A stretch of DNA of 64,000 nucleotides from an uncultured Actinomycetes bacterium (GCA_963767005.1 CAVYCN010000004.1:509479-573478); one strand, 5' to 3'. Positions 1-64,000 are shown, numbered from the stretch's first letter. Program-made: numbers and translations. Notes: generated by a model from the letters alone, not told the origin.

Positions 1-100
1 CAGCCGCAGCTTGCCGACGGTCCCGACAAGACCGCGTGAGGGCGCCGACACGGGTGACGCGGATCGGCCCCTTGTGCGACCTCCACGGGCCGTGGAGACG

Positions 101-826
101 TCAGTGCCCGGCGGCTTGGCCGCCGTCGATATGCAAGCTCTCGCCGGTGACGAACGTCGCCCGTTCGAGGTACATGATCCCGTCGACGACATCGCCGATC
201 TCGCCCATCCTGCCCAGGGGGTGCACGGCGGCCAGGCTCCTGTACGAGGCGGGGTCGGCGTGCATCTGCGTCCTGATCACTCCGAGGGATACGGCGTTCA
301 CCCTCACGCCGTGCGCGGCGTATTCGATGGCGAGCGAGCGGGTGACGGCGTCGAGCCCGCCTTTGGTCAACGATGCGAGAGCGGCGGGGTCGGCGCTCCT
401 GGCGTGATCGACGAGGCTGGTCGTGACATTGACGATGTGTCCGTGCCGCTGGTCGACCATCTGTCGTATGACGCGCTGCGTGATATGGAAGAACCCGGTC
501 AGATTGACGGCGATCATCGCGGCATAGTCGTCCTGGGTGTACTCGGTGAACGGCTTGCCGATGAAGATCCCGGCGTTGTTCACCAGGGTGTCGATCCGTC
601 CGAACCGATCGAGAGCCAGCCCGACCACCCGCTGCGCGGTCTCGGCATCAGCGATGTCCCCCGAGACCGTAAGCAGGTCGTGATCGTCGGGGCTGGGCAT
701 CGAGCGCGCCGTGCCGACCACCGCATAGCCGGCTGCGCGGAACGCGGCCGCGACGCCGGCCCCGATCCCCTGCGAAGCGCCGGTGACGATCGCGACGCCC
801 GGCGACCTGGTGCGCTGCTCGGTCAA
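101..826 (-). CDS. SDR family NAD(P)-dependent oxidoreductase
   Basis: TGASQGIG Rossmann motif, NNAG, C-terminal FVTGESLHIDGG; the catalytic YxxxK appears as ASLTK. Confidence 0.9.
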   Translation of the reverse strand: MTEQRTRSPGVAIVTGASQGIGAGVAAAFRAAGYAVVGTARSMPSPDDHDLLTVSGDIADAETAQRVVGLALDRFGRIDTLVNNAGIFIGKPFTEYTQDDYAAMIAVNLTGFFHITQRVIRQMVDQRHGHIVNVTTSLVDHARSADPAALASLTKGGLDAVTRSLAIEYAAHGVRVNAVSLGVIRTQMHADPASYRSLAAVHPLGRMGEIGDVVDGIMYLERATFVTGESLHIDGGQAAGH

Positions 827-857
827 TCGAGCCGGATGCCTGGTCGGAAGGCAGGCA

Positions 858-1469
858 TCAGGCCGCCCTCTTCGCCCCGGGCTCGGTCTGGGGGCTTGCG
901 GCCTGCTTGTCCCAGCCGTGGAAGCGCGAGCGGTCGCCCGCCTCCCAGGCCTTGCGCAGCCCCGAGGTGCTCAAGTCCCAGTCGGGGCGGACCTCGCGGG
1001 TGACGGCCCGCAGGTCGCGGCGGAGGTCCTCGACCGAGGGGCGTCCCCAGAACCAGTAGCCGTTGTAGACGCTGGAGATGACGAGCCCGGGCTTGAGCAC
1101 GAGCGTGTGCGGGATCATCGGGTCGTGCTCGGGGTCGGTGTACTCCTGGATGTCGAGGTCCTTCTGCACGATGCGCCCGGGGTCGGAGAGGAAGGGCCAC
1201 TGGGCGCCGACCGAAGCGCGGAACTCCTGCAGGGTGTGGTGGTCGTCGGTCGCGATCGTGACGATCCGCGTGTACGCCACGGCGATCTGCGGATAGAAGG
1301 CGGCAAGTTGCAGGTGCTGCTGGTGCTCCTTCGGGCAGAAGTGACCGCGCGCGAGTGTGAGGATCAAGGGATCGTCGCCCTGCAGCTCGCTGAGCTTGCG
1401 GGGGACGTTCTCGTGATCGGGCAGCTCGTAGTCGGGGAACGTGCCGCCGGGTGCGATATCGGAGCGCAT
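858..1469 (-). CDS. Redoxin/AhpC-TSA-like thioredoxin-fold protein
   Basis: FPDYELPD...RGHFCPKE and WPFLSDP motifs; AGG-type RBS upstream. Confidence 0.75.
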   Translation of the reverse strand: MRSDIAPGGTFPDYELPDHENVPRKLSELQGDDPLILTLARGHFCPKEHQQHLQLAAFYPQIAVAYTRIVTIATDDHHTLQEFRASVGAQWPFLSDPGRIVQKDLDIQEYTDPEHDPMIPHTLVLKPGLVISSVYNGYWFWGRPSVEDLRRDLRAVTREVRPDWDLSTSGLRKAWEAGDRSRFHGWDKQAASPQTEPGAKRAA

Positions 1470-1483
1470 GGGAGGACCGCCTT

Positions 1484-1573
1484 TCAGGTTGCGGCGCGGG
1501 CTACGACGAACTGCTGGCCGCCTTCCAGGTCAATGGCCGCGCCTGTGAGCGCCGTGCTGGGCATGATGTGCAC
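1484..1573 (-). pseudogene. C-terminal remnant of an SDR gene
   Basis: Minus frame reads [23 protein letters not shown]..stop, resembling SDR C-termini; no N-terminal part present. Confidence 0.5.
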
Positions 1574-2945
1574 CGGCGGCCATCGGCGGCCGCGCGCCAA
1601 GCGCCGCCCCCGATGCCGCCCCAATCGCGCGACGGAGCGCCTTCAACGCCTCGACGTAGATCTCCGAGAAGGTCGGGAACGGCTGGATCGTGTCGGCCAG
1701 GACGGTGAGCGGGACGTGGGCGCGGATCGCCAGCGTGGCCTGTTGCAGCCACTCACCTGCCTCGGGGCCGAGGGCGTAGGCGCCGGTCAGTCGGTCGCCG
1801 TCGCTGAGGAGCGTCAGAAAGCCGTTCTCGTTCGCGTAGGCGTGCGTGTACGTGGCCGTCTTGGCGAGCTCCGACACAGGGACGGTGGCGCTGAAGCGGC
1901 CGGCGGTCGCGCCCACAGCAGCGGCCTGCGGGTCGGTGTAGACCACGCGCGGCACCGCCTCGTAGTTGGCCTTGCGCGGCTCGCCGAGGATGTTGGCGGC
2001 GACCACCTCGCCCTCGTACTTGCCGACGTGGGTCAGCGGCCAGATGCCGGTGACGTCGCCGATCGCCCACAGCTTCTCTGCCGCCCGCAGGTGCTCGTCG
2101 ACCGGGACCCCATGCGGGTCGGGCTCGACGCCGACGGTCTCGAGGCCGAGATCGCGCACCCGCGGACGCCGGCCCGTGGCGACGAGCAGCCGGTCGCCGC
2201 GCAGCTCGCGCCCGTCGTCGAGCGCGAGGACGTACTCCCCGCCCGCGCGCCGCGCGGCGGCCGCGCTGGCCGACAGGACCAGCTCGACGCTCTCGCGGCG
2301 GAGGGCCTCGCCGAGTGCCTCGCCCAGCGGCGCCGGCTCCCGGGCGAGCACGTGCGTGCCCCTGTCGACGACGACCGCCTCGCCGCCGAACCGGCGCACG
2401 ACCTGGGCCATCTCCGCTCCGACCGGCCCGCCGCCGAGGATGAGGAGGCGCTGCGGCACGGCCTTCATCGAGGTCGCCTCGCGGCTCGTCCAGACACCGT
2501 CGAGCTCGCGCAGGCCCGGCACCTGCGGCATCACGGGATCGGCGCCGTTGGCGAGGACCACGTGGTCGGCGGTGTGGCGCACGCCGTCGACCTCGACGAC
2601 GCCCGGACCGGCGAGCCGGCCGTTGCCGCGCAGCAGGTCGATGCCATGGTCGGCCAGCCAGCGCTCCTGGCCGGCGTCGGACCAGTCGGAGACCATGAAG
2701 TCGCGCCAGGCGAGCGCGGCCGCGACGTCGACCTCGGCGCTGGCCGCGGCGTCGCGCGCCCCCTGGACGGCCTCGCCCGGACGCAGCAGCGTCTTCGACG
2801 GGATGCAGGCCCAGTACGAGCACTCGCCACCCACGAGCTCGCGTTCCACGACGGCCACGTGCAGGCCACCCTCCGCCAGAGCACCGGCGCAATGCTCGCC
2901 CGGCGAGCCGGCGCCGAGCACGATCACGTCGTAGTCGCTGCTCAT
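1530..2945 (-). CDS. Pyridine nucleotide-disulfide oxidoreductase (Lpd/MerA-like)
   Basis: [23 protein letters not shown] redox disulfide, GGGPVG, WAIGD; AAGGAGG RBS before ATG at 2945. Confidence 0.9.
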
Positions 2946-3189
2946 GCCGACCTCCTTCGGTGCTCCTCTGCGGGCTCCGGCCCGAGCATCATCGACCCGC
3001 GTCTGCCGCGCTGCTCGCACTACCCATGACCAGCTACCTTGCCAGTTTCTCGCTGCAAATAACCGCAGTCTCGGGGAAGCTCGCGACCGCGACGTGAGTG
3101 ACGTGCGACCCCTTGCCACTGCAGTGTCGCCCGCGCCGCCGCCGGGTAGCCTACGAGGGCACACATCGTCGCGCGGCAAAGGAGTCGTC

Positions 3190-3666
3190 GTGCCAAACCC
3201 TGTCGAGCACGTCGCGATACCGGAGCAGACGATCGCCTACCTTGGGGTACACGGCTCGGTGAGAGAGACGCGGGAGCCGTTTGCGCGATTGTTCGCCGCG
3301 CTCGCCGCGGCCGGCGTGTCGCCGGCCGGCCCGCCGATGGTGCGTTTCGACCTGGACCTCTCCGACCCCGACGACGCCGACTACGAGGTGGCCGTACCGA
3401 TTGCCCTCGGTCCCAACGGAACGCTGCCCGACAACCCCGACGACGTGCGCTGCGGCACCGTGCCGGCCCATTACGCCCTCGTGACCACTCACAGAGGTCC
3501 CTACGAAGAGATCGGCGCGGGCTACGTGGCGCTCACCGAGGAGCTCGACTCCCTGGGCCACGCAGTCGCCGGTCCGGCCAGCGAGGTCTACCTGGTCGGT
3601 AGCGACAGCGGCGCGGCGCCGGCCGATCTCGTCACGGAAGTGCGGCTGCCGGTCGACGCCGGCTAG
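3190..3666 (+). CDS. GyrI-like small-molecule-binding protein
   Basis: [12 protein letters not shown] and EVYL...LVTEVRLPV motifs; AAGGAG before GTG. Confidence 0.8.
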
Positions 3667-3960
3667 GGGTTGCTGGTCGAGCGGGGTGAGATGCTCCTGC
3701 CGCTCGCCCCGTCGCAGGCTGACGGCAAGTACGTCGGAGCACCCGAAGCGCGAGGTGTGCCGGCGGCTCCGCTTATCGCCACGCTCTTAACACGGTCGTA
3801 AAGAAGCGGCCGAAACAACGCGCCCGCGACGGCGTCCAACGCCGTGCAGAGAAGCTCCTGCGACGACGGCTCCGACGCCCACTCGGGAGTGCGAGGTGAA
3901 CAGGTCTTCTGCAGGCGTGGCGCTCGTCGTGTGCCGACGGGCGGGCGTGCCACCACTCCT

Positions 3961-5592
3961 ATGACGGCACCCGGCGCCCGCGGCCGGCGCCCCCTGCTTG
4001 TCGCTCTCACCCTCGCTGTCGCCCTCGCCCTGGGCTGCTCGCTGCGCATCGACACCATCGAGCACAAGCACGGCTTGCACGTCGACGAGGCGTGGGATTA
4101 CGTCACGGCGACCGGCCATCTGCGGGCCTTTCAGACCGGCGTCGGTGAACCTCGCGGCCACTGGACGACAGCCGCCACCTGGCAGGCGCTCTGGCACCCA
4201 CAGGCTGTCTGGGACTTTCGTCAGATCTCGCTCGACCTCGCCCGCTTCGACGTGCACCCGGCGCTCTACTTCTGGCTGCTGCACGTCTGGGTGCTGCTGT
4301 TCGGCGTGACGTTCTGGTCGGGGCCGTTGCTCAATATCCTTGTGGATGTCGCCACCGGGACGGCGCTGTTCTTTCTGGCCCGACGCCTGCTGCGCGACCC
4401 GCTGGCGGCCGCGCTGGTCGTGCTGTGGTGGTCTGTGAGTCCGCCCGTGCGGCTCACCTCGTCCATCGCGCGCATGTATCCGCTGCTCGCCCTCTTTGCC
4501 GTGCTCTTTGTCTGGGTGCTGCTCGTGGCGATCGACTGCCGCGCCGCGGCTCGGCGGCCCATGCTCACCCTTATTGCGCTGGCGCTGGCCACCGCCGGCG
4601 GCCTGCTCACGCAGTACCAGTTCGCGCTCATCGTGATCGGCGGCGCGCTGCTCGCCGTGGTCGCGCTGGCTCGTGGCGCAGGACGTCGCTGTCTGCAGGT
4701 CCTGGGCGCCCTCGCGGCTGGCGTGCTCATCACGCTCGCGGTCCAGCCCGGGGTGTACGGCCAGTTCCGTCGCGAGCAGGTCAAGGCTCGGGCGCAGTAT
4801 GTCTCGCTGGGCGCGTTCGTCACCAAGGTCGACGGTGCAGCCAGTAGCTTCTTCAGCTTCTTCGGGCTGGCCAGGCCCTGGTTTGGCCGGGCGGTCGGCG
4901 GCCTGGTCAGCATCGACGGCCTCATGCCGGGGCGCCGTCTCAGCGTCTATGCTCTGCTGGCCTTCTGGCTCGTCCTTGCCGCTCTCATCGTCGCCGTCAT
5001 CGCCCTCTTGGTGCCGGCCCTCAGGCGCTGGTTCTGGCACCGCGACAGGACGGGCTGGCTCGCTCTGGTCCTGCTGGCCTGGGTCGCGGGTACGATCATC
5101 GCGCAGAACTTCGCCTTCTTGAGCGAGCCCAGGGTGCTGACCCCCCGCTACCTGGCCGTGGCCTTTCCCTTTCTCGCCTTCGTCCCGTTCCTGGTCGCCC
5201 GTTTTGTGACGCCGCGCTACGCCCATGCCGTGGTCGCCGCCTACTGCCTGGCCGTGGTCGCGGCCCTCACCTGGGGGCCCACCAACTACGCGCCCGGGCT
5301 GGGCACCTTCAAGGACCTGCGCTCCGCCCGTCGCGTCATGGTCGACACGGTCAGCCCCTACGAGCTGCCCTCCATCCTCTGGGACGTGCCGGCAGGCGCG
5401 CAGGTCGACATCGGCCCTCCGGGTGGACTGCGCAACGACCCGGTGCCCTGGCTCGGTGTGCTCGGGCCGGGCGACTTCTACGTGCACTGGGCCAACGGAA
5501 AGCCAGGCCCGCTGTCACTGCTGCTGGCTCGCCACAAGCTCGTCGCGCTCGGCAGGTCGCAGCGCAAGATCGTGGTCTTTCGCTTGAAGTAG
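3961..5592 (+). CDS. Multi-TM GT-C fold (PMT/ArnT-like) glycosyltransferase
   Basis: N-terminal TM followed by HVDE, DVHPALYF, ARMY and PRYL motifs, many TM segments. Confidence 0.7.
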   Translation: MTAPGARGRRPLLVALTLAVALALGCSLRIDTIEHKHGLHVDEAWDYVTATGHLRAFQTGVGEPRGHWTTAATWQALWHPQAVWDFRQISLDLARFDVHPALYFWLLHVWVLLFGVTFWSGPLLNILVDVATGTALFFLARRLLRDPLAAALVVLWWSVSPPVRLTSSIARMYPLLALFAVLFVWVLLVAIDCRAAARRPMLTLIALALATAGGLLTQYQFALIVIGGALLAVVALARGAGRRCLQVLGALAAGVLITLAVQPGVYGQFRREQVKARAQYVSLGAFVTKVDGAASSFFSFFGLARPWFGRAVGGLVSIDGLMPGRRLSVYALLAFWLVLAALIVAVIALLVPALRRWFWHRDRTGWLALVLLAWVAGTIIAQNFAFLSEPRVLTPRYLAVAFPFLAFVPFLVARFVTPRYAHAVVAAYCLAVVAALTWGPTNYAPGLGTFKDLRSARRVMVDTVSPYELPSILWDVPAGAQVDIGPPGGLRNDPVPWLGVLGPGDFYVHWANGKPGPLSLLLARHKLVALGRSQRKIVVFRLK

Positions 5593-5691
5593 GCGCAGAG
5601 GCGGCCGGGCACGGCCACGCGTCACGCGCCGCAGCCGCGCCACGAGCACGACCGCGGCGCCCGCGGCCCGACAGCGCACCGACGCCGGGTA

Positions 5692-6273
5692 TCAGCCGGA
5701 GCGGAGGGCCGCGAGCACCTCGGTGCTCGTCGAGACGCGCCCGATCCGCGGGAAGATCCGCGTCAGGGCGAACTCGTGATCGGCCGCACCGCGTGCGCTC
5801 ATCGCGTCCTCGGCGAAGACGAGCGCATAACCGCGCTCGTAGGCGTCGCGGGCCGTGGACTCCACGCCGTAGTTGGTCGAGATGCCGGCCAGCACGATGG
5901 TGGCGATGCCGCGCCGGCGCAGCTGCAGGTCGAGGTCGGTGCCGTAGAAGGCGCCCCACTGTCGCTTGGCCACGACGAGGTCGCCCTCTTTGGGCCCGAG
6001 CTCGGGCACGATCTCGGCGAAGTCGGGCGAGGCCGGGCGGGGCGGCGCCGGCTCGTCGACCGGCACCCGAAGGCGATCACCGCCATCGGGTCGCAGGGCG
6101 ACGTGGACGAGGACGACCGGGGCATGTGCGACGCGGAACGCATCGGCCAGCCGGGCCGCGGCGGCGATCACGTCAGCGGTCGAGTGAGGCGCGGCGGGGA
6201 AAGCGGTGATCCCGCGCTGCAGGTCGATCAGTACGAGTGCGGTGTCGTTCGGCTCGAGACGCGAGATCGGCAT
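5692..6273 (-). CDS. Isochorismatase-family cysteine hydrolase
   Basis: ALVLIDLQ, KRQWGAFYGTDLD, GISTNYGVESTARDA. Confidence 0.9.
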   Translation of the reverse strand: MPISRLEPNDTALVLIDLQRGITAFPAAPHSTADVIAAAARLADAFRVAHAPVVLVHVALRPDGGDRLRVPVDEPAPPRPASPDFAEIVPELGPKEGDLVVAKRQWGAFYGTDLDLQLRRRGIATIVLAGISTNYGVESTARDAYERGYALVFAEDAMSARGAADHEFALTRIFPRIGRVSTSTEVLAALRSG

Positions 6274-6296
6274 GGGCTCTCCCTTCGGTCGACTCC

Positions 6297-8054
6297 TCAT
6301 GGCTTCAGCGCCCGGCGCCGCGTCGGGCGGACGCTGAAGCCCGGGCTCTGCGTGTCGGCCACAGCTCCACGATGCACGGGCTCGGGCTCACGGACGTAGC
6401 GCCCGCCACGGCTCCACGACGCCGCGGCCGCGACGAGGCAGGCGCCGATCGCGAAGTCGAAGGCGGCGTGCAGGCCCGACGAGAACGGGGGCGCGATGAG
6501 GTGGGGGAAGAAGCGTCGGCCGGTGAGCGTCGCGGCCTGCGCGGGCGAGACGTGAGCGAGCGTCGCGGCGCCGAGCAGATGCTGCATCGGGTTGTAGCCC
6601 AGGAAGGCGGCAAAGAGGGTTGAGACCGGCGGCAGATCGGCGACGCGAGTCGCGACGGCCGCCGGCACTCCCTGCCGCACCAGGCCTTGGAACAGGCTCG
6701 TCGGCAGGGCCGAGGCAAGGCCGATGATCATGAGGCTGAAGAAGACGCCGACCGACAGCACCTGGGCCGAGTTCTGGAACGTCTGGTTCATGCCGCCGCC
6801 CGCGCCGCGGTGCTCGGCCGGCAGGCTGTTCATGACGCCGGCCCGGTTCGGCGAGGCAAAGCAGCCCATGGCGAGGCCGGCGAGCAGCAGGATCGCGGCG
6901 AACGCCCAGTAGGAGAAGTCGATGGGCAGGGCTTCGAGGAGCGCGAAGGCAGCCGCCATGGCGAGCATCCCGCCGGTCGCGAAGGGCCGCGCTCCGAAGC
7001 GGTCCGAGAGCACGCCCGACAGCGGCCCGGCGACGAGGATGCCGGCCGTCAGCGGCAGCATGTAGATGCCGGCCCACAGCGGCGTGCGCTCGAAGCTGTA
7101 GCCGTGCTGCGGCAGCCAGATCCCCTGCAGCCAGATGACGAGGATGAACATGAGCCCGCCGCGGCCCACAGCGGCAAGAAAGCTCGACAGCACGCCGGCG
7201 GTGAAGGCGCGGATGCGAAAGAGGGGCAGGCGGAACATGGGCGCCGCCACCTTGCTCTCGATGACGGCGAAGAGCATCAGGAGCGCCACCCCGGCGCTGA
7301 GCTCGGCGATGACGGCCGGGCTGGTCCAGCCCATGGCATGGCCGCCGTAGGGCTCGATGCCGTACGTGATGCCGACCATGACCGCGACCAGGCCGGCGGC
7401 GAAGGTGAGGTTGCCGGCCCAGTCGTTGGGGGCGCGGTGGCGCACGCCGCGCTCCTGCAGGCGCAGGTAGGCCCAGACGGTGCCGAACAGCCCGACGGGC
7501 ACCGAGATCAGAAAGATCAGGCGCCAGTCGATCGGTCCGAGGATGCCGCCCAGCACGAGACCGATGAACATGCCGGCGATGCCGGCCGCCTGGTTGATGC
7601 CCAGGGCCATGCCGCGCTGGTCGGGCGGGAAGGCGTCGGTCAGGATGGCCGCGGAGTTGGCCAGCAGGAAGGCCGCGCCGACGCCCTGGAAGACGCGCAT
7701 GACGACGAGCCAGGTAGCCCCTGCGCTGCCGTGCATCCAGGTGACGGTGAGCAGCAGCGAGAAGAAGGTGTAGAGAGCGAAGCCGAGGTTGTACATGCGC
7801 ACGCGACCGAAGATGTCGCCGAGGCGGCCGAGGCTCACGACCAGCACGGCGGTCACCACCTGGAAGCTGAGGATCAGCCACAGCAGATAGAAGCTGTTGC
7901 CCGGCTGCAGCGGGTCGAGGCGGATGCCGCGAAAGACGTCGGGCAAGGCGATCAGCATGATCGAGATGTCGATGGTCGACATGAGCATGCCGAGGGTGGT
8001 GTTGGAGAGGGCGACCCACTTGTAGCGGTCGCCGTGTTGCGAAGAAGGGCTCAC
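6297..8054 (-). CDS. MFS transporter, DHA2 (EmrB-like) family
   Basis: GRLGDIFGR motif A, about 14 TM segments. Confidence 0.9.
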   Translation of the reverse strand: MSPSSQHGDRYKWVALSNTTLGMLMSTIDISIMLIALPDVFRGIRLDPLQPGNSFYLLWLILSFQVVTAVLVVSLGRLGDIFGRVRMYNLGFALYTFFSLLLTVTWMHGSAGATWLVVMRVFQGVGAAFLLANSAAILTDAFPPDQRGMALGINQAAGIAGMFIGLVLGGILGPIDWRLIFLISVPVGLFGTVWAYLRLQERGVRHRAPNDWAGNLTFAAGLVAVMVGITYGIEPYGGHAMGWTSPAVIAELSAGVALLMLFAVIESKVAAPMFRLPLFRIRAFTAGVLSSFLAAVGRGGLMFILVIWLQGIWLPQHGYSFERTPLWAGIYMLPLTAGILVAGPLSGVLSDRFGARPFATGGMLAMAAAFALLEALPIDFSYWAFAAILLLAGLAMGCFASPNRAGVMNSLPAEHRGAGGGMNQTFQNSAQVLSVGVFFSLMIIGLASALPTSLFQGLVRQGVPAAVATRVADLPPVSTLFAAFLGYNPMQHLLGAATLAHVSPAQAATLTGRRFFPHLIAPPFSSGLHAAFDFAIGACLVAAAASWSRGGRYVREPEPVHRGAVADTQSPGFSVRPTRRRALKP

Positions 8055-8187
8055 GACAAGGGCCTACAATGCCGAGGAACGCGTCGCTCCCAACGTACCA
8101 CAGGTCCCCGTCGCTCTGGTGAGGGGGGACTCGAGACACCTGCCCGCGGTTCGCGCCCCTGTCTGCCTGCAGGGCCGGCGTCGCTTC

Positions 8188-8451
8188 TCAGCCGGAGCCG
8201 GCGGCCCCCCACTGCTCGAGCTCCTCTTTGCCCCAGGGAGTCGGCGTCCACGGCGATTCCGGCAGGCCGGTGGTCTCGGTCAGAAGGATCGTACGTTCAC
8301 TTGCCGGCTCCACCTTCAGCCCGTAGGGGCCGTGCCAGAGAAAGCGCGTGCCGTCCGCGGCGATGCAGGTCGCCTCGAAGCCGATGCCCAGCACGTCGGT
8401 CAGCGTGTATGTCGTCTGATGGCCCACCCCGGCTGCTCCGATGTCCGCCAT
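8188..8451 (-). CDS. Small hypothetical protein
   Basis: Protein-like composition and codon usage; start uncertain. Confidence 0.35.
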   Translation of the reverse strand: MADIGAAGVGHQTTYTLTDVLGIGFEATCIAADGTRFLWHGPYGLKVEPASERTILLTETTGLPESPWTPTPWGKEELEQWGAAGSG

Positions 8452-8582
8452 GCATGCCACTAGGAGTGTTCGGCAGCCCGGCGCGCCGTTGTGATGGGCA
8501 ATGCTCCTCATTTGGACTGGGCAGTTGACGTTCAGTCACCAGACGCCCGTCGGCTGCAGCTAAGTCCAACAGGCCAGCGCCA

Positions 8583-10110
8583 TCACGACACACTCCCCAC
8601 GTGTGACAGCACCCTCTCCAGGGCCTCGACCACGAGCGGGTCGAACCGGCCGCCGGCACAGCGTCGCATCTCTTCGAGGGCCGATTCTTGCGATTGCTCG
8701 AGGCGATACGGTCTGCGGTTCACGAGCGCCTGGAAGGTCGCGGCGACTGCCGCGATGCGGGCCCCCAAAGGGATCTCCTCCCCCTTCAGGCGCGACGGAT
8801 AACCGGCTCCGTCGAACCGTTCGTGGTGATGAGCAACAGCGTCGGCCACTGACACCGACGATGTCGCCGTTGCGCCGTCGGATCGGCGCCATCGCGCTGT
8901 TCCACACGCCGAACTCGTCGGCCGCGATGACGCAGAGGTCGGGGCGCTCGCCGGCCAGAGTGTGGGCGATCTCCTCGTCGTTGACGATGTCGTCGCCGAG
9001 ATGTGAGCGATAGCCTTCATCCGTTTCTGTGTCGCACACGAAGACGTAGCGCCCGTCGCGCTCGGCCATCGTCGTGATGAACCGCACATCGGGATTGGCG
9101 CTCAGCACGGCACGCAAGCCGGCGACGATGCGGCGATACGCACTGTCGCCCTCCGCACCCTTCTCGGCCAGCTCGCGGTGCAGATCGCCGTCGATCTGCG
9201 CGGCGGCCAGCTCGGCGATGGCCAGCGCGCGGGACCGCGTCGCTGCGATCCTGTCGAGGACCCGCAGAAAGGCATCGACCATGAGCGGATCGAACTGTGA
9301 GCCCTTGCAGCGCTCAAGCTCGTCTCTGCACTGCGAGTAGCTCAGGGCGCGGTGGTAGGGCCGCTCGAACGACATGGCATCGTAGGAGTCGACGACACAC
9401 ATCGCGCGGGCGATCGCCGGAATGTCCTCTCCAGCAAGCCCGTCCGGGTAGCCGCGTCCGTCGTGGCGCTCGTGATGGTGGCGCACCCCGAGCACGATAT
9501 CGTCGCCATACAGGGGCCGGACGATCTCTGCGCTCAGGACCGGATGCTGACGCATGAGCGCCCCCTCACGATCGTTGAGCTTGCCCGCCTTGGTGAGTAT
9601 CCGGTCGGAGATCGCGATCTTGCCGATATCGTGCAGATAGGCGGCCTCGCCGATAGAGCGGATGATCTCGTCGGGCCAGCCCAGCTCGCGGCAAAGCAGC
9701 ATGAGATAGGCCGCCACTCGTGCCGTGTGCCCCAGCGTGTAGTAGTCCTTGGCATTGAGCGCCGTGCAGAGAGTGCGCAGGTTGTTGGTGTGCACGTGCC
9801 TGATGTTCTCGTACTGGCGCGCGTTCTGAATGGCGATCGCCGCGAGGTTGGCAAAGAGCATCGCGGGCTCCACCTCGTCGGTGCCGAAGACCCGACCGCC
9901 CGTGCGATCGAGGGCCAGCACGCCGATGACGTCGTCGCCGAACGGTGAGCGGCGCAATGATCGACGCCTGGGGCTCCGGCTCGGTGCCGGCCACGAGCAC
10001 GCCGCGAGGGTCGGTCAGCATGTCGTTGACGAGCTGTGCCTCGTTGTGGCGTATGACCCAGCCGCTCACGCCCTCGTCGAGGCGAATGCTCCCGCGGCCG
10101 ATAGGGCGCG
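8583..10110 (-). pseudogene. Fragmented GAF + HD-GYP phosphodiesterase (two HD-GYP domains)
   Basis: GAF piece in one frame, frameshift near 9950, LHDIGK..HHERHDGRGYP domain, then a jump to a second HHERFDGAGYP C-terminal piece in another frame; no 5' end. Confidence 0.75.
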
Positions 10111-10122
10111 CCCCCAATCGCT

Positions 10123-10276
10123 CATGGATGAACGAACAAGCAGTGGTGACGGCCACGGCCTCGGCCTGTCGATCCTGCGCGCCATCGTAGACGTACACGG
10201 AGCAGTCGTGAACGCTGAACCCCAGCAGGAAGGGGGACTCAGGGTGGCGGTCGTCTTTCCGCCGCGCGCAACCTGA
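10123..10276 (+). pseudogene. C-terminal remnant of a sensor histidine kinase
   Basis: GHGLGLSILRAIVDVHGAVVNAEPQQEGGLRVAVVFP, very similar to the end of the kinase at 56400-57566. Confidence 0.75.
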
Positions 10277-10369
10277 CCGCTCTGCCGCTCAGGCGCTGCT
10301 TCGGTGCAACTGTGGCGCTGGTCTTGGCGATTGCCGCCTGAAGGTAGCTGCGCGCACGAGGTCGGGTGC

Positions 10370-10400
10370 TTGACTTTGCCCTTGGGGCAGGGGCCACAGT
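10370..10400 (+). promoter_or_regulatory. MerR-type promoter/operator
   Basis: TTGACT (10370-75), 19-bp spacer containing the dyad TGCCC-N3-GGGCA, CACAGT (10395-400), directly upstream of the MerR gene. Confidence 0.7.
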
Positions 10401-10421
10401 GCAAGCGGAGAACCGAGGAGG

Positions 10422-11255
10422 ATGTCTGTGGACCGGCTCAGTATCGGTGAGTTCAGCGCCCGCTCGCGACTTTCGCCCAAGGCCCTGCGCCTCTATCAGG
10501 AACTCGGTCTGCTCGAGCCGGCCGCAGTCGACCCCGACACCGGCTATCGCTCCTACGAGCTCGCCCAGCTCAAGCAGGCGCATCTCATCGCCCTGCTGCG
10601 CCGGATCGCCCTGCCCCTGGCCGAGATCAAGGCGATCCTCGCCCTCGATCCGGCGGCTGCGGCACACCGGATCGCGGCCTACTGGGAAGGCGTCGAGGCC
10701 GAGCACGACGCCCGTCGCGATCTCGCCGGCTACGTCGTCGATCTACTCCTGGGAAGGGAGCGTGTCATGTACGAGGTCGCTACGCGCACGTTGCCCGAGC
10801 GCAGCTTGCTCTGCCAGTTGCGCCACGTAGCAGACGAGCAGGAGACCTACGCCTTGGGCAAGGCGTTTCTCGCCATCTTCAAGGAGCGACCGCAGCCTCT
10901 CGTCGCGGGCACGCCCTTCCTCATCCTCATCTACCACGGCGAGGTGAGCCCCGACAGCGACGGGCCCGTGGAGTTCTGCCGTCCCGTGCCGGTCGAGCAA
11001 GCCGAGGAACTCGCCGCGCTCTATCCCGAGCTCACCCTGCGCAGCGAGCCGGCCCACGAGGAGGCCTTCGTCCATATCGGCGAAGCGCAGCTCAGCGGCG
11101 CGCAGTGGCAGCTCGTCTCGGCGAGCCTGCGCACCTGGAGCGCAGCCGAGCGACGGACGCCGAGTGACCTGGGTGTGCGGCTCACCTACCTCGCCGAGCC
11201 ACCAATCACCCCCGACAGCCGGCCCGAGATCGACTTCGCGGTGCCGCTGAGCTAG
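10422..11255 (+). CDS. MerR family regulator with GyrI-like C-terminal domain
   Basis: LSIGEFSARSRLSPKALRLY...VDPDTGYRSY HTH; GAGGAG RBS. Confidence 0.9.
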   Translation: MSVDRLSIGEFSARSRLSPKALRLYQELGLLEPAAVDPDTGYRSYELAQLKQAHLIALLRRIALPLAEIKAILALDPAAAAHRIAAYWEGVEAEHDARRDLAGYVVDLLLGRERVMYEVATRTLPERSLLCQLRHVADEQETYALGKAFLAIFKERPQPLVAGTPFLILIYHGEVSPDSDGPVEFCRPVPVEQAEELAALYPELTLRSEPAHEEAFVHIGEAQLSGAQWQLVSASLRTWSAAERRTPSDLGVRLTYLAEPPITPDSRPEIDFAVPLS

Positions 11256-11595
11256 AGACAGGGCGGGCACCAGGAAAGGAGCCCGGGGCGCTGGTCGGCT
11301 TGCACATCACCCCGTAACCGGGTACCCCGTCTCCGCTCGTGTCCGTGGTCTGCCCGGCCTCGATCATGTAGCCGTCCGGATCGCGGATGAAGCAACGGGT
11401 CTCGTATTGGTGCTGTTTCGGCGGCGTCAGGAATTGCGCACCGCGGGCGCTCCATTCGCTGTGGACCGCCTGGATGTCCGCGACGCGGATGTTCAAGAAG
11501 CTGCTGACCCGGTCGGGGTCAGGCGGCGCCTCCAGCGTGACCGTGGGCTTGTCGTCGGTGGGGCCACCGCCGACGTTGATGATGATCCAGCTGTT
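11206..11595 (-). pseudogene. 5'-truncated VOC/glyoxalase family gene
   Basis: SWIIINVGGGPTDDKPTV...LNIRVADI...RDPDGYMIE; in-frame stop just upstream and no N-terminus. Confidence 0.7.
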
Positions 11596-11820
11596 TGAGG
11601 GTCAGGTCCGAGACGGCGCGGCGCAGGCGCCGGTTCTCGCGCTCGGCCGCAGGGCGGTGCCCTGACTACGAAACCGGTCAGGCTGTCTTAGTCGCTGCGC
11701 TTGGGCACTCTTGCCGACGGCGAGCCGACTCCGGGCCTGGTCAGAGATTCGCGCGCATCCCAGACGGGCCGTTGATGACATAGCGCCACAGAGCATCTCG
11801 GGTTCTCGCGGACGTTCATA

Positions 11821-12597
11821 CTACTCCCAGCGAAAATACCGAACGGCGACAAACGCAAAGACGAACGTGTACGCGACCAGCGCGGCGAGAGTCGAGAGCG
11901 GCGGTGTCGCATGGAACGCCGAGTAGAGAACAGCCCGCACTGCGGCGCCACCCGGCGAGTACCACATGATCGCCCGCAGTGGCTCACCGACTTGCACCGG
12001 CTGGACCCACAACCCCGACAGGAAGAGGAGGGCAAAGAAGAGCACCCCGCCGACGATGCTGGAAAGGGTCTGCGTCGGGACCAGGGCCACGACGACCAGT
12101 CCCAGCGAGAAGATCTCGGCGATGGCGAGCACGAGCGAGAGGATGAAGAACGGGATGTCGACGCGGAGTGGTGCACCGAAGATCACCGTACCGCCGACGG
12201 TGGTGATGACGATCGCCGCCGCGGCGAGTGCGAGGTTGAAGATCAGCTGCGCGGCGAGCAGTCGTGACGGGTGTACTGGCGTCGTGGAGATGCGCCGGAG
12301 CCAGCCGATCTCGCGGTCCCTCACCAGCGTGTTGGGCAAGGAGATCGCGATGGCGATGAACGAGATGACCATGATCGTCGGGATGTAGAGGTCGATCACG
12401 GTCAGGCCGCTGCCGCCCACGTTCCCCGGTGTGTACCTGCTGATGACCCCGAAGAGCACCAGCAGAACCACGGGGAACCCGACGCCGAGACCTACCCCGT
12501 AAGGCTCGCGCAGTGAGAGCCTGGCCTGCACCTTGAGCAGCGCCCCAAGCTGCGCACGCGAGCGATGGCTGAGCACTGCGTCTGGATGCGGCCTCAT
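11821..12597 (-). CDS. ABC-2 type exporter permease
   Basis: Six TM segments, DREIGWLRRISTTP motif; overlaps the ATPase stop. Confidence 0.9.
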   Translation of the reverse strand: MRPHPDAVLSHRSRAQLGALLKVQARLSLREPYGVGLGVGFPVVLLVLFGVISRYTPGNVGGSGLTVIDLYIPTIMVISFIAIAISLPNTLVRDREIGWLRRISTTPVHPSRLLAAQLIFNLALAAAAIVITTVGGTVIFGAPLRVDIPFFILSLVLAIAEIFSLGLVVVALVPTQTLSSIVGGVLFFALLFLSGLWVQPVQVGEPLRAIMWYSPGGAAVRAVLYSAFHATPPLSTLAALVAYTFVFAFVAVRYFRWE

Positions 12598-13562
12598 GCC
12601 TGAGCCTCTTCCGATACTGCCGAGGCGGCGTTCCTGGTGAGGCGGATGAATGCGTCGTCGAGGTTCCCGCGTCGTGCCTCAAGCTCCGCCACCCGGACTC
12701 CCCCGGCAGCAAGCGCGTTGATCAGCGATGCCGCCAGATCCCCCGTGCCCGTGACCGTCAGGTAGCGGTCCTTGCGCTCCACCGTCTGCACACCGGGGAT
12801 GGCGTACAGGGCCTCGTCGTCCACGGCTCGTGAGGGGACGAAGCGCACGCGGTTTCCGCCGGCTGCGGTGGCGATTGCCTCCGGGGTGTCGAGGACACGT
12901 AGGCGTGCCCTATCGATCAGTGCCACGCGGTCGCACAGGGTCTCAGCCTCGTCCATGAAGTGCGTGACCAAGAGCACGGTGACGCCGCGCTCCCTCATGT
13001 GTTCGATGACCGCCCAGATATTGCGTCGCGCCTCGGGATCGAGCCCGGTGGTGAGCTCATCGAGGATCGCGATCTTGGGATTGCCCACCAGGGCAAGCGC
13101 TATGGACACGCGCTGCTTCTGGCCGCCCGACAGCTTCTTGAAGGCGACGCGCTCGATGTCTTTGACACCAAGGGACTGAAGCACTTCCTGCGGGTCCAGC
13201 GGGTCCGAGTAGAACGAGGCGAAGAGCTCGAGGGCCTCGCCCACCTTCAACCGTGGCGGCAGGGCACTCTCCTGAAGCTGGACGCCGACGAACTCGTTGA
13301 TCCTGTCCCTGTCGCATTGCGGAGAGAGTCCGTAGACGCTGATCGCGCCTGAATCCGGAACACGAAGGCCGGAGATGCATTCAACCGTGGTCGTCTTGCC
13401 GGCGCCGTTGGGGCCGATGATCCCGAAGATCTCCCCTTCCTGAATGGCAAAAGACACGTCGTCGACGACGGCGAGACTGCCGTACCGCTTGACGAGGTTC
13501 TCGACTCTGACGACGGGTTGTTTGTCGCACCGGTCGTGGGGTGTCCTTGCGGCTGCTGTCAT
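12594..13562 (-). CDS. ABC exporter ATP-binding protein
   Basis: GPNGAGKTT, LSGGQ, ILDELTTGLD. Confidence 0.95.
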   Translation of the reverse strand: MTAAARTPHDRCDKQPVVRVENLVKRYGSLAVVDDVSFAIQEGEIFGIIGPNGAGKTTTVECISGLRVPDSGAISVYGLSPQCDRDRINEFVGVQLQESALPPRLKVGEALELFASFYSDPLDPQEVLQSLGVKDIERVAFKKLSGGQKQRVSIALALVGNPKIAILDELTTGLDPEARRNIWAVIEHMRERGVTVLLVTHFMDEAETLCDRVALIDRARLRVLDTPEAIATAAGGNRVRFVPSRAVDDEALYAIPGVQTVERKDRYLTVTGTGDLAASLINALAAGGVRVAELEARRGNLDDAFIRLTRNAASAVSEEAQA

Positions 13563-13621
13563 GGCACCAGGAGGGGCACTGCAAGCGGCGTTGCTTGAGC
13601 GACATCTCGTTCGCGCCGCAC

Positions 13622-13813
13622 TTAGCTCACCGAGTTCCTCAGGAAACGAAAATAGAAGGCTGCAACCACCAAGACAATGCCGATATTGGCTAATAGCCGT
13701 GCCAAGAAGTGGTGCCTAAAGAACAGCACATCCACGGTGACGATACCCGCTGTCAATATCAAGATACAAAGCACCACGAGCATCATGTAGGTAGTCCTTC
13801 GCATTTCAGTCAC
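13622..13813 (-). CDS. Small two-TM membrane protein (locally AT-richer)
   Basis: Two hydrophobic helices; AAGGGGG RBS-like sequence upstream. Confidence 0.6.
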   Translation of the reverse strand: MTEMRRTTYMMLVVLCILILTAGIVTVDVLFFRHHFLARLLANIGIVLVVAAFYFRFLRNSVS

Positions 13814-13887
13814 CCCCTTACATGAAAGGTCGGCTTCTGAGGTGCCCGCTTGGCATTGGCGTGCCCGAACTACGTGGAAGAGTTCAC

Positions 13888-14202
13888 CTACCGTGCCCGA
13901 GTGGCCTTGAGCGTGAGCGCCAGGCTGGGAACGACGAATGATGCAAGGAAGATCGGCAAGAGCCTCTTGCCCTGGCTGTTGAAGCTGATGACCTGGCCAT
14001 CGCTCACCTGGAACGCGAGCTCTCGGCTCGAGTAGCGGCCTTCTCGGACCTGCAGGGTGTGACTTCCGGGTTCGATCGCTCTCTCAAAGGTGTCGTGCAA
14101 CGCGAACGAGCCGACGTCCTTGCCGTCCATCAGGACCTCGAACGGGCGGCGATGGACCTCGGCACCGATCGTCTCTCGCGTCAGCTTCAGAGTCGCCGAC
14201 AT
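13888..14202 (-). CDS. Hypothetical protein
   Basis: MSATLKLTRE..., AAGGAGAG RBS, good codon usage. Confidence 0.65.
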   Translation of the reverse strand: MSATLKLTRETIGAEVHRRPFEVLMDGKDVGSFALHDTFERAIEPGSHTLQVREGRYSSRELAFQVSDGQVISFNSQGKRLLPIFLASFVVPSLALTLKATRAR

Positions 14203-14440
14203 CTTCGCTCTCCTTGTCTGCTCGGGCTTGGGCTGCCTTCCGTTGCTGGCTGGCCGGCTCTCGCGCTGCTGACGATCGACCCCACCATACGGCGGAGTGC
14301 TTCTACGACCTACCTCGGCGTTTCTGCAGACAGGCCGAGTATAATCTGATATCAGTTTACTGTGCCGATGACCGGGGAGACAAACCATCGTCGATGCCGG
14401 TCGCGAGTGCCGGTCCGATCTTGAGGAGAGGGGCGCGGCG

Positions 14441-14653
14441 ATGCCCGAGAGAAAGAGTCTGCTCATCCGCATGGACCCGGCCGTCTACGACGCTCTTGCC
14501 CGCTGGGCGAGCGACGAGCTGCGCAGCACGAACGCGCACATCGAGCTTCTCCTGCGAAGCGCCCTCTTTCGCGCCGGCCGCCTGCCACAGGGGGTAGGCG
14601 AGCTGCCGCGGCGAGGGCGACCGCCGAAGGTGGAGCCCGAGCGGGTCAGGTAA
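14441..14653 (+). CDS. Ribbon-helix-helix (Arc-like) DNA-binding protein
   Basis: KSLLIRMDPAVYDALARWASDELRSTNAHIELLL; AGGAG RBS. Confidence 0.8.
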   Translation: MPERKSLLIRMDPAVYDALARWASDELRSTNAHIELLLRSALFRAGRLPQGVGELPRRGRPPKVEPERVR

Positions 14654-14986
14654 GGTTCCGGCCCGCCGGCGGAGGGATAATCGACGGCACCTGAACGCAA
14701 GGCAGCCGCGCCCAAGCGGCTGTTGCTCGGCCAACACAGTGGCACTCGCCGGTATGAGCAGCTCCACCGGCCACACTTGATCCTAGACAAGCGCCGCTAC
14801 TGACGCCCAGGGTCATGCGGATACCCAACCCGCGCATCAGGCTGACCTCGCGTCGCCACCGGCCCGCCACGCTCACCGGTCGTCTCAAATCCCTATTGAG
14901 ATCCCTTCAGCTCGTCAGAGACTGCCAGGCACGGCCATTTGACAGAATGCGCTCCCTAACAGCTGGCGACAGAATGGACCGGGATT

Positions 14987-17779
14987 CTACTGATGCAGTC
15001 CCATCCGAAGGAGAGTCTGCCACGGTCCAGGCCGCAGGGCCCGCAGCCGCAGCAGACGTCGCACCTCGAGGTTACTCTTCAAGAGCCTGGCAAAGCCGGT
15101 GGAGCTCGCTGAAAGGCCGGCCGGCCAGCCCGGGTTGCGAAAACGCGGGGCTCCCTTCCTGACCACCCTTAGAATGCCCCGACCCGTCACCGCCTGAGCA
15201 TTGCCGGCCAGGTCTGTTGCCTGCACCTCGACGTGGTAGGTCCCGGGCTTGAGCGCGCAGTGGAAGCGCAGGTAGAAGTAAGGTACGGGACCGTAGCCCC
15301 ACGCGTCGGGCAGCTCGACGAACCTGCGAAGCGTCTGTCCATGGCGGCCGACGATACTCACCGTGGCCCGGGCCACGTCGCTGGTCGCGTCCTCGGCCAT
15401 GAAGTAAAGCGTGCCGGTCTTGCCGGTACCGACCACGGCCTTGCGCGGCACCGAGCAAGCCGGTCCTAGTGTGTCGATACCCACCATCAGACGCTCGGTC
15501 TGTTCCTGGTTACCGGCCGTATCGGTGGAGCGGTACAGGACCGTGTGCTCGCCGTCGTTGCCGTGATCGGCGGGCGCGTCGATCGAGACCGTCGTCCCGT
15601 TCTCCCAGCTCGCACCGCCGCCGGTGCTGAACTGGGTCGACTGCGGGGCCCCGCCGCCGACGTCGTTGGGAGCAAGGGCGATCGTGGCGGGCTTGTTGTA
15701 CCAGGCTTCGAAGTCATTCACGAGGGTCACGGGAGCCGCCGTGTCGCCGCTAACATCCAACGGTGAGACAAGGAAACCATCGCCGAAGGCCCAGACGTGG
15801 CTGGCATCGGTGGCCGCGATCGCGGTGACCCCTTCACCACCGGCCACCTGCTGCCAGCTTGCGCCGCCGTCGGTGGTTGCCCAGACGCCGTTGAGGCCAC
15901 CGATCCAGCCGTCCGAGGCGTCGCTGAAGTGGACCGTGCTCGCCAGCACGTCGCTGAGGCTCGTCAGGCGGTCCCAGGTGTGGCCGCCGTCGGTGGTGTG
16001 CAGCACCCAGCCCTGCTCTGGGTCATCGTTTTGGCCGTAGCTCGTGCCGACGGCCCAGCCATCGGAGGCATCGAGGAACTGCAGGTCGGTGATCTCCTGG
16101 GCCGCGGCCGGTACCTTCTCCTTGGCCCAGGTCAGGCCGCCGTTGGTGCTCGCAAAGATCCCGGGCAGTCCGTCGCTGTTCTCGGAGGGCTGGTAGGAGC
16201 CGCACGCCCAGCCGTTGGTCGCGCTCACGAAGTCGACGGCGTCGAGGCTGGCGTTGTCGTACACGTACTGCGGGACCCAGGTCTGCCCGCCGTCGGTTGA
16301 GTGCTCCATGGTGAGCGGCGCCGTCATGCCCATGCCCATGTTGTCGTAGCTGATCGCCCAACCGGTCGATGCGTCGATGAAATCGACACCATCGAGCTCG
16401 CCCGAGAGGTTGGACTGCTGCGGCTGCCACGTGGTGCCACCATCGCTTGTATGGAGGATCACGCTCGAGCCATTGCCCTCTGCATCGGTGCCCACGACCC
16501 AGCCATCGTTCGCGTCGGGGAAGCTCACGCCATCGAGGGAGCTCACCCAGCGCAACGGGCTGGCCTGCTCGGTCCAGTGCATGCCGTCCGAGCTGTGCAG
16601 CAGTGCGCCAGCGGCGTCGGTCGCCCAGATGTCGCTGGCCGAAAGCGCTTGGGCCGCCGTGAAGTAGTACTCCTGGCCCGAGGTCGCCGACTCCCATGTC
16701 GAGGCATCGTCGTGGGAGACGAGGATGCCGTCGCCCGCGGCGCAGACGCTCGGACCGTCGGCCGCGATCGCGCCAGCCGAGTAGGGTGAGGCCAGCGACG
16801 AGCTCGTCCAGCGCTCACCGCCGTCGGTGGAGTGCTGTACGGTCACGGTGCCGCCGCCCTCGAAGCCCTCGTACAACTCGTCCGCGCCGTAGAACGTCCC
16901 GTAGCCGCTCTCCAGCAACCAGATGCTGGAAGGCCCCGTCGCATCCAGGGCGCTCACCCAGACGTCGCCGATGGCGACCTTCCGCCAGAGAAAGCCACCG
17001 TCGCTCGTGGCGAGGACGGTGCTGGCCCCAGTGTCCTGCGAGTAGGCGAGAATCCAGCCGTGCAGTGGATCGCTGAAGTCGACCTGCGTGGCGACCATGT
17101 CGCGCGTCAGTCCGCCGGGCACGGCCAGCCAGCCGTGTCCGCCGGTCGTCGTCAGGAAGAGCTGGTTGTTGACCGCCGCCCAGCCCTGCCTGGCGCTGAC
17201 GAGATCGACCAGGACGTCGCTCGCAGAGATGCCGCCGTAGGGCGAGGAGACCGGCTCGACGTTCAGCCGCTCGGTGGTCCAGTTGCCACCGCCGTTTCCC
17301 GTGATGAGCACCTCGCCGTTGCTGGTGCCGACCAACCCGTGGGTGGCGTCGACGAAGCTGACGTCGGCGAGCGAGGTCTTCAGACCGGCCGGCGTGACGT
17401 CTTGCCACGTGGTGCCGCTATCCGTGGTCGCAACGACGACACCGCCTCCGGAGGTCAACGGTCCGCCACAGGCCCAGCCGTGCCGCGCATCGGGGAAGCT
17501 CACCGACCAGAGGTCGTCATTGGTCGGGGTGGGCTGCACCGCCCAGCTGCTGCCGGCGTCGCTGCTGTGCAGGACGAGGCCGCCGGCACCGACCGACCAG
17601 ACATCGCCGGCGTCGGGGAAGGCAAGAGCGCTCAGTCCGGCGATACCGCCTGCCGGCTGCGGCATCTGCCAGTACCAGCCATTGTTGCCGTCGGGCTGCA
17701 GCGCCCACGCCGGTGAGGCCATCAAGGCCCCGAGGGCAAGCGTCGTCGCGAGGCACATCACAAGCCAACCGCGCTTCAT
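14987..17779 (-). CDS. Secreted YCF48-like/BNR (Asp-box) beta-propeller protein with C-terminal beta-sandwich modules
   Basis: Signal peptide MKRGWLV..AWA, many T/S-x-D-G-G-x-x-W repeats, C-terminal DTAAPVT..YRSTD.AGN module. Confidence 0.85.
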   Translation of the reverse strand: MKRGWLVMCLATTLALGALMASPAWALQPDGNNGWYWQMPQPAGGIAGLSALAFPDAGDVWSVGAGGLVLHSSDAGSSWAVQPTPTNDDLWSVSFPDARHGWACGGPLTSGGGVVVATTDSGTTWQDVTPAGLKTSLADVSFVDATHGLVGTSNGEVLITGNGGGNWTTERLNVEPVSSPYGGISASDVLVDLVSARQGWAAVNNQLFLTTTGGHGWLAVPGGLTRDMVATQVDFSDPLHGWILAYSQDTGASTVLATSDGGFLWRKVAIGDVWVSALDATGPSSIWLLESGYGTFYGADELYEGFEGGGTVTVQHSTDGGERWTSSSLASPYSAGAIAADGPSVCAAGDGILVSHDDASTWESATSGQEYYFTAAQALSASDIWATDAAGALLHSSDGMHWTEQASPLRWVSSLDGVSFPDANDGWVVGTDAEGNGSSVILHTSDGGTTWQPQQSNLSGELDGVDFIDASTGWAISYDNMGMGMTAPLTMEHSTDGGQTWVPQYVYDNASLDAVDFVSATNGWACGSYQPSENSDGLPGIFASTNGGLTWAKEKVPAAAQEITDLQFLDASDGWAVGTSYGQNDDPEQGWVLHTTDGGHTWDRLTSLSDVLASTVHFSDASDGWIGGLNGVWATTDGGASWQQVAGGEGVTAIAATDASHVWAFGDGFLVSPLDVSGDTAAPVTLVNDFEAWYNKPATIALAPNDVGGGAPQSTQFSTGGGASWENGTTVSIDAPADHGNDGEHTVLYRSTDTAGNQEQTERLMVGIDTLGPACSVPRKAVVGTGKTGTLYFMAEDATSDVARATVSIVGRHGQTLRRFVELPDAWGYGPVPYFYLRFHCALKPGTYHVEVQATDLAGNAQAVTGRGILRVVRKGAPRFRNPGWPAGLSASSTGFARLLKSNLEVRRLLRLRALRPGPWQTLLRMGLHQ

Positions 17780-17856
17780 CGATGATCCCCTCCAGATACT
17801 CTCGCGCATGGGCGAGCATGCGCCGAATCGAGCCGACCCAGCGACCCGGGGCGCCA

Positions 17857-19236
17857 TCAGCGCACCACCAGGGTGTTGACGGCGACGGTCGAGCCGCGGT
17901 TGCCGGCGGCATCGATCGCCGAGACCGTGAAGCGATAGTGTCCCTTCGGCAACGTGCAACGGAAGACGAAGTCGTGGGTGTGATTGACCGTGACCGGCAG
18001 CACGACCCGCTTTGCCAGGCGACCGTGGGCGTTCACGATCTCGATCGTCACGGCCGCGTCAGGACCACCCGGCGGAGGGTCGCTGATCAGGTAGCGCAGG
18101 GCCGCACGTGCTCTGCGCTTGACGCTCGCGGGCCAGTTTGCGATCGGTGTCGGCGCCGTCGTGTCGATGCGCACCAGGCAGATGCGGCGCGCCTCGACGT
18201 TGCCGACGTTGTCGACCGAGCGGTAGACGACCTTGTGGATGCCGTCGTTGCTGTGGTCGGCGGGCGCGGGGATGGTGGCCGAGTCGGCCTTGACCCAGGT
18301 GACGCCGTCGTTGAGCGAGTACTCGGTGTAGGCGACGCCGCTGCCGCCGGGGTTGTCGGTGACGAGGAAGCGCAGCGTCACCGGCTTGTGGTGCCAGCGT
18401 GAGTCGGCGCCAAGGACGATCGTGTGCGGCGCCGTGACGTCGGTCGTCACCGAGAAACTCGTGCCGTCTGGACTGAGCGGCAGGGCCTGATCGATCAGGG
18501 CTTGAGTGACCGTCCCGGAGTACTCGTCGTAGTCTTCGGAGATCATGTCGATCCGGTTCCAGTCGTAGGCGCTGATCGGCTGGCCGTCGAAGGCGCAGCC
18601 GGTGAATGCCATGGTGCCGAAGTCCGCGATGGGCACGATGCCCTCGTCGCTGCTGGGCGCCTCGGCGATCACTTCGGCCGAGGCGAGGGCCGGCGGGACA
18701 TTCATCGTCTGCATGGCCTGGTAGGAGACGGCCGTCGTGCGGTCCACCAGGCTCAGGGTGAAGATCGCCCCCGATTCGCTGACACTGGCGGTGATCGAAT
18801 CGCCGGGACGGATCGACATGTCGAGCGGCACGGGCGCGGCGGGATACATCTCGTACCAGGCGTCGTAGCCCACCACACCCTCGCTGTAGCCCTCGGTGCC
18901 GATCTGTTCGACGGTATCGGAGTTGTCGCCGTCGAGACCGACCCAGAAGGCGGCGTCAGTGAAGGTGGCACCGGCATTGCGGATGGCCGGCTGCACCCAG
19001 CTGGCAGTGACGCTCGTGAAGGGACCGTCAGTCGAGTCGTCGTAGCCCGACCAGTTGGACGAGGTGGTCGTCGTGCCCATCAAAGGATGTGTGCCGACTG
19101 CCGGCCGCGTTTGGAGGCCTATCAGGGGATGGGTGCGGGTGGCAGGCCGGTTGGCCCCCCACGCCACGGCAGGGAAGCAGATCAGCGCAACGATCGCCAG
19201 GCACGAACATGCCAGTAGTACCCATGAGCGCCTCAT
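17857..19236 (-). CDS. Secreted G1-family glutamic peptidase with C-terminal beta-sandwich modules
   Basis: SSNWSGY, FWVGLDG, VEQIG (catalytic Q), YDAWYEMYP, SAEVIAE (catalytic E). Confidence 0.85.
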   Translation of the reverse strand: MRRSWVLLACSCLAIVALICFPAVAWGANRPATRTHPLIGLQTRPAVGTHPLMGTTTTSSNWSGYDDSTDGPFTSVTASWVQPAIRNAGATFTDAAFWVGLDGDNSDTVEQIGTEGYSEGVVGYDAWYEMYPAAPVPLDMSIRPGDSITASVSESGAIFTLSLVDRTTAVSYQAMQTMNVPPALASAEVIAEAPSSDEGIVPIADFGTMAFTGCAFDGQPISAYDWNRIDMISEDYDEYSGTVTQALIDQALPLSPDGTSFSVTTDVTAPHTIVLGADSRWHHKPVTLRFLVTDNPGGSGVAYTEYSLNDGVTWVKADSATIPAPADHSNDGIHKVVYRSVDNVGNVEARRICLVRIDTTAPTPIANWPASVKRRARAALRYLISDPPPGGPDAAVTIEIVNAHGRLAKRVVLPVTVNHTHDFVFRCTLPKGHYRFTVSAIDAAGNRGSTVAVNTLVVR

Positions 19237-19525
19237 TGATGCCCCCCTATCTTCACGATGCGAAGCAGTGCCGGCCTGTCGCGCTGGGAGCCTAGCAGCG
19301 ATTTGTTAGGGCACGGTGAGCATCCTGGGGGCCTATGAACCGGGATTCGGCTCCACTTTCAAGGTTCGTGCTGCCACCTGGATGAAGCTGTACCTGACTC
19401 CGTAACCGGTGAGGCAGCCTTTCTTGCTGCCCATAGGCGTGTTGCCGACAGCCGGCCGACGGGTCATCGTGGTCCGGGCCGAAGAAGCTGAAGCTTGGCC
19501 AGACCACCCGAATACCTAGCCTCGA

Positions 19526-20491
19526 CTACTGTCGCGTCACCGTGAAGCTCGTACCTTCGTCCCTCACCGGCGAGATGAAGGACTCCATCGAGCCGTCGTC
19601 GCCCTGTACGTCGAATGTGGTGAGAGGGAATGCGTCGATCGGGTGTCCCTCGAAGGCGCAGCGTGTGAAGCGGACGGGCGCGAAGTCAGCGAGGTCGGTG
19701 TCGCCGTAGTTGGACTCCTCGATGACGATGGCTGCGTGAGTGTTGCCGACCCGGACGAGCTGCACCGTGGAGAACTTCCGGCCGCTCGTGTGGTTCAGCA
19801 GGCTGAGCCGGAAGTGGTCGTCGCCCATTCGCTCGACCGTCGCGGTGAGCAGGTCCCCTGGCTTCACGGCAAGGCCGGCCTCCACTGTGGCAGCAGGGAA
19901 CAGCTCATACCACGCGTAGTAGGTTGCCGGCGTGTGGCGCTGGCACCGGGCAGAGATGCCAACCTGCTCGAGGTGGCCCTCGGCGTCTCGCAGACCGACC
20001 CAGAACGACGCCTCGTTGGCTCGAGAGCCCAGCGCACGGACCGACGGCTGCACCCAGCTGGCCGTGACTGAACTGATGCCGTCGCGGCTCGTGCCATAGC
20101 CGGCCCACGTCTGGGCGTCCGCAGGTCGAGTCGCTGGCGTCCCAGGATAGTCGGCCGCGAGCACCGCGATCGGCCCTGCGAGGAAGATCGCGCAGCTTGC
20201 GATGAGCAGGGGACGGGGAGCCTTCTTCGTGTGACCGATGCGTCTCATCAAGTAGACGACAAGGTTCCAGAGAGCAGCGGCGCACGTAGCGGCGGCGCCG
20301 GCGAGGGTGAGCAAGAAACAGAGACCGCGGAACCAGCCGGTGTCGCTGGACAGCCCCATGATGCGGCCGACACCGTAGGATGCTGCCACACCGAGAGCGG
20401 ATAAGCCAAGGCCGAACGCGAGGTACGTCAGTCGGCGGTGCAGCCATCCGGAGTTCGCCGCCGGCAACTCCACCGCAACGTCGTCTGTCAT
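19526..20491 (-). CDS. Membrane-anchored G1-family glutamic peptidase
   Basis: Three N-terminal TM segments, then WAGY, FWVGL, LEQVG, YYAWYELFP, IVIEE; start uncertain. Confidence 0.75.
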   Translation of the reverse strand: MTDDVAVELPAANSGWLHRRLTYLAFGLGLSALGVAASYGVGRIMGLSSDTGWFRGLCFLLTLAGAAATCAAALWNLVVYLMRRIGHTKKAPRPLLIASCAIFLAGPIAVLAADYPGTPATRPADAQTWAGYGTSRDGISSVTASWVQPSVRALGSRANEASFWVGLRDAEGHLEQVGISARCQRHTPATYYAWYELFPAATVEAGLAVKPGDLLTATVERMGDDHFRLSLLNHTSGRKFSTVQLVRVGNTHAAIVIEESNYGDTDLADFAPVRFTRCAFEGHPIDAFPLTTFDVQGDDGSMESFISPVRDEGTSFTVTRQ

Positions 20492-20765
20492 CGCCGACGC
20501 CTCGTTATGCTGTGCAGAGCCTATCAGCGGGTGCGAGGTTCGGGCACTCCGATTAGGGACATGACGTGAAGCCCTCGAGCCTGGCTTTCCCGGCTGCCTG
20601 TCCTGCGCGGTTCTTACCAAGACGGGCTGGACGTCATGGTGGTGATGGCGCCTGACACGCGAACAGGTGATGCGTCAGAAAGAGCTGCATCTTGGCGTAG
20701 ACGCCGACGGCGCGCCGACGCCCTGAGTCGTCGAGCTTCTCCCTGATGCCGCCCTCTTTCCCGAG

Positions 20766-23747
20766 CTACTTGACCTTGAACGTGTGCCAGGTCGTCGTCG
20801 CGGCCGAGCGAGTAGCTGTCTTGGCGATCGAGACGCGCACTCGGTAGGTGCCTTTCCGAGCCGGCTTGTACGACCAGCTCAAGGTGCCGCTGGAACGGAC
20901 GGTGCAATGCACCGTCCTGGCAGCGACCCAATGGCGCACCAGGCGCTGCACCTGAACGGCGACCGCGCTGCCCGCAAGCGCGGTGGGCTTCGCCACAACC
21001 TCGACCCCGACGTGCCTGCCGAGTCGGAGGATGCCGTGCGAAAGGCCCGCTATCGTCAACGTCAGCTTGGGAGTGAGCAGGACGTAGCGATAGACGCCGG
21101 CGTCGATCATGCCGTTCGGTAGAGGTGCGGCTCGTAGGCCGGTGGCTGCCGCACCGCTGTTCGTGCCGGCCTGACCGCCATTGGTGGCCGCATACAGGAC
21201 GATGCGGCCGTCTGCGGTCTTGCCGTACGCCAAGCCGATGATCTGCAGGCTGCCGAAGGTCCCCGACGCCGCCGTCCAGGTCGACCCTGCGTCGGCGGAG
21301 TAGTAGAGGCCGGCGAAGCTCGCGGCGTAGAGGCGCGTCGAGTCTGAGTCGGCGAACATGTAGGCAGTGCTGCCACCCACCCTGTTGTCGGCGGTGTTTG
21401 CCTGCTGCCAGGTCGTCCCTTCGTCGAAGGAGCGGTAGACGTAGAAGTTGCCATCGACGCCGATCAGCACGTGCTGTGGGTGGGTGGCGATGGCGAGCGT
21501 GGAGATGTTCGCCATGCCCGGCAGATGCGGATCGTCGATGGCGGTCCAGGTCGAGCCGTGGTCGATGCTGCGGTAGACGCCGGTGCCGGGCGAGCCGCTG
21601 CCTGCACCGCCGGTGGCGAGATAGACCAGGCCGGCGGTCTCGGGATCGAAGCGGATGTCGGTGATGCGGGCCACGGCCTGGGGCAGGGTGACCGGCTGCC
21701 AGGAGACGCCGTAGTCATCGCTCGAGTAGAGGTAGCCCGGGCCGGTCAGATAGGGGCCCGTATCGAGGGCGGCCAGCAGATGACCCGCCTCGAAGGGGTC
21801 TGGGCGCAGGACCCAGAGCAATCCGGACGGCGGTGTCGGCGTGGCGTTGAAGCCCAGATCGTCCCAGGACGTGCCGCCATCGGTGCTTGTGAAGATGTCG
21901 CTGTGACTGGCCGCATAGATGCGGTTGGGATCGGTCGGATCGCAGCGCACCGAGTCCATCTCGGCGGCTCCCGAGCCCGGCGCCGCCACGTAGCTCCAAT
22001 CTGCGGCGGCGTCTGAGCTACGGTAGGCGCCCGACCAGTTGCCGAAGGTGGCGAAGAGTTCCAGAGGGTTGGCCGGCGAGACGTCCAGGGAACTGCAGGT
22101 CATGCCGCACAGGCCCTGGTCTGCGGGGCTCCAGTCGGCGCCGCCGTCGCTGCTTTTCTGCACGCCGTAGGTGCCGTCGGGCACGTAGGCCACCGTCGGG
22201 TCGGTCGGATCGGGAAAGACCGGCGCAGTGTTGGTCGTGTTGGGGCTGAATCGCTGCCAGGTCGTGCCCCCGTCGGTCGAGCGCTGATTGCCGATGTAGA
22301 CGGAGCCATCGCTCGTGAAGCTGAGGCCCGAGCCTCCCGAGCCGCCCTGGTTGGCGCTCAGATCCGTCCAGCCGTCGAGGGCGGCGTCGGTGCTCTTGAC
22401 CGCAGCGTTGGGATCGGTGGAGACGATCCAAACCTCGCCTGCGACGTAGGGGTTAAAGGCAAGGGCGTGCTGGAAGCCGATACTGCTCACGGGCAGCGTC
22501 CCCCCGGTCAAGCTCCAGTCGGCGCCGGCGTCGGTCGAGAGGTAGACCTTGGCGTCCTGAGTGACGGCCACCATGTTCGACGGGTCCTGAGGCTCGAAGG
22601 CGACGTCCTCGACGCTCTGGCCGGCAAGGTCAGACAAGATCGTCCAGGTGGCGCCGTCGTCGGTCGAGCGGATCAGTCCCTGGGCGTCGCTCGAGGAACC
22701 GCTCTCGAGCGGCTCATAGTAGGAGCTCAGAAACAGGATGTCGGGGTCGCTTGGCGAGGGATAGACCTGGCCCTGGTCTATGGCCTTGCCATCAGGCCAG
22801 GCGTTTGGCATCACGACACTCCAGGTGTCGCCCTCGTCGGTCGAGCGCAGCAGACCGTTGGCGCAGTAGGCGTAGAGCCAGTCGGGGTGCTCGGGCGTGA
22901 CGGCCAACTCGCCGTTGTTGAGGGTCAGGCTCGCACCGGTGTAGTTCCAGGTCGTGCCTGAGTCGCTGCTGCGAAACAGGCCGGTGAGTCCGTAGGCGGG
23001 GGCGTAGAGCGTGCTCGGATCGTCGGGCTTGATCAGGAGCTGGCGCACGTCGCCGCCCTTGAGCTGGCCGCCGTTCCAGTTGCCGATACCGGCTCCCACG
23101 GTGAAGGCGCCGGCCAGCGTCGAGCTGCCGCCGTCGGGGTTGGTCACGGTGAGCGGATAGACGGCGGGGTTCATGCCCCAGGGCACGGTGGCGGTCAGGG
23201 TGGTGGCATTCACGAGGGTGACGTTCGTCAGAGTACTGCTACCGAGCTTGGCCGTCGGCGGGAGCGTGCCGGTTGCGTCGGTGGCGAAGTTCGTGCCACT
23301 GATCGTCACGGTCGTGCTGATGTCGTTGTCAGCGCTTTGCGGGGTGACACTGGCTACGGTGGGAGGCAGGGTGACGGTGAAGGCGCCTGGCAGGGTGGCG
23401 GTACCGCCATCGGGGTTCGTGACAGTGAGATCGTAGAGCCCCGGGGCCATGCCCTGCGGAACGGTAGCGGTCAGGGTCGTCGAGCTCTGCACGACGACAG
23501 CCCCGAGCGGCGTTGTGCCGAGGGTGACCGTCGGCTGGACGGTGCCCGTCGTGGCGGTGGCAAAGCCACTGCCCGAGATGACGACGGCCGTGTCCCGATC
23601 GTTGGGGGCCATGATCGGCAGGATGGCGCTCACGGTGGACGTCGAGGTCCCGACTGGTGTGGCGATCGGCGACTGGGCGAGCGCCGGGACGGCCAAGGCG
23701 AGAGTCAGCAGGCAGGCCAAGGTGGCAAGGACCAGGGACCGCTTCAT
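20766..23747 (-). CDS. Secreted IPT/TIG-domain + BNR-repeat protein
   Basis: Signal peptide, two similar IPT/TIG repeats (ISGxxF..TLTATVP..TVTNPDGG..AFTV), many SxDxGxxW repeats. Confidence 0.85.
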   Translation of the reverse strand: MKRSLVLATLACLLTLALAVPALAQSPIATPVGTSTSTVSAILPIMAPNDRDTAVVISGSGFATATTGTVQPTVTLGTTPLGAVVVQSSTTLTATVPQGMAPGLYDLTVTNPDGGTATLPGAFTVTLPPTVASVTPQSADNDISTTVTISGTNFATDATGTLPPTAKLGSSTLTNVTLVNATTLTATVPWGMNPAVYPLTVTNPDGGSSTLAGAFTVGAGIGNWNGGQLKGGDVRQLLIKPDDPSTLYAPAYGLTGLFRSSDSGTTWNYTGASLTLNNGELAVTPEHPDWLYAYCANGLLRSTDEGDTWSVVMPNAWPDGKAIDQGQVYPSPSDPDILFLSSYYEPLESGSSSDAQGLIRSTDDGATWTILSDLAGQSVEDVAFEPQDPSNMVAVTQDAKVYLSTDAGADWSLTGGTLPVSSIGFQHALAFNPYVAGEVWIVSTDPNAAVKSTDAALDGWTDLSANQGGSGGSGLSFTSDGSVYIGNQRSTDGGTTWQRFSPNTTNTAPVFPDPTDPTVAYVPDGTYGVQKSSDGGADWSPADQGLCGMTCSSLDVSPANPLELFATFGNWSGAYRSSDAAADWSYVAAPGSGAAEMDSVRCDPTDPNRIYAASHSDIFTSTDGGTSWDDLGFNATPTPPSGLLWVLRPDPFEAGHLLAALDTGPYLTGPGYLYSSDDYGVSWQPVTLPQAVARITDIRFDPETAGLVYLATGGAGSGSPGTGVYRSIDHGSTWTAIDDPHLPGMANISTLAIATHPQHVLIGVDGNFYVYRSFDEGTTWQQANTADNRVGGSTAYMFADSDSTRLYAASFAGLYYSADAGSTWTAASGTFGSLQIIGLAYGKTADGRIVLYAATNGGQAGTNSGAAATGLRAAPLPNGMIDAGVYRYVLLTPKLTLTIAGLSHGILRLGRHVGVEVVAKPTALAGSAVAVQVQRLVRHWVAARTVHCTVRSSGTLSWSYKPARKGTYRVRVSIAKTATRSAATTTWHTFKVK

Positions 23748-24029
23748 GAGACACGCACCCTTCGCGACAATCTGCGCCCCGTCGCCCCCCGGCGGCGCGG
23801 TGGACCCCTGGCAGAGGTCATACGGAAGTATACGCGCGGTGAGTGAGGCCGACGGCGGCAAGCGCGGGAAGTGCTGCCCCGCGAGGCGACACCAGCTGGC
23901 ACTGTGATCTCGACAATCAAGGTTGGCCGGGGTGCCTCGGCAAACCGGCAGTACAGGTCTGCCGTGCGGCCCGAGAACCTCCTGCACAAGGACGTTCCCG
24001 CCGACGGTGCGCCGGCGCTCCGGCGGGGC

Positions 24030-24125
24030 CTTTCTCACCTGCCGCGGCGCCCTCGAGTGCCGGGAAAGCAGGGTGGCCGTGTTCCAGTTCTTCCGCGGGC
24101 TGCCGTTGATCGCGATGATCGTCAT
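24030..24125 (-). pseudogene. N-terminal remnant of a flavodoxin/FMN reductase-family gene
   Basis: [20 protein letters not shown] then frameshift to ALEGAAA; AGGAAG RBS. Confidence 0.65.
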
Positions 24126-24218
24126 CTCTTCCTACCTGCCCTTGCGGGTCGTGAAGGTCCGCCAGACAGTCTATGCGCCAGACCTGCTGCAACGCAGGGC
24201 GTGGGATGCCCGTGCGAC

Positions 24219-25244
24219 GATGCTGCCCACGCCCCGCTACCTCGAGGTCGACCGCCTCGACGAGGTCCAGAGCGAACTTCAGTTACCTCCAGAGGCGCTC
24301 GAAGAGTTTCTCGCCTGTCTTGTCGAGTGCGACATCGAGCTTGTCGGTGCCGAGGAAGCTGCCGCCTTTGAGCCCGGCGACAGGGCGGACGAGGCGCCGC
24401 AACACGACCTCGCCCTGGGCACGCCGGCAAGCGACCTCGTGCGCTCCTACCTGCGTGAGATCGGCCGCGTGGCGCTGCTCACAGGCGAGCAGGAGGTCTC
24501 ACCGGCCCGGCGCATCGAGCGTCGCGACATGGCGGCCAAGCGCCAGCTCGTCGAGGCCAACCTGCGTCTCGCGGTGGCCATCGCCAAGCGCCACAGCGGT
24601 CGCGGCTTGGCTCTGCTCGACTCGATCCAGGAGGGCAACCTTGGCCTCATCCGCGCGGTCGAGAAGTTCGACTACCGCAAGGGCAACAGGTTCTCGACCT
24701 ACGCCACCTGGTGGATTCGCCGGGCGATCAGCCGGGCGACCGCCGACCAGGGCCGCACCATCCGCCTTCCGGTCCACATCTCCGACCAGCTCAGCAGCCT
24801 CTGGCGCACGCAGCGCTACCTGAGCCCGGAGCTCGGTCGTGAACCGAGCCCCGAGGAGATCGCCGCCGAGATGGGCACGACGACGCAGAACGTTCAGCAG
24901 GTGCTCGGGCTTGGCAAGGAACCAGTCAGCCTCGAGACGCCGCTCGGCGAGGCGGAAGACTCACGGCTCGGCGAGTTCATTTCGACGGGCAGGCCGCCGA
25001 GCCGCTCGAGGCGGTCAGCCAGGCGGTGACCAGAGAGGCTTTGGCCGAGGTCCTGGACGGCCTCACCGGCCGCGAGCGCGAGATCATTCGCTGCGCTTCC
25101 GTCTGGGGGCGACCGTCCACTCACCTTAGAAGAGGTCGGCCAGCGCTTCGGTGTCACCCGCGCGCGCATCCGCCAGATCGAGCAGAAGACCCTGGCCAAG
25201 CTGCGCTGCTACCGGCGCTGCCGCGCGCTGCAGGAGTCGCCTGA
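24219..25244 (+). pseudogene. Frameshifted RpoD/SigA-like sigma-70 factor
   Basis: [40 protein letters not shown]; frameshifts near 24980 and 25100; ends [14 protein letters not shown]. Confidence 0.85.
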
Positions 25245-25518
25245 CTGACCGGGCGCCGGGTCTTCGGTCTCGGTTCCGTGCCCCTGAGCCTCTCCTCGCC
25301 GGGCAGTGGCGCATCGAGCTCGACGGCCTGCATCGGTTAAGCGACTATGTACGGCTCACGCGCCGCTGCACATGGTCTCTTGCCGACCGACAGCCGACGC
25401 CGGACATGGCGACCGGCGTCTGCGGCCTCAACCTGATCTCCACGCATGCTGAGCGCGCGACTCGCGGGCTTCTCCGCTAGGATGGTCCTGTCACGTCGCT
25501 AGGAGGCGAGGTCGAGTC

Positions 25519-26751
25519 ATGGGCCTCCGAATCAGCCTGCAGGGCCGCTCGGCGGCCTTCCCGCGACCCTTCTGGCTGCTCATCGCCGGCACCTTCATCT
25601 ACTTGGTCGGCTACGACGTCGGCTACCCCTACGAGACCATCTACCTGCACCACACGCTCGGTCTTTCACTGACCACGATCGGCCTCATGCTCGGCCTGCC
25701 GCTCTACGCAGGCCTGCCCATGATGGTCGTCGGCGGGGCGCTCGCCGACCGTTACGGCCGCCTGCCGGTGCTGCGCCTCGGCATCTGCGCAAGCGCCACG
25801 CTGTTTGCCGGTCTTGCCCTGGTCGGCCAGCTCTGGCAGGTCGTGGCACTGATCGCTTTCGAGGCCGCCTGTGGCTGGACCATGTTTCAGACGGCCAACA
25901 GCGCCATGGTCGCCGATCTCACCCCACCGCAGCAGCGCGCCCGGGCCTACTCCGTGAGTCGCGTCGCGGTGAGCTGTGGCATGGTCCTCGGGCCTCTGGG
26001 CGGTAGCCTCCTGTTGCGCCTCGGTATCGGCTTTCGCACGCTGTTTGCCTGCGGCTCGGCCCTCTGTATGGTCTTTCTTCTCTTCAGCCTGCTTGCGTTC
26101 ACCGAGTCGAAGCCTGCCCCGATCGCTGGCGCTGCGACCGGGTCAGCCTGGGCCGGCTATCGCCTTGTGCTCGCCGACCGGCGCTTCCTCTCGCTCTGCG
26201 CCGTCACGGCGCTGCCGCTCTACGGCTTCGGCCAGCTCTGGGTGACCTTCCCGATCGCCCTCCACGAGCGCCTCGGCATCTCGGCCGCAAGCTGGGGGCT
26301 CTTGATCACCATCTATGCGCTCGCCATCGTGGTCTTGCAGTATCCGCTCGTGCGACGCCTCGAGCGCTACGACAAGACGATCCTGATGGCCGCCGGTAGC
26401 GCCTGCGTGGGGCTCGGCATGGGCGGTGCCACCCTGCTTATGCGCAGCTGGCCGATCGTGTGTTTCATGCTGCTCTGCAGCCTCGGCGTCATTCTGCTCA
26501 TCCCGATCTCGGCGACGGTGGTCTCGGAGATGGCCCCGGTCTCTCTGCGCGGCCGCTACATGGGCGCCTGGACGCTGGCCTGGACGGCCGGCACAGCCCT
26601 CGGCCCGACAGTCGGTGGTCCCGTCATGGATCTGCTCGGTGTGCGCGGCGCCTACCTACTCGTGCTGGCCTGCGGCCTTGCCGGCAGTGGCCTGTTCCTT
26701 GTGCGGGGTCGCCGGCTGGCGGCGACGGCGGTGACGCGTCTCTCAGGCTGA
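25519..26751 (+). CDS. MFS transporter
   Basis: GALADRYGR motif A, 12 TM segments; AGGAGG upstream. Confidence 0.9.
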   Translation: MGLRISLQGRSAAFPRPFWLLIAGTFIYLVGYDVGYPYETIYLHHTLGLSLTTIGLMLGLPLYAGLPMMVVGGALADRYGRLPVLRLGICASATLFAGLALVGQLWQVVALIAFEAACGWTMFQTANSAMVADLTPPQQRARAYSVSRVAVSCGMVLGPLGGSLLLRLGIGFRTLFACGSALCMVFLLFSLLAFTESKPAPIAGAATGSAWAGYRLVLADRRFLSLCAVTALPLYGFGQLWVTFPIALHERLGISAASWGLLITIYALAIVVLQYPLVRRLERYDKTILMAAGSACVGLGMGGATLLMRSWPIVCFMLLCSLGVILLIPISATVVSEMAPVSLRGRYMGAWTLAWTAGTALGPTVGGPVMDLLGVRGAYLLVLACGLAGSGLFLVRGRRLAATAVTRLSG

Positions 26752-27152
26752 GACGTCTCGAGTCAGATCACGCGCCCCGCTCGCGACACCGCGGGCGTGC
26801 ATGACTGTCGGACCGGTGCTGCCCGAAGACGACCTGCACGTCACGGTACCGCCGCCCAGATGGCGACAGGAGTGCTCGCTACCCAGGTACGGAGACGGTG
26901 AGGCGGCGAATCGCTTCGGGCACCCTGCCTTCGTCGGGAGCACCGCCCACCGGATGCTCTGACCGTGGCCTCTTGGCTGACCTGCCGCAAGTCGCCCAGC
27001 GGGGCGGGGATACTTGCTCGTGGTAGGCTGGCGTGGTTCGCCATGGGCCCGCTCATGACCCCTTCGGCGCAGTGCATGGTGCGGCCGCAGACGATGCTCG
27101 TGCGGAGAAAGGCGGGCCCGCAGCACCACCGTCTGCGCGCCAGTGACGCGAG

Positions 27153-27572
27153 GTGACGACGTCGGTGGACATCGTCGAGCTGCTGAGTCGCGGGTACCGC
27201 GCACTCGGTCTTGGCGCCAACGCCGACGTGCTGCGCGTCTTCGACCAGCGCATCGAAGGCGACAGCGTGCGCTGGGTGGTGGTCGACTACGTCTCCGGCG
27301 GTCGCGAGACGGCCACGCGCGAGGTCGTCGCTCACGACCTGCTGGGCAGCATCCCCTCACACTGGGAGACCATCGGCGTGGACACGCAGGCGTGGCACCG
27401 TGAGGGCGACACGATTGTCGTGACCGGGCACATCCACGTGCGGCCGAAGGGCGGCTGGGACGTGGAGTCGTTGCCGTTTGCCCACATCTGGAAGGTTTCC
27501 GGGGACAAGGTCGTGAGCGTGCGCAGCTACCTCGATGGCATCGAAGTGCGGCGGCCGCGACCACGGCGCTGA
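27153..27572 (+). CDS. NTF2/SnoaL-like protein
   Basis: GDTIVVTG...FAHIWKVSGDKVVSVRSYLD. Confidence 0.75.
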   Translation: MTTSVDIVELLSRGYRALGLGANADVLRVFDQRIEGDSVRWVVVDYVSGGRETATREVVAHDLLGSIPSHWETIGVDTQAWHREGDTIVVTGHIHVRPKGGWDVESLPFAHIWKVSGDKVVSVRSYLDGIEVRRPRPRR

Positions 27573-28425
27573 GCGCAGCGAGGGCACCACGGTATCCGTG
27601 GATGACGAGGGGGCTTCTGCGGCATGGTCTGCCTCCTTCATCGGTCCGAATCCATACTTCAACTTGGATCGATGTCGGGGGGTATCGTCTCGAGGAGGTC
27701 ATCGCCAAGCGGTGCCAGGCTGGGAGCACTGGACTACGGGAACGAGGTCAGGTTCTCGAGCATACAGATCGACCTCACCGATACGCTTGCTGATCACCCT
27801 GCGGGCTCGAGTCGACCCGACCATGTGTGCCTTCGTAGGCTACCCGCCGGCGATCGGCGAGCAGTAGCGCGGTCGTTTGCGGCGCTGTTCTTGCCAGTCA
27901 GGTTCCCCATGCACATCAGCGCCCGCGCTTTCTCAGAACTTCCTGCATAGCGCATCTCTTGCCGACCGTCGGCCGAGGTGACGCGACGCCGATCTTCGCT
28001 GCCACGTCCGATACAAGGTGGTTGCTATCCGCAGCTAGGGCCTGTTGCCGAGGCTACTGTGCAGGCTGCTGAACACTCGCGGGCACATCACACGTCAACA
28101 TGTGCCGCCTCCTCTTCTGGCTGCAGGCGAGCGCCTTGACCGGCGCAAAGCCGACACCGGCGACGCACCGAGTAGCTGCACTGCTTGGCCGCCGGCGGGA
28201 CGCCGATCGCCGACAGTCGCCCGGCCGCGGGGTCCCTGAGCCCTGAACGCGGGTGGTCGGTCCGCGCGAGACACGAAGACGGCCGGGGCCTGCCCATCGT
28301 CTCGGCCGGGTAGACTGCCATGGGTAGTTGCAGGTCGGAGAGGCTTCTTGCCTCCTCTTCTTCCACCCCGCAGCCGCGCGCGTCGCGGCAATGGAGCCAA
28401 TCGGCTCGATGGCAAGTGGAAGAAG

Positions 28426-28845
28426 ATGGCCTCAGTGCGGGAAGCGGTCTTGTGGCTCAGCGTGCCTGCCGATGCCTCGATGCTCTCAAGCCACGTGGAA
28501 CGCGCGCGGGCCTTTCTGCTTGCCCACAAGCTGGACGACGACACGGTTCGCGACATCCACCTCTGCCTCTATGAGTGCTGCAGTAACGCCATCAGACACA
28601 GCGGCAGCCTCGCCGACATCGTCGTACGTCTGAGCGTGGCCGATGACCGGGTCGCCGTGCTGGTCAGCGACAGCGGTTGCGGTATCGACCTTAGACGCTG
28701 CGATCCGGGCCGCTTCCCTGACCCGCAGAGCACCTGTGGGCGCGGACTCTATCTTGTAGCCCGACTCATGGACGAGTTGGCCATCAGCGTCGATGGCGGA
28801 ACCGAGATTTCGATGACAAGACTGGTGGCCACCCAGAGGGCCTAG
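28426..28845 (+). CDS. RsbW-like anti-sigma/HATPase protein
   Basis: ECCSNAIRH N-box, VSDSGCG, GRGLYLVARLMD, GGT. Confidence 0.8.
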   Translation: MASVREAVLWLSVPADASMLSSHVERARAFLLAHKLDDDTVRDIHLCLYECCSNAIRHSGSLADIVVRLSVADDRVAVLVSDSGCGIDLRRCDPGRFPDPQSTCGRGLYLVARLMDELAISVDGGTEISMTRLVATQRA

Positions 28846-29259
28846 CGGCCCCCGCCTAAGACAGAGCGGAGCCAGGTCCTTTGGGCCGCAGGGCGCCGGG
28901 TGCACTCCGAGTGTTGGCTGGGGCCGACTGGGCATTGGCGCCTCTCGAATCTGCCGCGGCCTCCACGGTCGACGGGACTGACCGTCGGCAGGTCTGCGAG
29001 ACGGCGCCGCCCGCAACGGTATGGCGCCATCGGGCGCCGGGTAACCAGCTCAAGAATCCGTCCTCCCGGACCACCCTGACAGGCCCAAAACCAGCATATG
29101 CGTCGGGCCTGGCGATCGGGCCGTCAGCTTGCTTTGCTGGCGGCCCGGTCTATGCACAGGGCTCCGCCACCGGCCGACGCCGACGGGCGCTCCAAGCAGG
29201 TGCGCCGCGCCCCTTGTGCCGGTGGGCGCTCCAGACAGACGCGCGTCAAGGGGGACAGC

Positions 29260-30503
29260 ATGCGCGGACACATCGGCAGGCGGGGCGAGCACAGCTACGA
29301 GTACATCGTCGATGTCGGCATGGCCTCAGCTCAACGCTGCCAGGCCTGCGGCCGGCGCTTCTGGGTGGAGCGCAAGCTCCGGGAGTCCTGCCCGAAGTGC
29401 GGTGGCAAGCTGCTCGAGACCGAGGAGCGTCGCCGCGCGATCAAGGGCGGATTTGCCACGCGCCGCGAGTGCGAAGCGGCCCTGGCCAAGTGCTGGCCGC
29501 CGTAGAGACGCAGAGCTTCACAGCGCCCACCAAGGTCGCGGTCAAGCAGTTCCTTCTTGCGGAGTGGCTACCGACGGTCAAGGGCAGCCTGCGACCGACG
29601 ACCTACTCTTCCTACGTGATGCTCACCCGCGAGCACATCCTGCCGCGTCTGGGCGCCCTGCAGCTGCAGAAGCTCACGCCCGGGGCGATCAACGCGCTCT
29701 ACGCCGATCTTCTGGAGAGGGGCCGGGTTCAGGGCAAGGGCGGCCTCTCGGCCTCCTCGGTACGCCGCGTGCACGGCGTGTTGCACAAGGCCTGTCGCGA
29801 CGCCGTGCGCTGGGGCAGGCTCTCGTCTAACCCGGTGGCCTGCGCCGATCCGCCCAGGCAAAGCACCCCGCACCGCGACAGGCTGCGCGTCTGGAACGCC
29901 GAGCAGCTCAGTGCCCTCCTCGCCCACGTTGCCGACGACCGCCTCTTCGCCCTCTGGGGGCTGCTGGCCATGACCGGCATGCGCAGGGGAGAGGCCCTCG
30001 GCCTTTCCTGGGAGGACCTCGATATGGAAGCGGGAGCCGTCGCCATCCGCCGCGCCTGGATCCCGGTGGACGGCGTGGCTCAGTTCTCGGAGCCCAAGAG
30101 CAGGCGCAGCCGGCGCACGATCGCACTGGATCCCGTGACCTTGGAGGCCATGAAGACCCACGCTGCCCGTCAGGCCGACGAGCAGTCTGGTTGGCAGGTG
30201 GGCCTGGCGGAGGCTGGCTTGGTCTTCACCCGGCCCGACGGTCGCCCCCTGGTGCCCTGGGTGGTGAGCAAGGCCTTTGGCGATCACGGCCGCGCGGCCC
30301 TGCTGCCGCGCATCCCGCTCCATGGCCTGCGCCACACCTACGCCGCCCCGGCCTTGGCCAGCGGGGTCAACCCGCGGATCGTCTCGGCGTGCCTGGGCCA
30401 TGCCACCGTGGCCCTCACCCTAAATGTCTGCTCGCACGTCTTACCGCAGGCCGACCGCGAGGCGGCCGAGAAGATCGCGGCGCTGCTGTCTGACTCGGTC
30501 TAG
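29260..30503 (+). pseudogene. Tyrosine integrase, inactivated
   Basis: Arm-like N-terminus MRGHIGRRG, frameshift near 29490, TGMRRGE, HGLRHT, LGH; catalytic Tyr position reads Cys (LNVCSHV). Confidence 0.85.
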
Positions 30504-30925
30504 TCCGCGGCTCGGCGCCCCTTTCATCGCAGAGAGTGAGCAGATACCTCGGTCTCCATGGAGCAGGCGCGGACAGCGGTCACAGGCGGGGCAGACAGCC
30601 ATTACGCGCGCCCGGCGTCCTCTCGGCCGTCCGTCGGCGAAGGACCTCGGCGAAGCCGCGGCGCTCAGCTCGTGGGCTTCGGTTGCACCCCAGACGAAAG
30701 CCCCGCATCGCACCCGATTCGCCCCGAAACGCGACCGATCGGCGTCACTTGGCGTCCAAGAGGGCCGTTATGCTTCAACAAATCGCCCCTTCTGCGCCCC
30801 TTCGGCGAGGCACAAGCCCTGCGTAGTGACCACTTCCGCAGCCGCCAGCAGGGTCGATTTCTTGCAGCACATTGCAGCATAGCCGTCGGTATCGCGTCGG
30901 CAGGCCAGCGTCTGAGCTTCGCGGA

Positions 30926-31004
30926 AGCAGCAAGAAGCGCTGCGTAGAGGCACTTTCTGGTGGGCCGCCTGGGACTCGAACCCAGGACTCCCTGATTAGA
31001 AGTG
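30926..31004 (-). repeat. att-like repeat copy 1 containing the 3' half of a tRNA (probably Lys)
   Basis: Minus strand CTTCTAATCAGGGAGTCCTGGGTTCGAGTCCCAGGCGGCCCACCA: T-arm and CCA present, no 5' half; about 79 bp shared with 34124-34202. Confidence 0.85.
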
Positions 31005-31347
31005 CGGATCACCAAGCCTGCTAGCAAACTCGTTTGTTAGAGGATGTTAGCCGGTTCGTTTGCCTCTCCGACCAACGATAGTAACTCTTTGCAGGTCTTT
31101 TGCCTCGCGAAAAGGCGAAAAGGACAGCAAATCGGTCAATGAAACGGGGGGTAGGGAGCGCCACGGGCGCGACGGTGCGTCGTTCGGGTGTTGTCGGCGA
31201 ACATGTCGGCACGTGACTCGCGGATGCGCGCCATGACTGGGACCTGGCTCAAATCAAGGATCTGAGTCGTCCTCGCGCGCGTCCGTGCGGTCCCTGGGCC
31301 GATCAGTGGAAGCGTCTCCTCTGCAGTATGTCGCCAGACGCCCGGTC

Positions 31348-32037
31348 TCAGGCTGCGCTCTCCTCGCACATTGGGCTGCCGGCCCCGTGGGCTGCCAAGG
31401 TTGCGAGCTCTGCCTGCGTCAGGTCCAGACGCAGCTTGCTGCCCGCCCAGTCGATCGCGCTGACGTGTCCGACCCCGACAGCGACATCGCCTCTAGCGCC
31501 TGCGACCACAAGGCATCCGATCTGCCACGTCTCGTCGTCGAGCACGAAGTCGCGCAGCACTCCGAGGCTCTCGTTTGAACCCTCGACCGGGTAGCCGCTC
31601 ATGATGGCGATGCTGCGCAGGTGGGGGTCGCTGCTCTGGCCGGTACGGGTGCGCGGTGCAAGGACGCAGGCTTGTTCGGCAGAGGTCGCCGAAGCCTCCG
31701 TGGTCCTGGGCTCGCTCAGGTAGTAGCGCCAGCCCACTGTGTCGTAGTGGAGTTGCTGCTGCTGCACGGCGATTGGCGGATCGTACTCGATATCGGGAGC
31801 CGCCGAGACCTCCCACAGCTCAAGCGAGAACTCGACCCTCTGACGGTCCCGGTTCAGTCGCCGCACGGCCTGCGGCGAGACGAGGGCGTGACGCACACGC
31901 GACAGCGACAGAGTCTCGACGATCAGATGCCGCACGCGCCAGGTGCGGTCATCGACAAGCAGGTCGCGCACGACCCCCGCCGGTCCGCCGCGGGCCACCA
32001 CTTTCCAACCGATGATCTCTCTCGCGCTCCTCAGCAT
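31348..32037 (-). CDS. Tandem PRC-barrel domain protein
   Basis: Two repeats [18 protein letters not shown] and [24 protein letters not shown]; AAGGAG RBS. Confidence 0.85.
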
Positions 32038-32272
32038 GGCGATCTCCTTGCTTCAGTCGATGCTGTTGTCCCCAGCCTTTGGACTCCGAAGATCATCGCT
32101 GACTGCAGCCGGTCTGCCCCATTCGTCTTGCCCACCACCGAAACGCCATCGACTTGCCGGTCGAGACGATGCCCTGCCGAGCTGGCAGGAGCCGTGGTTC
32201 CACGTCAGGATGGGAACAAGAGGACAAGAGACGAATGACGAGGGGTGTCCCTTTGCGCACAGGGTCGTGTTC

Positions 32273-32431
32273 ATGAAGTGGAGATGCACGGTCTGTCCGT
32301 ACATCTACGATTCCAAGTTCGGCGATCCGGAGCAGGGGATCGCCCCAGGAACGACCTTTGAGGAGCTGCCCGACGCCTGGCTCTGCCCGGACTGTGTGGT
32401 CGGCAAGGAGTTCTTCGAGCCACTCGACTGA
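32273..32431 (+). CDS. Rubredoxin
   Basis: [31 protein letters not shown]. Confidence 0.9.
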
Positions 32432-32517
32432 CGGGGGCTGGAAGCGCGCGACGCCAGTGGCAGGGGAAGGCTGCACTACGCCAGCCTGGGTGCCGACCAG
32501 CTGGCCGAGAGCTACTG

Positions 32518-33084
32518 TCAAGCGGGCTCGCCCGAGCGCTGGGCCGACGAGCTCGTGGCGTGGCGGGCACCGGACTTCAGGGTGGCGGCCATCCCGCGAG
32601 TGAGCGACACCGTTGAGCGGGTGCGCCAACTCGGCTGACCCCTGCGTCGGTCCTGCTCGCCCACTTCGGTCTTGGACGCCTCGAGTTTGTTGAGCAGGCG
32701 GGTGAGTTCGCGCACCTCGCCCGCGTTCCACTCCGAGACGAAGGTCGCAAAGCGGGCGAGCCCGATTGTGCGCAGGCGCTCTGCCTCGGCGCGTCCCTCC
32801 TGAGTGAGGCTGACGAGACAGGAGCGGCGGTCAGCCTCGTTTGCCTGCTCCGCGACAAGGCCGTCTTCTGCGAGCTCCTGGACCTGACGCGTGACCTGAG
32901 AGGGGTGGACCTGCAGGGCGCTTGCGATCTGCGATGGACGCAGACCGGCGCGCTCCTCGAGCAGCTGCAGCACGGTCAGCGCGCTGGCGCCCTTGCTGCG
33001 GCGTGCGGCGCGATCGGGGCTCGCCTTGACGGTGAAGAGGGCCAGAGCCACGGAGGCGACGTCGGCTTCGGTGGGTTTGGTCAT
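32518..33084 (-). CDS. MarR family transcriptional regulator
   Basis: wHTH LRPSQIASALQVHPSQVTRQV..ADRRSCLVSLT. Confidence 0.85.
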   Translation of the reverse strand: MTKPTEADVASVALALFTVKASPDRAARRSKGASALTVLQLLEERAGLRPSQIASALQVHPSQVTRQVQELAEDGLVAEQANEADRRSCLVSLTQEGRAEAERLRTIGLARFATFVSEWNAGEVRELTRLLNKLEASKTEVGEQDRRRGQPSWRTRSTVSLTRGMAATLKSGARHATSSSAQRSGEPA

Positions 33085-33304
33085 GGGGGTAGTGCAGGCC
33101 AGTTGATTGTGTCAAGCAACGTCAAGCCGACAAAGTCGCTGCTCCGAGGGCGATGACACCTCACACTACGACCGATAGGGCTCCAGAAACCGCTGCACCA
33201 AGTGGAGAAGCCGACGCGGAGCCGACGGCGAATACTGCACATGGTGTCTGCTCGATGTCTGACGAGTCGCAGGGCTGTGTGCGACCTCCGTCGAACAAGG
33301 CACG

Positions 33305-33517
33305 ATGAATACGCTGGACCTGCTCGGCAAGCGCGTGCGCTACAACGGTGAGACGGGGGTCGTGGTGAGCCGCTCCGAGCCGAGCCCCCTGCGCCCCGAC
33401 GGACTAGCCGCGACGCGCGGCCGATCGGTCACGATCCGCGTTGAGGGACCGCTCGCGCCCCACTTCGTCGAGGTCACAGAAGCCGATCTGGAAGGCATCG
33501 AGGTCCTAGGCGACTAG
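33305..33517 (+). CDS. Small hypothetical protein (SH3/KOW-like beta pattern)
   Basis: LLGKRVRYNGETGVVV; AAGG upstream. Confidence 0.55.
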   Translation: MNTLDLLGKRVRYNGETGVVVSRSEPSPLRPDGLAATRGRSVTIRVEGPLAPHFVEVTEADLEGIEVLGD

Positions 33518-33571
33518 GCATGCCTGGCAGTCTCTCCCGGTCTTGCCTGCGGCCCGACCTCGGCAGCCGAG

Positions 33572-34110
33572 CTAGAGACCGACATGTCCCCCGACGCTAT
33601 CGGCGGCCGCCTCGGTGCGCGGGGAGGCGCGCAGTCCCTGGCCGAACACGGCCGGCGGTTCGCCACCCGTAGACCACGACGCGCCGCAGGGCAAAGAGCT
33701 CCCTGGGTCGAGCAAGGCCGTACTCGACCGAGGTGGCCGCCAGATAGCCGGCGCGGCGCACGGCCGCCTCGACCGTCGCGTCGTAGGCGCCACCCGGGTA
33801 GCAGAAGAAGTCGACCGGCACATGGAAGTAGCGCCGCAACAGGTCGCACGATCCTTTGAGTTCATAGGCCACAACGGATGGTCGCAAGCGCGTCAGGTCG
33901 CGGTGCGTGATGGTGTGGGAGTCGATCTCCCAGCCCCAGTCGGCCATGCGCGAGATCATGGTGAGGGTGAGAGCCCTTCCGAGGTTGTGGACGATCAGGT
34001 TGAGCACGGCGGGATCGCCGTAGGAGCGCAGCAGCGGTGCCGCGTAACGGTATTGGTCAAGGTAGCCATCGTCAAAGCTCAGCACCACGGGACGGGTGGG
34101 CAACCGACGG
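33572..34110 (-). pseudogene. 5'-truncated, frameshifted CE4 polysaccharide deacetylase
   Basis: SFDDGY, WEIDSHTITH, FFCYPGG; cut off next to the att-like repeat; frameshift near 33665. Confidence 0.75.
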
Positions 34111-34123
34111 CCCTGCGTCCAGC

Positions 34124-34202
34124 AGCAGCAAGAAGCGCTGCGTAGAGGAACTTTCTGGTGGGCCGCCTGGGACTCGAACCCAGGACTCCCTGACTAAAAG
34201 TG
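34124..34202 (-). repeat. att-like repeat copy 2 containing the 3' half of a tRNA (probably Lys)
   Basis: Minus strand CTTTTAGTCAGGGAGTCCTGGGTTCGAGTCCCAGGCGGCCCACCA; 3 mismatches to copy 1; no 5' half. Confidence 0.85.
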
Positions 34203-34502
34203 GTGAGTCGGGTGTGTCGGGCCGGGCGCTCTCGTGCGTGATTGTGCTGCACTGTCCGGGTTTCTCTGGCGCCGTGGTGCGCCCCCGTGCCCAGGTGTGC
34301 CGAGCTGTGCGTGGGCATCTGGGCGGCAAAATGTCGGCAGGGAAGCGAGCTACCCTTGTGCGAGCTACCCTGGCCGACCGCGCCTCCAGCTTCGGACGTG
34401 CCACCTGCGCGGACCTGCCACAGGACAACAGCGCGCCGGCCCGCGGTCCTCGCCTACGGTCTTCGGCCCGGGGGCCATGTCGCGGTTCGCTTCGGGAAGA
34501 GG

Positions 34503-35204
34503 CTAAGAGGCTTCCGCCTTGGTCAGCGTCCAGTTGACGAACTCCTCCCAGAGCTTCATCGCAGAGGCGACGTCGACGCTGGCTGGGTCGGCCAGGAGCT
34601 GTATCGCAAGACCGTCGGTCATCGCAACGGTCAGTGCGGCGATCGTTCTCAGCTCGGTCGATAGCGAGGAACGGTCATCGGAGGCCAACGCCGACACATT
34701 CGACGTCGTGTAGGAGTCGTACAGCTGTGCCAATTGGCTGCGGGTCTTGGGATCGTCGAGCACGTGGGGCAGAAGCTCGTAGAAGAGGCCGTACCCGGTG
34801 GTGTCCGAGAGAAGGCCGGCCGGGTCCTGCATGAACACCGTGACCCGGTTCTCGCCTTCGGGAAGCTTGGCAAGCTGCTGACCGACCTCCCAGAGCGTGT
34901 CGTACATGAGCCAGTCGAGGAGCGCGACGCACAGACCCGCTTTGTTGCCGAAGTGGTAGCTGACCAGGTTCGGGCTCAGGGCAGCCTCGCGCCCGATGGC
35001 CTTGTAGGAGAGGGCCTTGTAGCCGGATCTTTGGACCAGCCGTCTCGCAGCTTCGAGCAGCTGGCGAGCGGTGGGGGAGAGACTGGCTCGGGAGCTTGGC
35101 ACAGGAAAGGCGCTGCGCGGAGAGGACGGCCCGCGAGCCGTCCTGGAAGTCGAGCCTGATCCGTTTCCGCGCGCCTTTCCCGCCACCTCGACGATCACCT
35201 CCAC
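34503..35204 (-). CDS. TetR family regulator, divergent from mttB
   Basis: QLLEAARRLV..GY..LSYKAIGREAALSPNLVSYHFGNKAGL; start uncertain. Confidence 0.85.
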   Translation of the reverse strand: MEVIVEVAGKARGNGSGSTSRTARGPSSPRSAFPVPSSRASLSPTARQLLEAARRLVQRSGYKALSYKAIGREAALSPNLVSYHFGNKAGLCVALLDWLMYDTLWEVGQQLAKLPEGENRVTVFMQDPAGLLSDTTGYGLFYELLPHVLDDPKTRSQLAQLYDSYTTSNVSALASDDRSSLSTELRTIAALTVAMTDGLAIQLLADPASVDVASAMKLWEEFVNWTLTKAEAS

Positions 35205-35449
35205 GCTCCTCAGGCTTCCACCCTACCACAGTCAACACCACCCCCCGGCCCGATGTTGTGCACCGCACAGTGTCCCGCTCAGCTCAGAGCCTGGGAGATT
35301 GGCCCCCTTCGCCTTCGCGCACGCGAAGCCTAATAGCAGTCACCGACGAACGCGTTACACCAGCAAAAACGCTATTTTCTGGGACAGCAGAGCCTTCAGA
35401 CATCGGCACAGCCACTCAATGTTGTCCGCGGCGCGACCGCGACTATCAT

Positions 35450-35498
35450 TTGACACCTGACGCGCCGCGATGTACAAGACGTTTGTGCGTCGCACAAA
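35450..35498 (+). promoter_or_regulatory. Putative mttB promoter and palindromic operator
   Basis: TTGACA (35450-55), 17 bp, TACAAG (weak -10), then the perfect inverted repeat TTTGTGCG-T-CGCACAAA (35482-98). Confidence 0.6.
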
Positions 35499-35590
35499 AC
35501 TGCGAAGGACCGTTTCGCGGACTTCGTACATCGGGAGATCCGGCGGACTGCGCAAGGCAGACACCGGCGGCCTTGTGGAAGGGTGGCTCA

Positions 35591-37054
35591 ATGAAGAGAG
35601 GTTTCGGTGCGGGCGGCACGCGTCATGGGGGGGTGGGGCTTACCCTATTGACGGAGAGCGAGCTCGCGGAGATTCAGCGCTCCACCCTGGAGCTCCTGGA
35701 GCACACGGGGGTGTGGGTCGAAGACGACGAGGCTCTCTCGATCCTGGTGGACGGAGGCTGTCGCGCAGATCGGAAGACGCACATCGTCAAGTTCCCGGGC
35801 TACCTCGTCGAGGCGGCGATCGAGTCGGCTCCGCGGACCTTCCGGCTCTGCGGGCGCGACGAGAGCAAGGACGTGGTGCTTGGCGGCAACCTCGTTCACT
35901 TCATGAACTTCGGCATCGGCATCAACCTCAACGACATCAACACAGGTGAGCATCGGCCGAGCGTGAAGAGCGACGTGGCCGATGCCGCAAGGATGGTCGA
36001 CTACTGCAGCGATATCGACGTCCTACTCGAGCCCCTCGTTCCGCACGACGTCGCTCACCCCGCTCTGCACATCCTGCAGGTGGAACTCAACAACTGCACG
36101 AAGCCGGCGATCTCCGGTCCGGGCTCAGCCGAAGAAGCGGTCGCCTGCATCGAGCTGGCCGCCGCGGTCGCCGGCGGACGCGAGGCGCTGCGTGAACGGC
36201 CTCTGATCGGCATGGGTGGTTGCACCGTCAGCCCCCTTGAGCTGACGCGCGAGGCGAGCTGCGCTTGGCTGACGGGCGCTCGCGCCGGCGTCCCCGTCTC
36301 GATAACGTCGATGACGATGGCCGGCGGCAGCGGGCCTCAGACGCTGGCAGGCACGCTCGTGGTCGCCAACGCCGAGGTGCTCGCCGCGACCACGCTGGTG
36401 CAGCTGGCAGCCAGGGGCAACCCGGTCATCTTCTCGTCATCGACCTTGGCAATGGACCTGCGGTACGGCGCCGCGGTGCTCGGCACGCCTGAGGGGGCGC
36501 TCCTGAACTCGGGGTTCGCGCAGCTCGCGCAAATGCATGGCATCCCTTCGTGGGTCCAGGGGTTGTAGGCAGACTCGAAGATCGGTGACGCCCAGACGGG
36601 ACACGAGAAGACCCTCACCGGACTTGCGGCAGCGTTGGCAGGGGCCAACCTGATCTACGGTGCGGGGATGTTCGAGTCGGGCATCACTTTCGACTACGGC
36701 CAGCTCCTGGTCGACAACGAGATCGCTGGTCTGATCAAGCGCTTCGTCCAGGGGATTCCGGTGACCGAGGAGACCCTGGCGCTCGACGTCATCCACGAGG
36801 TCGGACCCAAGGGTGACTACCTGAGCTGCTCACACACCATGCGTCACATGCGTGAGACGGCCACGCCTCTCCTCCTCGACCGGCGAGTGCGTGTGGAGTG
36901 GGCGGCGGACGGTGCCACCGACCTCTACACACGCGGTGTCCAGGAGGCTCGTCGCGTCCTCGCCGAGCACGCCGTGGAGCCTCTGCCTGACGACGTCCAG
37001 GTCGAGATGGCCGGGATCGTCGAGCAGGCAGAAGCGGCGATGGCGATCGCCTGA
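35591..37054 (+). CDS. mttB: Pyrrolysine-containing trimethylamine:corrinoid methyltransferase (in-frame TAG 36566-36568, codon 326; 487 aa)
   Basis: Two same-frame ORFs joined by a single TAG: GIPSWVQGL-O-ADSKIGDAQTGHEKT..LAGANLIYGAGM, matching the MttB Pyl-site context; pylB and pylD downstream. Confidence 0.93.
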
Positions 37055-37094
37055 GCAAACACGCGATCCGGTACTCGGAGACAAGGACGTGAAA

Positions 37095-37733
37095 ATGACA
37101 GATTTCGAGACCCTCAAGCAGATCGTCATCTCGGGAGACGACCAGGCCATCGCCGAGACGCAGAAGCTTGCCGATGGCGGCGCGAGCGCTCGCGACATTC
37201 TCGACAACGCTCTGCTGCCGGCCATGGACGTCGTGGGCGAGCGGATGAAGACCGGCGCCATGTTCATCCCAGAGGTGCTGCTCAGCGCGCGCACGATGCA
37301 GAGCTGCCTCGACCTCATCAAGCCGCTGCTCGCCGCGGGCGACTCCGGAAGCCTGGGGACGGTCGTGATCGGGACCGTGGAAGGCGACGTCCACGACATA
37401 GGCAAGAACCTGGTCGCCATGCTCATGTCGGGTGCCGGCTTCGAGGTGATCAACCTCGGCAAGGGCGTGACCGCCGCCGATTTCGTCGCCGCGGTGCGCG
37501 AGCACAAGCCCGAGATCCTCGGCATGAGCGGCCTGCTCACCACCACGATCCCGAAGATGCCCGAGGTCCTCAACGCCCTCAAGGCGGCGGGTCTTCGCGA
37601 CCAGGTCAAGGTTATCGTTGGCGGGGCCCCCGTGAGCGAGGCCTGGGCTCAGGAGATCGGAGCGGACGCGTACGGGGCGAACGCTTCGCTCGCCGTCGAG
37701 AAGTCCAAGGAGCTGCTGCGCGTCAACGTGTGA
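37095..37733 (+). CDS. mttC: Cognate corrinoid (B12-binding) protein
   Basis: FIPEVL cap, GTVEGDVHDIGKNLV (DxHxxG), GMSGLLTTT, VGGAPV. Confidence 0.9.
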   Translation: MTDFETLKQIVISGDDQAIAETQKLADGGASARDILDNALLPAMDVVGERMKTGAMFIPEVLLSARTMQSCLDLIKPLLAAGDSGSLGTVVIGTVEGDVHDIGKNLVAMLMSGAGFEVINLGKGVTAADFVAAVREHKPEILGMSGLLTTTIPKMPEVLNALKAAGLRDQVKVIVGGAPVSEAWAQEIGADAYGANASLAVEKSKELLRVNV

Positions 37734-37869
37734 CGGGCGTGGTTGCCGGCCTCCGGTCCCTGCTGCCGTGGGACCGGAGGCCGGATGGCCCGAAAGGAGA
37801 CCCGAGCCGATTCTCGATCGGGGCCAGCTAAGACGGCAAATCACCTGTCTGTCACTGCTAGGGGGACCC

Positions 37870-39291
37870 ATGGAGCAGAATGTGAATCTGGTCACCGAGG
37901 AGCAGCACCTGCATCGCAGCCTCGGGACCGCGGGCAACGTCATGCTCACCCTGTCCGCATGCGGTCTGGCGATGACCGTGTTCATCTACGTCCCGGTGGT
38001 CTACTTCGTCGCCGGCACATGGTCGTTCCTTGCTACAGCGATCGGGGCGGTCGTCGCGTTCGCGGTCGCGCTAGTCTACGCGGAGGTGGGAACCGCCTTT
38101 CCGATTGCCGGCGGCGAGTACTCGATGATCTCACGAGTACTGGGGCCAGGTGTCGGCTTCATCGTCTTTGTGATTCAGCTCTCGTTCTACGTCCTGATGC
38201 TCGCCACGTTCTCGCTAGGCGCGGGTATCCAGCTTCAAAGCGTATGGCACTCAGTCGATCCCAAAGTCATTGGCCTCGCCGTGTTCGCCATCGCCGCGGC
38301 CATGGCCGTCCCCGATATCAAGATCGGCCGGAGCGTGACCGCCGTGCTGTTCGTCCTGCAGCTCGCGGCCATCGCCGTGGTCAGCTTCCTCGGGATTGCC
38401 CACGCGCACTCACCGGCGACCAGGCTCTTTCATCTGCAAGGACTGGCACCGAGCGGCACAGCCATGGCGTTTACCTGGTCGGTGATTCTGGTGGGGCTGA
38501 CGCTGGGGTTCTTCAACCTGACTGGATTCAATCTCGTGATCGTCTTCTCGGAAGAGACCAAGGAGCCCAAGAAGCGAGTCCCGCGCGCTTTGCTGTGGGC
38601 CGTCGGGATTATCGTCGTGATCATCCTCGTGCCGACCGGGGCGGCGTTGCTCGGAGCTCCCTCGCTCAAAGGTCTTCTCTCGAGTCCTGCGCCGATGAGC
38701 TACATCATGAGCAGCTTCGGGGCGGGCTCGCTCGGGACATTCGTCAACCTCGTCGTCTTCGTAGCCATCGTCAACATGCAGCTTGCCAACGTCATCGCAT
38801 TCGGGCGTTTTCTCTACTCGGGCTCGCGTGACCGTGCCTTCCCGGCTCCGGTCAATCGGCTCTTCTCCGTGCTTCACCCACGCTTCGGGACTCCATGGAT
38901 CGCCAGCCTGTTCATGGCGGCGCTGGGCGCGGCGGCGATGTTCTCGTCGGCCATCACCGGACTGGTCACGCTCACGGGGTTCATCACCCTGGTGTTCATG
39001 AGCCTGATGTGCATCTCGGCCATCCGCATCCGCTCGCTACGTGACGCACCGGACCACTATCGCATGCCGGCTTGGCCAGTGATCCCTGTGGCAGTGATTG
39101 CCTTCTTCGTGGTCCTGGCTACCGGTCAGACCAAACACGACCTCATCATCACGGCATGCATCGCGGCAGCAGGTGTCGTCTACTACTTCGCTTACTTGTG
39201 GCCGCGGCGCGATCGGCGGTGGCAGCTGTGGAGGCCGGAGGAGTCTACGATCGTGTCTTCGGAATCCACTCCGGGTGTGCCGACCGTCTGA
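37870..39291 (+). CDS. APC-family amino acid/amine permease 1
   Basis: YAEVGTAFPIAGGEY, FSEETK, LHPRFGTP, 12 TM segments. Confidence 0.9.
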   Translation: MEQNVNLVTEEQHLHRSLGTAGNVMLTLSACGLAMTVFIYVPVVYFVAGTWSFLATAIGAVVAFAVALVYAEVGTAFPIAGGEYSMISRVLGPGVGFIVFVIQLSFYVLMLATFSLGAGIQLQSVWHSVDPKVIGLAVFAIAAAMAVPDIKIGRSVTAVLFVLQLAAIAVVSFLGIAHAHSPATRLFHLQGLAPSGTAMAFTWSVILVGLTLGFFNLTGFNLVIVFSEETKEPKKRVPRALLWAVGIIVVIILVPTGAALLGAPSLKGLLSSPAPMSYIMSSFGAGSLGTFVNLVVFVAIVNMQLANVIAFGRFLYSGSRDRAFPAPVNRLFSVLHPRFGTPWIASLFMAALGAAAMFSSAITGLVTLTGFITLVFMSLMCISAIRIRSLRDAPDHYRMPAWPVIPVAVIAFFVVLATGQTKHDLIITACIAAAGVVYYFAYLWPRRDRRWQLWRPEESTIVSSESTPGVPTV

Positions 39292-39307
39292 GAAGCGAGG
39301 ATTCGCC

Positions 39308-40729
39308 ATGAGCGTCAAGGCCGAAGACCCCGTCGGCGAGAGGCATTACGAGCAGGAGCTCAACCGCTCTCTCGGGACGCTGGGCAACGCCATGCTGACG
39401 CTGTCGGCGATGTCGCCGGCGACGACCGTCTTCGTCTATGTGCCCGTCATCTACTTCGTGGCGGGTTCGTGGTCGTTCCTTGCGACGGTCGTCGCCGGTG
39501 TCGTCGCCCTCGGGATGGCCTTGGTCTACGCGGAGCTTGGCACAGCCTTCCCATTCGCCGGAGGCGAGTATGCGATGATCGGCCGCATCCTGGGACCTGC
39601 TGTCGGCTTTCTCGTCTTCGTCATACAGCTCGTCATCTACGTTCTGCTGCTGGCCGTCTACGCGGTTGGCGCCGGGCAGCAGTTGCAGGTCGTCTGGCCC
39701 AGCCTCGACGTAAGGCTGATCGGGCTGGTCACGCTGGTCGTCGCCGGCGCATTGAGCGTGCTGAACGTGAAGGTCAGCTGGATCGTGACGAGCGCGATGC
39801 TTTTCGTGGAGCTGCTGGCGGTCGGTTCGCTGACCGTTCTCGGCATCGTCCACGCCCATGCCCCGGCGCACCGCCTGCTCGCGATCCACGTCTTCGCTCC
39901 GAGCGGTGCACCGGGACCGATCACATGGTCCGTGATCCTCATGGGCGTGACACTCGGCTTCTTCAACCTGACGGGCTTCAACTGCGCGGTCGTCTTCTCA
40001 GAGGAGACCCAGGACGCACGGCGCAAAGTGGCTCCGGCATTGATCTCAACCGTGCTCGCGGTCCTGGTGTTGGTCGGCATACCTACGGCCGCGGGTCTGG
40101 TAGGCGCCCCCTCACTGAAGGGTCTCGTCACGAGTGCCAACCCGATGAACTACCTGCTCAAGAGCTACGGAGCAGGGCGGATCGGCACCTTCATCGACCT
40201 CGCCGTCTTCGTGGCGATCTTCAACGCGCTGATTGCCAACGTCATGATCTTCGGGCGGGTCCTGTGGTCCAGTGCCCGCGACCGGGCAATGCCTGATCCT
40301 CTGAACCGCTGGCTCAACGCCGTGCATCCGACGCTGAAGACGCCCTGGGTCGCGTCACTCGTCATGGCGGCGATGGGAGCGGTTTGCATCTTCTCGTCGG
40401 CCTTGACCGGATTGGTCACGCTGTCGAGCATCGTCACGCTCGTCTTCATGGGCCTCATGTGTCTGGCTGCGCTGCGAGTCCGCCGTTTCGCTGACCTCCC
40501 CGCGCACTACGTCATGCCGGCGTGGCCGCTCATCCCGCTCGCCGTGCTCGCCGCGTTCGTCCTCATGGCGACGGGCCAGAGAATCCATGACCTGCTCATC
40601 ACGCTCGGCATCGCGGCGGTGGCGCTTGCCTACTACCTCCTCTACCTCAGGCCACGACCGACGTCCCGCTGGGTTCTGCTTGGAGCTGTCGAGGAGACCG
40701 CCAAGCGAAGAACGTCCGACGATTCGTAG
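39308..40729 (+). CDS. APC-family amino acid/amine permease 2 (paralogue of permease 1)
   Basis: YAELGTAFPFAGGEY, GFFNLTGFN shared with permease 1; GAGGA RBS. Confidence 0.9.
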   Translation: MSVKAEDPVGERHYEQELNRSLGTLGNAMLTLSAMSPATTVFVYVPVIYFVAGSWSFLATVVAGVVALGMALVYAELGTAFPFAGGEYAMIGRILGPAVGFLVFVIQLVIYVLLLAVYAVGAGQQLQVVWPSLDVRLIGLVTLVVAGALSVLNVKVSWIVTSAMLFVELLAVGSLTVLGIVHAHAPAHRLLAIHVFAPSGAPGPITWSVILMGVTLGFFNLTGFNCAVVFSEETQDARRKVAPALISTVLAVLVLVGIPTAAGLVGAPSLKGLVTSANPMNYLLKSYGAGRIGTFIDLAVFVAIFNALIANVMIFGRVLWSSARDRAMPDPLNRWLNAVHPTLKTPWVASLVMAAMGAVCIFSSALTGLVTLSSIVTLVFMGLMCLAALRVRRFADLPAHYVMPAWPLIPLAVLAAFVLMATGQRIHDLLITLGIAAVALAYYLLYLRPRPTSRWVLLGAVEETAKRRTSDDS

Positions 40730-40842
40730 CCCTGAGAGAGGACGGAAGCTACCACCCGCTGACCAACACCTGGGCGGTGCGCAAACGACCTCCCGCACCA
40801 AAGGAGCAACGCCGGCAAGTCGCCGGAAGGGGAGTGCCGAGA

Positions 40843-42294
40843 ATGGCGAGTTTCACAGTGTCAGCGCTGAACGGGGCCGAGCGCGAGTTCCTGCATGACT
40901 GCACGCTGAAGGTGCTCGAGCGCACAGGCGTGCGCTTCGACAGCGCTGCGGCGCGTTCGGCGTTGGCCGAGGCGAGCTGCCGCATCGATGAGGATACGTC
41001 TGTCGTTCGGTTTCCGCGCGACCTCGTGGAGTGGGCCCTGGCGAAGCTGCGCAGCGACGTTCTCCTTGCGGCACGTGACCCCGTAAAGGACGCCGTGCTG
41101 GACGGATCTCACACCGTTGTCGTGCCGGCTGGCATCTGCCCTTATGTAAGGGACGAGGCGTCGGGCGAACGCAGGGACGCCTCGCTCGAGGACCTCGCAG
41201 CGTTCGGGCGCGTCTGCGACGAGCTCGACGAGATCGGCGCTCTGTGGTTTCCGGTCGTGCCGGATGCCGCCACTTGTGGGACGGCGGTCGACCTTGTCAG
41301 TCTGGCGACCCTCCTGGCAACGACCTCAAAACACATTCAGGGCCAGTTGGTGAGGCCCGCCGACGTGCCGGTGGCACAGGAGCTGCTCGCGGCCGCTTGT
41401 CCTGACGAGGACCTGCGGAAGCGGCCCATCTTCTCGAGCCTCTACTGCCCCGTCTCGCCAATGGTTCACGAAGCCGAGCCCATCGAAGCGGCCCTGGCCA
41501 TGGTGGCGGCCGGCATCCCGCTTCTGGTGATCACCCTCCCACTGGCGGGCGGGACGGCGCCTGTCACACTCGCAGGCGCCATGGTCCAGAACATGGCCGA
41601 GACGCTCAGCGCCGTGGTCCTGTTCAAGCTGGCCAACGAGGACTGTCCGTTGATCCTGGCAGGGACGACCGCGCTGATGGACCTCGCCAGTGGGGCCTTT
41701 GCTACGTCGGTCCCCGAGATTGCGCTGCTCAACGCGGCGCATGTCGAATGGCTCCACTCGTACGGCGCGCCCGCCATGAGCGTGGGCTATCCCACCGACT
41801 CCTTTGGGTTCAGTCACAGGGCCGGCGTTGAATCAATGGGCTACGGCACCCTAACCCGCCTCGCGAGGCCAGACATGATGCTCGGACCCGGCAACATGGC
41901 AGCGGGCACCGTCATGTCTCTGACTAAGCTCGTCTTCGACTGCGACCTGCTCTCCTACAGCGCCAGGTTGCTGGCCGGCATCCAGATCGATGAGGAGCAC
42001 GCTCTTCTTGATGCCATCGACCAGGTAGGCCCAGGGGGCAATCATCTAGAGCGAGAGGAGACCTTGGCGTTCCTGCGCCGCCGGGAACACTGGCGCCCGC
42101 GGCTGCTGGCCCGTACGACCTACGAAGACTGGCTACGCGGGCCGCCCGATGAGATGCGCCACGCCGCGGATCGAGTCAAGGAGCTCCTCGGCAGGCGCGC
42201 GTCCCAACCCCTACCCGAGGGGGCGCTTGGGAGGATGAAGCAGGTTCTGTTGGACGCTCGACCCGAGGCGCGCGCTGTCGTCGAGCGTCTCTGA
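40843..42294 (+). CDS. Non-pyrrolysine MttB-superfamily methyltransferase
   Basis: LKVLERTGV, VSPM, LAGGTAPVTLAGAMVQNMAETL, IDQVGPGGNHL; no TAG, Pro at the Pyl-equivalent site (VGY-P-TDS). Confidence 0.85.
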   Translation: MASFTVSALNGAEREFLHDCTLKVLERTGVRFDSAAARSALAEASCRIDEDTSVVRFPRDLVEWALAKLRSDVLLAARDPVKDAVLDGSHTVVVPAGICPYVRDEASGERRDASLEDLAAFGRVCDELDEIGALWFPVVPDAATCGTAVDLVSLATLLATTSKHIQGQLVRPADVPVAQELLAAACPDEDLRKRPIFSSLYCPVSPMVHEAEPIEAALAMVAAGIPLLVITLPLAGGTAPVTLAGAMVQNMAETLSAVVLFKLANEDCPLILAGTTALMDLASGAFATSVPEIALLNAAHVEWLHSYGAPAMSVGYPTDSFGFSHRAGVESMGYGTLTRLARPDMMLGPGNMAAGTVMSLTKLVFDCDLLSYSARLLAGIQIDEEHALLDAIDQVGPGGNHLEREETLAFLRRREHWRPRLLARTTYEDWLRGPPDEMRHAADRVKELLGRRASQPLPEGALGRMKQVLLDARPEARAVVERL

Positions 42295-42300
42295 TCGACG

Positions 42301-43422
42301 ATGAACCCGGCTTTCGCGACTGATCTCTGTTCAGGGGTCTTGCAGGGCAGGCTTCCGTGCGTCGACGAGGTCGAGGCTCTCCTAAGCCTGCACGATGCCG
42401 ATGCTGCGGAGCCCCTCTTTGCTGCCGCCCGCGAGCAGCGTCGCCGCCACTTCGGCAACGCGGTCTTCCTCTACGGCTTCGTCTACTGGTCGACTCACTG
42501 CCGCAACAGCTGCAGCTTCTGCTTCTACCGCTCAGCCAATCGCCAAAGTCCGCGCTATCGAAAGGGCCGCGACGAGGTCGTGGAGCTTTGCCGCGCCCTG
42601 GCGGAGTCGGGCGTCAACCTGCTCGACCTTACCCTCGGCGAGGATCCCCTGCTCTTCGGCCGACGCGACTTCGCGCCGCTGGTCGACTTGGTCGGCGCCG
42701 TGCGGCGGGCCACCGATCTGCCGATCATGGTCTCGCCGGGAGTTGTCGATCGCTCCACGCTGGCTGCTCTCTCGAGCGCCGGCTGCGACTTCTACGCCGT
42801 CTATCAGGAGACACATACGCCCAGACTGTTCGCCCGCCTGCGCTGCGGCCAGGACTTCGACGAGCGTGTCTGGGCGCGGCGGGACGCACACGAGATCGGT
42901 CTGCTCGTTGAGGACGGTCTACTGACCGGCGTCGGCGACGGCGTCTCAGACCGGGCTCGCGCCGTGCTTGCCATGCGCGCCGCAGGCGACCAGCAGGTGC
43001 GCGCCATGACCTTCGTGCCGCAGCCCCAGACACCGCTCGGCTACCTGCGCCAACAGAGTAACTGGCACGAGCTTCTCGTGATCGCCGTCATGCGTCTACT
43101 CATGCCGGATCGCCTCATCCCAGCGTCGCTCGACGTCGAAGGCATCGAGGGCCTGAAGAGTCGCCTCGACGCTGGCGCCAACGTGGTCACCTCTCTCGTG
43201 CCGCCGCGCAGCGGGTTGTGCGGCGTAGCGAGGGCCGACTACGAGATCGACGACGGCCTGCGCACAGCTGAGGCGGTCCGCCCTCACCTGATGGAGCTCG
43301 GCCTGCGACAGGGCACACGGTCGGAGTTCGATTCGTGGCTCGAGGCTGCCCGCTCGCGTTACCTGATTCATAGCCTCGCGCACCAGCCGAAGAGCCACCT
43401 CGTTACCAGGAGTTCGCGATGA
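42301..43422 (+). CDS. pylB: Radical-SAM 3-methylornithine synthase
   Basis: VFLYGFVYWSTHCRNSCSFCFY (CxxxCxxC), DLTLGEDP, YQETH, VEDGLLTGVG, MTFVPQ..TP, IPASLDVEGIEG, AGANVVTSLVP. Confidence 0.92.
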   Translation: MNPAFATDLCSGVLQGRLPCVDEVEALLSLHDADAAEPLFAAAREQRRRHFGNAVFLYGFVYWSTHCRNSCSFCFYRSANRQSPRYRKGRDEVVELCRALAESGVNLLDLTLGEDPLLFGRRDFAPLVDLVGAVRRATDLPIMVSPGVVDRSTLAALSSAGCDFYAVYQETHTPRLFARLRCGQDFDERVWARRDAHEIGLLVEDGLLTGVGDGVSDRARAVLAMRAAGDQQVRAMTFVPQPQTPLGYLRQQSNWHELLVIAVMRLLMPDRLIPASLDVEGIEGLKSRLDAGANVVTSLVPPRSGLCGVARADYEIDDGLRTAEAVRPHLMELGLRQGTRSEFDSWLEAARSRYLIHSLAHQPKSHLVTRSSR

Positions 43423-43474
43423 GAGCTGGCGACGCAACCTTGTCGGCGAGCTCCATCTCCTCATGCGGGGCGCG

Positions 43475-43720
43475 ATGAACTTCGACGAAGCGGTCTGTGC
43501 CGGGAGACCTGCCTTCAACTGGCTGGAGAGCGGGCAGGTGCTCGGCTACGAGCCCAAAGACCGGACGGTGCGCATGCTCCCCTACCCTGCGACGCCTGGC
43601 GCCTGGCGCACGGCTCCCCTTTACGGTGTCCTGCTCCCTGAGGAGGGCTGGGGCCATCACTGCGGCTGCAGCTGTTGGCACTGCCGAAACGAAGCGACCC
43701 TCACCGGACTGGAGGAGTAA
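43475..43720 (+). CDS. Small hypothetical protein with HHCGCSCWHC motif
   Basis: Fills the gap between pylB and the DeoR-HTH gene, good codon usage; alternative start at 43463. Confidence 0.6.
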   Translation: MNFDEAVCAGRPAFNWLESGQVLGYEPKDRTVRMLPYPATPGAWRTAPLYGVLLPEEGWGHHCGCSCWHCRNEATLTGLEE

Positions 43721-43722
43721 CC

Positions 43723-44037
43723 GTGTCAAGCGATGTCGGTTGCCCGTATCAGGCAGCTAGGAAGATGGCGGTCTGGGAACGCCGCGCGCGGATTCTAGGG
43801 ATCCTCGAACAGCGGCTCTCGGTGCGGACCTCCTCGCTTGCCCGTCAGTTCGGGGTCACAGAGGCGACCATCCGCAGGGACTTGGAGCGTCTCGAGCAGG
43901 GCGGTCTCGTGGAGCGGTCTCATGGCGGGGCGTTGGCACTTCGAGCCCGGCGCATCTACGACCCGGCTGCTTTGCCGGGACGTCACATGTTGCTGGACCA
44001 CGGCCTTGGTGAACGGCCGTGGGGCGGCCGGCAGTGA
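43723..44037 (+). CDS. Stand-alone DeoR-type HTH protein
   Basis: ERRARIL..LARQFGVTEATIRRDLERLEQGGLVERSHGGA; GGAGG before GTG; no sensor domain; stop overlaps the pylD start (GTGA). Confidence 0.8.
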   Translation: MSSDVGCPYQAARKMAVWERRARILGILEQRLSVRTSSLARQFGVTEATIRRDLERLEQGGLVERSHGGALALRARRIYDPAALPGRHMLLDHGLGERPWGGRQ

Positions 44038-44858
44038 CTCGTCTTACCGAACACGACGTGCGCGATCTGGCCTGTCGCCTCGGGGGATTCGAGTGTGACC
44101 TGCGCGCCGTCAGCGGCCTCGACCTGCGTGATCTTGCCGCTAGGTCGTGCGGCCTCGACCCTCACTGGCTGCAGTTCGGCAAGGTCCGCACGGCGGCGGT
44201 GCCGGTCTCCTCGGGACAAGGCGCCATACCGTTCTTCTCGCAATGCATTGAGGTCATCCTCCGTCACCTCGGTTGTGATGCCTTCGTCACCCAGCAGCCC
44301 GACGTCAAGGGCATCCAGGAGGCGGCCAGCCGCGGCGCCGAGATCGTCTTTCTGGCAGATGACGACCGCTTCGTCGCACTGAATATCAGAAGCGGCGCCT
44401 GCGCCGACGACGACCCCTGCACCGCCAACGGCTACGTCACCGCCCTCGAGGCGGCGGCGGGCGGCCTCAGCCTGCGCAGCGTCGCCGTGCTTGGTCTGGG
44501 GCCGGTCGGGCGAGCGGCCACCCGACGGCTTATCCAGCTCGGCGCCACAGTGGTGGCGGTCGAGCCGGATGTGCTCCGGGCCACCTCCGCCGCCAGCGAC
44601 TACACACTGCGGATCGTCTCGCTGCCCGAGGCTCTGGAGGTCACAGACTATCTCTTCGACGCGACGCCGGCGGCCGACCTGATCGACCACGCTGCCGTTG
44701 GCCCCTGCACCGTTGCGGCCGTGCCGGCCGTGCCGAGCAGCTTCACAGCGGCCGCCCAGGCCGTGCTGGGCATGCGCCACATCCACGAGCCGTTGGCCAT
44801 CGGCGTCGCCGTCATGGCAGTGGAAGCGTTGACCGGTCGGACGAGCCCTGGAGCGTGA
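44034..44858 (+). CDS. pylD: 3-methylornithyl-N6-lysine dehydrogenase (pyrrolysine synthase)
   Basis: TRLT..D start, VPVSSGQGAI..F, DVKG, FLADDDRFVALN, GYVTAL, VLGLGPVG, IHEPLAIGVAVM. Confidence 0.88.
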   Translation: MTRLTEHDVRDLACRLGGFECDLRAVSGLDLRDLAARSCGLDPHWLQFGKVRTAAVPVSSGQGAIPFFSQCIEVILRHLGCDAFVTQQPDVKGIQEAASRGAEIVFLADDDRFVALNIRSGACADDDPCTANGYVTALEAAAGGLSLRSVAVLGLGPVGRAATRRLIQLGATVVAVEPDVLRATSAASDYTLRIVSLPEALEVTDYLFDATPAADLIDHAAVGPCTVAAVPAVPSSFTAAAQAVLGMRHIHEPLAIGVAVMAVEALTGRTSPGA

Positions 44859-44946
44859 GGTAGAGGTTGGTTCCCAAGCCTCAACATCGGCGCCTCGGCG
44901 GGCGTGAGCTCATCCGCCCAGGCCGCCGCCCCGACGTTCTGCACCT

Positions 44947-46041
44947 GTGACGCTCGTCGAGTCGCTGGAACTGCGGGTCGGTGCATCCGACCAAGCGGAC
45001 ACAAGCGTCGTCGAGAAGATTGGCTCGAGCTGCGGCGAGTTTGCCGGCGACGACGGACCTCTCCTCGAAAGCCTGGACGCCGCGGAGGGTGAGGGCGTAG
45101 AGGCGTTCGGTCTTCTGTCGCTCATGTCCGAACCTGTGATCGTCGATTCGGCAGAGGAAGCTCGTCTCGGCAGCGAAGAGCGGCTTGCTGGAGCTCCGGA
45201 GCGGGGTCCGGCCTTGGCCGTCGATGGCCTGCGCCATTACCTGCGACAGATCAGTCGGATACCGTTGCTCAGCGCCGTGCAGGAGGCTTCGCTCGCCGGG
45301 CGCATCGAGCGCGGCGACTCGATTGCTAGACGCCGCATGATCGAGTCGAACCTGCGACTCGTGGTACCAATCGCCAGGCGCTACGCGCGCGAGTCGCTGC
45401 CGCTGCTCGACCTCATCCAGGAGGGCAACATCGGCCTCATGCGGGCGGTCGAGAAGTTTGACTACCACAAGGGATACCGCTTCTCGACCTACGCCACATG
45501 GTGGATACGTCAGGCGGTCGCTCGCGCCGCATCCGAGCTCTCGCGCCCGTGCTGTGTCTCGAAGAACACGGCCGTGCAGTTGGACAGTCTGGGCCGCGTC
45601 CGCGGGTTCCTGTCGTCGGAGCTGGGTCGAGAGCCCACGGTCGGGGAGATCGCCGCCGACATGGGCATCACCCCGCAGAAGGTGCGCGAGCTGCAGGGGT
45701 GTCGGCTCACGCCGCTCAGCCTCGACACGCCGGTCGGCGAGTCGGGCGACTCGCGCCTGAGCGACATGATCGAAGACCGCGAGCTACCGGCGCCACTCGA
45801 GGTAGCCAGCCAGACTTTGCTGAGGGGGGATGTGGCGGAGCTGCTGTCGCTGCTCACCCTCCGTGAACGGACAGTGATGGAGGCTCGATTCGGCATCAAT
45901 CGCTCGGAGGCGGCATCCCTCAGGGAGGTTGGCGAGACGATCGGCCTTACGCGCGAGAGGATCCGTCAGATCGAGGCCAAGACCTTGGTCAAGTTGCGCA
46001 GCTATCGAGGGACTCTCCGTCTACGTGACAGCATCTCCTAG
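44947..46041 (+). CDS. RpoD/SigA-like sigma-70 factor (intact extra copy)
   Basis: [57 protein letters not shown]; start uncertain. Confidence 0.9.
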   Translation: MTLVESLELRVGASDQADTSVVEKIGSSCGEFAGDDGPLLESLDAAEGEGVEAFGLLSLMSEPVIVDSAEEARLGSEERLAGAPERGPALAVDGLRHYLRQISRIPLLSAVQEASLAGRIERGDSIARRRMIESNLRLVVPIARRYARESLPLLDLIQEGNIGLMRAVEKFDYHKGYRFSTYATWWIRQAVARAASELSRPCCVSKNTAVQLDSLGRVRGFLSSELGREPTVGEIAADMGITPQKVRELQGCRLTPLSLDTPVGESGDSRLSDMIEDRELPAPLEVASQTLLRGDVAELLSLLTLRERTVMEARFGINRSEAASLREVGETIGLTRERIRQIEAKTLVKLRSYRGTLRLRDSIS

Positions 46042-46242
46042 CGATACCGGCGTTGCGCGGGGTGGTCGCTGCCAACCGCGGGAATGGCCCCGCGCCTGCG
46101 CGTAGAGAGGCGCACCTGACTACTGATGCGGTAACGCGCGCCTTTCGCCGCACATGGCCCCGGTGCCGACCTTAAGCCGCCCGGATACGGGCGACGATCG
46201 GAGCCTGCCGGATGGGTGCCGCGCGGGCCGCAGGAGCTGCCC

Positions 46243-47163
46243 TCACCCACCCCGCAGGTCGGCCGCGAGACCGGCGACACCCTGGCCGCCCTCGATCTCG
46301 AAACGCGGCAGCTGGTAAGGATCGTCTCTGGTCGCATAGCCGAAGTTCTCGGTCGTGGCGTTCGAATACCCGGCGGCCCGCACGGCGGCGATCACGGCTG
46401 GGTCATACTTGCTCGAGGGGTAGCAGAAGCTGTTGACGGGGATGTGCAGCAGGCGCTGCAAGTAGCGACGGCTGGCGACCACCTGATAGCGCAGCTCAGC
46501 TGGGCTCAGCGTGGTGAGGTCGGGGTGGCTCACCGAGTGCGAGTCGATCTCCCAGCCCAGAGCGGCGAGACGGCGCAGCTGGACAGGATGAAGGTGACCT
46601 GCAGTGATCTCGTTCAGGACTCCCGGCCAGCCGTAGCGGCTCAGCACCGCGGGGGCGAAGCTGGCCTGTTCGGGGTAGCCGTTGTCGAAGGTGATGACGA
46701 TCGGCTTGGCCGGCAGCATGCCTGAGTGGTACCAGGCCCGCATGACCTCATCCAGGGTGACCGCCTGGTAGCCGTGGTCGGCAAGCCAGCGCATCTGGGC
46801 GACGAAGACGGCCTTGGCCACGTAAAGGCCGGGGTAGGGTTCGCCGGGCGGTGGGGCACCGAGGGCGTGGTAGACGAGGATGGGTACCGATCCGGTGTGG
46901 CGTCGCCAGCTGAGCTGGGGGCGGGCGTTGCGGACCAGGCGGCTGACCGCTTGAGCCGTCGGCGACGGCGAAGCCAGCCGAGTCGAGCTCGAGCGAGGTG
47001 AGGGGGTCGGGCTGGGAGCCGGAGTGCTGTGAGCGCATGCGCCAGCCAGGGCGAGTGTGGCGAGAGTGACGCCTGCTGCGAGGACACGGAGCGCGTGGGG
47101 GCGACGGCGCCGGATCTGCCGGCGGCACTGTGCAGTATCCGATAGGGCGCGATCTGCCGGCAT
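46243..47163 (-). CDS. Exported/lipoprotein CE4 polysaccharide deacetylase
   Basis: LAGAC lipobox-like segment, Pro/Ser linker, VPILVYH, TFDNGY, WEIDSHSVSH, FCYP; start uncertain. Confidence 0.8.
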   Translation of the reverse strand: MPADRALSDTAQCRRQIRRRRPHALRVLAAGVTLATLALAGACAHSTPAPSPTPSPRSSSTRLASPSPTAQAVSRLVRNARPQLSWRRHTGSVPILVYHALGAPPPGEPYPGLYVAKAVFVAQMRWLADHGYQAVTLDEVMRAWYHSGMLPAKPIVITFDNGYPEQASFAPAVLSRYGWPGVLNEITAGHLHPVQLRRLAALGWEIDSHSVSHPDLTTLSPAELRYQVVASRRYLQRLLHIPVNSFCYPSSKYDPAVIAAVRAAGYSNATTENFGYATRDDPYQLPRFEIEGGQGVAGLAADLRGG

Positions 47164-47177
47164 CCCAGGACGTCCGC

Positions 47178-48587
47178 CTAGCGGTCGCCGGCGGCGCGGA
47201 AGAGCTGCGGCAGCGTGACGAGCGAGTAGCCTCGAGCTCGCAAGTCGGCGATCAGGTTCGGCAACGCGGCCGCCGTCTGGGGTAACAGGTGCAGCTCGAC
47301 GATCGCGCCGGGACGCACCGCGGCGAGCACGCGGGCGACGATCACCCCCGCACCGGGCTGTGTGTAATCTGAGGGATCGACGCTCCAGAGCATGACGCGG
47401 GCAAAGCCGAGCGAGCCCGCCACCGCCAGGGTCGTTGAGTCGTAGCCGCCGTAGGGCGGACGGAAGTAGGGTACCGGCGTCGCACGCGCCACTCGCCACC
47501 AGGCATCGACGTCGCCCTCGATCTGCGCCTTGATCTGGGCTGGCGTCTCGGTCGTTGTCAGGATGTGCGACCAGGTGTGCGAGCCGACCACCTCGCCCCA
47601 AGCGATGGTGCGCCGCGCCAGCGTTGGATAGCCGACCACGTAGCGGCCGTTGACGAAGAGCGTGGCGTGGACGTGCGCGGCGTGCAAGGCCGCCAGCACC
47701 GCCGCCCAGCCGGCCTTGTCGTAGCCGTCGTCGAAGGTCAGGGCCACGCGGCGCCCGGCGTGGGCGACGCTGCGCCAGACGACAGCCCGTACGGGGTGGA
47801 AGTCGCGGAAGGAGCGCGCTCCGGAGAGCGCCCTGTTGCCGGCCGCGTCGCCTAGGGCAAGCCGCACCCGATACAGACCGGGCAGCAGGGCAGCGCCGTC
47901 GCCGTAGCGCGGCCACAGCCTAAGCTCACAGGCACCACTGGCCAGCACCGTGGCCGGGCGGCGCGCGACGAGCACCCCGTAGGCGTCGTAGAGGCAGGCC
48001 GCGACCTTCGCGGTGCTGGTCTCGTCATGCAGCGCGAAGCGCAACCTGAGGGGCGCGGTGCGCCGCAAGAGCGCCGGCGTCAGAGCCTGCCAGACCACTC
48101 GCGGGGGCTGCGTGGCGATGCGGACCTGCAGGCTCTGCGGCGTCTCGACGTTACCGGCGAGGTCGGTGGCGTAGTAGGCCAGGGCATGGACGCCGTCGCC
48201 TGCGTGATCGACGGGAGCGGCGAAGGCGACTTGAGCCGTGGTGCCAGGCAGGGTCACGAGGGCGCCGCCATCGACGCTGTAGCTGATCGAGGCGACACCC
48301 GCACCGTCGGCGTTGTCGCTGGCCGTCAAGGTCACCGTCACAGGCTTGTTGGTCCAGCCCTCGGGCGCACCGCTTGCCACGGTGACCGGCGGCGTCGTGT
48401 CGCTCGGAGAGGGCGAGGGCGAGATGCCCGCGGAGCTCAGCAACGGAGCGGGGCCCGCCTGCGAAGGGCCGTGAGCGCCGGCCAGGTCACTGCCGAAGGA
48501 GAGCAAGGCCGCGGCCACGAGAAGCAAGGCAAAGAGAGCTCCTCGTGCATACGATGCTGCTCGACGCACGTCCGACGACCGCATCAC
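47178..48587 (-). CDS. Secreted CE4 (NodB-like) deacetylase with beta-sandwich modules
   Basis: Signal peptide, DTTPPVT..YYATDLAGNVE module, VALTFDDG, GSHTWSH, YFRPPYG. Confidence 0.85.
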   Translation of the reverse strand: MMRSSDVRRAASYARGALFALLLVAAALLSFGSDLAGAHGPSQAGPAPLLSSAGISPSPSPSDTTPPVTVASGAPEGWTNKPVTVTLTASDNADGAGVASISYSVDGGALVTLPGTTAQVAFAAPVDHAGDGVHALAYYATDLAGNVETPQSLQVRIATQPPRVVWQALTPALLRRTAPLRLRFALHDETSTAKVAACLYDAYGVLVARRPATVLASGACELRLWPRYGDGAALLPGLYRVRLALGDAAGNRALSGARSFRDFHPVRAVVWRSVAHAGRRVALTFDDGYDKAGWAAVLAALHAAHVHATLFVNGRYVVGYPTLARRTIAWGEVVGSHTWSHILTTTETPAQIKAQIEGDVDAWWRVARATPVPYFRPPYGGYDSTTLAVAGSLGFARVMLWSVDPSDYTQPGAGVIVARVLAAVRPGAIVELHLLPQTAAALPNLIADLRARGYSLVTLPQLFRAAGDR

Positions 48588-48703
48588 GACAACCCCCGAT
48601 CTCCACGGCCCGCTCGCAGTCTACCTCGCGCCGAAGCGAGCGCTGTCGCGCCGGCCGCGTCCAGCGACAGCCTGCATTGCTCGCGGCCCATGGCCACCTG
48701 CCG

Positions 48704-49726
48704 TCACTCCCCGGTTCCGGTCCCCACGCCCGTCTGCAGAGAGAGCGCAAACGCGGCGAGGCTCTCGCCGCCCTCCACGCCGATGCGGTCCTCGTCGAAG
48801 GCCATGACGGGGGTGGCAAGCCCCGCGTCGCAGGTGCTCGCGCCCAGAAAGCCGGCGCGTCGCACCGCCGCGACGGCGGCGTCGTCGAACAGGCCGCGCG
48901 GGTAGCAGAAGAAGTCGACCGGCACGCCGAACAGGCGGCGCAGGGCCTCTCGCGAGCCGGTCACCTCGAAGCGAAGCTGCGCGGGCGAGGCGCGACACAG
49001 GTCGGGGTGGGTCATGGTGTGCGCGTCGATCTCCCAGCCCGAGCGGATGAGCATCCTGATCTCGGGCACAGTCAGGGCGCCGTTGGCGGCCGGCCCGTAC
49101 GAGTAGGGTGGCGGCAGGTCGGGTCCTAAGAAGCGCAGGCACTGGTAGAGCACAGCGGGCCAGCGCAGTTCAGCCAGCAGCGGCGCGACCGTGGTGAAAT
49201 CGCAGCGGTAGCCGTCGTCGAAGGTGAGCACGATCGGGCGTGCCGGCAGGCGGCCTTGTCCGTGCCAGTACCTGTAGAGCTGCCGCAGCGTGATCGCCTC
49301 ATAGCCCTGTGCGACCAGGTAGCGCAGCTGGGCGACGAAGGCCTGCGGTCTCACGAACAGATAGGGATACTGCTGGCCGACGCGAGGGGCCCCGATTACG
49401 TGGTAGCGCAGGATCGGCACGGCCAGGTCACGCGGCGCGGCGATCAGAAACGGTCAGCGGGGCGCCTGAAGGCAGGCGACAGGAGGGGGTAGCGCCGGCA
49501 GGTGCGGTGAGCGCCTCGTGTGTCGCATCCCCGTCGGGCGCACGTCAGCTGCTGGTGTCGGGCTGACGCGGCCGGCCGTTCGTCGATGACCTCTCGCAGC
49601 CGAGGACAGGCCGAGATCAGCGAGGGCAAGTGCGACGCCGAGCAGGCCGATAACGGCCAACTCGCGCAAGCGACGGTGGCGGCGAGCGCTGGGCAAGGCC
49701 TCGAAGCTGGGTGATCGGCCGGACAT
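48704..49726 (-). pseudogene. CE4 deacetylase with an in-frame TGA after its TM anchor
   Basis: ORF 49454-49726 (TM segment) is in frame with 48704-49420 (PILRYH, TFDDGY, HTMTH, FFCYP), separated by TGA at 49454-56. Confidence 0.6.
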
Positions 49727-50017
49727 CTCCGACCATGATAGCAGGCAGGTCGATCACGCGCCGGACATCGAGCGACCAAGGTTTGCGGCGTCGGGAAGCA
49801 CTCCTCGTACGTGATGTCAGAAGTCCGCTCAGGCGCACCTGACACTACGTGCGGTGAGTCCGCCATCTCGGCTGCAGTTCGCGTCGCCGCCGCCCCTGAC
49901 CAACGCCTCACATACTCCTTGTGGCCTCCTTGGCGACAGATGGCACGGTGCACCCTGTCTTTCTGGCGTCGCAGCTGTACTATCTGCATCAGCATCTAAG
50001 CCAGTGAGGGGGGCATC

Positions 50018-52750
50018 ATGAAGCGATCCTGGTCGGCCGTCTGCGTCGCGATCGTCGTCGCCTGCTTAGGGGCTGTGGTAGCTCCCTCGGCCCGCGCCTA
50101 CGCACCCGACGGCAACCAGGGCTGGTGCTGGCAGATGCCCCAGCCGGCCGACACGTTATACGGCGTTGCCTTTGGCGGCCCGAGCGACGCCTGGGCGGTG
50201 GGCGCGGGTGGCGTCATCCTGCACAGCAGCGATGCCGGCCTGACCTGGTCGGCACAGCAGTCCGGCACCTTTGCCGACCTCGACAACGTGGCCTTCCCCG
50301 ACGCCGAGCACGGCTGGGCTTGCGGCGGGATGTCGGATTCGATCAACGTCCTGGTCGCCACAACGGATGGCGGCACGACCTGGATGCCCGAGACACCGTC
50401 GGTACTCAAAGGCGACCCCGTCTCGTTGAGCTTCCCCGACGACCAGCACGGCTGGCTCGGCACCGACGACGGCCACATCCTGCGGACCACAGACGGCGGT
50501 CTGAGCTGGAGCACGACACGTCTCGGCGGCAATGGCGCCGAGCTGCTTGTCGACTTCGTCGATGCCACTCACGGCTGGGCCATATCTGACGAAGGTGGCA
50601 CGCTGTGGTCGACAAGTAACGGCGGGACGTCCTGGAAGCCGGTCTACGGCTTCCTGGGCGTGAACATCGAGCAGATGGGCATCGACTTCGTGAGCCGCAG
50701 CCGTGGCTGGGCCTACGTCTTCTCCGAGCCCACCAACGCGCAGTACTCGACCATCCTCACCACCAGCGACGGTGGCCGGGTCTGGCACACCGCCCGTCGC
50801 CTCGAGGGGCAGATGGTCCCGGCCCTGCAGGCCACCAGCGCTTCAGACGCCGGCTTCATCGACGTCGGCGGAGGCGACCTCGCCGCACTCTCCGGTGTTG
50901 ATGGCGACTCGAACAGGATGTGGCGCACGACCAACGGCGGTGCGAGCTGGTCTGTCCAGGGCGTCGGTGCGATGGTCGACCCCTGGGCGCTGGGCGGCAG
51001 CGGCCAGTCGTTCTGCGCGGTCGGGCAAGGCATCCTCGCTGCCCCGCAGGGTGGAGCCTGGCAGGCGTCAAACTCAGGACAGCTCTACTGGCTGCAGGAC
51101 GGCGTCGCCGTCAGCGACTCCGATCTGTGGGCGGTCGATCAGGGCGGCGCGCTACTGCACAGTACCGATGGCGGCACTTGGGCCGAGCAAGCGACACCGA
51201 CGCGCTGGTCGTTGGACCTGACCGGCGCAAGCTTCCCTGACTCGGCCGATGGCTGGCTCGCCGGCGCCACGAACCAGTTCAACGGATCGAGCGTCATCCT
51301 GCACACCTCTGACGGCGGCGCCAGCTGGACGCCGCAGTCCTCCGTGTTGGGCTCGGGCCTCTCCCGTATCCAGTTCGTCGACGATAACGACGGCTGGGCG
51401 ATCAGCAACAATTCGTTTGGCTTCGGCTCGGGTGCCAACACCGCGATCGAGCACACCACCGACGGCGGGGCGACTTGGCTTGCCCAGTACGTGACAGACA
51501 ACCCCGGCCTGGACGCGCTGAGTTTCATCGATGCGACCACCGGCTGGGTCGCCGGGTACAGCTTCCCGCCTTCGGGCGGCGGAGGAGTGCCGTTCCTGGC
51601 CAAGACGAGCGATGGTGGCAGCACCTGGTCGGTGGAGAGTCTACCCAAGGGAGCGCCCGTACCCAGCGGCCTGCAGTTCGTCGATGCAAACGACGGCTGG
51701 GCCGTTGGCACAAATGACGACGACGTGTCCTTGCTGCTGCAGACCACAAACGGCGGGACGACCTGGACCAAAGTGACGTCGTTCCCTGCAGGCACGGGGG
51801 CCACGTGCGTCCACTTCGTCAGCGAGGATCAGGGCTGGGTCGGCGGCGACGGCGTCTGGGCGACAACCGACGGCGGCCAGAGCTGGAGCGAGGTCGCCGG
51901 GAACGCTGGCGTTGACGCACTCGCAGCCACCGACGCACATCACGTCTGGGCCTTCGGCGACGGCATCGTCTCGACCGTCGACGGACCGAGCGGCGACAGC
52001 GCCCCGCCGCAGACCCTAGACGATGCCGACTGGGGTTGGCACCACACGCCCGTCACGATCACCCTGAGCCCGAGCGACACGGGCGGCTCCGGCCTTGCGA
52101 CCACGCAGTACTCGACCGACGGCGGCACGACCTGGCAGACCGGTACGAGCATCGCGGTGCCGGCCGCGGCCGACCACGCAAACGACGGTCTGCACACCTT
52201 CCTCTACCGCTCGACCGACCAGGCTGGCAACACGGAGGCGACCGAGATCTGCGGAGAGGGCATCGACACGCTGGGGCCGGCCTGTGGCGCCCCCAAGGAG
52301 CCGGTGGCCGGCACCGACAAGAGCGCCATCGTGCGCTTCAAAGCCAGCGACGCCACAAGCGGCGTCGCCGTGGCCACGATCAAGATCGAGACGCGCAGCG
52401 GGCGCGTGCTGGAGACCCTCGTGACCCGTCCCGGCAACTGGTCCTACGAGCCGGCCCCGCCCTACTACTGGCTGCGTTTCACCTGCAAACTGAGGCCCGG
52501 CCTCTACCGGGTCGTGGTCGATGCTCGGGACTTCGCCGGCAACAGCCAGGTGACCATCGGCCGCAGCTGGCTGCGGGTGCGCAAGACCGCGCCCAAGGCC
52601 AAGGCGCCCGATTGGCCGTCGGGCCTGCCGAGCAGCGATCAGGGAGACGACGCTCCGGCCACCGCCGGGCTGCGTCATGCTCCCACCATCCTGCAGGAAC
52701 TCCGCCGGGAGCCCTGGGAGACATGGCGGGCGGCGGCTGCGAAGCGCTGA
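50018..52750 (+). CDS. Secreted YCF48-like/BNR propeller protein, paralogue of 14987-17779
   Basis: Signal peptide, PDGNQGWCWQMPQPA, TxDGGxxW repeats, same C-terminal modules. Confidence 0.85.
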   Translation: MKRSWSAVCVAIVVACLGAVVAPSARAYAPDGNQGWCWQMPQPADTLYGVAFGGPSDAWAVGAGGVILHSSDAGLTWSAQQSGTFADLDNVAFPDAEHGWACGGMSDSINVLVATTDGGTTWMPETPSVLKGDPVSLSFPDDQHGWLGTDDGHILRTTDGGLSWSTTRLGGNGAELLVDFVDATHGWAISDEGGTLWSTSNGGTSWKPVYGFLGVNIEQMGIDFVSRSRGWAYVFSEPTNAQYSTILTTSDGGRVWHTARRLEGQMVPALQATSASDAGFIDVGGGDLAALSGVDGDSNRMWRTTNGGASWSVQGVGAMVDPWALGGSGQSFCAVGQGILAAPQGGAWQASNSGQLYWLQDGVAVSDSDLWAVDQGGALLHSTDGGTWAEQATPTRWSLDLTGASFPDSADGWLAGATNQFNGSSVILHTSDGGASWTPQSSVLGSGLSRIQFVDDNDGWAISNNSFGFGSGANTAIEHTTDGGATWLAQYVTDNPGLDALSFIDATTGWVAGYSFPPSGGGGVPFLAKTSDGGSTWSVESLPKGAPVPSGLQFVDANDGWAVGTNDDDVSLLLQTTNGGTTWTKVTSFPAGTGATCVHFVSEDQGWVGGDGVWATTDGGQSWSEVAGNAGVDALAATDAHHVWAFGDGIVSTVDGPSGDSAPPQTLDDADWGWHHTPVTITLSPSDTGGSGLATTQYSTDGGTTWQTGTSIAVPAAADHANDGLHTFLYRSTDQAGNTEATEICGEGIDTLGPACGAPKEPVAGTDKSAIVRFKASDATSGVAVATIKIETRSGRVLETLVTRPGNWSYEPAPPYYWLRFTCKLRPGLYRVVVDARDFAGNSQVTIGRSWLRVRKTAPKAKAPDWPSGLPSSDQGDDAPATAGLRHAPTILQELRREPWETWRAAAAKR

Positions 52751-52983
52751 CAGCAGGGGCTTCGCGTCGGCACTTCCACGACTTGCACTAGACGTGATGA
52801 AGACGCCGGCTCGCACCTGACAACGAACGACATTGCTTTGCTGAAGCGGCGCGACACGCAGGCGTCTTGCAAGGACGGCCGACCTCAGACCGACCTCCTG
52901 GCGCTGGTCCGAAGGCGTTGACGATCGGACCCGTCGTCGGCCCTTGCAGGCACCGCCGCCACTTGACCTGCTGATTCACCCGC

Positions 52984-54813
52984 TCAGGTCGTCTCGGACT
53001 CGAGCGCGTCCACCACGGATCGACGTACGTCAGCGAGGACCGACACGCTGGTGAACACGGCGATGATCAGCATCAACGCGATGCCTATGGCGCCAAGCCA
53101 GAGCAGTGGTGGAACCTGTGTCGACCCGGCTTGCTTGGCGACGTGGTGCAGTCCGACGCCGCCCGGGATGCCGAGCAGCACTCCGAGAAGGGCCGGCAGC
53201 AGCAGGGCCGCCGAGAGCCCCGCCGCGATCTGCCGCGAAGTGGCTCCCAGGGAGCGTGCCACCGCGGCCGGACGTCGCGTCTCGAGCGCACTGGTCCAGG
53301 CGATAAACACCGCGTTCACGGCGGCCAGGACAACCAGCATGAGCGAGATGGTGGTCGCCGCCTGGCTCACCACTGGCCCCAGGATCCCGCTCACCGTCAT
53401 GCGCAGGATGAGCACCGCGACGAGGCCACTCATCGTGACCGCGACGCTGAAGACGCTGAGCGCAAGACGCCCCGGCCGCCGGAAGGCAAGCCGCACACCG
53501 AACATCAGCGGTGCAGGCAGGTGGGCCGAGAGCGCCATCACCCGCGCCCGGCGACGTGGCGTCCAGGCTCTGTCTCCAAGTGAGGCGATCGTGCTCTGAC
53601 GGGCGGCACGGGCGGCTGGAACCATCGTCGCCATGAGCGCTACTCCCACTGCGAGCGCCACCGCCAGCGCGATTGTGGGGACCGTCAGCGACGGGGCACT
53701 CGGGGCGCCGAGCAGCCCGGCGCCCGGCTTGTCGATGAGTGGCGCGGCGAGCCAGCCCGCCAGCAGCCCCACAGCGGCTGCGCAGAGCCCGATGAGCGCG
53801 TTCTCGAAAAGCAGTACGACAGCGATGAGCAGCGGTGTGCCTCCGACCGCCTTCAGCAGGCCCACGCGCCGCGTCTGTTCGGCCATGCGGCCGCCGACCA
53901 GCACAGCGACGCTCGCCACCGCAAGGAGCACGAGCAGCCAGCTCCCCGTGAAGAGGACGAGCTGCGCCCGCTGCGTGACGATCGTCTCCTTGCTCTCGAT
54001 GCCCTGCCAGGAGTAGAGCTCGAGAGCGCCGCTTGAGCTCCCGGCGTCGTGGCGGGCCACGAACGTCCGGGCGCCGGCCGGGTCGGCGAGCTTGAGGTTG
54101 ATGTCGTAGACGACCGGCTCCGAGCCGGTGGCGGCAAGGTGCGCGACGTCGGCCGTCGGCACCCAGACGAGCCCGATGCTGTTGGAGCCGAGGTTGCCGA
54201 CCAGGAAGGCGCCGAGGGCGCCGGCCACCGGATAGCTGGGGAAGGCGGCCGTTGCGGCCACCCCCACGAGCCGGAAGGACCTGCCGCCGAGACGCAGCCG
54301 CTCGCCGAGGCGCAGGCCGAGCGCTTGCGCGAAGGTCGCCTCGACGACGACTCCGCCGGGTCGCACCCACGTGCCCTGGAGCAGCTTCGGCTGATCGACT
54401 GCAGAGGGCGCAGGGTCGCGCCCCTCGACCTCGGCGGTCGCCCTGACCCGCCCCGTCCGCAGCAGCGCCCAGGTCAAGGGGAAGGGCCCGCTATAGGCGA
54501 CGACTCCCGAGGCGTGCTCGAGGGGCGCAAGGTCACTGGGCTGTGCGCTCCCGCCGATGGAGACGGACCTCGAGCTCCCCGTGCCCTGCGCCTGGGACCG
54601 AGCATAGCCGTTGATGTCGCTCGCCACGACGTCCGGTCCGTTGGCCGCCTCGCGGGTCCGTAGGTAGGGGTTGTCCGTCGTGCCGCGCAGCGCGAGGCCG
54701 AGGGTCAGCGTGGCTACTCCCGTGGCGATCGCAAGGAGCAGGAGAATCGTCAGCGCCGGCCGATGGCGGATGTCCTTCGCGGCGATGCGCCAGATCAGGA
54801 GGGCCTTTCCCAT
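52984..54813 (-). CDS. FtsX/MacB-like ABC permease
   Basis: RRVGLLKAVGGT motif, MacB-like topology; GGAGGG RBS. Confidence 0.85.
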   Translation of the reverse strand: MGKALLIWRIAAKDIRHRPALTILLLLAIATGVATLTLGLALRGTTDNPYLRTREAANGPDVVASDINGYARSQAQGTGSSRSVSIGGSAQPSDLAPLEHASGVVAYSGPFPLTWALLRTGRVRATAEVEGRDPAPSAVDQPKLLQGTWVRPGGVVVEATFAQALGLRLGERLRLGGRSFRLVGVAATAAFPSYPVAGALGAFLVGNLGSNSIGLVWVPTADVAHLAATGSEPVVYDINLKLADPAGARTFVARHDAGSSSGALELYSWQGIESKETIVTQRAQLVLFTGSWLLVLLAVASVAVLVGGRMAEQTRRVGLLKAVGGTPLLIAVVLLFENALIGLCAAAVGLLAGWLAAPLIDKPGAGLLGAPSAPSLTVPTIALAVALAVGVALMATMVPAARAARQSTIASLGDRAWTPRRRARVMALSAHLPAPLMFGVRLAFRRPGRLALSVFSVAVTMSGLVAVLILRMTVSGILGPVVSQAATTISLMLVVLAAVNAVFIAWTSALETRRPAAVARSLGATSRQIAAGLSAALLLPALLGVLLGIPGGVGLHHVAKQAGSTQVPPLLWLGAIGIALMLIIAVFTSVSVLADVRRSVVDALESETT

Positions 54814-54816
54814 GAC

Positions 54817-55560
54817 TCATCCCTCCAGAGCGCTGAGGCCGCCGGCGGCTCCGGGCAGAGGTCCGGTCAGCGATGTGTCGCCGACGAAGGTGCCGTCGCG
54901 CATCGAGACCAGCCGGTCGGCACGGGCTGCGATCTGCTCGTCGTGGGTCACGACGACGAGCGTCAGGCCATCCTCGTGCAGGGCCTCGAAGAGCCGCAGT
55001 ACTTCCAGAGTGGCCGCGCTGTCGAGGTTGCCGGTGGGCTCGTCGGCAAGCACGATGCTCGGCTCGTTGACTAGCGCACGGGCGATGGCCGTTCGCTGCC
55101 GCTCGCCGCCGGACAGCGCCGAAGGCAGATGACCGGCCCGCTCGGCAAGCCCCACGCGCTCGAGGAGCAGGGCGGCCCGCCGTCGCGCCTCCGCAGGAGA
55201 GCGGCCGGCAAGAAGCGCGGGAAGCTCGACGTTCTCCTGGGCGCTGAGCTCGTCCATGAGGTGGAACGCCTGGAAGACGAAGCCGATCTCGCGACGCCGC
55301 AGGCCGGCCAGGGCGCGCTCGGAGAGCCGGTCGATGCGCCGTCCGTTCAACCAGGTCTCGCCGGCCGTCGGGCGGTCGAGCCCGCCGAGCAGGTGGAGCA
55401 GCGTCGATTTGCCACAGCCGCTCGGTCCCCTCACGGCCAGGGCTTCGCCGCGAGAGATCTCCAGGTCGACGTGGTCCACCGCGCGGATGAGCCCCGCACC
55501 GCTGCCGTACTCCTTGCTCAGGCCGCGGGCACGCACGAACACTTCGGCAGGTCGGTCCAT
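54817..55560 (-). CDS. ABC ATP-binding protein (LolD/MacB-like)
   Basis: GPSGCGKST, LSGGERQR, LADEPTGNLD; AGGAGG RBS. Confidence 0.95.
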   Translation of the reverse strand: MDRPAEVFVRARGLSKEYGSGAGLIRAVDHVDLEISRGEALAVRGPSGCGKSTLLHLLGGLDRPTAGETWLNGRRIDRLSERALAGLRRREIGFVFQAFHLMDELSAQENVELPALLAGRSPAEARRRAALLLERVGLAERAGHLPSALSGGERQRTAIARALVNEPSIVLADEPTGNLDSAATLEVLRLFEALHEDGLTLVVVTHDEQIAARADRLVSMRDGTFVGDTSLTGPLPGAAGGLSALEG

Positions 55561-55628
55561 CGCTTCCTCCTTCCGCCCGTCCTTGGTTGGCACCGGCAGG
55601 CACCACGCAAAAACGATGCCCCGCGGGC

Positions 55629-55669
55629 GGTTACACCGCGGGAACAGGAGCTGTGACCCCGCTGTAACC
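55629..55669. promoter_or_regulatory. OmpR-type operator: tandem GGT(T/C)ACA-like repeats in inverted arrangement
   Basis: GGTTACA-N4-GGGAACA-N5-TGTGACC-N4-TGTAACC between the divergent ABC and response-regulator genes. Confidence 0.65.
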
Positions 55670-55743
55670 TCGGGTCGGGTATGGTCAGTCTGACCGGTCG
55701 GCAAAGTGAGTCCGTCGGGAGGACGAGCGGGACGCGACGCGCT

Positions 55744-56403
55744 ATGCGAGTGCTCATCGTTGAAGACCACAGGGAGCTTGCCGGCGCTATCGCGCACGGA
55801 CTGCGCCGCGAGGGCATGGCGGTCGACATCGTCTTCGACGGCGAGGCGGCGCTGGCCCACCTCGAACGCGACGATTACGAGGTCGTGGTCCTCGACCGCG
55901 ACCTCCCCAAGGTGCACGGCGACGACGTCTGTCGGGCGGTCGTCGCCAGCAGATCCCGCACCCGCGTCCTCATGCTGACGGCCGCCGATACCATCGAGGA
56001 GCGCGTCGAGGGACTCGATCTTGGGGCCGACGACTATCTGCCCAAGCCCTTCGCCTTCGCCGAGCTCGTGGCGCGCATCCGTGCCCTGGGGCGCCGCAGC
56101 GCCCGTGCCCTCGCCCCCCTCCTTGCCTCGGGCGATATCCACCTCGACCCCGCGCGGCGCACGGCGAGCCGCGCCGGTCGCCGACTCGAGCTGAGTCCCA
56201 GAGAGTTCACCCTCCTTGAGACGCTGCTTGCGGCCGACGGCGCATCCCTTACTGCGGAGGAACTGCTCCGGCGTGTCTGGGACGAGTACGCCGACCCCTT
56301 CAGCAACGTCGTCAAAGTCACCGTCGCCCGGCTGCGGCGCAAACTGGGCGACCCGCCCGCGATCGAGACCGTTCCGGGCGCCGGCTACCGGCTGCGCCAG
56401 TGA
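55744..56403 (+). CDS. OmpR-family response regulator (CutR-like)
   Basis: VLIVED, VLDRDLP, GADDYLPKPF, ETVPGAGY. Confidence 0.95.
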   Translation: MRVLIVEDHRELAGAIAHGLRREGMAVDIVFDGEAALAHLERDDYEVVVLDRDLPKVHGDDVCRAVVASRSRTRVLMLTAADTIEERVEGLDLGADDYLPKPFAFAELVARIRALGRRSARALAPLLASGDIHLDPARRTASRAGRRLELSPREFTLLETLLAADGASLTAEELLRRVWDEYADPFSNVVKVTVARLRRKLGDPPAIETVPGAGYRLRQ

Positions 56404-57566
56404 GCCCTTCGCACGTCATCGAGCGGCTCGGCGCACACCTTCGCCATCCCACCATCCGGCTGCGGTTCACGCTGCTTTACAGCGGGCTCTTCCTGGCGTG
56501 CGGGCTCGGCCTGCTCGCTATCACCTATGTGCTCCTTGCCCAGAAGTACGGGGGGAACTTCTTCGCCGTCCCGGTGCACGCCGGGTCGAGTGGCGCCGGA
56601 CAGAACCCCTCGGTGGGCCAGGCGACGGCCCAGGCCCAGGCGCAGAAGGCACTGGGTCAGCTGCCCGTGCAGTTCGGCATCGCCCTGGCGATCATGACGG
56701 CGCTCTCCGTCGTCCTCGCCTGGCGCCTCGCCGGACGTGCCCTGCGCCCTTTGCACCTGATGACGCAGACCGCCGGTGAGATCTCGGCGAGCAGTCTCGA
56801 CAGGCGACTGGCGATCGAGGGCCCCGATGACGAGGTGAGGCGCCTCAGCGAGGCGTTCGACGGCCTCCTCGCCCGCCTCGAAGCGTCCTTTGAGGCGCAA
56901 CGGCGTTTCGTCGCCAATGCTTCACATGAGTTGCGTACCCCGCTCACCTACGAGCGCACGCTGCTCGAAGTGGCGCTGGCCGACCCCGACCCCAGCGCCG
57001 ATGCGCTGCGCGAGGTCTGCGAGCAGCTGCTCGTCTCGGAAGCGCACCAGGAGCGTCTGATCGAGGCGCTTCTCATCTTGGCGCGCGGGCAGGCCGGCCT
57101 GCAAAGGAGGGAACCCTTCGATCTGGCCGCGCTAACTGAGACGGTCCTGTCCGCTCGATATGAGGAGGCAGCCAGCCGCGGCCTTGAGGTCGGTTGGGCG
57201 CTGACGCCGGCACAGGCCACCGGCGATCCGCGCCTCGTCGAGCGCCTGATCACGAATCTCATCGATAACGCCCTCCGACACAACGTCGACCATGGCAGCG
57301 TCAGGGTGACGACTGGCGCCCTCGCGGGACAGGCGACGTTCTCCGTCACAAACAGCGGACCCGAGGTCTCCGCCGCAGAGGTCGAGCGGCTCTTCGAGCC
57401 GTTTCGCACGGCAGATGCCGACCGCACCCAGCTGGAGAACGGACACGGCCTTGGCCTCTCGATCGTGCGCGCGATTGCAAGCGCACACGGAGCCGCTGTG
57501 AACGCCGAGCCCCAGCCGGAGGGGGGGCTGAAGGTAACGGTCGCCTTCCCGGCAGGCGCATCCTGA
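56400..57566 (+). CDS. HAMP sensor histidine kinase
   Basis: Two TM segments, ANASHELRTPL, NLIDNALRHN, GLGLSIV. Confidence 0.95.
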   Translation: MSPSHVIERLGAHLRHPTIRLRFTLLYSGLFLACGLGLLAITYVLLAQKYGGNFFAVPVHAGSSGAGQNPSVGQATAQAQAQKALGQLPVQFGIALAIMTALSVVLAWRLAGRALRPLHLMTQTAGEISASSLDRRLAIEGPDDEVRRLSEAFDGLLARLEASFEAQRRFVANASHELRTPLTYERTLLEVALADPDPSADALREVCEQLLVSEAHQERLIEALLILARGQAGLQRREPFDLAALTETVLSARYEEAASRGLEVGWALTPAQATGDPRLVERLITNLIDNALRHNVDHGSVRVTTGALAGQATFSVTNSGPEVSAAEVERLFEPFRTADADRTQLENGHGLGLSIVRAIASAHGAAVNAEPQPEGGLKVTVAFPAGAS

Positions 57567-57695
57567 CTGCGAGACACGTGCCGCCAGAGAAGGAGCCGCA
57601 CCGGGCGGGCGGTGCTGACGCGAAGCCGACGAGGTGGTGGTCGCAGCGGCCCCCGAGCGCCCGCTCGGTCGCGCACCTCCGTTAGAATCGGGTCC

Positions 57696-58442
57696 ATGCT
57701 GCGGGCGGTCACCCTCGACTTCTGGGACACGCTGTTTGGCTGGGACCTTGGTCCCGGCTACGAAGGCCGCCAGGTGAAGCGCCTCGCGGCCGAGCTTGCC
57801 GTGTTGGGCCGGCCGCAAGAAGAGGTCGCGATCCGCGCTGCCCTTCAGCACGCCTACGATTGGTTCGACCGCATCTGGACCGGCGAGCACCGCACTCCGG
57901 GAGCCGCCGAGACGCTCGGCGTCGTCCTTGCGACCCTGGGAGTGAGCGAGCCGGACGAGGCCCTGGGCCGCCTTGCGAGCTTCTTCGAAGAGCTGGTGCT
58001 CGAGGTCGAGCCCGCGCTCCTGCCCGGGGTGAGGCAGGCGCTGCCGCAGCTCGCCGCACATTACAAGCTCGCCCTCATCGTCGACACGGGCTATGCGCCC
58101 GGCCGGGTGCTGCGCGAGCTGCTGCGCCGCCATCGTCTGCTCGACCTGTTCGCCTTCGCTTACTTCTCGAACGAGGGCGCCTGGAGCAAGCCCGACCGCC
58201 GTGTCTTTGCCGTCGCCCTCGAGAAGCTCGCGGTCGACCCCGGCGAAGCGGTGCACGTGGGCGACTCGGCGCGCACCGACATCGCCGGCGCCAAAGAGGC
58301 CGGCATGCTAGCGATCCAGGTCCTAAGGGACGCTCGAGCGCGGGCCGCGCCCACCGTCGATGCCGTCGTCCGGCGCTTCGATGAGCTGCCGACGGTCGTG
58401 ACCGAAATGGCGGCGCTTCAGAGTCCGCACAAGTCAAGCTGA
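57696..58442 (+). CDS. HAD-family hydrolase, probably leaderless
   Basis: TLDFWDTL, SKPD, HVGDSARTD; TAGAAT ends 7 nt before the ATG and no SD. Confidence 0.85.
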   Translation: MLRAVTLDFWDTLFGWDLGPGYEGRQVKRLAAELAVLGRPQEEVAIRAALQHAYDWFDRIWTGEHRTPGAAETLGVVLATLGVSEPDEALGRLASFFEELVLEVEPALLPGVRQALPQLAAHYKLALIVDTGYAPGRVLRELLRRHRLLDLFAFAYFSNEGAWSKPDRRVFAVALEKLAVDPGEAVHVGDSARTDIAGAKEAGMLAIQVLRDARARAAPTVDAVVRRFDELPTVVTEMAALQSPHKSS

Positions 58443-59840
58443 GCGGACGCTCGACCGCTCGCGAGCTCGGTGCGCTGCGCATGCCCGCGTCGCGGCATAC
58501 AGGACGAGTGTCACCGCGAAGCCGAGCAGAAAGCCGAGCGAGGAGCCCCGAAAAACGCCGACCGCCAAAGGCCCGCTGAACACGCCCGTCGAAGTGAAGC
58601 AGAGCGCGACGACGACGCCGACCAGCCAGGCTGCGCAGGCAGACCAGCGGAACGCCACCGTTCCTTGAGTGCGCCCAGGCGTCCCGTCTCCGACGCTCCC
58701 GAGCTCGAGCACAAAGACGGCGCTCCAGGGGGCAAGCACACAGGCCAGGACGCCCAGGAACGCCTCGAATGTGCCGACCACGTTGTGGGCGACCAGCAGG
58801 ACGCAGAGGCTGGCGCTCACCGAGAGGGCGGCGTCGATGAAGACCGTACGTGAGCGCGGCAGACGCAGCCGGGCGGCGAGCAGGCTCAGGCCCGCCGAGT
58901 AGATGTCGAGGATGTCGCCGGTCACCATGCCGCCCACCGCCGTGAGCAGGTAGAGCACCCTGACCCAGGCGGGCAGCGCTCCCTCAAGCTCGCCGATCGG
59001 GTTGGCCGACGATGCCAGCGAGGGCAGCCCCGCAGCGAGCAGGACGCCGAGCGCCATGAGTGCAAAGACGGGGACCGCTCCGCCCGCAGCGGTCGCCCAG
59101 ACCAGTCGGCCCGGAGGGGTGTCGGTCGGCAGGTAGCGCGAGTAGTCGGAGGCCATGTTGACCCAGGAGAGGCCACTGGCGGCGACCACGATCGAGAAGG
59201 CCGGCAGCACTCCGGTCAGCCAGGAGGCACCGTGGGCGCTGGCGAGCGTCTGCCAGTGGACGTGCGGCAGCAGCAGGCCGCAGACCACCAGGGTGAGAGC
59301 GCCGAACAGGCAGGCGAAGACCACCTGGAGGCGCACGATCGCCGCATGCCCGAGAAAGGCGATCGAGAAGGCAAGCACAGCGACAACGGCCAGGCAGCAG
59401 GCCAGCACGAGACTGCCCGCCTTGGCGTGGAAGGCCGCTTGATAGGCGGCCGCCAGCGCGTAGCTGGCTATCACCAGCACGACCGTCTCCCAGCCGACGA
59501 GGTTGAGCCAGGAGAGGGCGCTCGGGGCGAGGTTGCCCCAGGTGCCGAAGACCTCCTGCGAAAGTGCCATCGTCGGCCTGCCGCTGCGCATCCCTGGCAC
59601 CGCGAAGTAACCAACCAGGAGAAACGAGGCCACACCGAGCAGGCCGACCAGGCTCTGGGCAAGCGAGAGCCCGTAGCTTGCCACCACGGCGCCGATCACG
59701 ACCGAGGTGATCGCCAGGTTTCCGGCAAACCAGACGGCAAAGACGCCGCGCAGGCCGCCACGGCGCTCTTCGAGGGGCACGGCGTCTAGACCGCGGGTCT
59801 CCACCTGCCAGGCCGCAGGGGGCGCAGGACGTCTGCTCAT
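58434..59840 (-). CDS. NCS1 purine/cytosine permease (CytX-like thiamine-precursor transporter)
   Basis: VETRGLDAVP, WFAGNL, ASDYSRYLP; last gene of the TPP operon. Confidence 0.85.
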   Translation of the reverse strand: MSRRPAPPAAWQVETRGLDAVPLEERRGGLRGVFAVWFAGNLAITSVVIGAVVASYGLSLAQSLVGLLGVASFLLVGYFAVPGMRSGRPTMALSQEVFGTWGNLAPSALSWLNLVGWETVVLVIASYALAAAYQAAFHAKAGSLVLACCLAVVAVLAFSIAFLGHAAIVRLQVVFACLFGALTLVVCGLLLPHVHWQTLASAHGASWLTGVLPAFSIVVAASGLSWVNMASDYSRYLPTDTPPGRLVWATAAGGAVPVFALMALGVLLAAGLPSLASSANPIGELEGALPAWVRVLYLLTAVGGMVTGDILDIYSAGLSLLAARLRLPRSRTVFIDAALSVSASLCVLLVAHNVVGTFEAFLGVLACVLAPWSAVFVLELGSVGDGTPGRTQGTVAFRWSACAAWLVGVVVALCFTSTGVFSGPLAVGVFRGSSLGFLLGFAVTLVLYAATRACAAHRARERSSVRSA

Positions 59841-59847
59841 CGTGTCC

Positions 59848-60462
59848 CTAGGTGGGTCGGCCCGCCAGCAGGGCGCGGGCGGTGAGCCTCGGGTCGGCCG
59901 CTGTGGTCAGGGCGGCGATTACCGCCAGACCGGCGACCCCGGTCGCCCAGACAGCGGCGGCGTTGTCGGCCCCGATGCCGCCGATCGCGACGATCGGACA
60001 GGAGCAACGCCGCACCGCCTCGGCGAGTTCCTCAAGACCCACGGGGGCCGAGGCGTCGGCTTTGGACGGGGTCGCATAGACCGGACCGTAGCCGACGTAG
60101 AGGGGCGCGAAGGACTGCGCCCAGGCAAGCTCGTCGAGGTTACGGGCCGAAAGCCCGAGGCCGAGCTGCGGCGCGACGCGGCGCACCGCCTCGGGCGGCA
60201 GGTCGTCGGGGCCGATGTGCACGAGATCGGCACCGAGCGCCAGGGCGAGATCGAGGCGGTCATCGACCGAGAACCAGAGGCCAAGCTCGCGGGCCAGTCG
60301 GGCGACGAGCTCACCATAGGCGTAGGCCGTGCGGCCGATGGCGCCCTTCTCGCGCAGCTGGACCCCCGCGACCCCTCCGGCCGCCACGGCGCCCAGCCAA
60401 CCCTCGAGGCGCTCCGGCGGCACCCGCTGGCGGTCGACCAACGCCTGCAGGCTCAGGTCCAT
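59848..60462 (-). CDS. thiE: Thiamine-phosphate synthase
   Basis: VQLREK, DDRLDLALA, HIGPDD, GPVYATPSK, VAIGGI. Confidence 0.92.
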   Translation of the reverse strand: MDLSLQALVDRQRVPPERLEGWLGAVAAGGVAGVQLREKGAIGRTAYAYGELVARLARELGLWFSVDDRLDLALALGADLVHIGPDDLPPEAVRRVAPQLGLGLSARNLDELAWAQSFAPLYVGYGPVYATPSKADASAPVGLEELAEAVRRCSCPIVAIGGIGADNAAAVWATGVAGLAVIAALTTAADPRLTARALLAGRPT

Positions 60463-61274
60463 GGTTCCTGCCCCGCGGCGTGGCTAAGCGGACCCTGGCC
60501 CTGGCCCAGCCCGGGCGCCAGACGGATGGCGGTCTGGACGTAGCGGATGGCGTAGGCGACCGCCGCGGCGAGCGGCAGGCCCTGGGCGAGCTTGGTGGCG
60601 ATCGCCGAGGAGAGCGTGCAGCCGGTGCCGTGCGTGTGGCGCGTCTGTAGCCGCTCACCTTCAAAGAGAGAGATCTGCGTACCGTCGAAGAGGAGATCCT
60701 CCACTATCGCCCCGGCGCCGTGGCCGCCCTTGATGAGGGCGGCGCCCGCGCCCATCGCGACGAGACCCTGGGCGGCGCGTTCACGCTCGACGCGGGTGGC
60801 GGTCGGCAGGCCGGTCAGCGTCTCGGCCTCGGACAGGTTGGGCGTCAGGAGCGTCGCCAGCTGCAGCAACTCGCGGCGCAGGGCGTCGAGGGCGTCTGAT
60901 TCCAGGAGTCGGTCACCCCCCTTGGCCACCATGACCGGGTCGAGGATTACCGTCATTGGGCCGAGCCTGCGCAGGGTGGCGGCGACGGTACTCACGACCT
61001 CGGCCGAGCCGAGCATGCCGATCTTCACGGCATCGATGCCGATATCTGAGGCGACCACCTCGATCTGGCGCCCGACAGCCTCGGGGGGCAGCGGCCAGAC
61101 GCCGTGCACGCCTTGGGTGTCCTGGGCCGTGACAGCGGTGACCGCGGCCATGCCGTAGCCCCCGAGGCGTTCGATCGTCTTAAGGTCGGCCTCGATGCCG
61201 GCGCCGCCGCCTGAGTCGCTGCCGGCGATCGTCAGGATGCGCACCGGTTTCGCAGATGTCTGCGGCGGGTTCAC
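60453..61274 (-). CDS. thiD: HMP/HMP-P kinase
   Basis: LTIAGSDSGGGAGIEADLKT, DPVMVAKGG, HTHGTGCTLSSAI. Confidence 0.95.
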   Translation of the reverse strand: MNPPQTSAKPVRILTIAGSDSGGGAGIEADLKTIERLGGYGMAAVTAVTAQDTQGVHGVWPLPPEAVGRQIEVVASDIGIDAVKIGMLGSAEVVSTVAATLRRLGPMTVILDPVMVAKGGDRLLESDALDALRRELLQLATLLTPNLSEAETLTGLPTATRVERERAAQGLVAMGAGAALIKGGHGAGAIVEDLLFDGTQISLFEGERLQTRHTHGTGCTLSSAIATKLAQGLPLAAAVAYAIRYVQTAIRLAPGLGQGQGPLSHAAGQEPWT

Positions 61275-62329
61275 AGGCCGGACTCCATGGCCTTGCCGAA
61301 GGCCGCCCAGAAGGGGTCGGTGCCCGGGTGCTCCAGGGGTCGCTCACCCGCGGCGCTCAGGCGCACGAGGCCGAACTCGCGGCTCACCATCTCGCCGATG
61401 ACGGCGGCATCGATGCCGGATCCGCGCAGGGCGGCGAGCACGCCGTCTGCGTGCTGTGGCCGCACCGTAGCCAGCAGTGTGCCCTCCGAGATCGCGGCCA
61501 ACGGGTCGATGCCGACGAGCTGGCACACCGCCGCGGTCTCGGAGCGGATCGGCACGGCTCGCTCATCGAAGCGCACGCCCACCCCGGAAGCCTGGGCGAT
61601 CTCGACGACGCCTCCGAGGACGCCGCCCTCGGTGGCGTCGTGCAGGCTCGTGACGCCGGCGTCTCTCACCCCGTAGGCGCAGGCCAGGCGGGCGTCCTCG
61701 ACAACGGTCATCTGCTCGAAGAGAGCCCCGGCAGCTGTGGCGAGCTCGGGACCGATGCGGGCGGCGAGCTGCTCGGGGAAGGTGGCGGCAAAGAGGGCGG
61801 TCGCCTCGATCGCCGCTCCCTTGGTGCAGATCAGCAGGTCGCCGGAACGGGCCATGTTCGAGGCCACGTAGCGGTCGGAGGCGCCCACCGCCAGCACGGT
61901 GGCGCCGCCCACCATCGGGTAGGCGCAGCCCTCGTAGCGGGCGGTGTGGCCCGAGACGATGGCGACCCCGAGCTCTTCGCAGGTTTCGTGCACCCCGTCC
62001 CACAGCTCGACAAGCTCCGTCTCCGTGATCGAGAGCGGCAGGTTGAGGTCGATCGCCAGATAGGCCGGGGTCAGGCCCGACATGGCGGCGTCGGACGCCA
62101 GGATGTGCACGGCAAACCAAGCGGCGCGGCGAAAGCCGTACTGCGGCACGATGAAGACGGGGTCACAGGTCGCCGCTAGCACGGCCCCTCCGGGCAGCTT
62201 CACGATCGAGACGTCGACGCCCGACTGGGGCCCAACGAGCACGTCGTCGCGAGGGCGGCCTAACCGGGAGTAGATCAAGGATTCGAAGACCTCGGGCGAG
62301 ATCTTGCCGATGCTCGGCAGCTGCGTCAC
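61271..62329 (-). CDS. AIR synthase (PurM/ThiL/HypE superfamily)-related protein
   Basis: IGKI, GVDV, CDP, SDAAMSG, GHT, ARSGD, LHDATEGG, ISEGTLL; GGAGG RBS. Confidence 0.85.
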   Translation of the reverse strand: MTQLPSIGKISPEVFESLIYSRLGRPRDDVLVGPQSGVDVSIVKLPGGAVLAATCDPVFIVPQYGFRRAAWFAVHILASDAAMSGLTPAYLAIDLNLPLSITETELVELWDGVHETCEELGVAIVSGHTARYEGCAYPMVGGATVLAVGASDRYVASNMARSGDLLICTKGAAIEATALFAATFPEQLAARIGPELATAAGALFEQMTVVEDARLACAYGVRDAGVTSLHDATEGGVLGGVVEIAQASGVGVRFDERAVPIRSETAAVCQLVGIDPLAAISEGTLLATVRPQHADGVLAALRGSGIDAAVIGEMVSREFGLVRLSAAGERPLEHPGTDPFWAAFGKAMESGL

Positions 62330-62336
62330 GTGCTCA

Positions 62337-62383
62337 CCTCCGACGAAGAAGGCCGCTACCGGCGTGGTAGCGGCCGTCGGAGG
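62337..62383 (-). promoter_or_regulatory. RBS-sequestering hairpin (riboswitch expression platform)
   Basis: Outer CCTCCGAC/GTCGGAGG and inner GGCCGCTACC/GGTAGCGGCC stems; the outer stem pairs the GGAGG of the next gene. Confidence 0.7.
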
Positions 62384-62395
62384 TCTGGCCTTGGG

Positions 62396-62479
62396 CGCTT
62401 TCCTACGCTGGTATGACCCAGATCAGGTGCGAGGGTTGGCCAAGACGACCTCTCAGCCTCTTGCGAGGCACCCCTAGCG
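62396..62479 (-). ncRNA. TPP riboswitch
   Basis: Minus strand AGGGGTGC..GCTGAGAG..ACCC..ACCTGATCTGGGTCATACCAGCGTAGGA, upstream of thiD/thiE. Confidence 0.95.
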
Positions 62480-62812
62480 GATGGCTCACAGTATACGTCA
62501 CTGAGACATCGGTCGCTCTCTGAGGCTGCACCTGACTCCGTAACCGGTGGGCCCGGCGTTTCGGCTGCACGTGGAGTGCCTGCCGACGGGTAGCCGACCC
62601 GAGGCCGGGCGCCCGCCTCATCACGTTCTGAACTGGTGGTACGGAACCAGCCTCAGCCTGGAAGGTGCTCCACGAACATTCCAATGGGAGCTAGGGGCTC
62701 GTCCCAGCCCAGACCATGCCCTGCACGCGGTGATAGGCTGGCGACTACGCTAGGTATTTGTCATGACGACTATGCAGGTTCCGCGCCGCGGTCTATGACT
62801 CAGGGGGGCGAC

Positions 62813-63832
62813 GTGTCGAGTCTAACCGGCATCGAAAAGCGGAAGCTCGAAAGGGCGTTCGGGATGGAGACAGGTTACGTCCTGAACTTCTCCAACTTCA
62901 CGTTCTCGGACTTCTTCAACGACTTCTTTGGCATCGATATCTTCGGCGAGAAGTACGCCTTTAGGAGCGGGTCAAAGGCGAACCGAATGCGCGCATTTTG
63001 GAACACGGAGAGCGACTATCTAGTCGGACAGGTTCTCGGCGTCATCTTTGACAACTGGACGGAGTTCAAGGGCTACAACGACCCCCCGGAACGTTCCGAC
63101 GAGTGCGTACAGATTGCCCGGCGACTCCGAGAGAGTGCGCCGCCGCCTGACCTGCTCGCCCTCGTCCCATCCGATGATGACAAGTCTTTCGAGACGCTTG
63201 CGCGGTCTGTCTCTGATTCCATCCAAAGGAACGAGCCAGAGTCGGGTCTGGACCGTCTTCACACCTTCACCTTGAAGTACTTCCGACGTCTCTGCGAGCA
63301 GCGCGGGATTGATACGCCGCGAGACAAGCCTCTTCACAGTTTGGTTGGCGAGTATGTGAAGGTGCTACGGACAGGACGCGAGATTGATTCCGTCATGACC
63401 GAACGCATCCTCAAGACGAGCATCTCCGTCTTCGACGCGTTCAACGCGGTGAGGAACGAGCGCAGCCTCGCCCACGACAACGAGATGCTCAGTCGAGAAG
63501 AGGCGCTTCTTATACTCAGCCACGTGACGAGTTCAATTCGCTTCGTTCAGTCAATTGAGGCGAAGGCGGCAGCTCGCATTCTCCGCATCGACGACTACGG
63601 TCCTGGCGACGTTCGCGTGGAGATTGACGATTCGGGAGGTATTCCGATTGTCCAGCACGGCGACACGCTGGAAGTCGCTCTGGAGCGGCTGCCGCAGGAC
63701 GTAAGAGGGTCCGCCCGCACCTGTCTCAGGATGGACCGCGTGATTTGGAACGAAGAAGTAGGCGCACTTAGGTCCATGATTGCAGGGCAATCTCAGGAGC
63801 CATCACAAGAGACGCCGGTCCGCGACCCCTGA
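62813..63832 (+). CDS. Abortive-infection family protein (AbiJ/Abi_C-like, HEPN-like motif)
   Basis: GMETGYVLNFSN.TF..FF N-terminus, LDRLHTF, RNERSLAHDN; lower GC than the flanks. Confidence 0.75.
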   Translation: MSSLTGIEKRKLERAFGMETGYVLNFSNFTFSDFFNDFFGIDIFGEKYAFRSGSKANRMRAFWNTESDYLVGQVLGVIFDNWTEFKGYNDPPERSDECVQIARRLRESAPPPDLLALVPSDDDKSFETLARSVSDSIQRNEPESGLDRLHTFTLKYFRRLCEQRGIDTPRDKPLHSLVGEYVKVLRTGREIDSVMTERILKTSISVFDAFNAVRNERSLAHDNEMLSREEALLILSHVTSSIRFVQSIEAKAAARILRIDDYGPGDVRVEIDDSGGIPIVQHGDTLEVALERLPQDVRGSARTCLRMDRVIWNEEVGALRSMIAGQSQEPSQETPVRDP

Positions 63833-64000
63833 GCAGGGTAAGCGTCGTCTAGCCGTTGGCCGTGGACGGGGAAACGTCATGTCCCGTCCCATTTCCTTCG
63901 ATGATGGGGTCAACTTTGGCTAGGTTCAAAGCCGCCTGCTTCCGCGAGGATTCCACCACGGCACGCGGTCCGCAGAGCCCCATGACGAGCAGTCGCCACC

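Follow-up and report, generated by a model that had tools for sequence, protein, structure and literature searches.

What does a pyl cluster do that has kept pylB and pylD and has no pylC? In the described pathway PylB forms 3-methylornithine out of lysine, PylC joins this product to lysine and PylD closes the ring (PMC11467909). The window analysed here, a stretch of 64,000 nucleotides from contig C4 of an uncultured Actinomycetes bacterium, carries pylB and pylD next to an mttB gene. The sequence evidence suggests that this is a second pylB/pylD copy (pylB2, pylD2), likely gained with an island, in which pylC has been replaced, and that it probably adds pyrrolysine-making capacity by way of the PylC encoded on another contig, C3.

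Both genes are intact, as the initial annotation had judged, with no stop or frameshift in 1.95 kb and with both products above curated cut-offs (Table 1). PylB2 reaches 430.4 bits over the full TIGR03910 model (cut-off 348.2). PylD2, scanned as the ORF 44019-44858 with a likely start at 44034, reaches 192 bits with TIGR03911 (cut-off 150.05) and contains both PF21455 (PylD_N) and the NAD-binding domain. Full-length alignments are obtained with the solved structures of PylB (3T7V, E 9e-86) and PylD (4J43, E 5e-31), and the radical-SAM motif CxxxCxxC is retained at residues 67-74 of PylB2 in the alignment to 3T7V. Upstream, the mttB product with its in-frame TAG read as O scores 591.8 bits against the TIGR02369 cut-off of 525.

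Table 1. Features at and around the pylB2-pylD2 locus, numbered from the first letter of the window
Feature	Position	Strand	Basis or remark
Tyrosine integrase of neighbouring element	28881..30503	+	PF00589, PF14659
Second att-like repeat, same tRNA-Lys end	30926..31004	-	
att-like repeat, tRNA-Lys(TTT) 3' 46 nt + 33 nt, left border of island	34124..34202	-	96% to C3:448551-448629
TetR-family regulator, divergent from operon	34503..35204	-	PF00440, E 1.7e-10
mttB, in-frame TAG at 36566-36568 (pyrrolysine position)	35591..37054	+	TIGR02369
Cognate corrinoid protein	37095..37733	+	PF02310, PF02607; MtgC/MtbC-like, under cut-offs
Amino-acid permease 1	37813..39291	+	PF13520
Amino-acid permease 2	39308..40729	+	PF13520; 67% nt identity to permease 1
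Pyrrolysine-free MttB-family methyltransferase	40777..42294	+	PF06253; Pro at the Pyl column (alignment to mttB)
pylB2 (methylornithine synthase, second copy)	42301..43422	+	TIGR03910, above cut-off
19-codon mini-ORF, possible pylC-start relic and translational coupler	43419..43478	+	Overlaps; weak pylC 5' match
81-aa protein, uncharacterised family	43475..43720 (alternative start 43463)	+	30 matches at E<=0.001
DeoR-type HTH without effector domain, 104 aa	43723..44037	+	PF08220
pylD2 (pyrrolysine synthase, second copy)	44034..44858	+	TIGR03911, above cut-off
Sigma-70 family gene	44947..46041	+	Pfam sigma-70 regions 1.2-4; also behind pylD in G008:C13

The 611 bp between pylB2 and pylD2 had been read as two small unrelated genes in place of pylC, and profile search and ORFs agree with this. 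Scanned with a profile made of this genome's PylC and related PylC proteins, the six frames of 43001-44300 yield no more than -0.5 bits, and the best E across the whole window is 0.56. None of the four TIGR03909 matches of the assembly falls inside the window, every PylSc/PylSn match lies on C3, and ARAGORN finds no tRNA gene in the window; the earlier impression, gained by eye, that the 64 kb hold no ATP-grasp ligase, PylRS or pyl tRNA was thus correct. The locus is therefore not a complete pyl cassette, pylC being absent between pylB2 and pylD2 and pylT and pylS being absent nearby. A promoter and terminator scan gave 2 against 0.9 and 7 against 4.7, not clearly over chance.

The missing genes are present elsewhere in the genome. 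The 19-contig assembly, which is 100% complete with 4.87% contamination, was searched as a whole for PylC, PylSc, PylSn and pylT, as the initial annotation had proposed, and the full set was found on C3. There, at C3:236048-246496, pylB, pylC, pylD and pylT follow one another, and pylSn and pylSc lie no more than 7 kb away; all five proteins exceed their own cut-offs, and a tRNA-Pyl is found. This intact set disproves the idea of a pathway split between the window and decoding genes elsewhere. The genome is pyrrolysine-decoding, having pylT, pylSc, pylSn, pylB, pylC and pylD together with TAG-containing methyltransferases (TAG in 7 of its 41 MttB-family matches). PylB2 and PylD2 are 56% and 47% identical to their C3 counterparts. 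A tRNA-Sec is also encoded (C4:389248-389345), so that both recoded amino acids occur in one genome.

Evidence that the cassette came with a mobile element lies to its left. The left border repeats the 3' end of a tRNA-Lys, the integrase of the neighbouring element is 81% identical at the nucleotide level to the integrase beside the tRNA-Lys on C3, and the stretch 34-44 kb has a G+C of 0.62-0.67, lower than the contigs with about 0.71. The marks of a tRNA island are present: a tRNA 3' repeat, an integrase and patchy presence in kin. In the closest relative, G011 (PylB 90% identical to that of C3), a comparable array of repeats is present and the sigma gene's 3' part is shared at 96%, but the cassette is missing; the cassette is dispensable, because G011 does without it. 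C4, which ends at window position 64000, does not include the island's far end; the intact tRNA-Lys lies 9 kb from the end of C3, and the contig ends do not overlap. A C3-C4 join by way of G011 was not confirmed, the G011 contig also ending in the array. A methylamine-utilisation island at tRNA-Lys is thus the likely source of pylB2 and pylD2.

The arrangement in relatives indicates what happened to pylC. Among 89 genomes of the family, this one included, pylD is found in 79, pylC in 80 and pylB in 78. In tables of pylC and pylD matches read by eye, pylC stands directly upstream of pylD in 76 of the 78 further pylD-bearing genomes of the family; in one exception (G009) pylD lies at a contig edge, and the other (G033) is a true exception. 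Likewise, pylC follows pylB at 26 of 29 pylB loci examined, a contig edge at two and pylD at one (G033). A contig scan of genomes gave one distant locus. The window copy forms one clade with L043, L045 and G008:C13 (bootstrap 100; in the protein tree the three have support 1.0), and the C3 copy falls outside it. In L045 the order is pylB-pylC-pylD. Two pyl sets occur in G008: the native one on C60 includes pylT, and the one on C13 is a cassette with corrinoid genes, mtbB, a permease gene and pylB-pylC-pylD-sigma. The latter shares the pylD-sigma order with the window; in that assembly its pylB, pylC, pylD and sigma genes all have frameshifts and so are no guide to their condition. Since these closest relatives both read pylB-pylC-pylD, the cassette of this clade originally had pylC, which has been lost in the window. 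Canonical pylBCD in relatives was the finding that the initial annotation had set against its own reading of the operon; G008:C13 and L045 provide it, and the middle segment of the window is a replacement of pylC, not mere displacement. Two pylB-pylC sets each occur in G008 (C13, C60) and G009 (C33, C371), members of the same genus; the double set of G009 could represent strain duplicates (7% contamination).

In all, pylB-pylD without pylC occurs at the window, in L043 and in G033. L043 reads permease, Usp, pylB, 162 bp, pylD, and its gap retains a good pylC start (score 20.5; 99.9th percentile of controls 21.3). A gap sequence common to the window and L043 is unsupported, its best local score being reached by 70 of 1000 shuffles; five other gap comparisons were all at chance. 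In G033 (97% complete) the sole pylD stands beside pylB, and pylC-pylT is on another contig, which makes this genome a partial precedent, by analogy, for PylC supplied from elsewhere. Within the 5' end of pylC, the pylC contig of G033 passes from DNA of about 30% G+C to DNA of about 72% (L077:6800-6900, G033:C7), by a chimeric join or an insertion; the precedent is weakened because pylC is there joined to DNA of 30% G+C.

From 43419 to 44037 the pylB stop, the mini-ORF, the 81-aa ORF, the HTH ORF and pylD form a chain of overlaps with one 2-base gap: the ATG of the mini-ORF overlaps the pylB stop, its TGA overlaps the next ATG, and the stop of the HTH ORF overlaps the pylD start. By its layout, this chain would keep pylD translated. 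The ATG at 43419 is the place where pylC begins in relatives, and the sequence that follows it bears a weak likeness to pylC 5' ends (a score as high is reached at 50 of 4000 control ATGA sites). A pylC 3' relic in the tail of the HTH ORF is unsupported, its score being reached by 162, 599 and 1479 of 3000 controls at three motif widths.

The 81-aa ORF had seemed an orphan, with no relative in a word-based search and no usable hit in the Atlas; full search overturned this, with 30 matches at E<=0.001, most aligned from the ATG at 43475 and one (P0080) a long repetitive sequence and likely a chance match. By this conservation the ORF encodes a real protein. Its family shares a WxHxxxCxCxxC tail (in an alignment of the query with 23 of these matches, 24 sequences in all), possibly a metal site, and has members scattered over 33 of the 89 family genomes. 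Pfam, PHROG and PDB gave no match, and the confident model (pLDDT 86) gave no PDB fold match at E<=0.001. The DeoR-type ORF matches PF08220 with 54.9 bits (cut-off 21, E 7e-15); among the 21 families listed the PF00455 effector domain is absent, and the ORF stops at 104 aa. A 97-aa relative (72% identity) diverges at the same point, and longer relatives are ordinary DeoR regulators. With full-length DeoR/GlpR members, which have about 230-290 aa, the 104-aa ORF shares the N-terminal HTH at up to 59% identity over about 60 residues, and two shorter matches reach 66 and 70%; unlike them it has no PF00455. No pyl or DeoR gene lies within about 1.5 kb of the other 81-aa family loci (0 of 29, L086-L114), which leaves a dedicated regulatory pair of the 81-aa ORF and the HTH unsupported. 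The two small genes are likely passengers.

How, then, might the pair work? The genes from mttB through pylD may form one transcript, on which ribosomes leaving pylB would be led by the start-stop overlaps across the insert and on to pylD. PylB2 would convert lysine to 3-methylornithine, the PylC of C3 would ligate this to lysine, either PylD could close the ring, and the PylS and pylT of C3 would decode the TAG in mttB. The island would thus bring in an MttB that depends on pyrrolysine, together with additional PylB and PylD, and would draw PylC, PylS and tRNA-Pyl from C3. The intermediates of the pathway are small, diffusible molecules, so adjacency of the genes is unnecessary. PylB is reported to be the rate-limiting step (PMC8225853), and an extra pylB beside a pyrrolysine consumer is therefore the part most worth keeping; this leaves the retention of pylD unexplained. 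In Methanosarcina, pyl expression is described as rising with demand (PMC13663744). Among the three readings offered by the initial annotation, that of a booster copy is the sole survivor, and the boost in supply stays a prediction from gene content.

The main rival, which we consider rather unlikely, is that a redundant pylBCD came with the island and lost pylC recently, so that pylB2 and pylD2 are unselected leftovers that have not yet decayed. It is favoured by the full pyl set that the host already had, by G011 living without the cassette and by the retention of pylC before pylD in nearly all the other pylD-bearing genomes of the family. The pylC-less copies are also the longest branches of the clade (0.34 and 0.29 against 0.16 and 0.17). 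Against it stand the intact reading frames, the intact overlap chain into pylD and the lack of the same gene in L043 and G033, and also the conserved positions. PylB2 is changed at 3 of 120 (F63W, A162C, G243Q; range 0-15 among 40 sequences), F63W lying four residues before the first cluster cysteine, and PylD2 at none of 62 family-conserved positions (15 sequences). The dN/dS of the window copy to its sisters (0.20-0.25; controls 0.15-0.23) and the lack of excess amino-acid change on the window branch against the L045 branch (Fisher p 0.885 and 1.0) point the same way, as branch-averaged measures that are blind to recent loss of function. As far as the sequences tell, the retained pair bears no sign of decay.

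Alternatively, loss of pylC from accessory copies may itself be favoured. D-ornithine is also accepted by PylC and PylD (PMC11467909) and gives desmethyl-pyrrolysine, and more PylB per PylC would shift the balance towards 3-methylornithine. Two of the four clade members with both pylB and pylD sequences lack pylC (the window and L043), and the genome has four matches to an ornithine-racemase-like query, the best at 59%. We regard this reading as improbable: the numbers are tiny, the supply of D-ornithine is hypothetical, and the tree does not separate one pylC loss from two (AU test rejecting none of three topologies; support 38).

Work without PylC altogether is most unlikely. Here PylD2 would oxidise free 3-methylornithine to methyl-pyrroline carboxylate or use another carrier, in line with the lack of an ATP-grasp ligase in the window and with PylB relatives without nearby pylC or pylD in three family genomes, evidence that PylB can be put to other uses. 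PylD is described as acting on the lysine conjugate (PMC11467909), the sister cassette has pylC, and PylD2 has no conserved changes, against 11-15 of about 120 in the solo PylBs; nothing favours the earlier suggestion that PylB and PylD act on another methylornithine-derived product. Very doubtful, too, is a PylC-free two-step route from lysine to methyl-pyrroline carboxylate that would belong to a broader diversion of PylB in this family to uses outside the genetic code.

That the insert is an assembly or binning artefact is barely credible: the assembly is 4.87% contaminated and the locus lies 19 kb from a contig end, but the pylB/insert junction is crossed by contigs from two further studies, the 85-aa product from 43463 is recorded on five contigs, and a 90-aa form of the HTH is found on a separate contig of 3407 bp. 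Four of 11 listed public runs, from four studies, were compared, with 32 pieces listed and 1487 more beyond these. RNA data sets were not among the runs listed, which says nothing either way about expression. The two bridging contigs are short and near-identical (43327-43477 and 43364-43514, one difference each); because they come from two other studies, the pylB/insert side is not an assembly artefact. One piece covers 43856-44011 with no differences. Among the pieces listed, none spans the whole insert and none has 31 letters on each side of the insert/pylD junction, the one that crosses the pylD start having 22 letters upstream, too few to count; this junction rests on the assembly.

The solo PylBs deserve mention in their own right. 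In the family a separate PylB clade, with no pylC or pylD nearby, adjoins arginine-pathway, racemase and amidinotransferase genes (L071:184-7241 in G065:C157, L072 in G090:C7 and L073 in G086:C4). Its members exceed the TIGR03910 cut-off, are about 50% identical to both copies described here and are changed at the 11-15 positions given above. At L071 the order is argJ, amino-acid kinase, pylB-like gene, GntR, ornithine-racemase-like gene and amidinotransferase (E 2e-85 to 1JDX), which by gene content is a possible PylC-free route to 3-methylarginine. G065 and G090 also carry canonical pylBCD. The L072 contig mirrors itself, probably through faulty assembly, and its two pylB matches are counted as one. 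The occurrence of PylB next to an amidinotransferase may be of more consequence than the window locus itself. At L074 (G016:C52), L075 (G018:C9) and L076 (G066:C6), conversely, pylC-pylD-pylT and pylSc are present and no pylB was found in the genomes, which are 97%, 94% and 64% complete, respectively; in G018 a nitroreductase-like gene runs directly into pylC. Such genomes might insert desmethyl-pyrrolysine made from D-ornithine, or import a precursor.

Should the window copy work, nature would here be tuning pyrrolysine supply by gene dosage: an island brings a pyrrolysine-dependent enzyme together with the rate-limiting step and relies on the host for everything else. For engineers the copy is also a source of a divergent bacterial PylB/PylD pair. 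It adds no new pathway or code, and it illustrates that a gapped pyl cluster is unreadable without the rest of the genome. In the literature searched (main texts, mostly outside subscription journals) we found no description of an accessory pylB-pylD pair without pylC, and no paper on PylB with 3-methylarginine or on actinobacterial pylBCD; no pyl locus with missing pylC was found in the accessible portions of PMC12626013, PMC8124187 and 10.1101/2021.03.15.435355.

Compared with the pylTScBCDSn cluster of the Desulfitobacterium hafniense type, the window has PylB and PylD over their cut-offs, in the same order and beside mttB and a corrinoid gene. It differs in that pylC is replaced, that pylT and pylS are absent from the locus and that it is the genome's second set. 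Bacterial pyl clusters can be interrupted by other genes (PMC3941956), and additional, incomplete pyl copies have been described before in archaea. Methanomassiliicoccus luminyensis is reported to have two pyl clusters and an isolated third pylC and pylT, and in Ca. M. alvus pylB lies about 0.7 Mb from pylTSCD (PMC3941956); in HMET1 pylB is duplicated, and genes were lost after a regional duplication (PMC9071458). As far as these accounts go, the extra copies of Methanomassiliicoccales and HMET1 are duplications within a lineage, whereas the copies compared here are 47-56% identical, belong to different clades and pair pylB with pylD.
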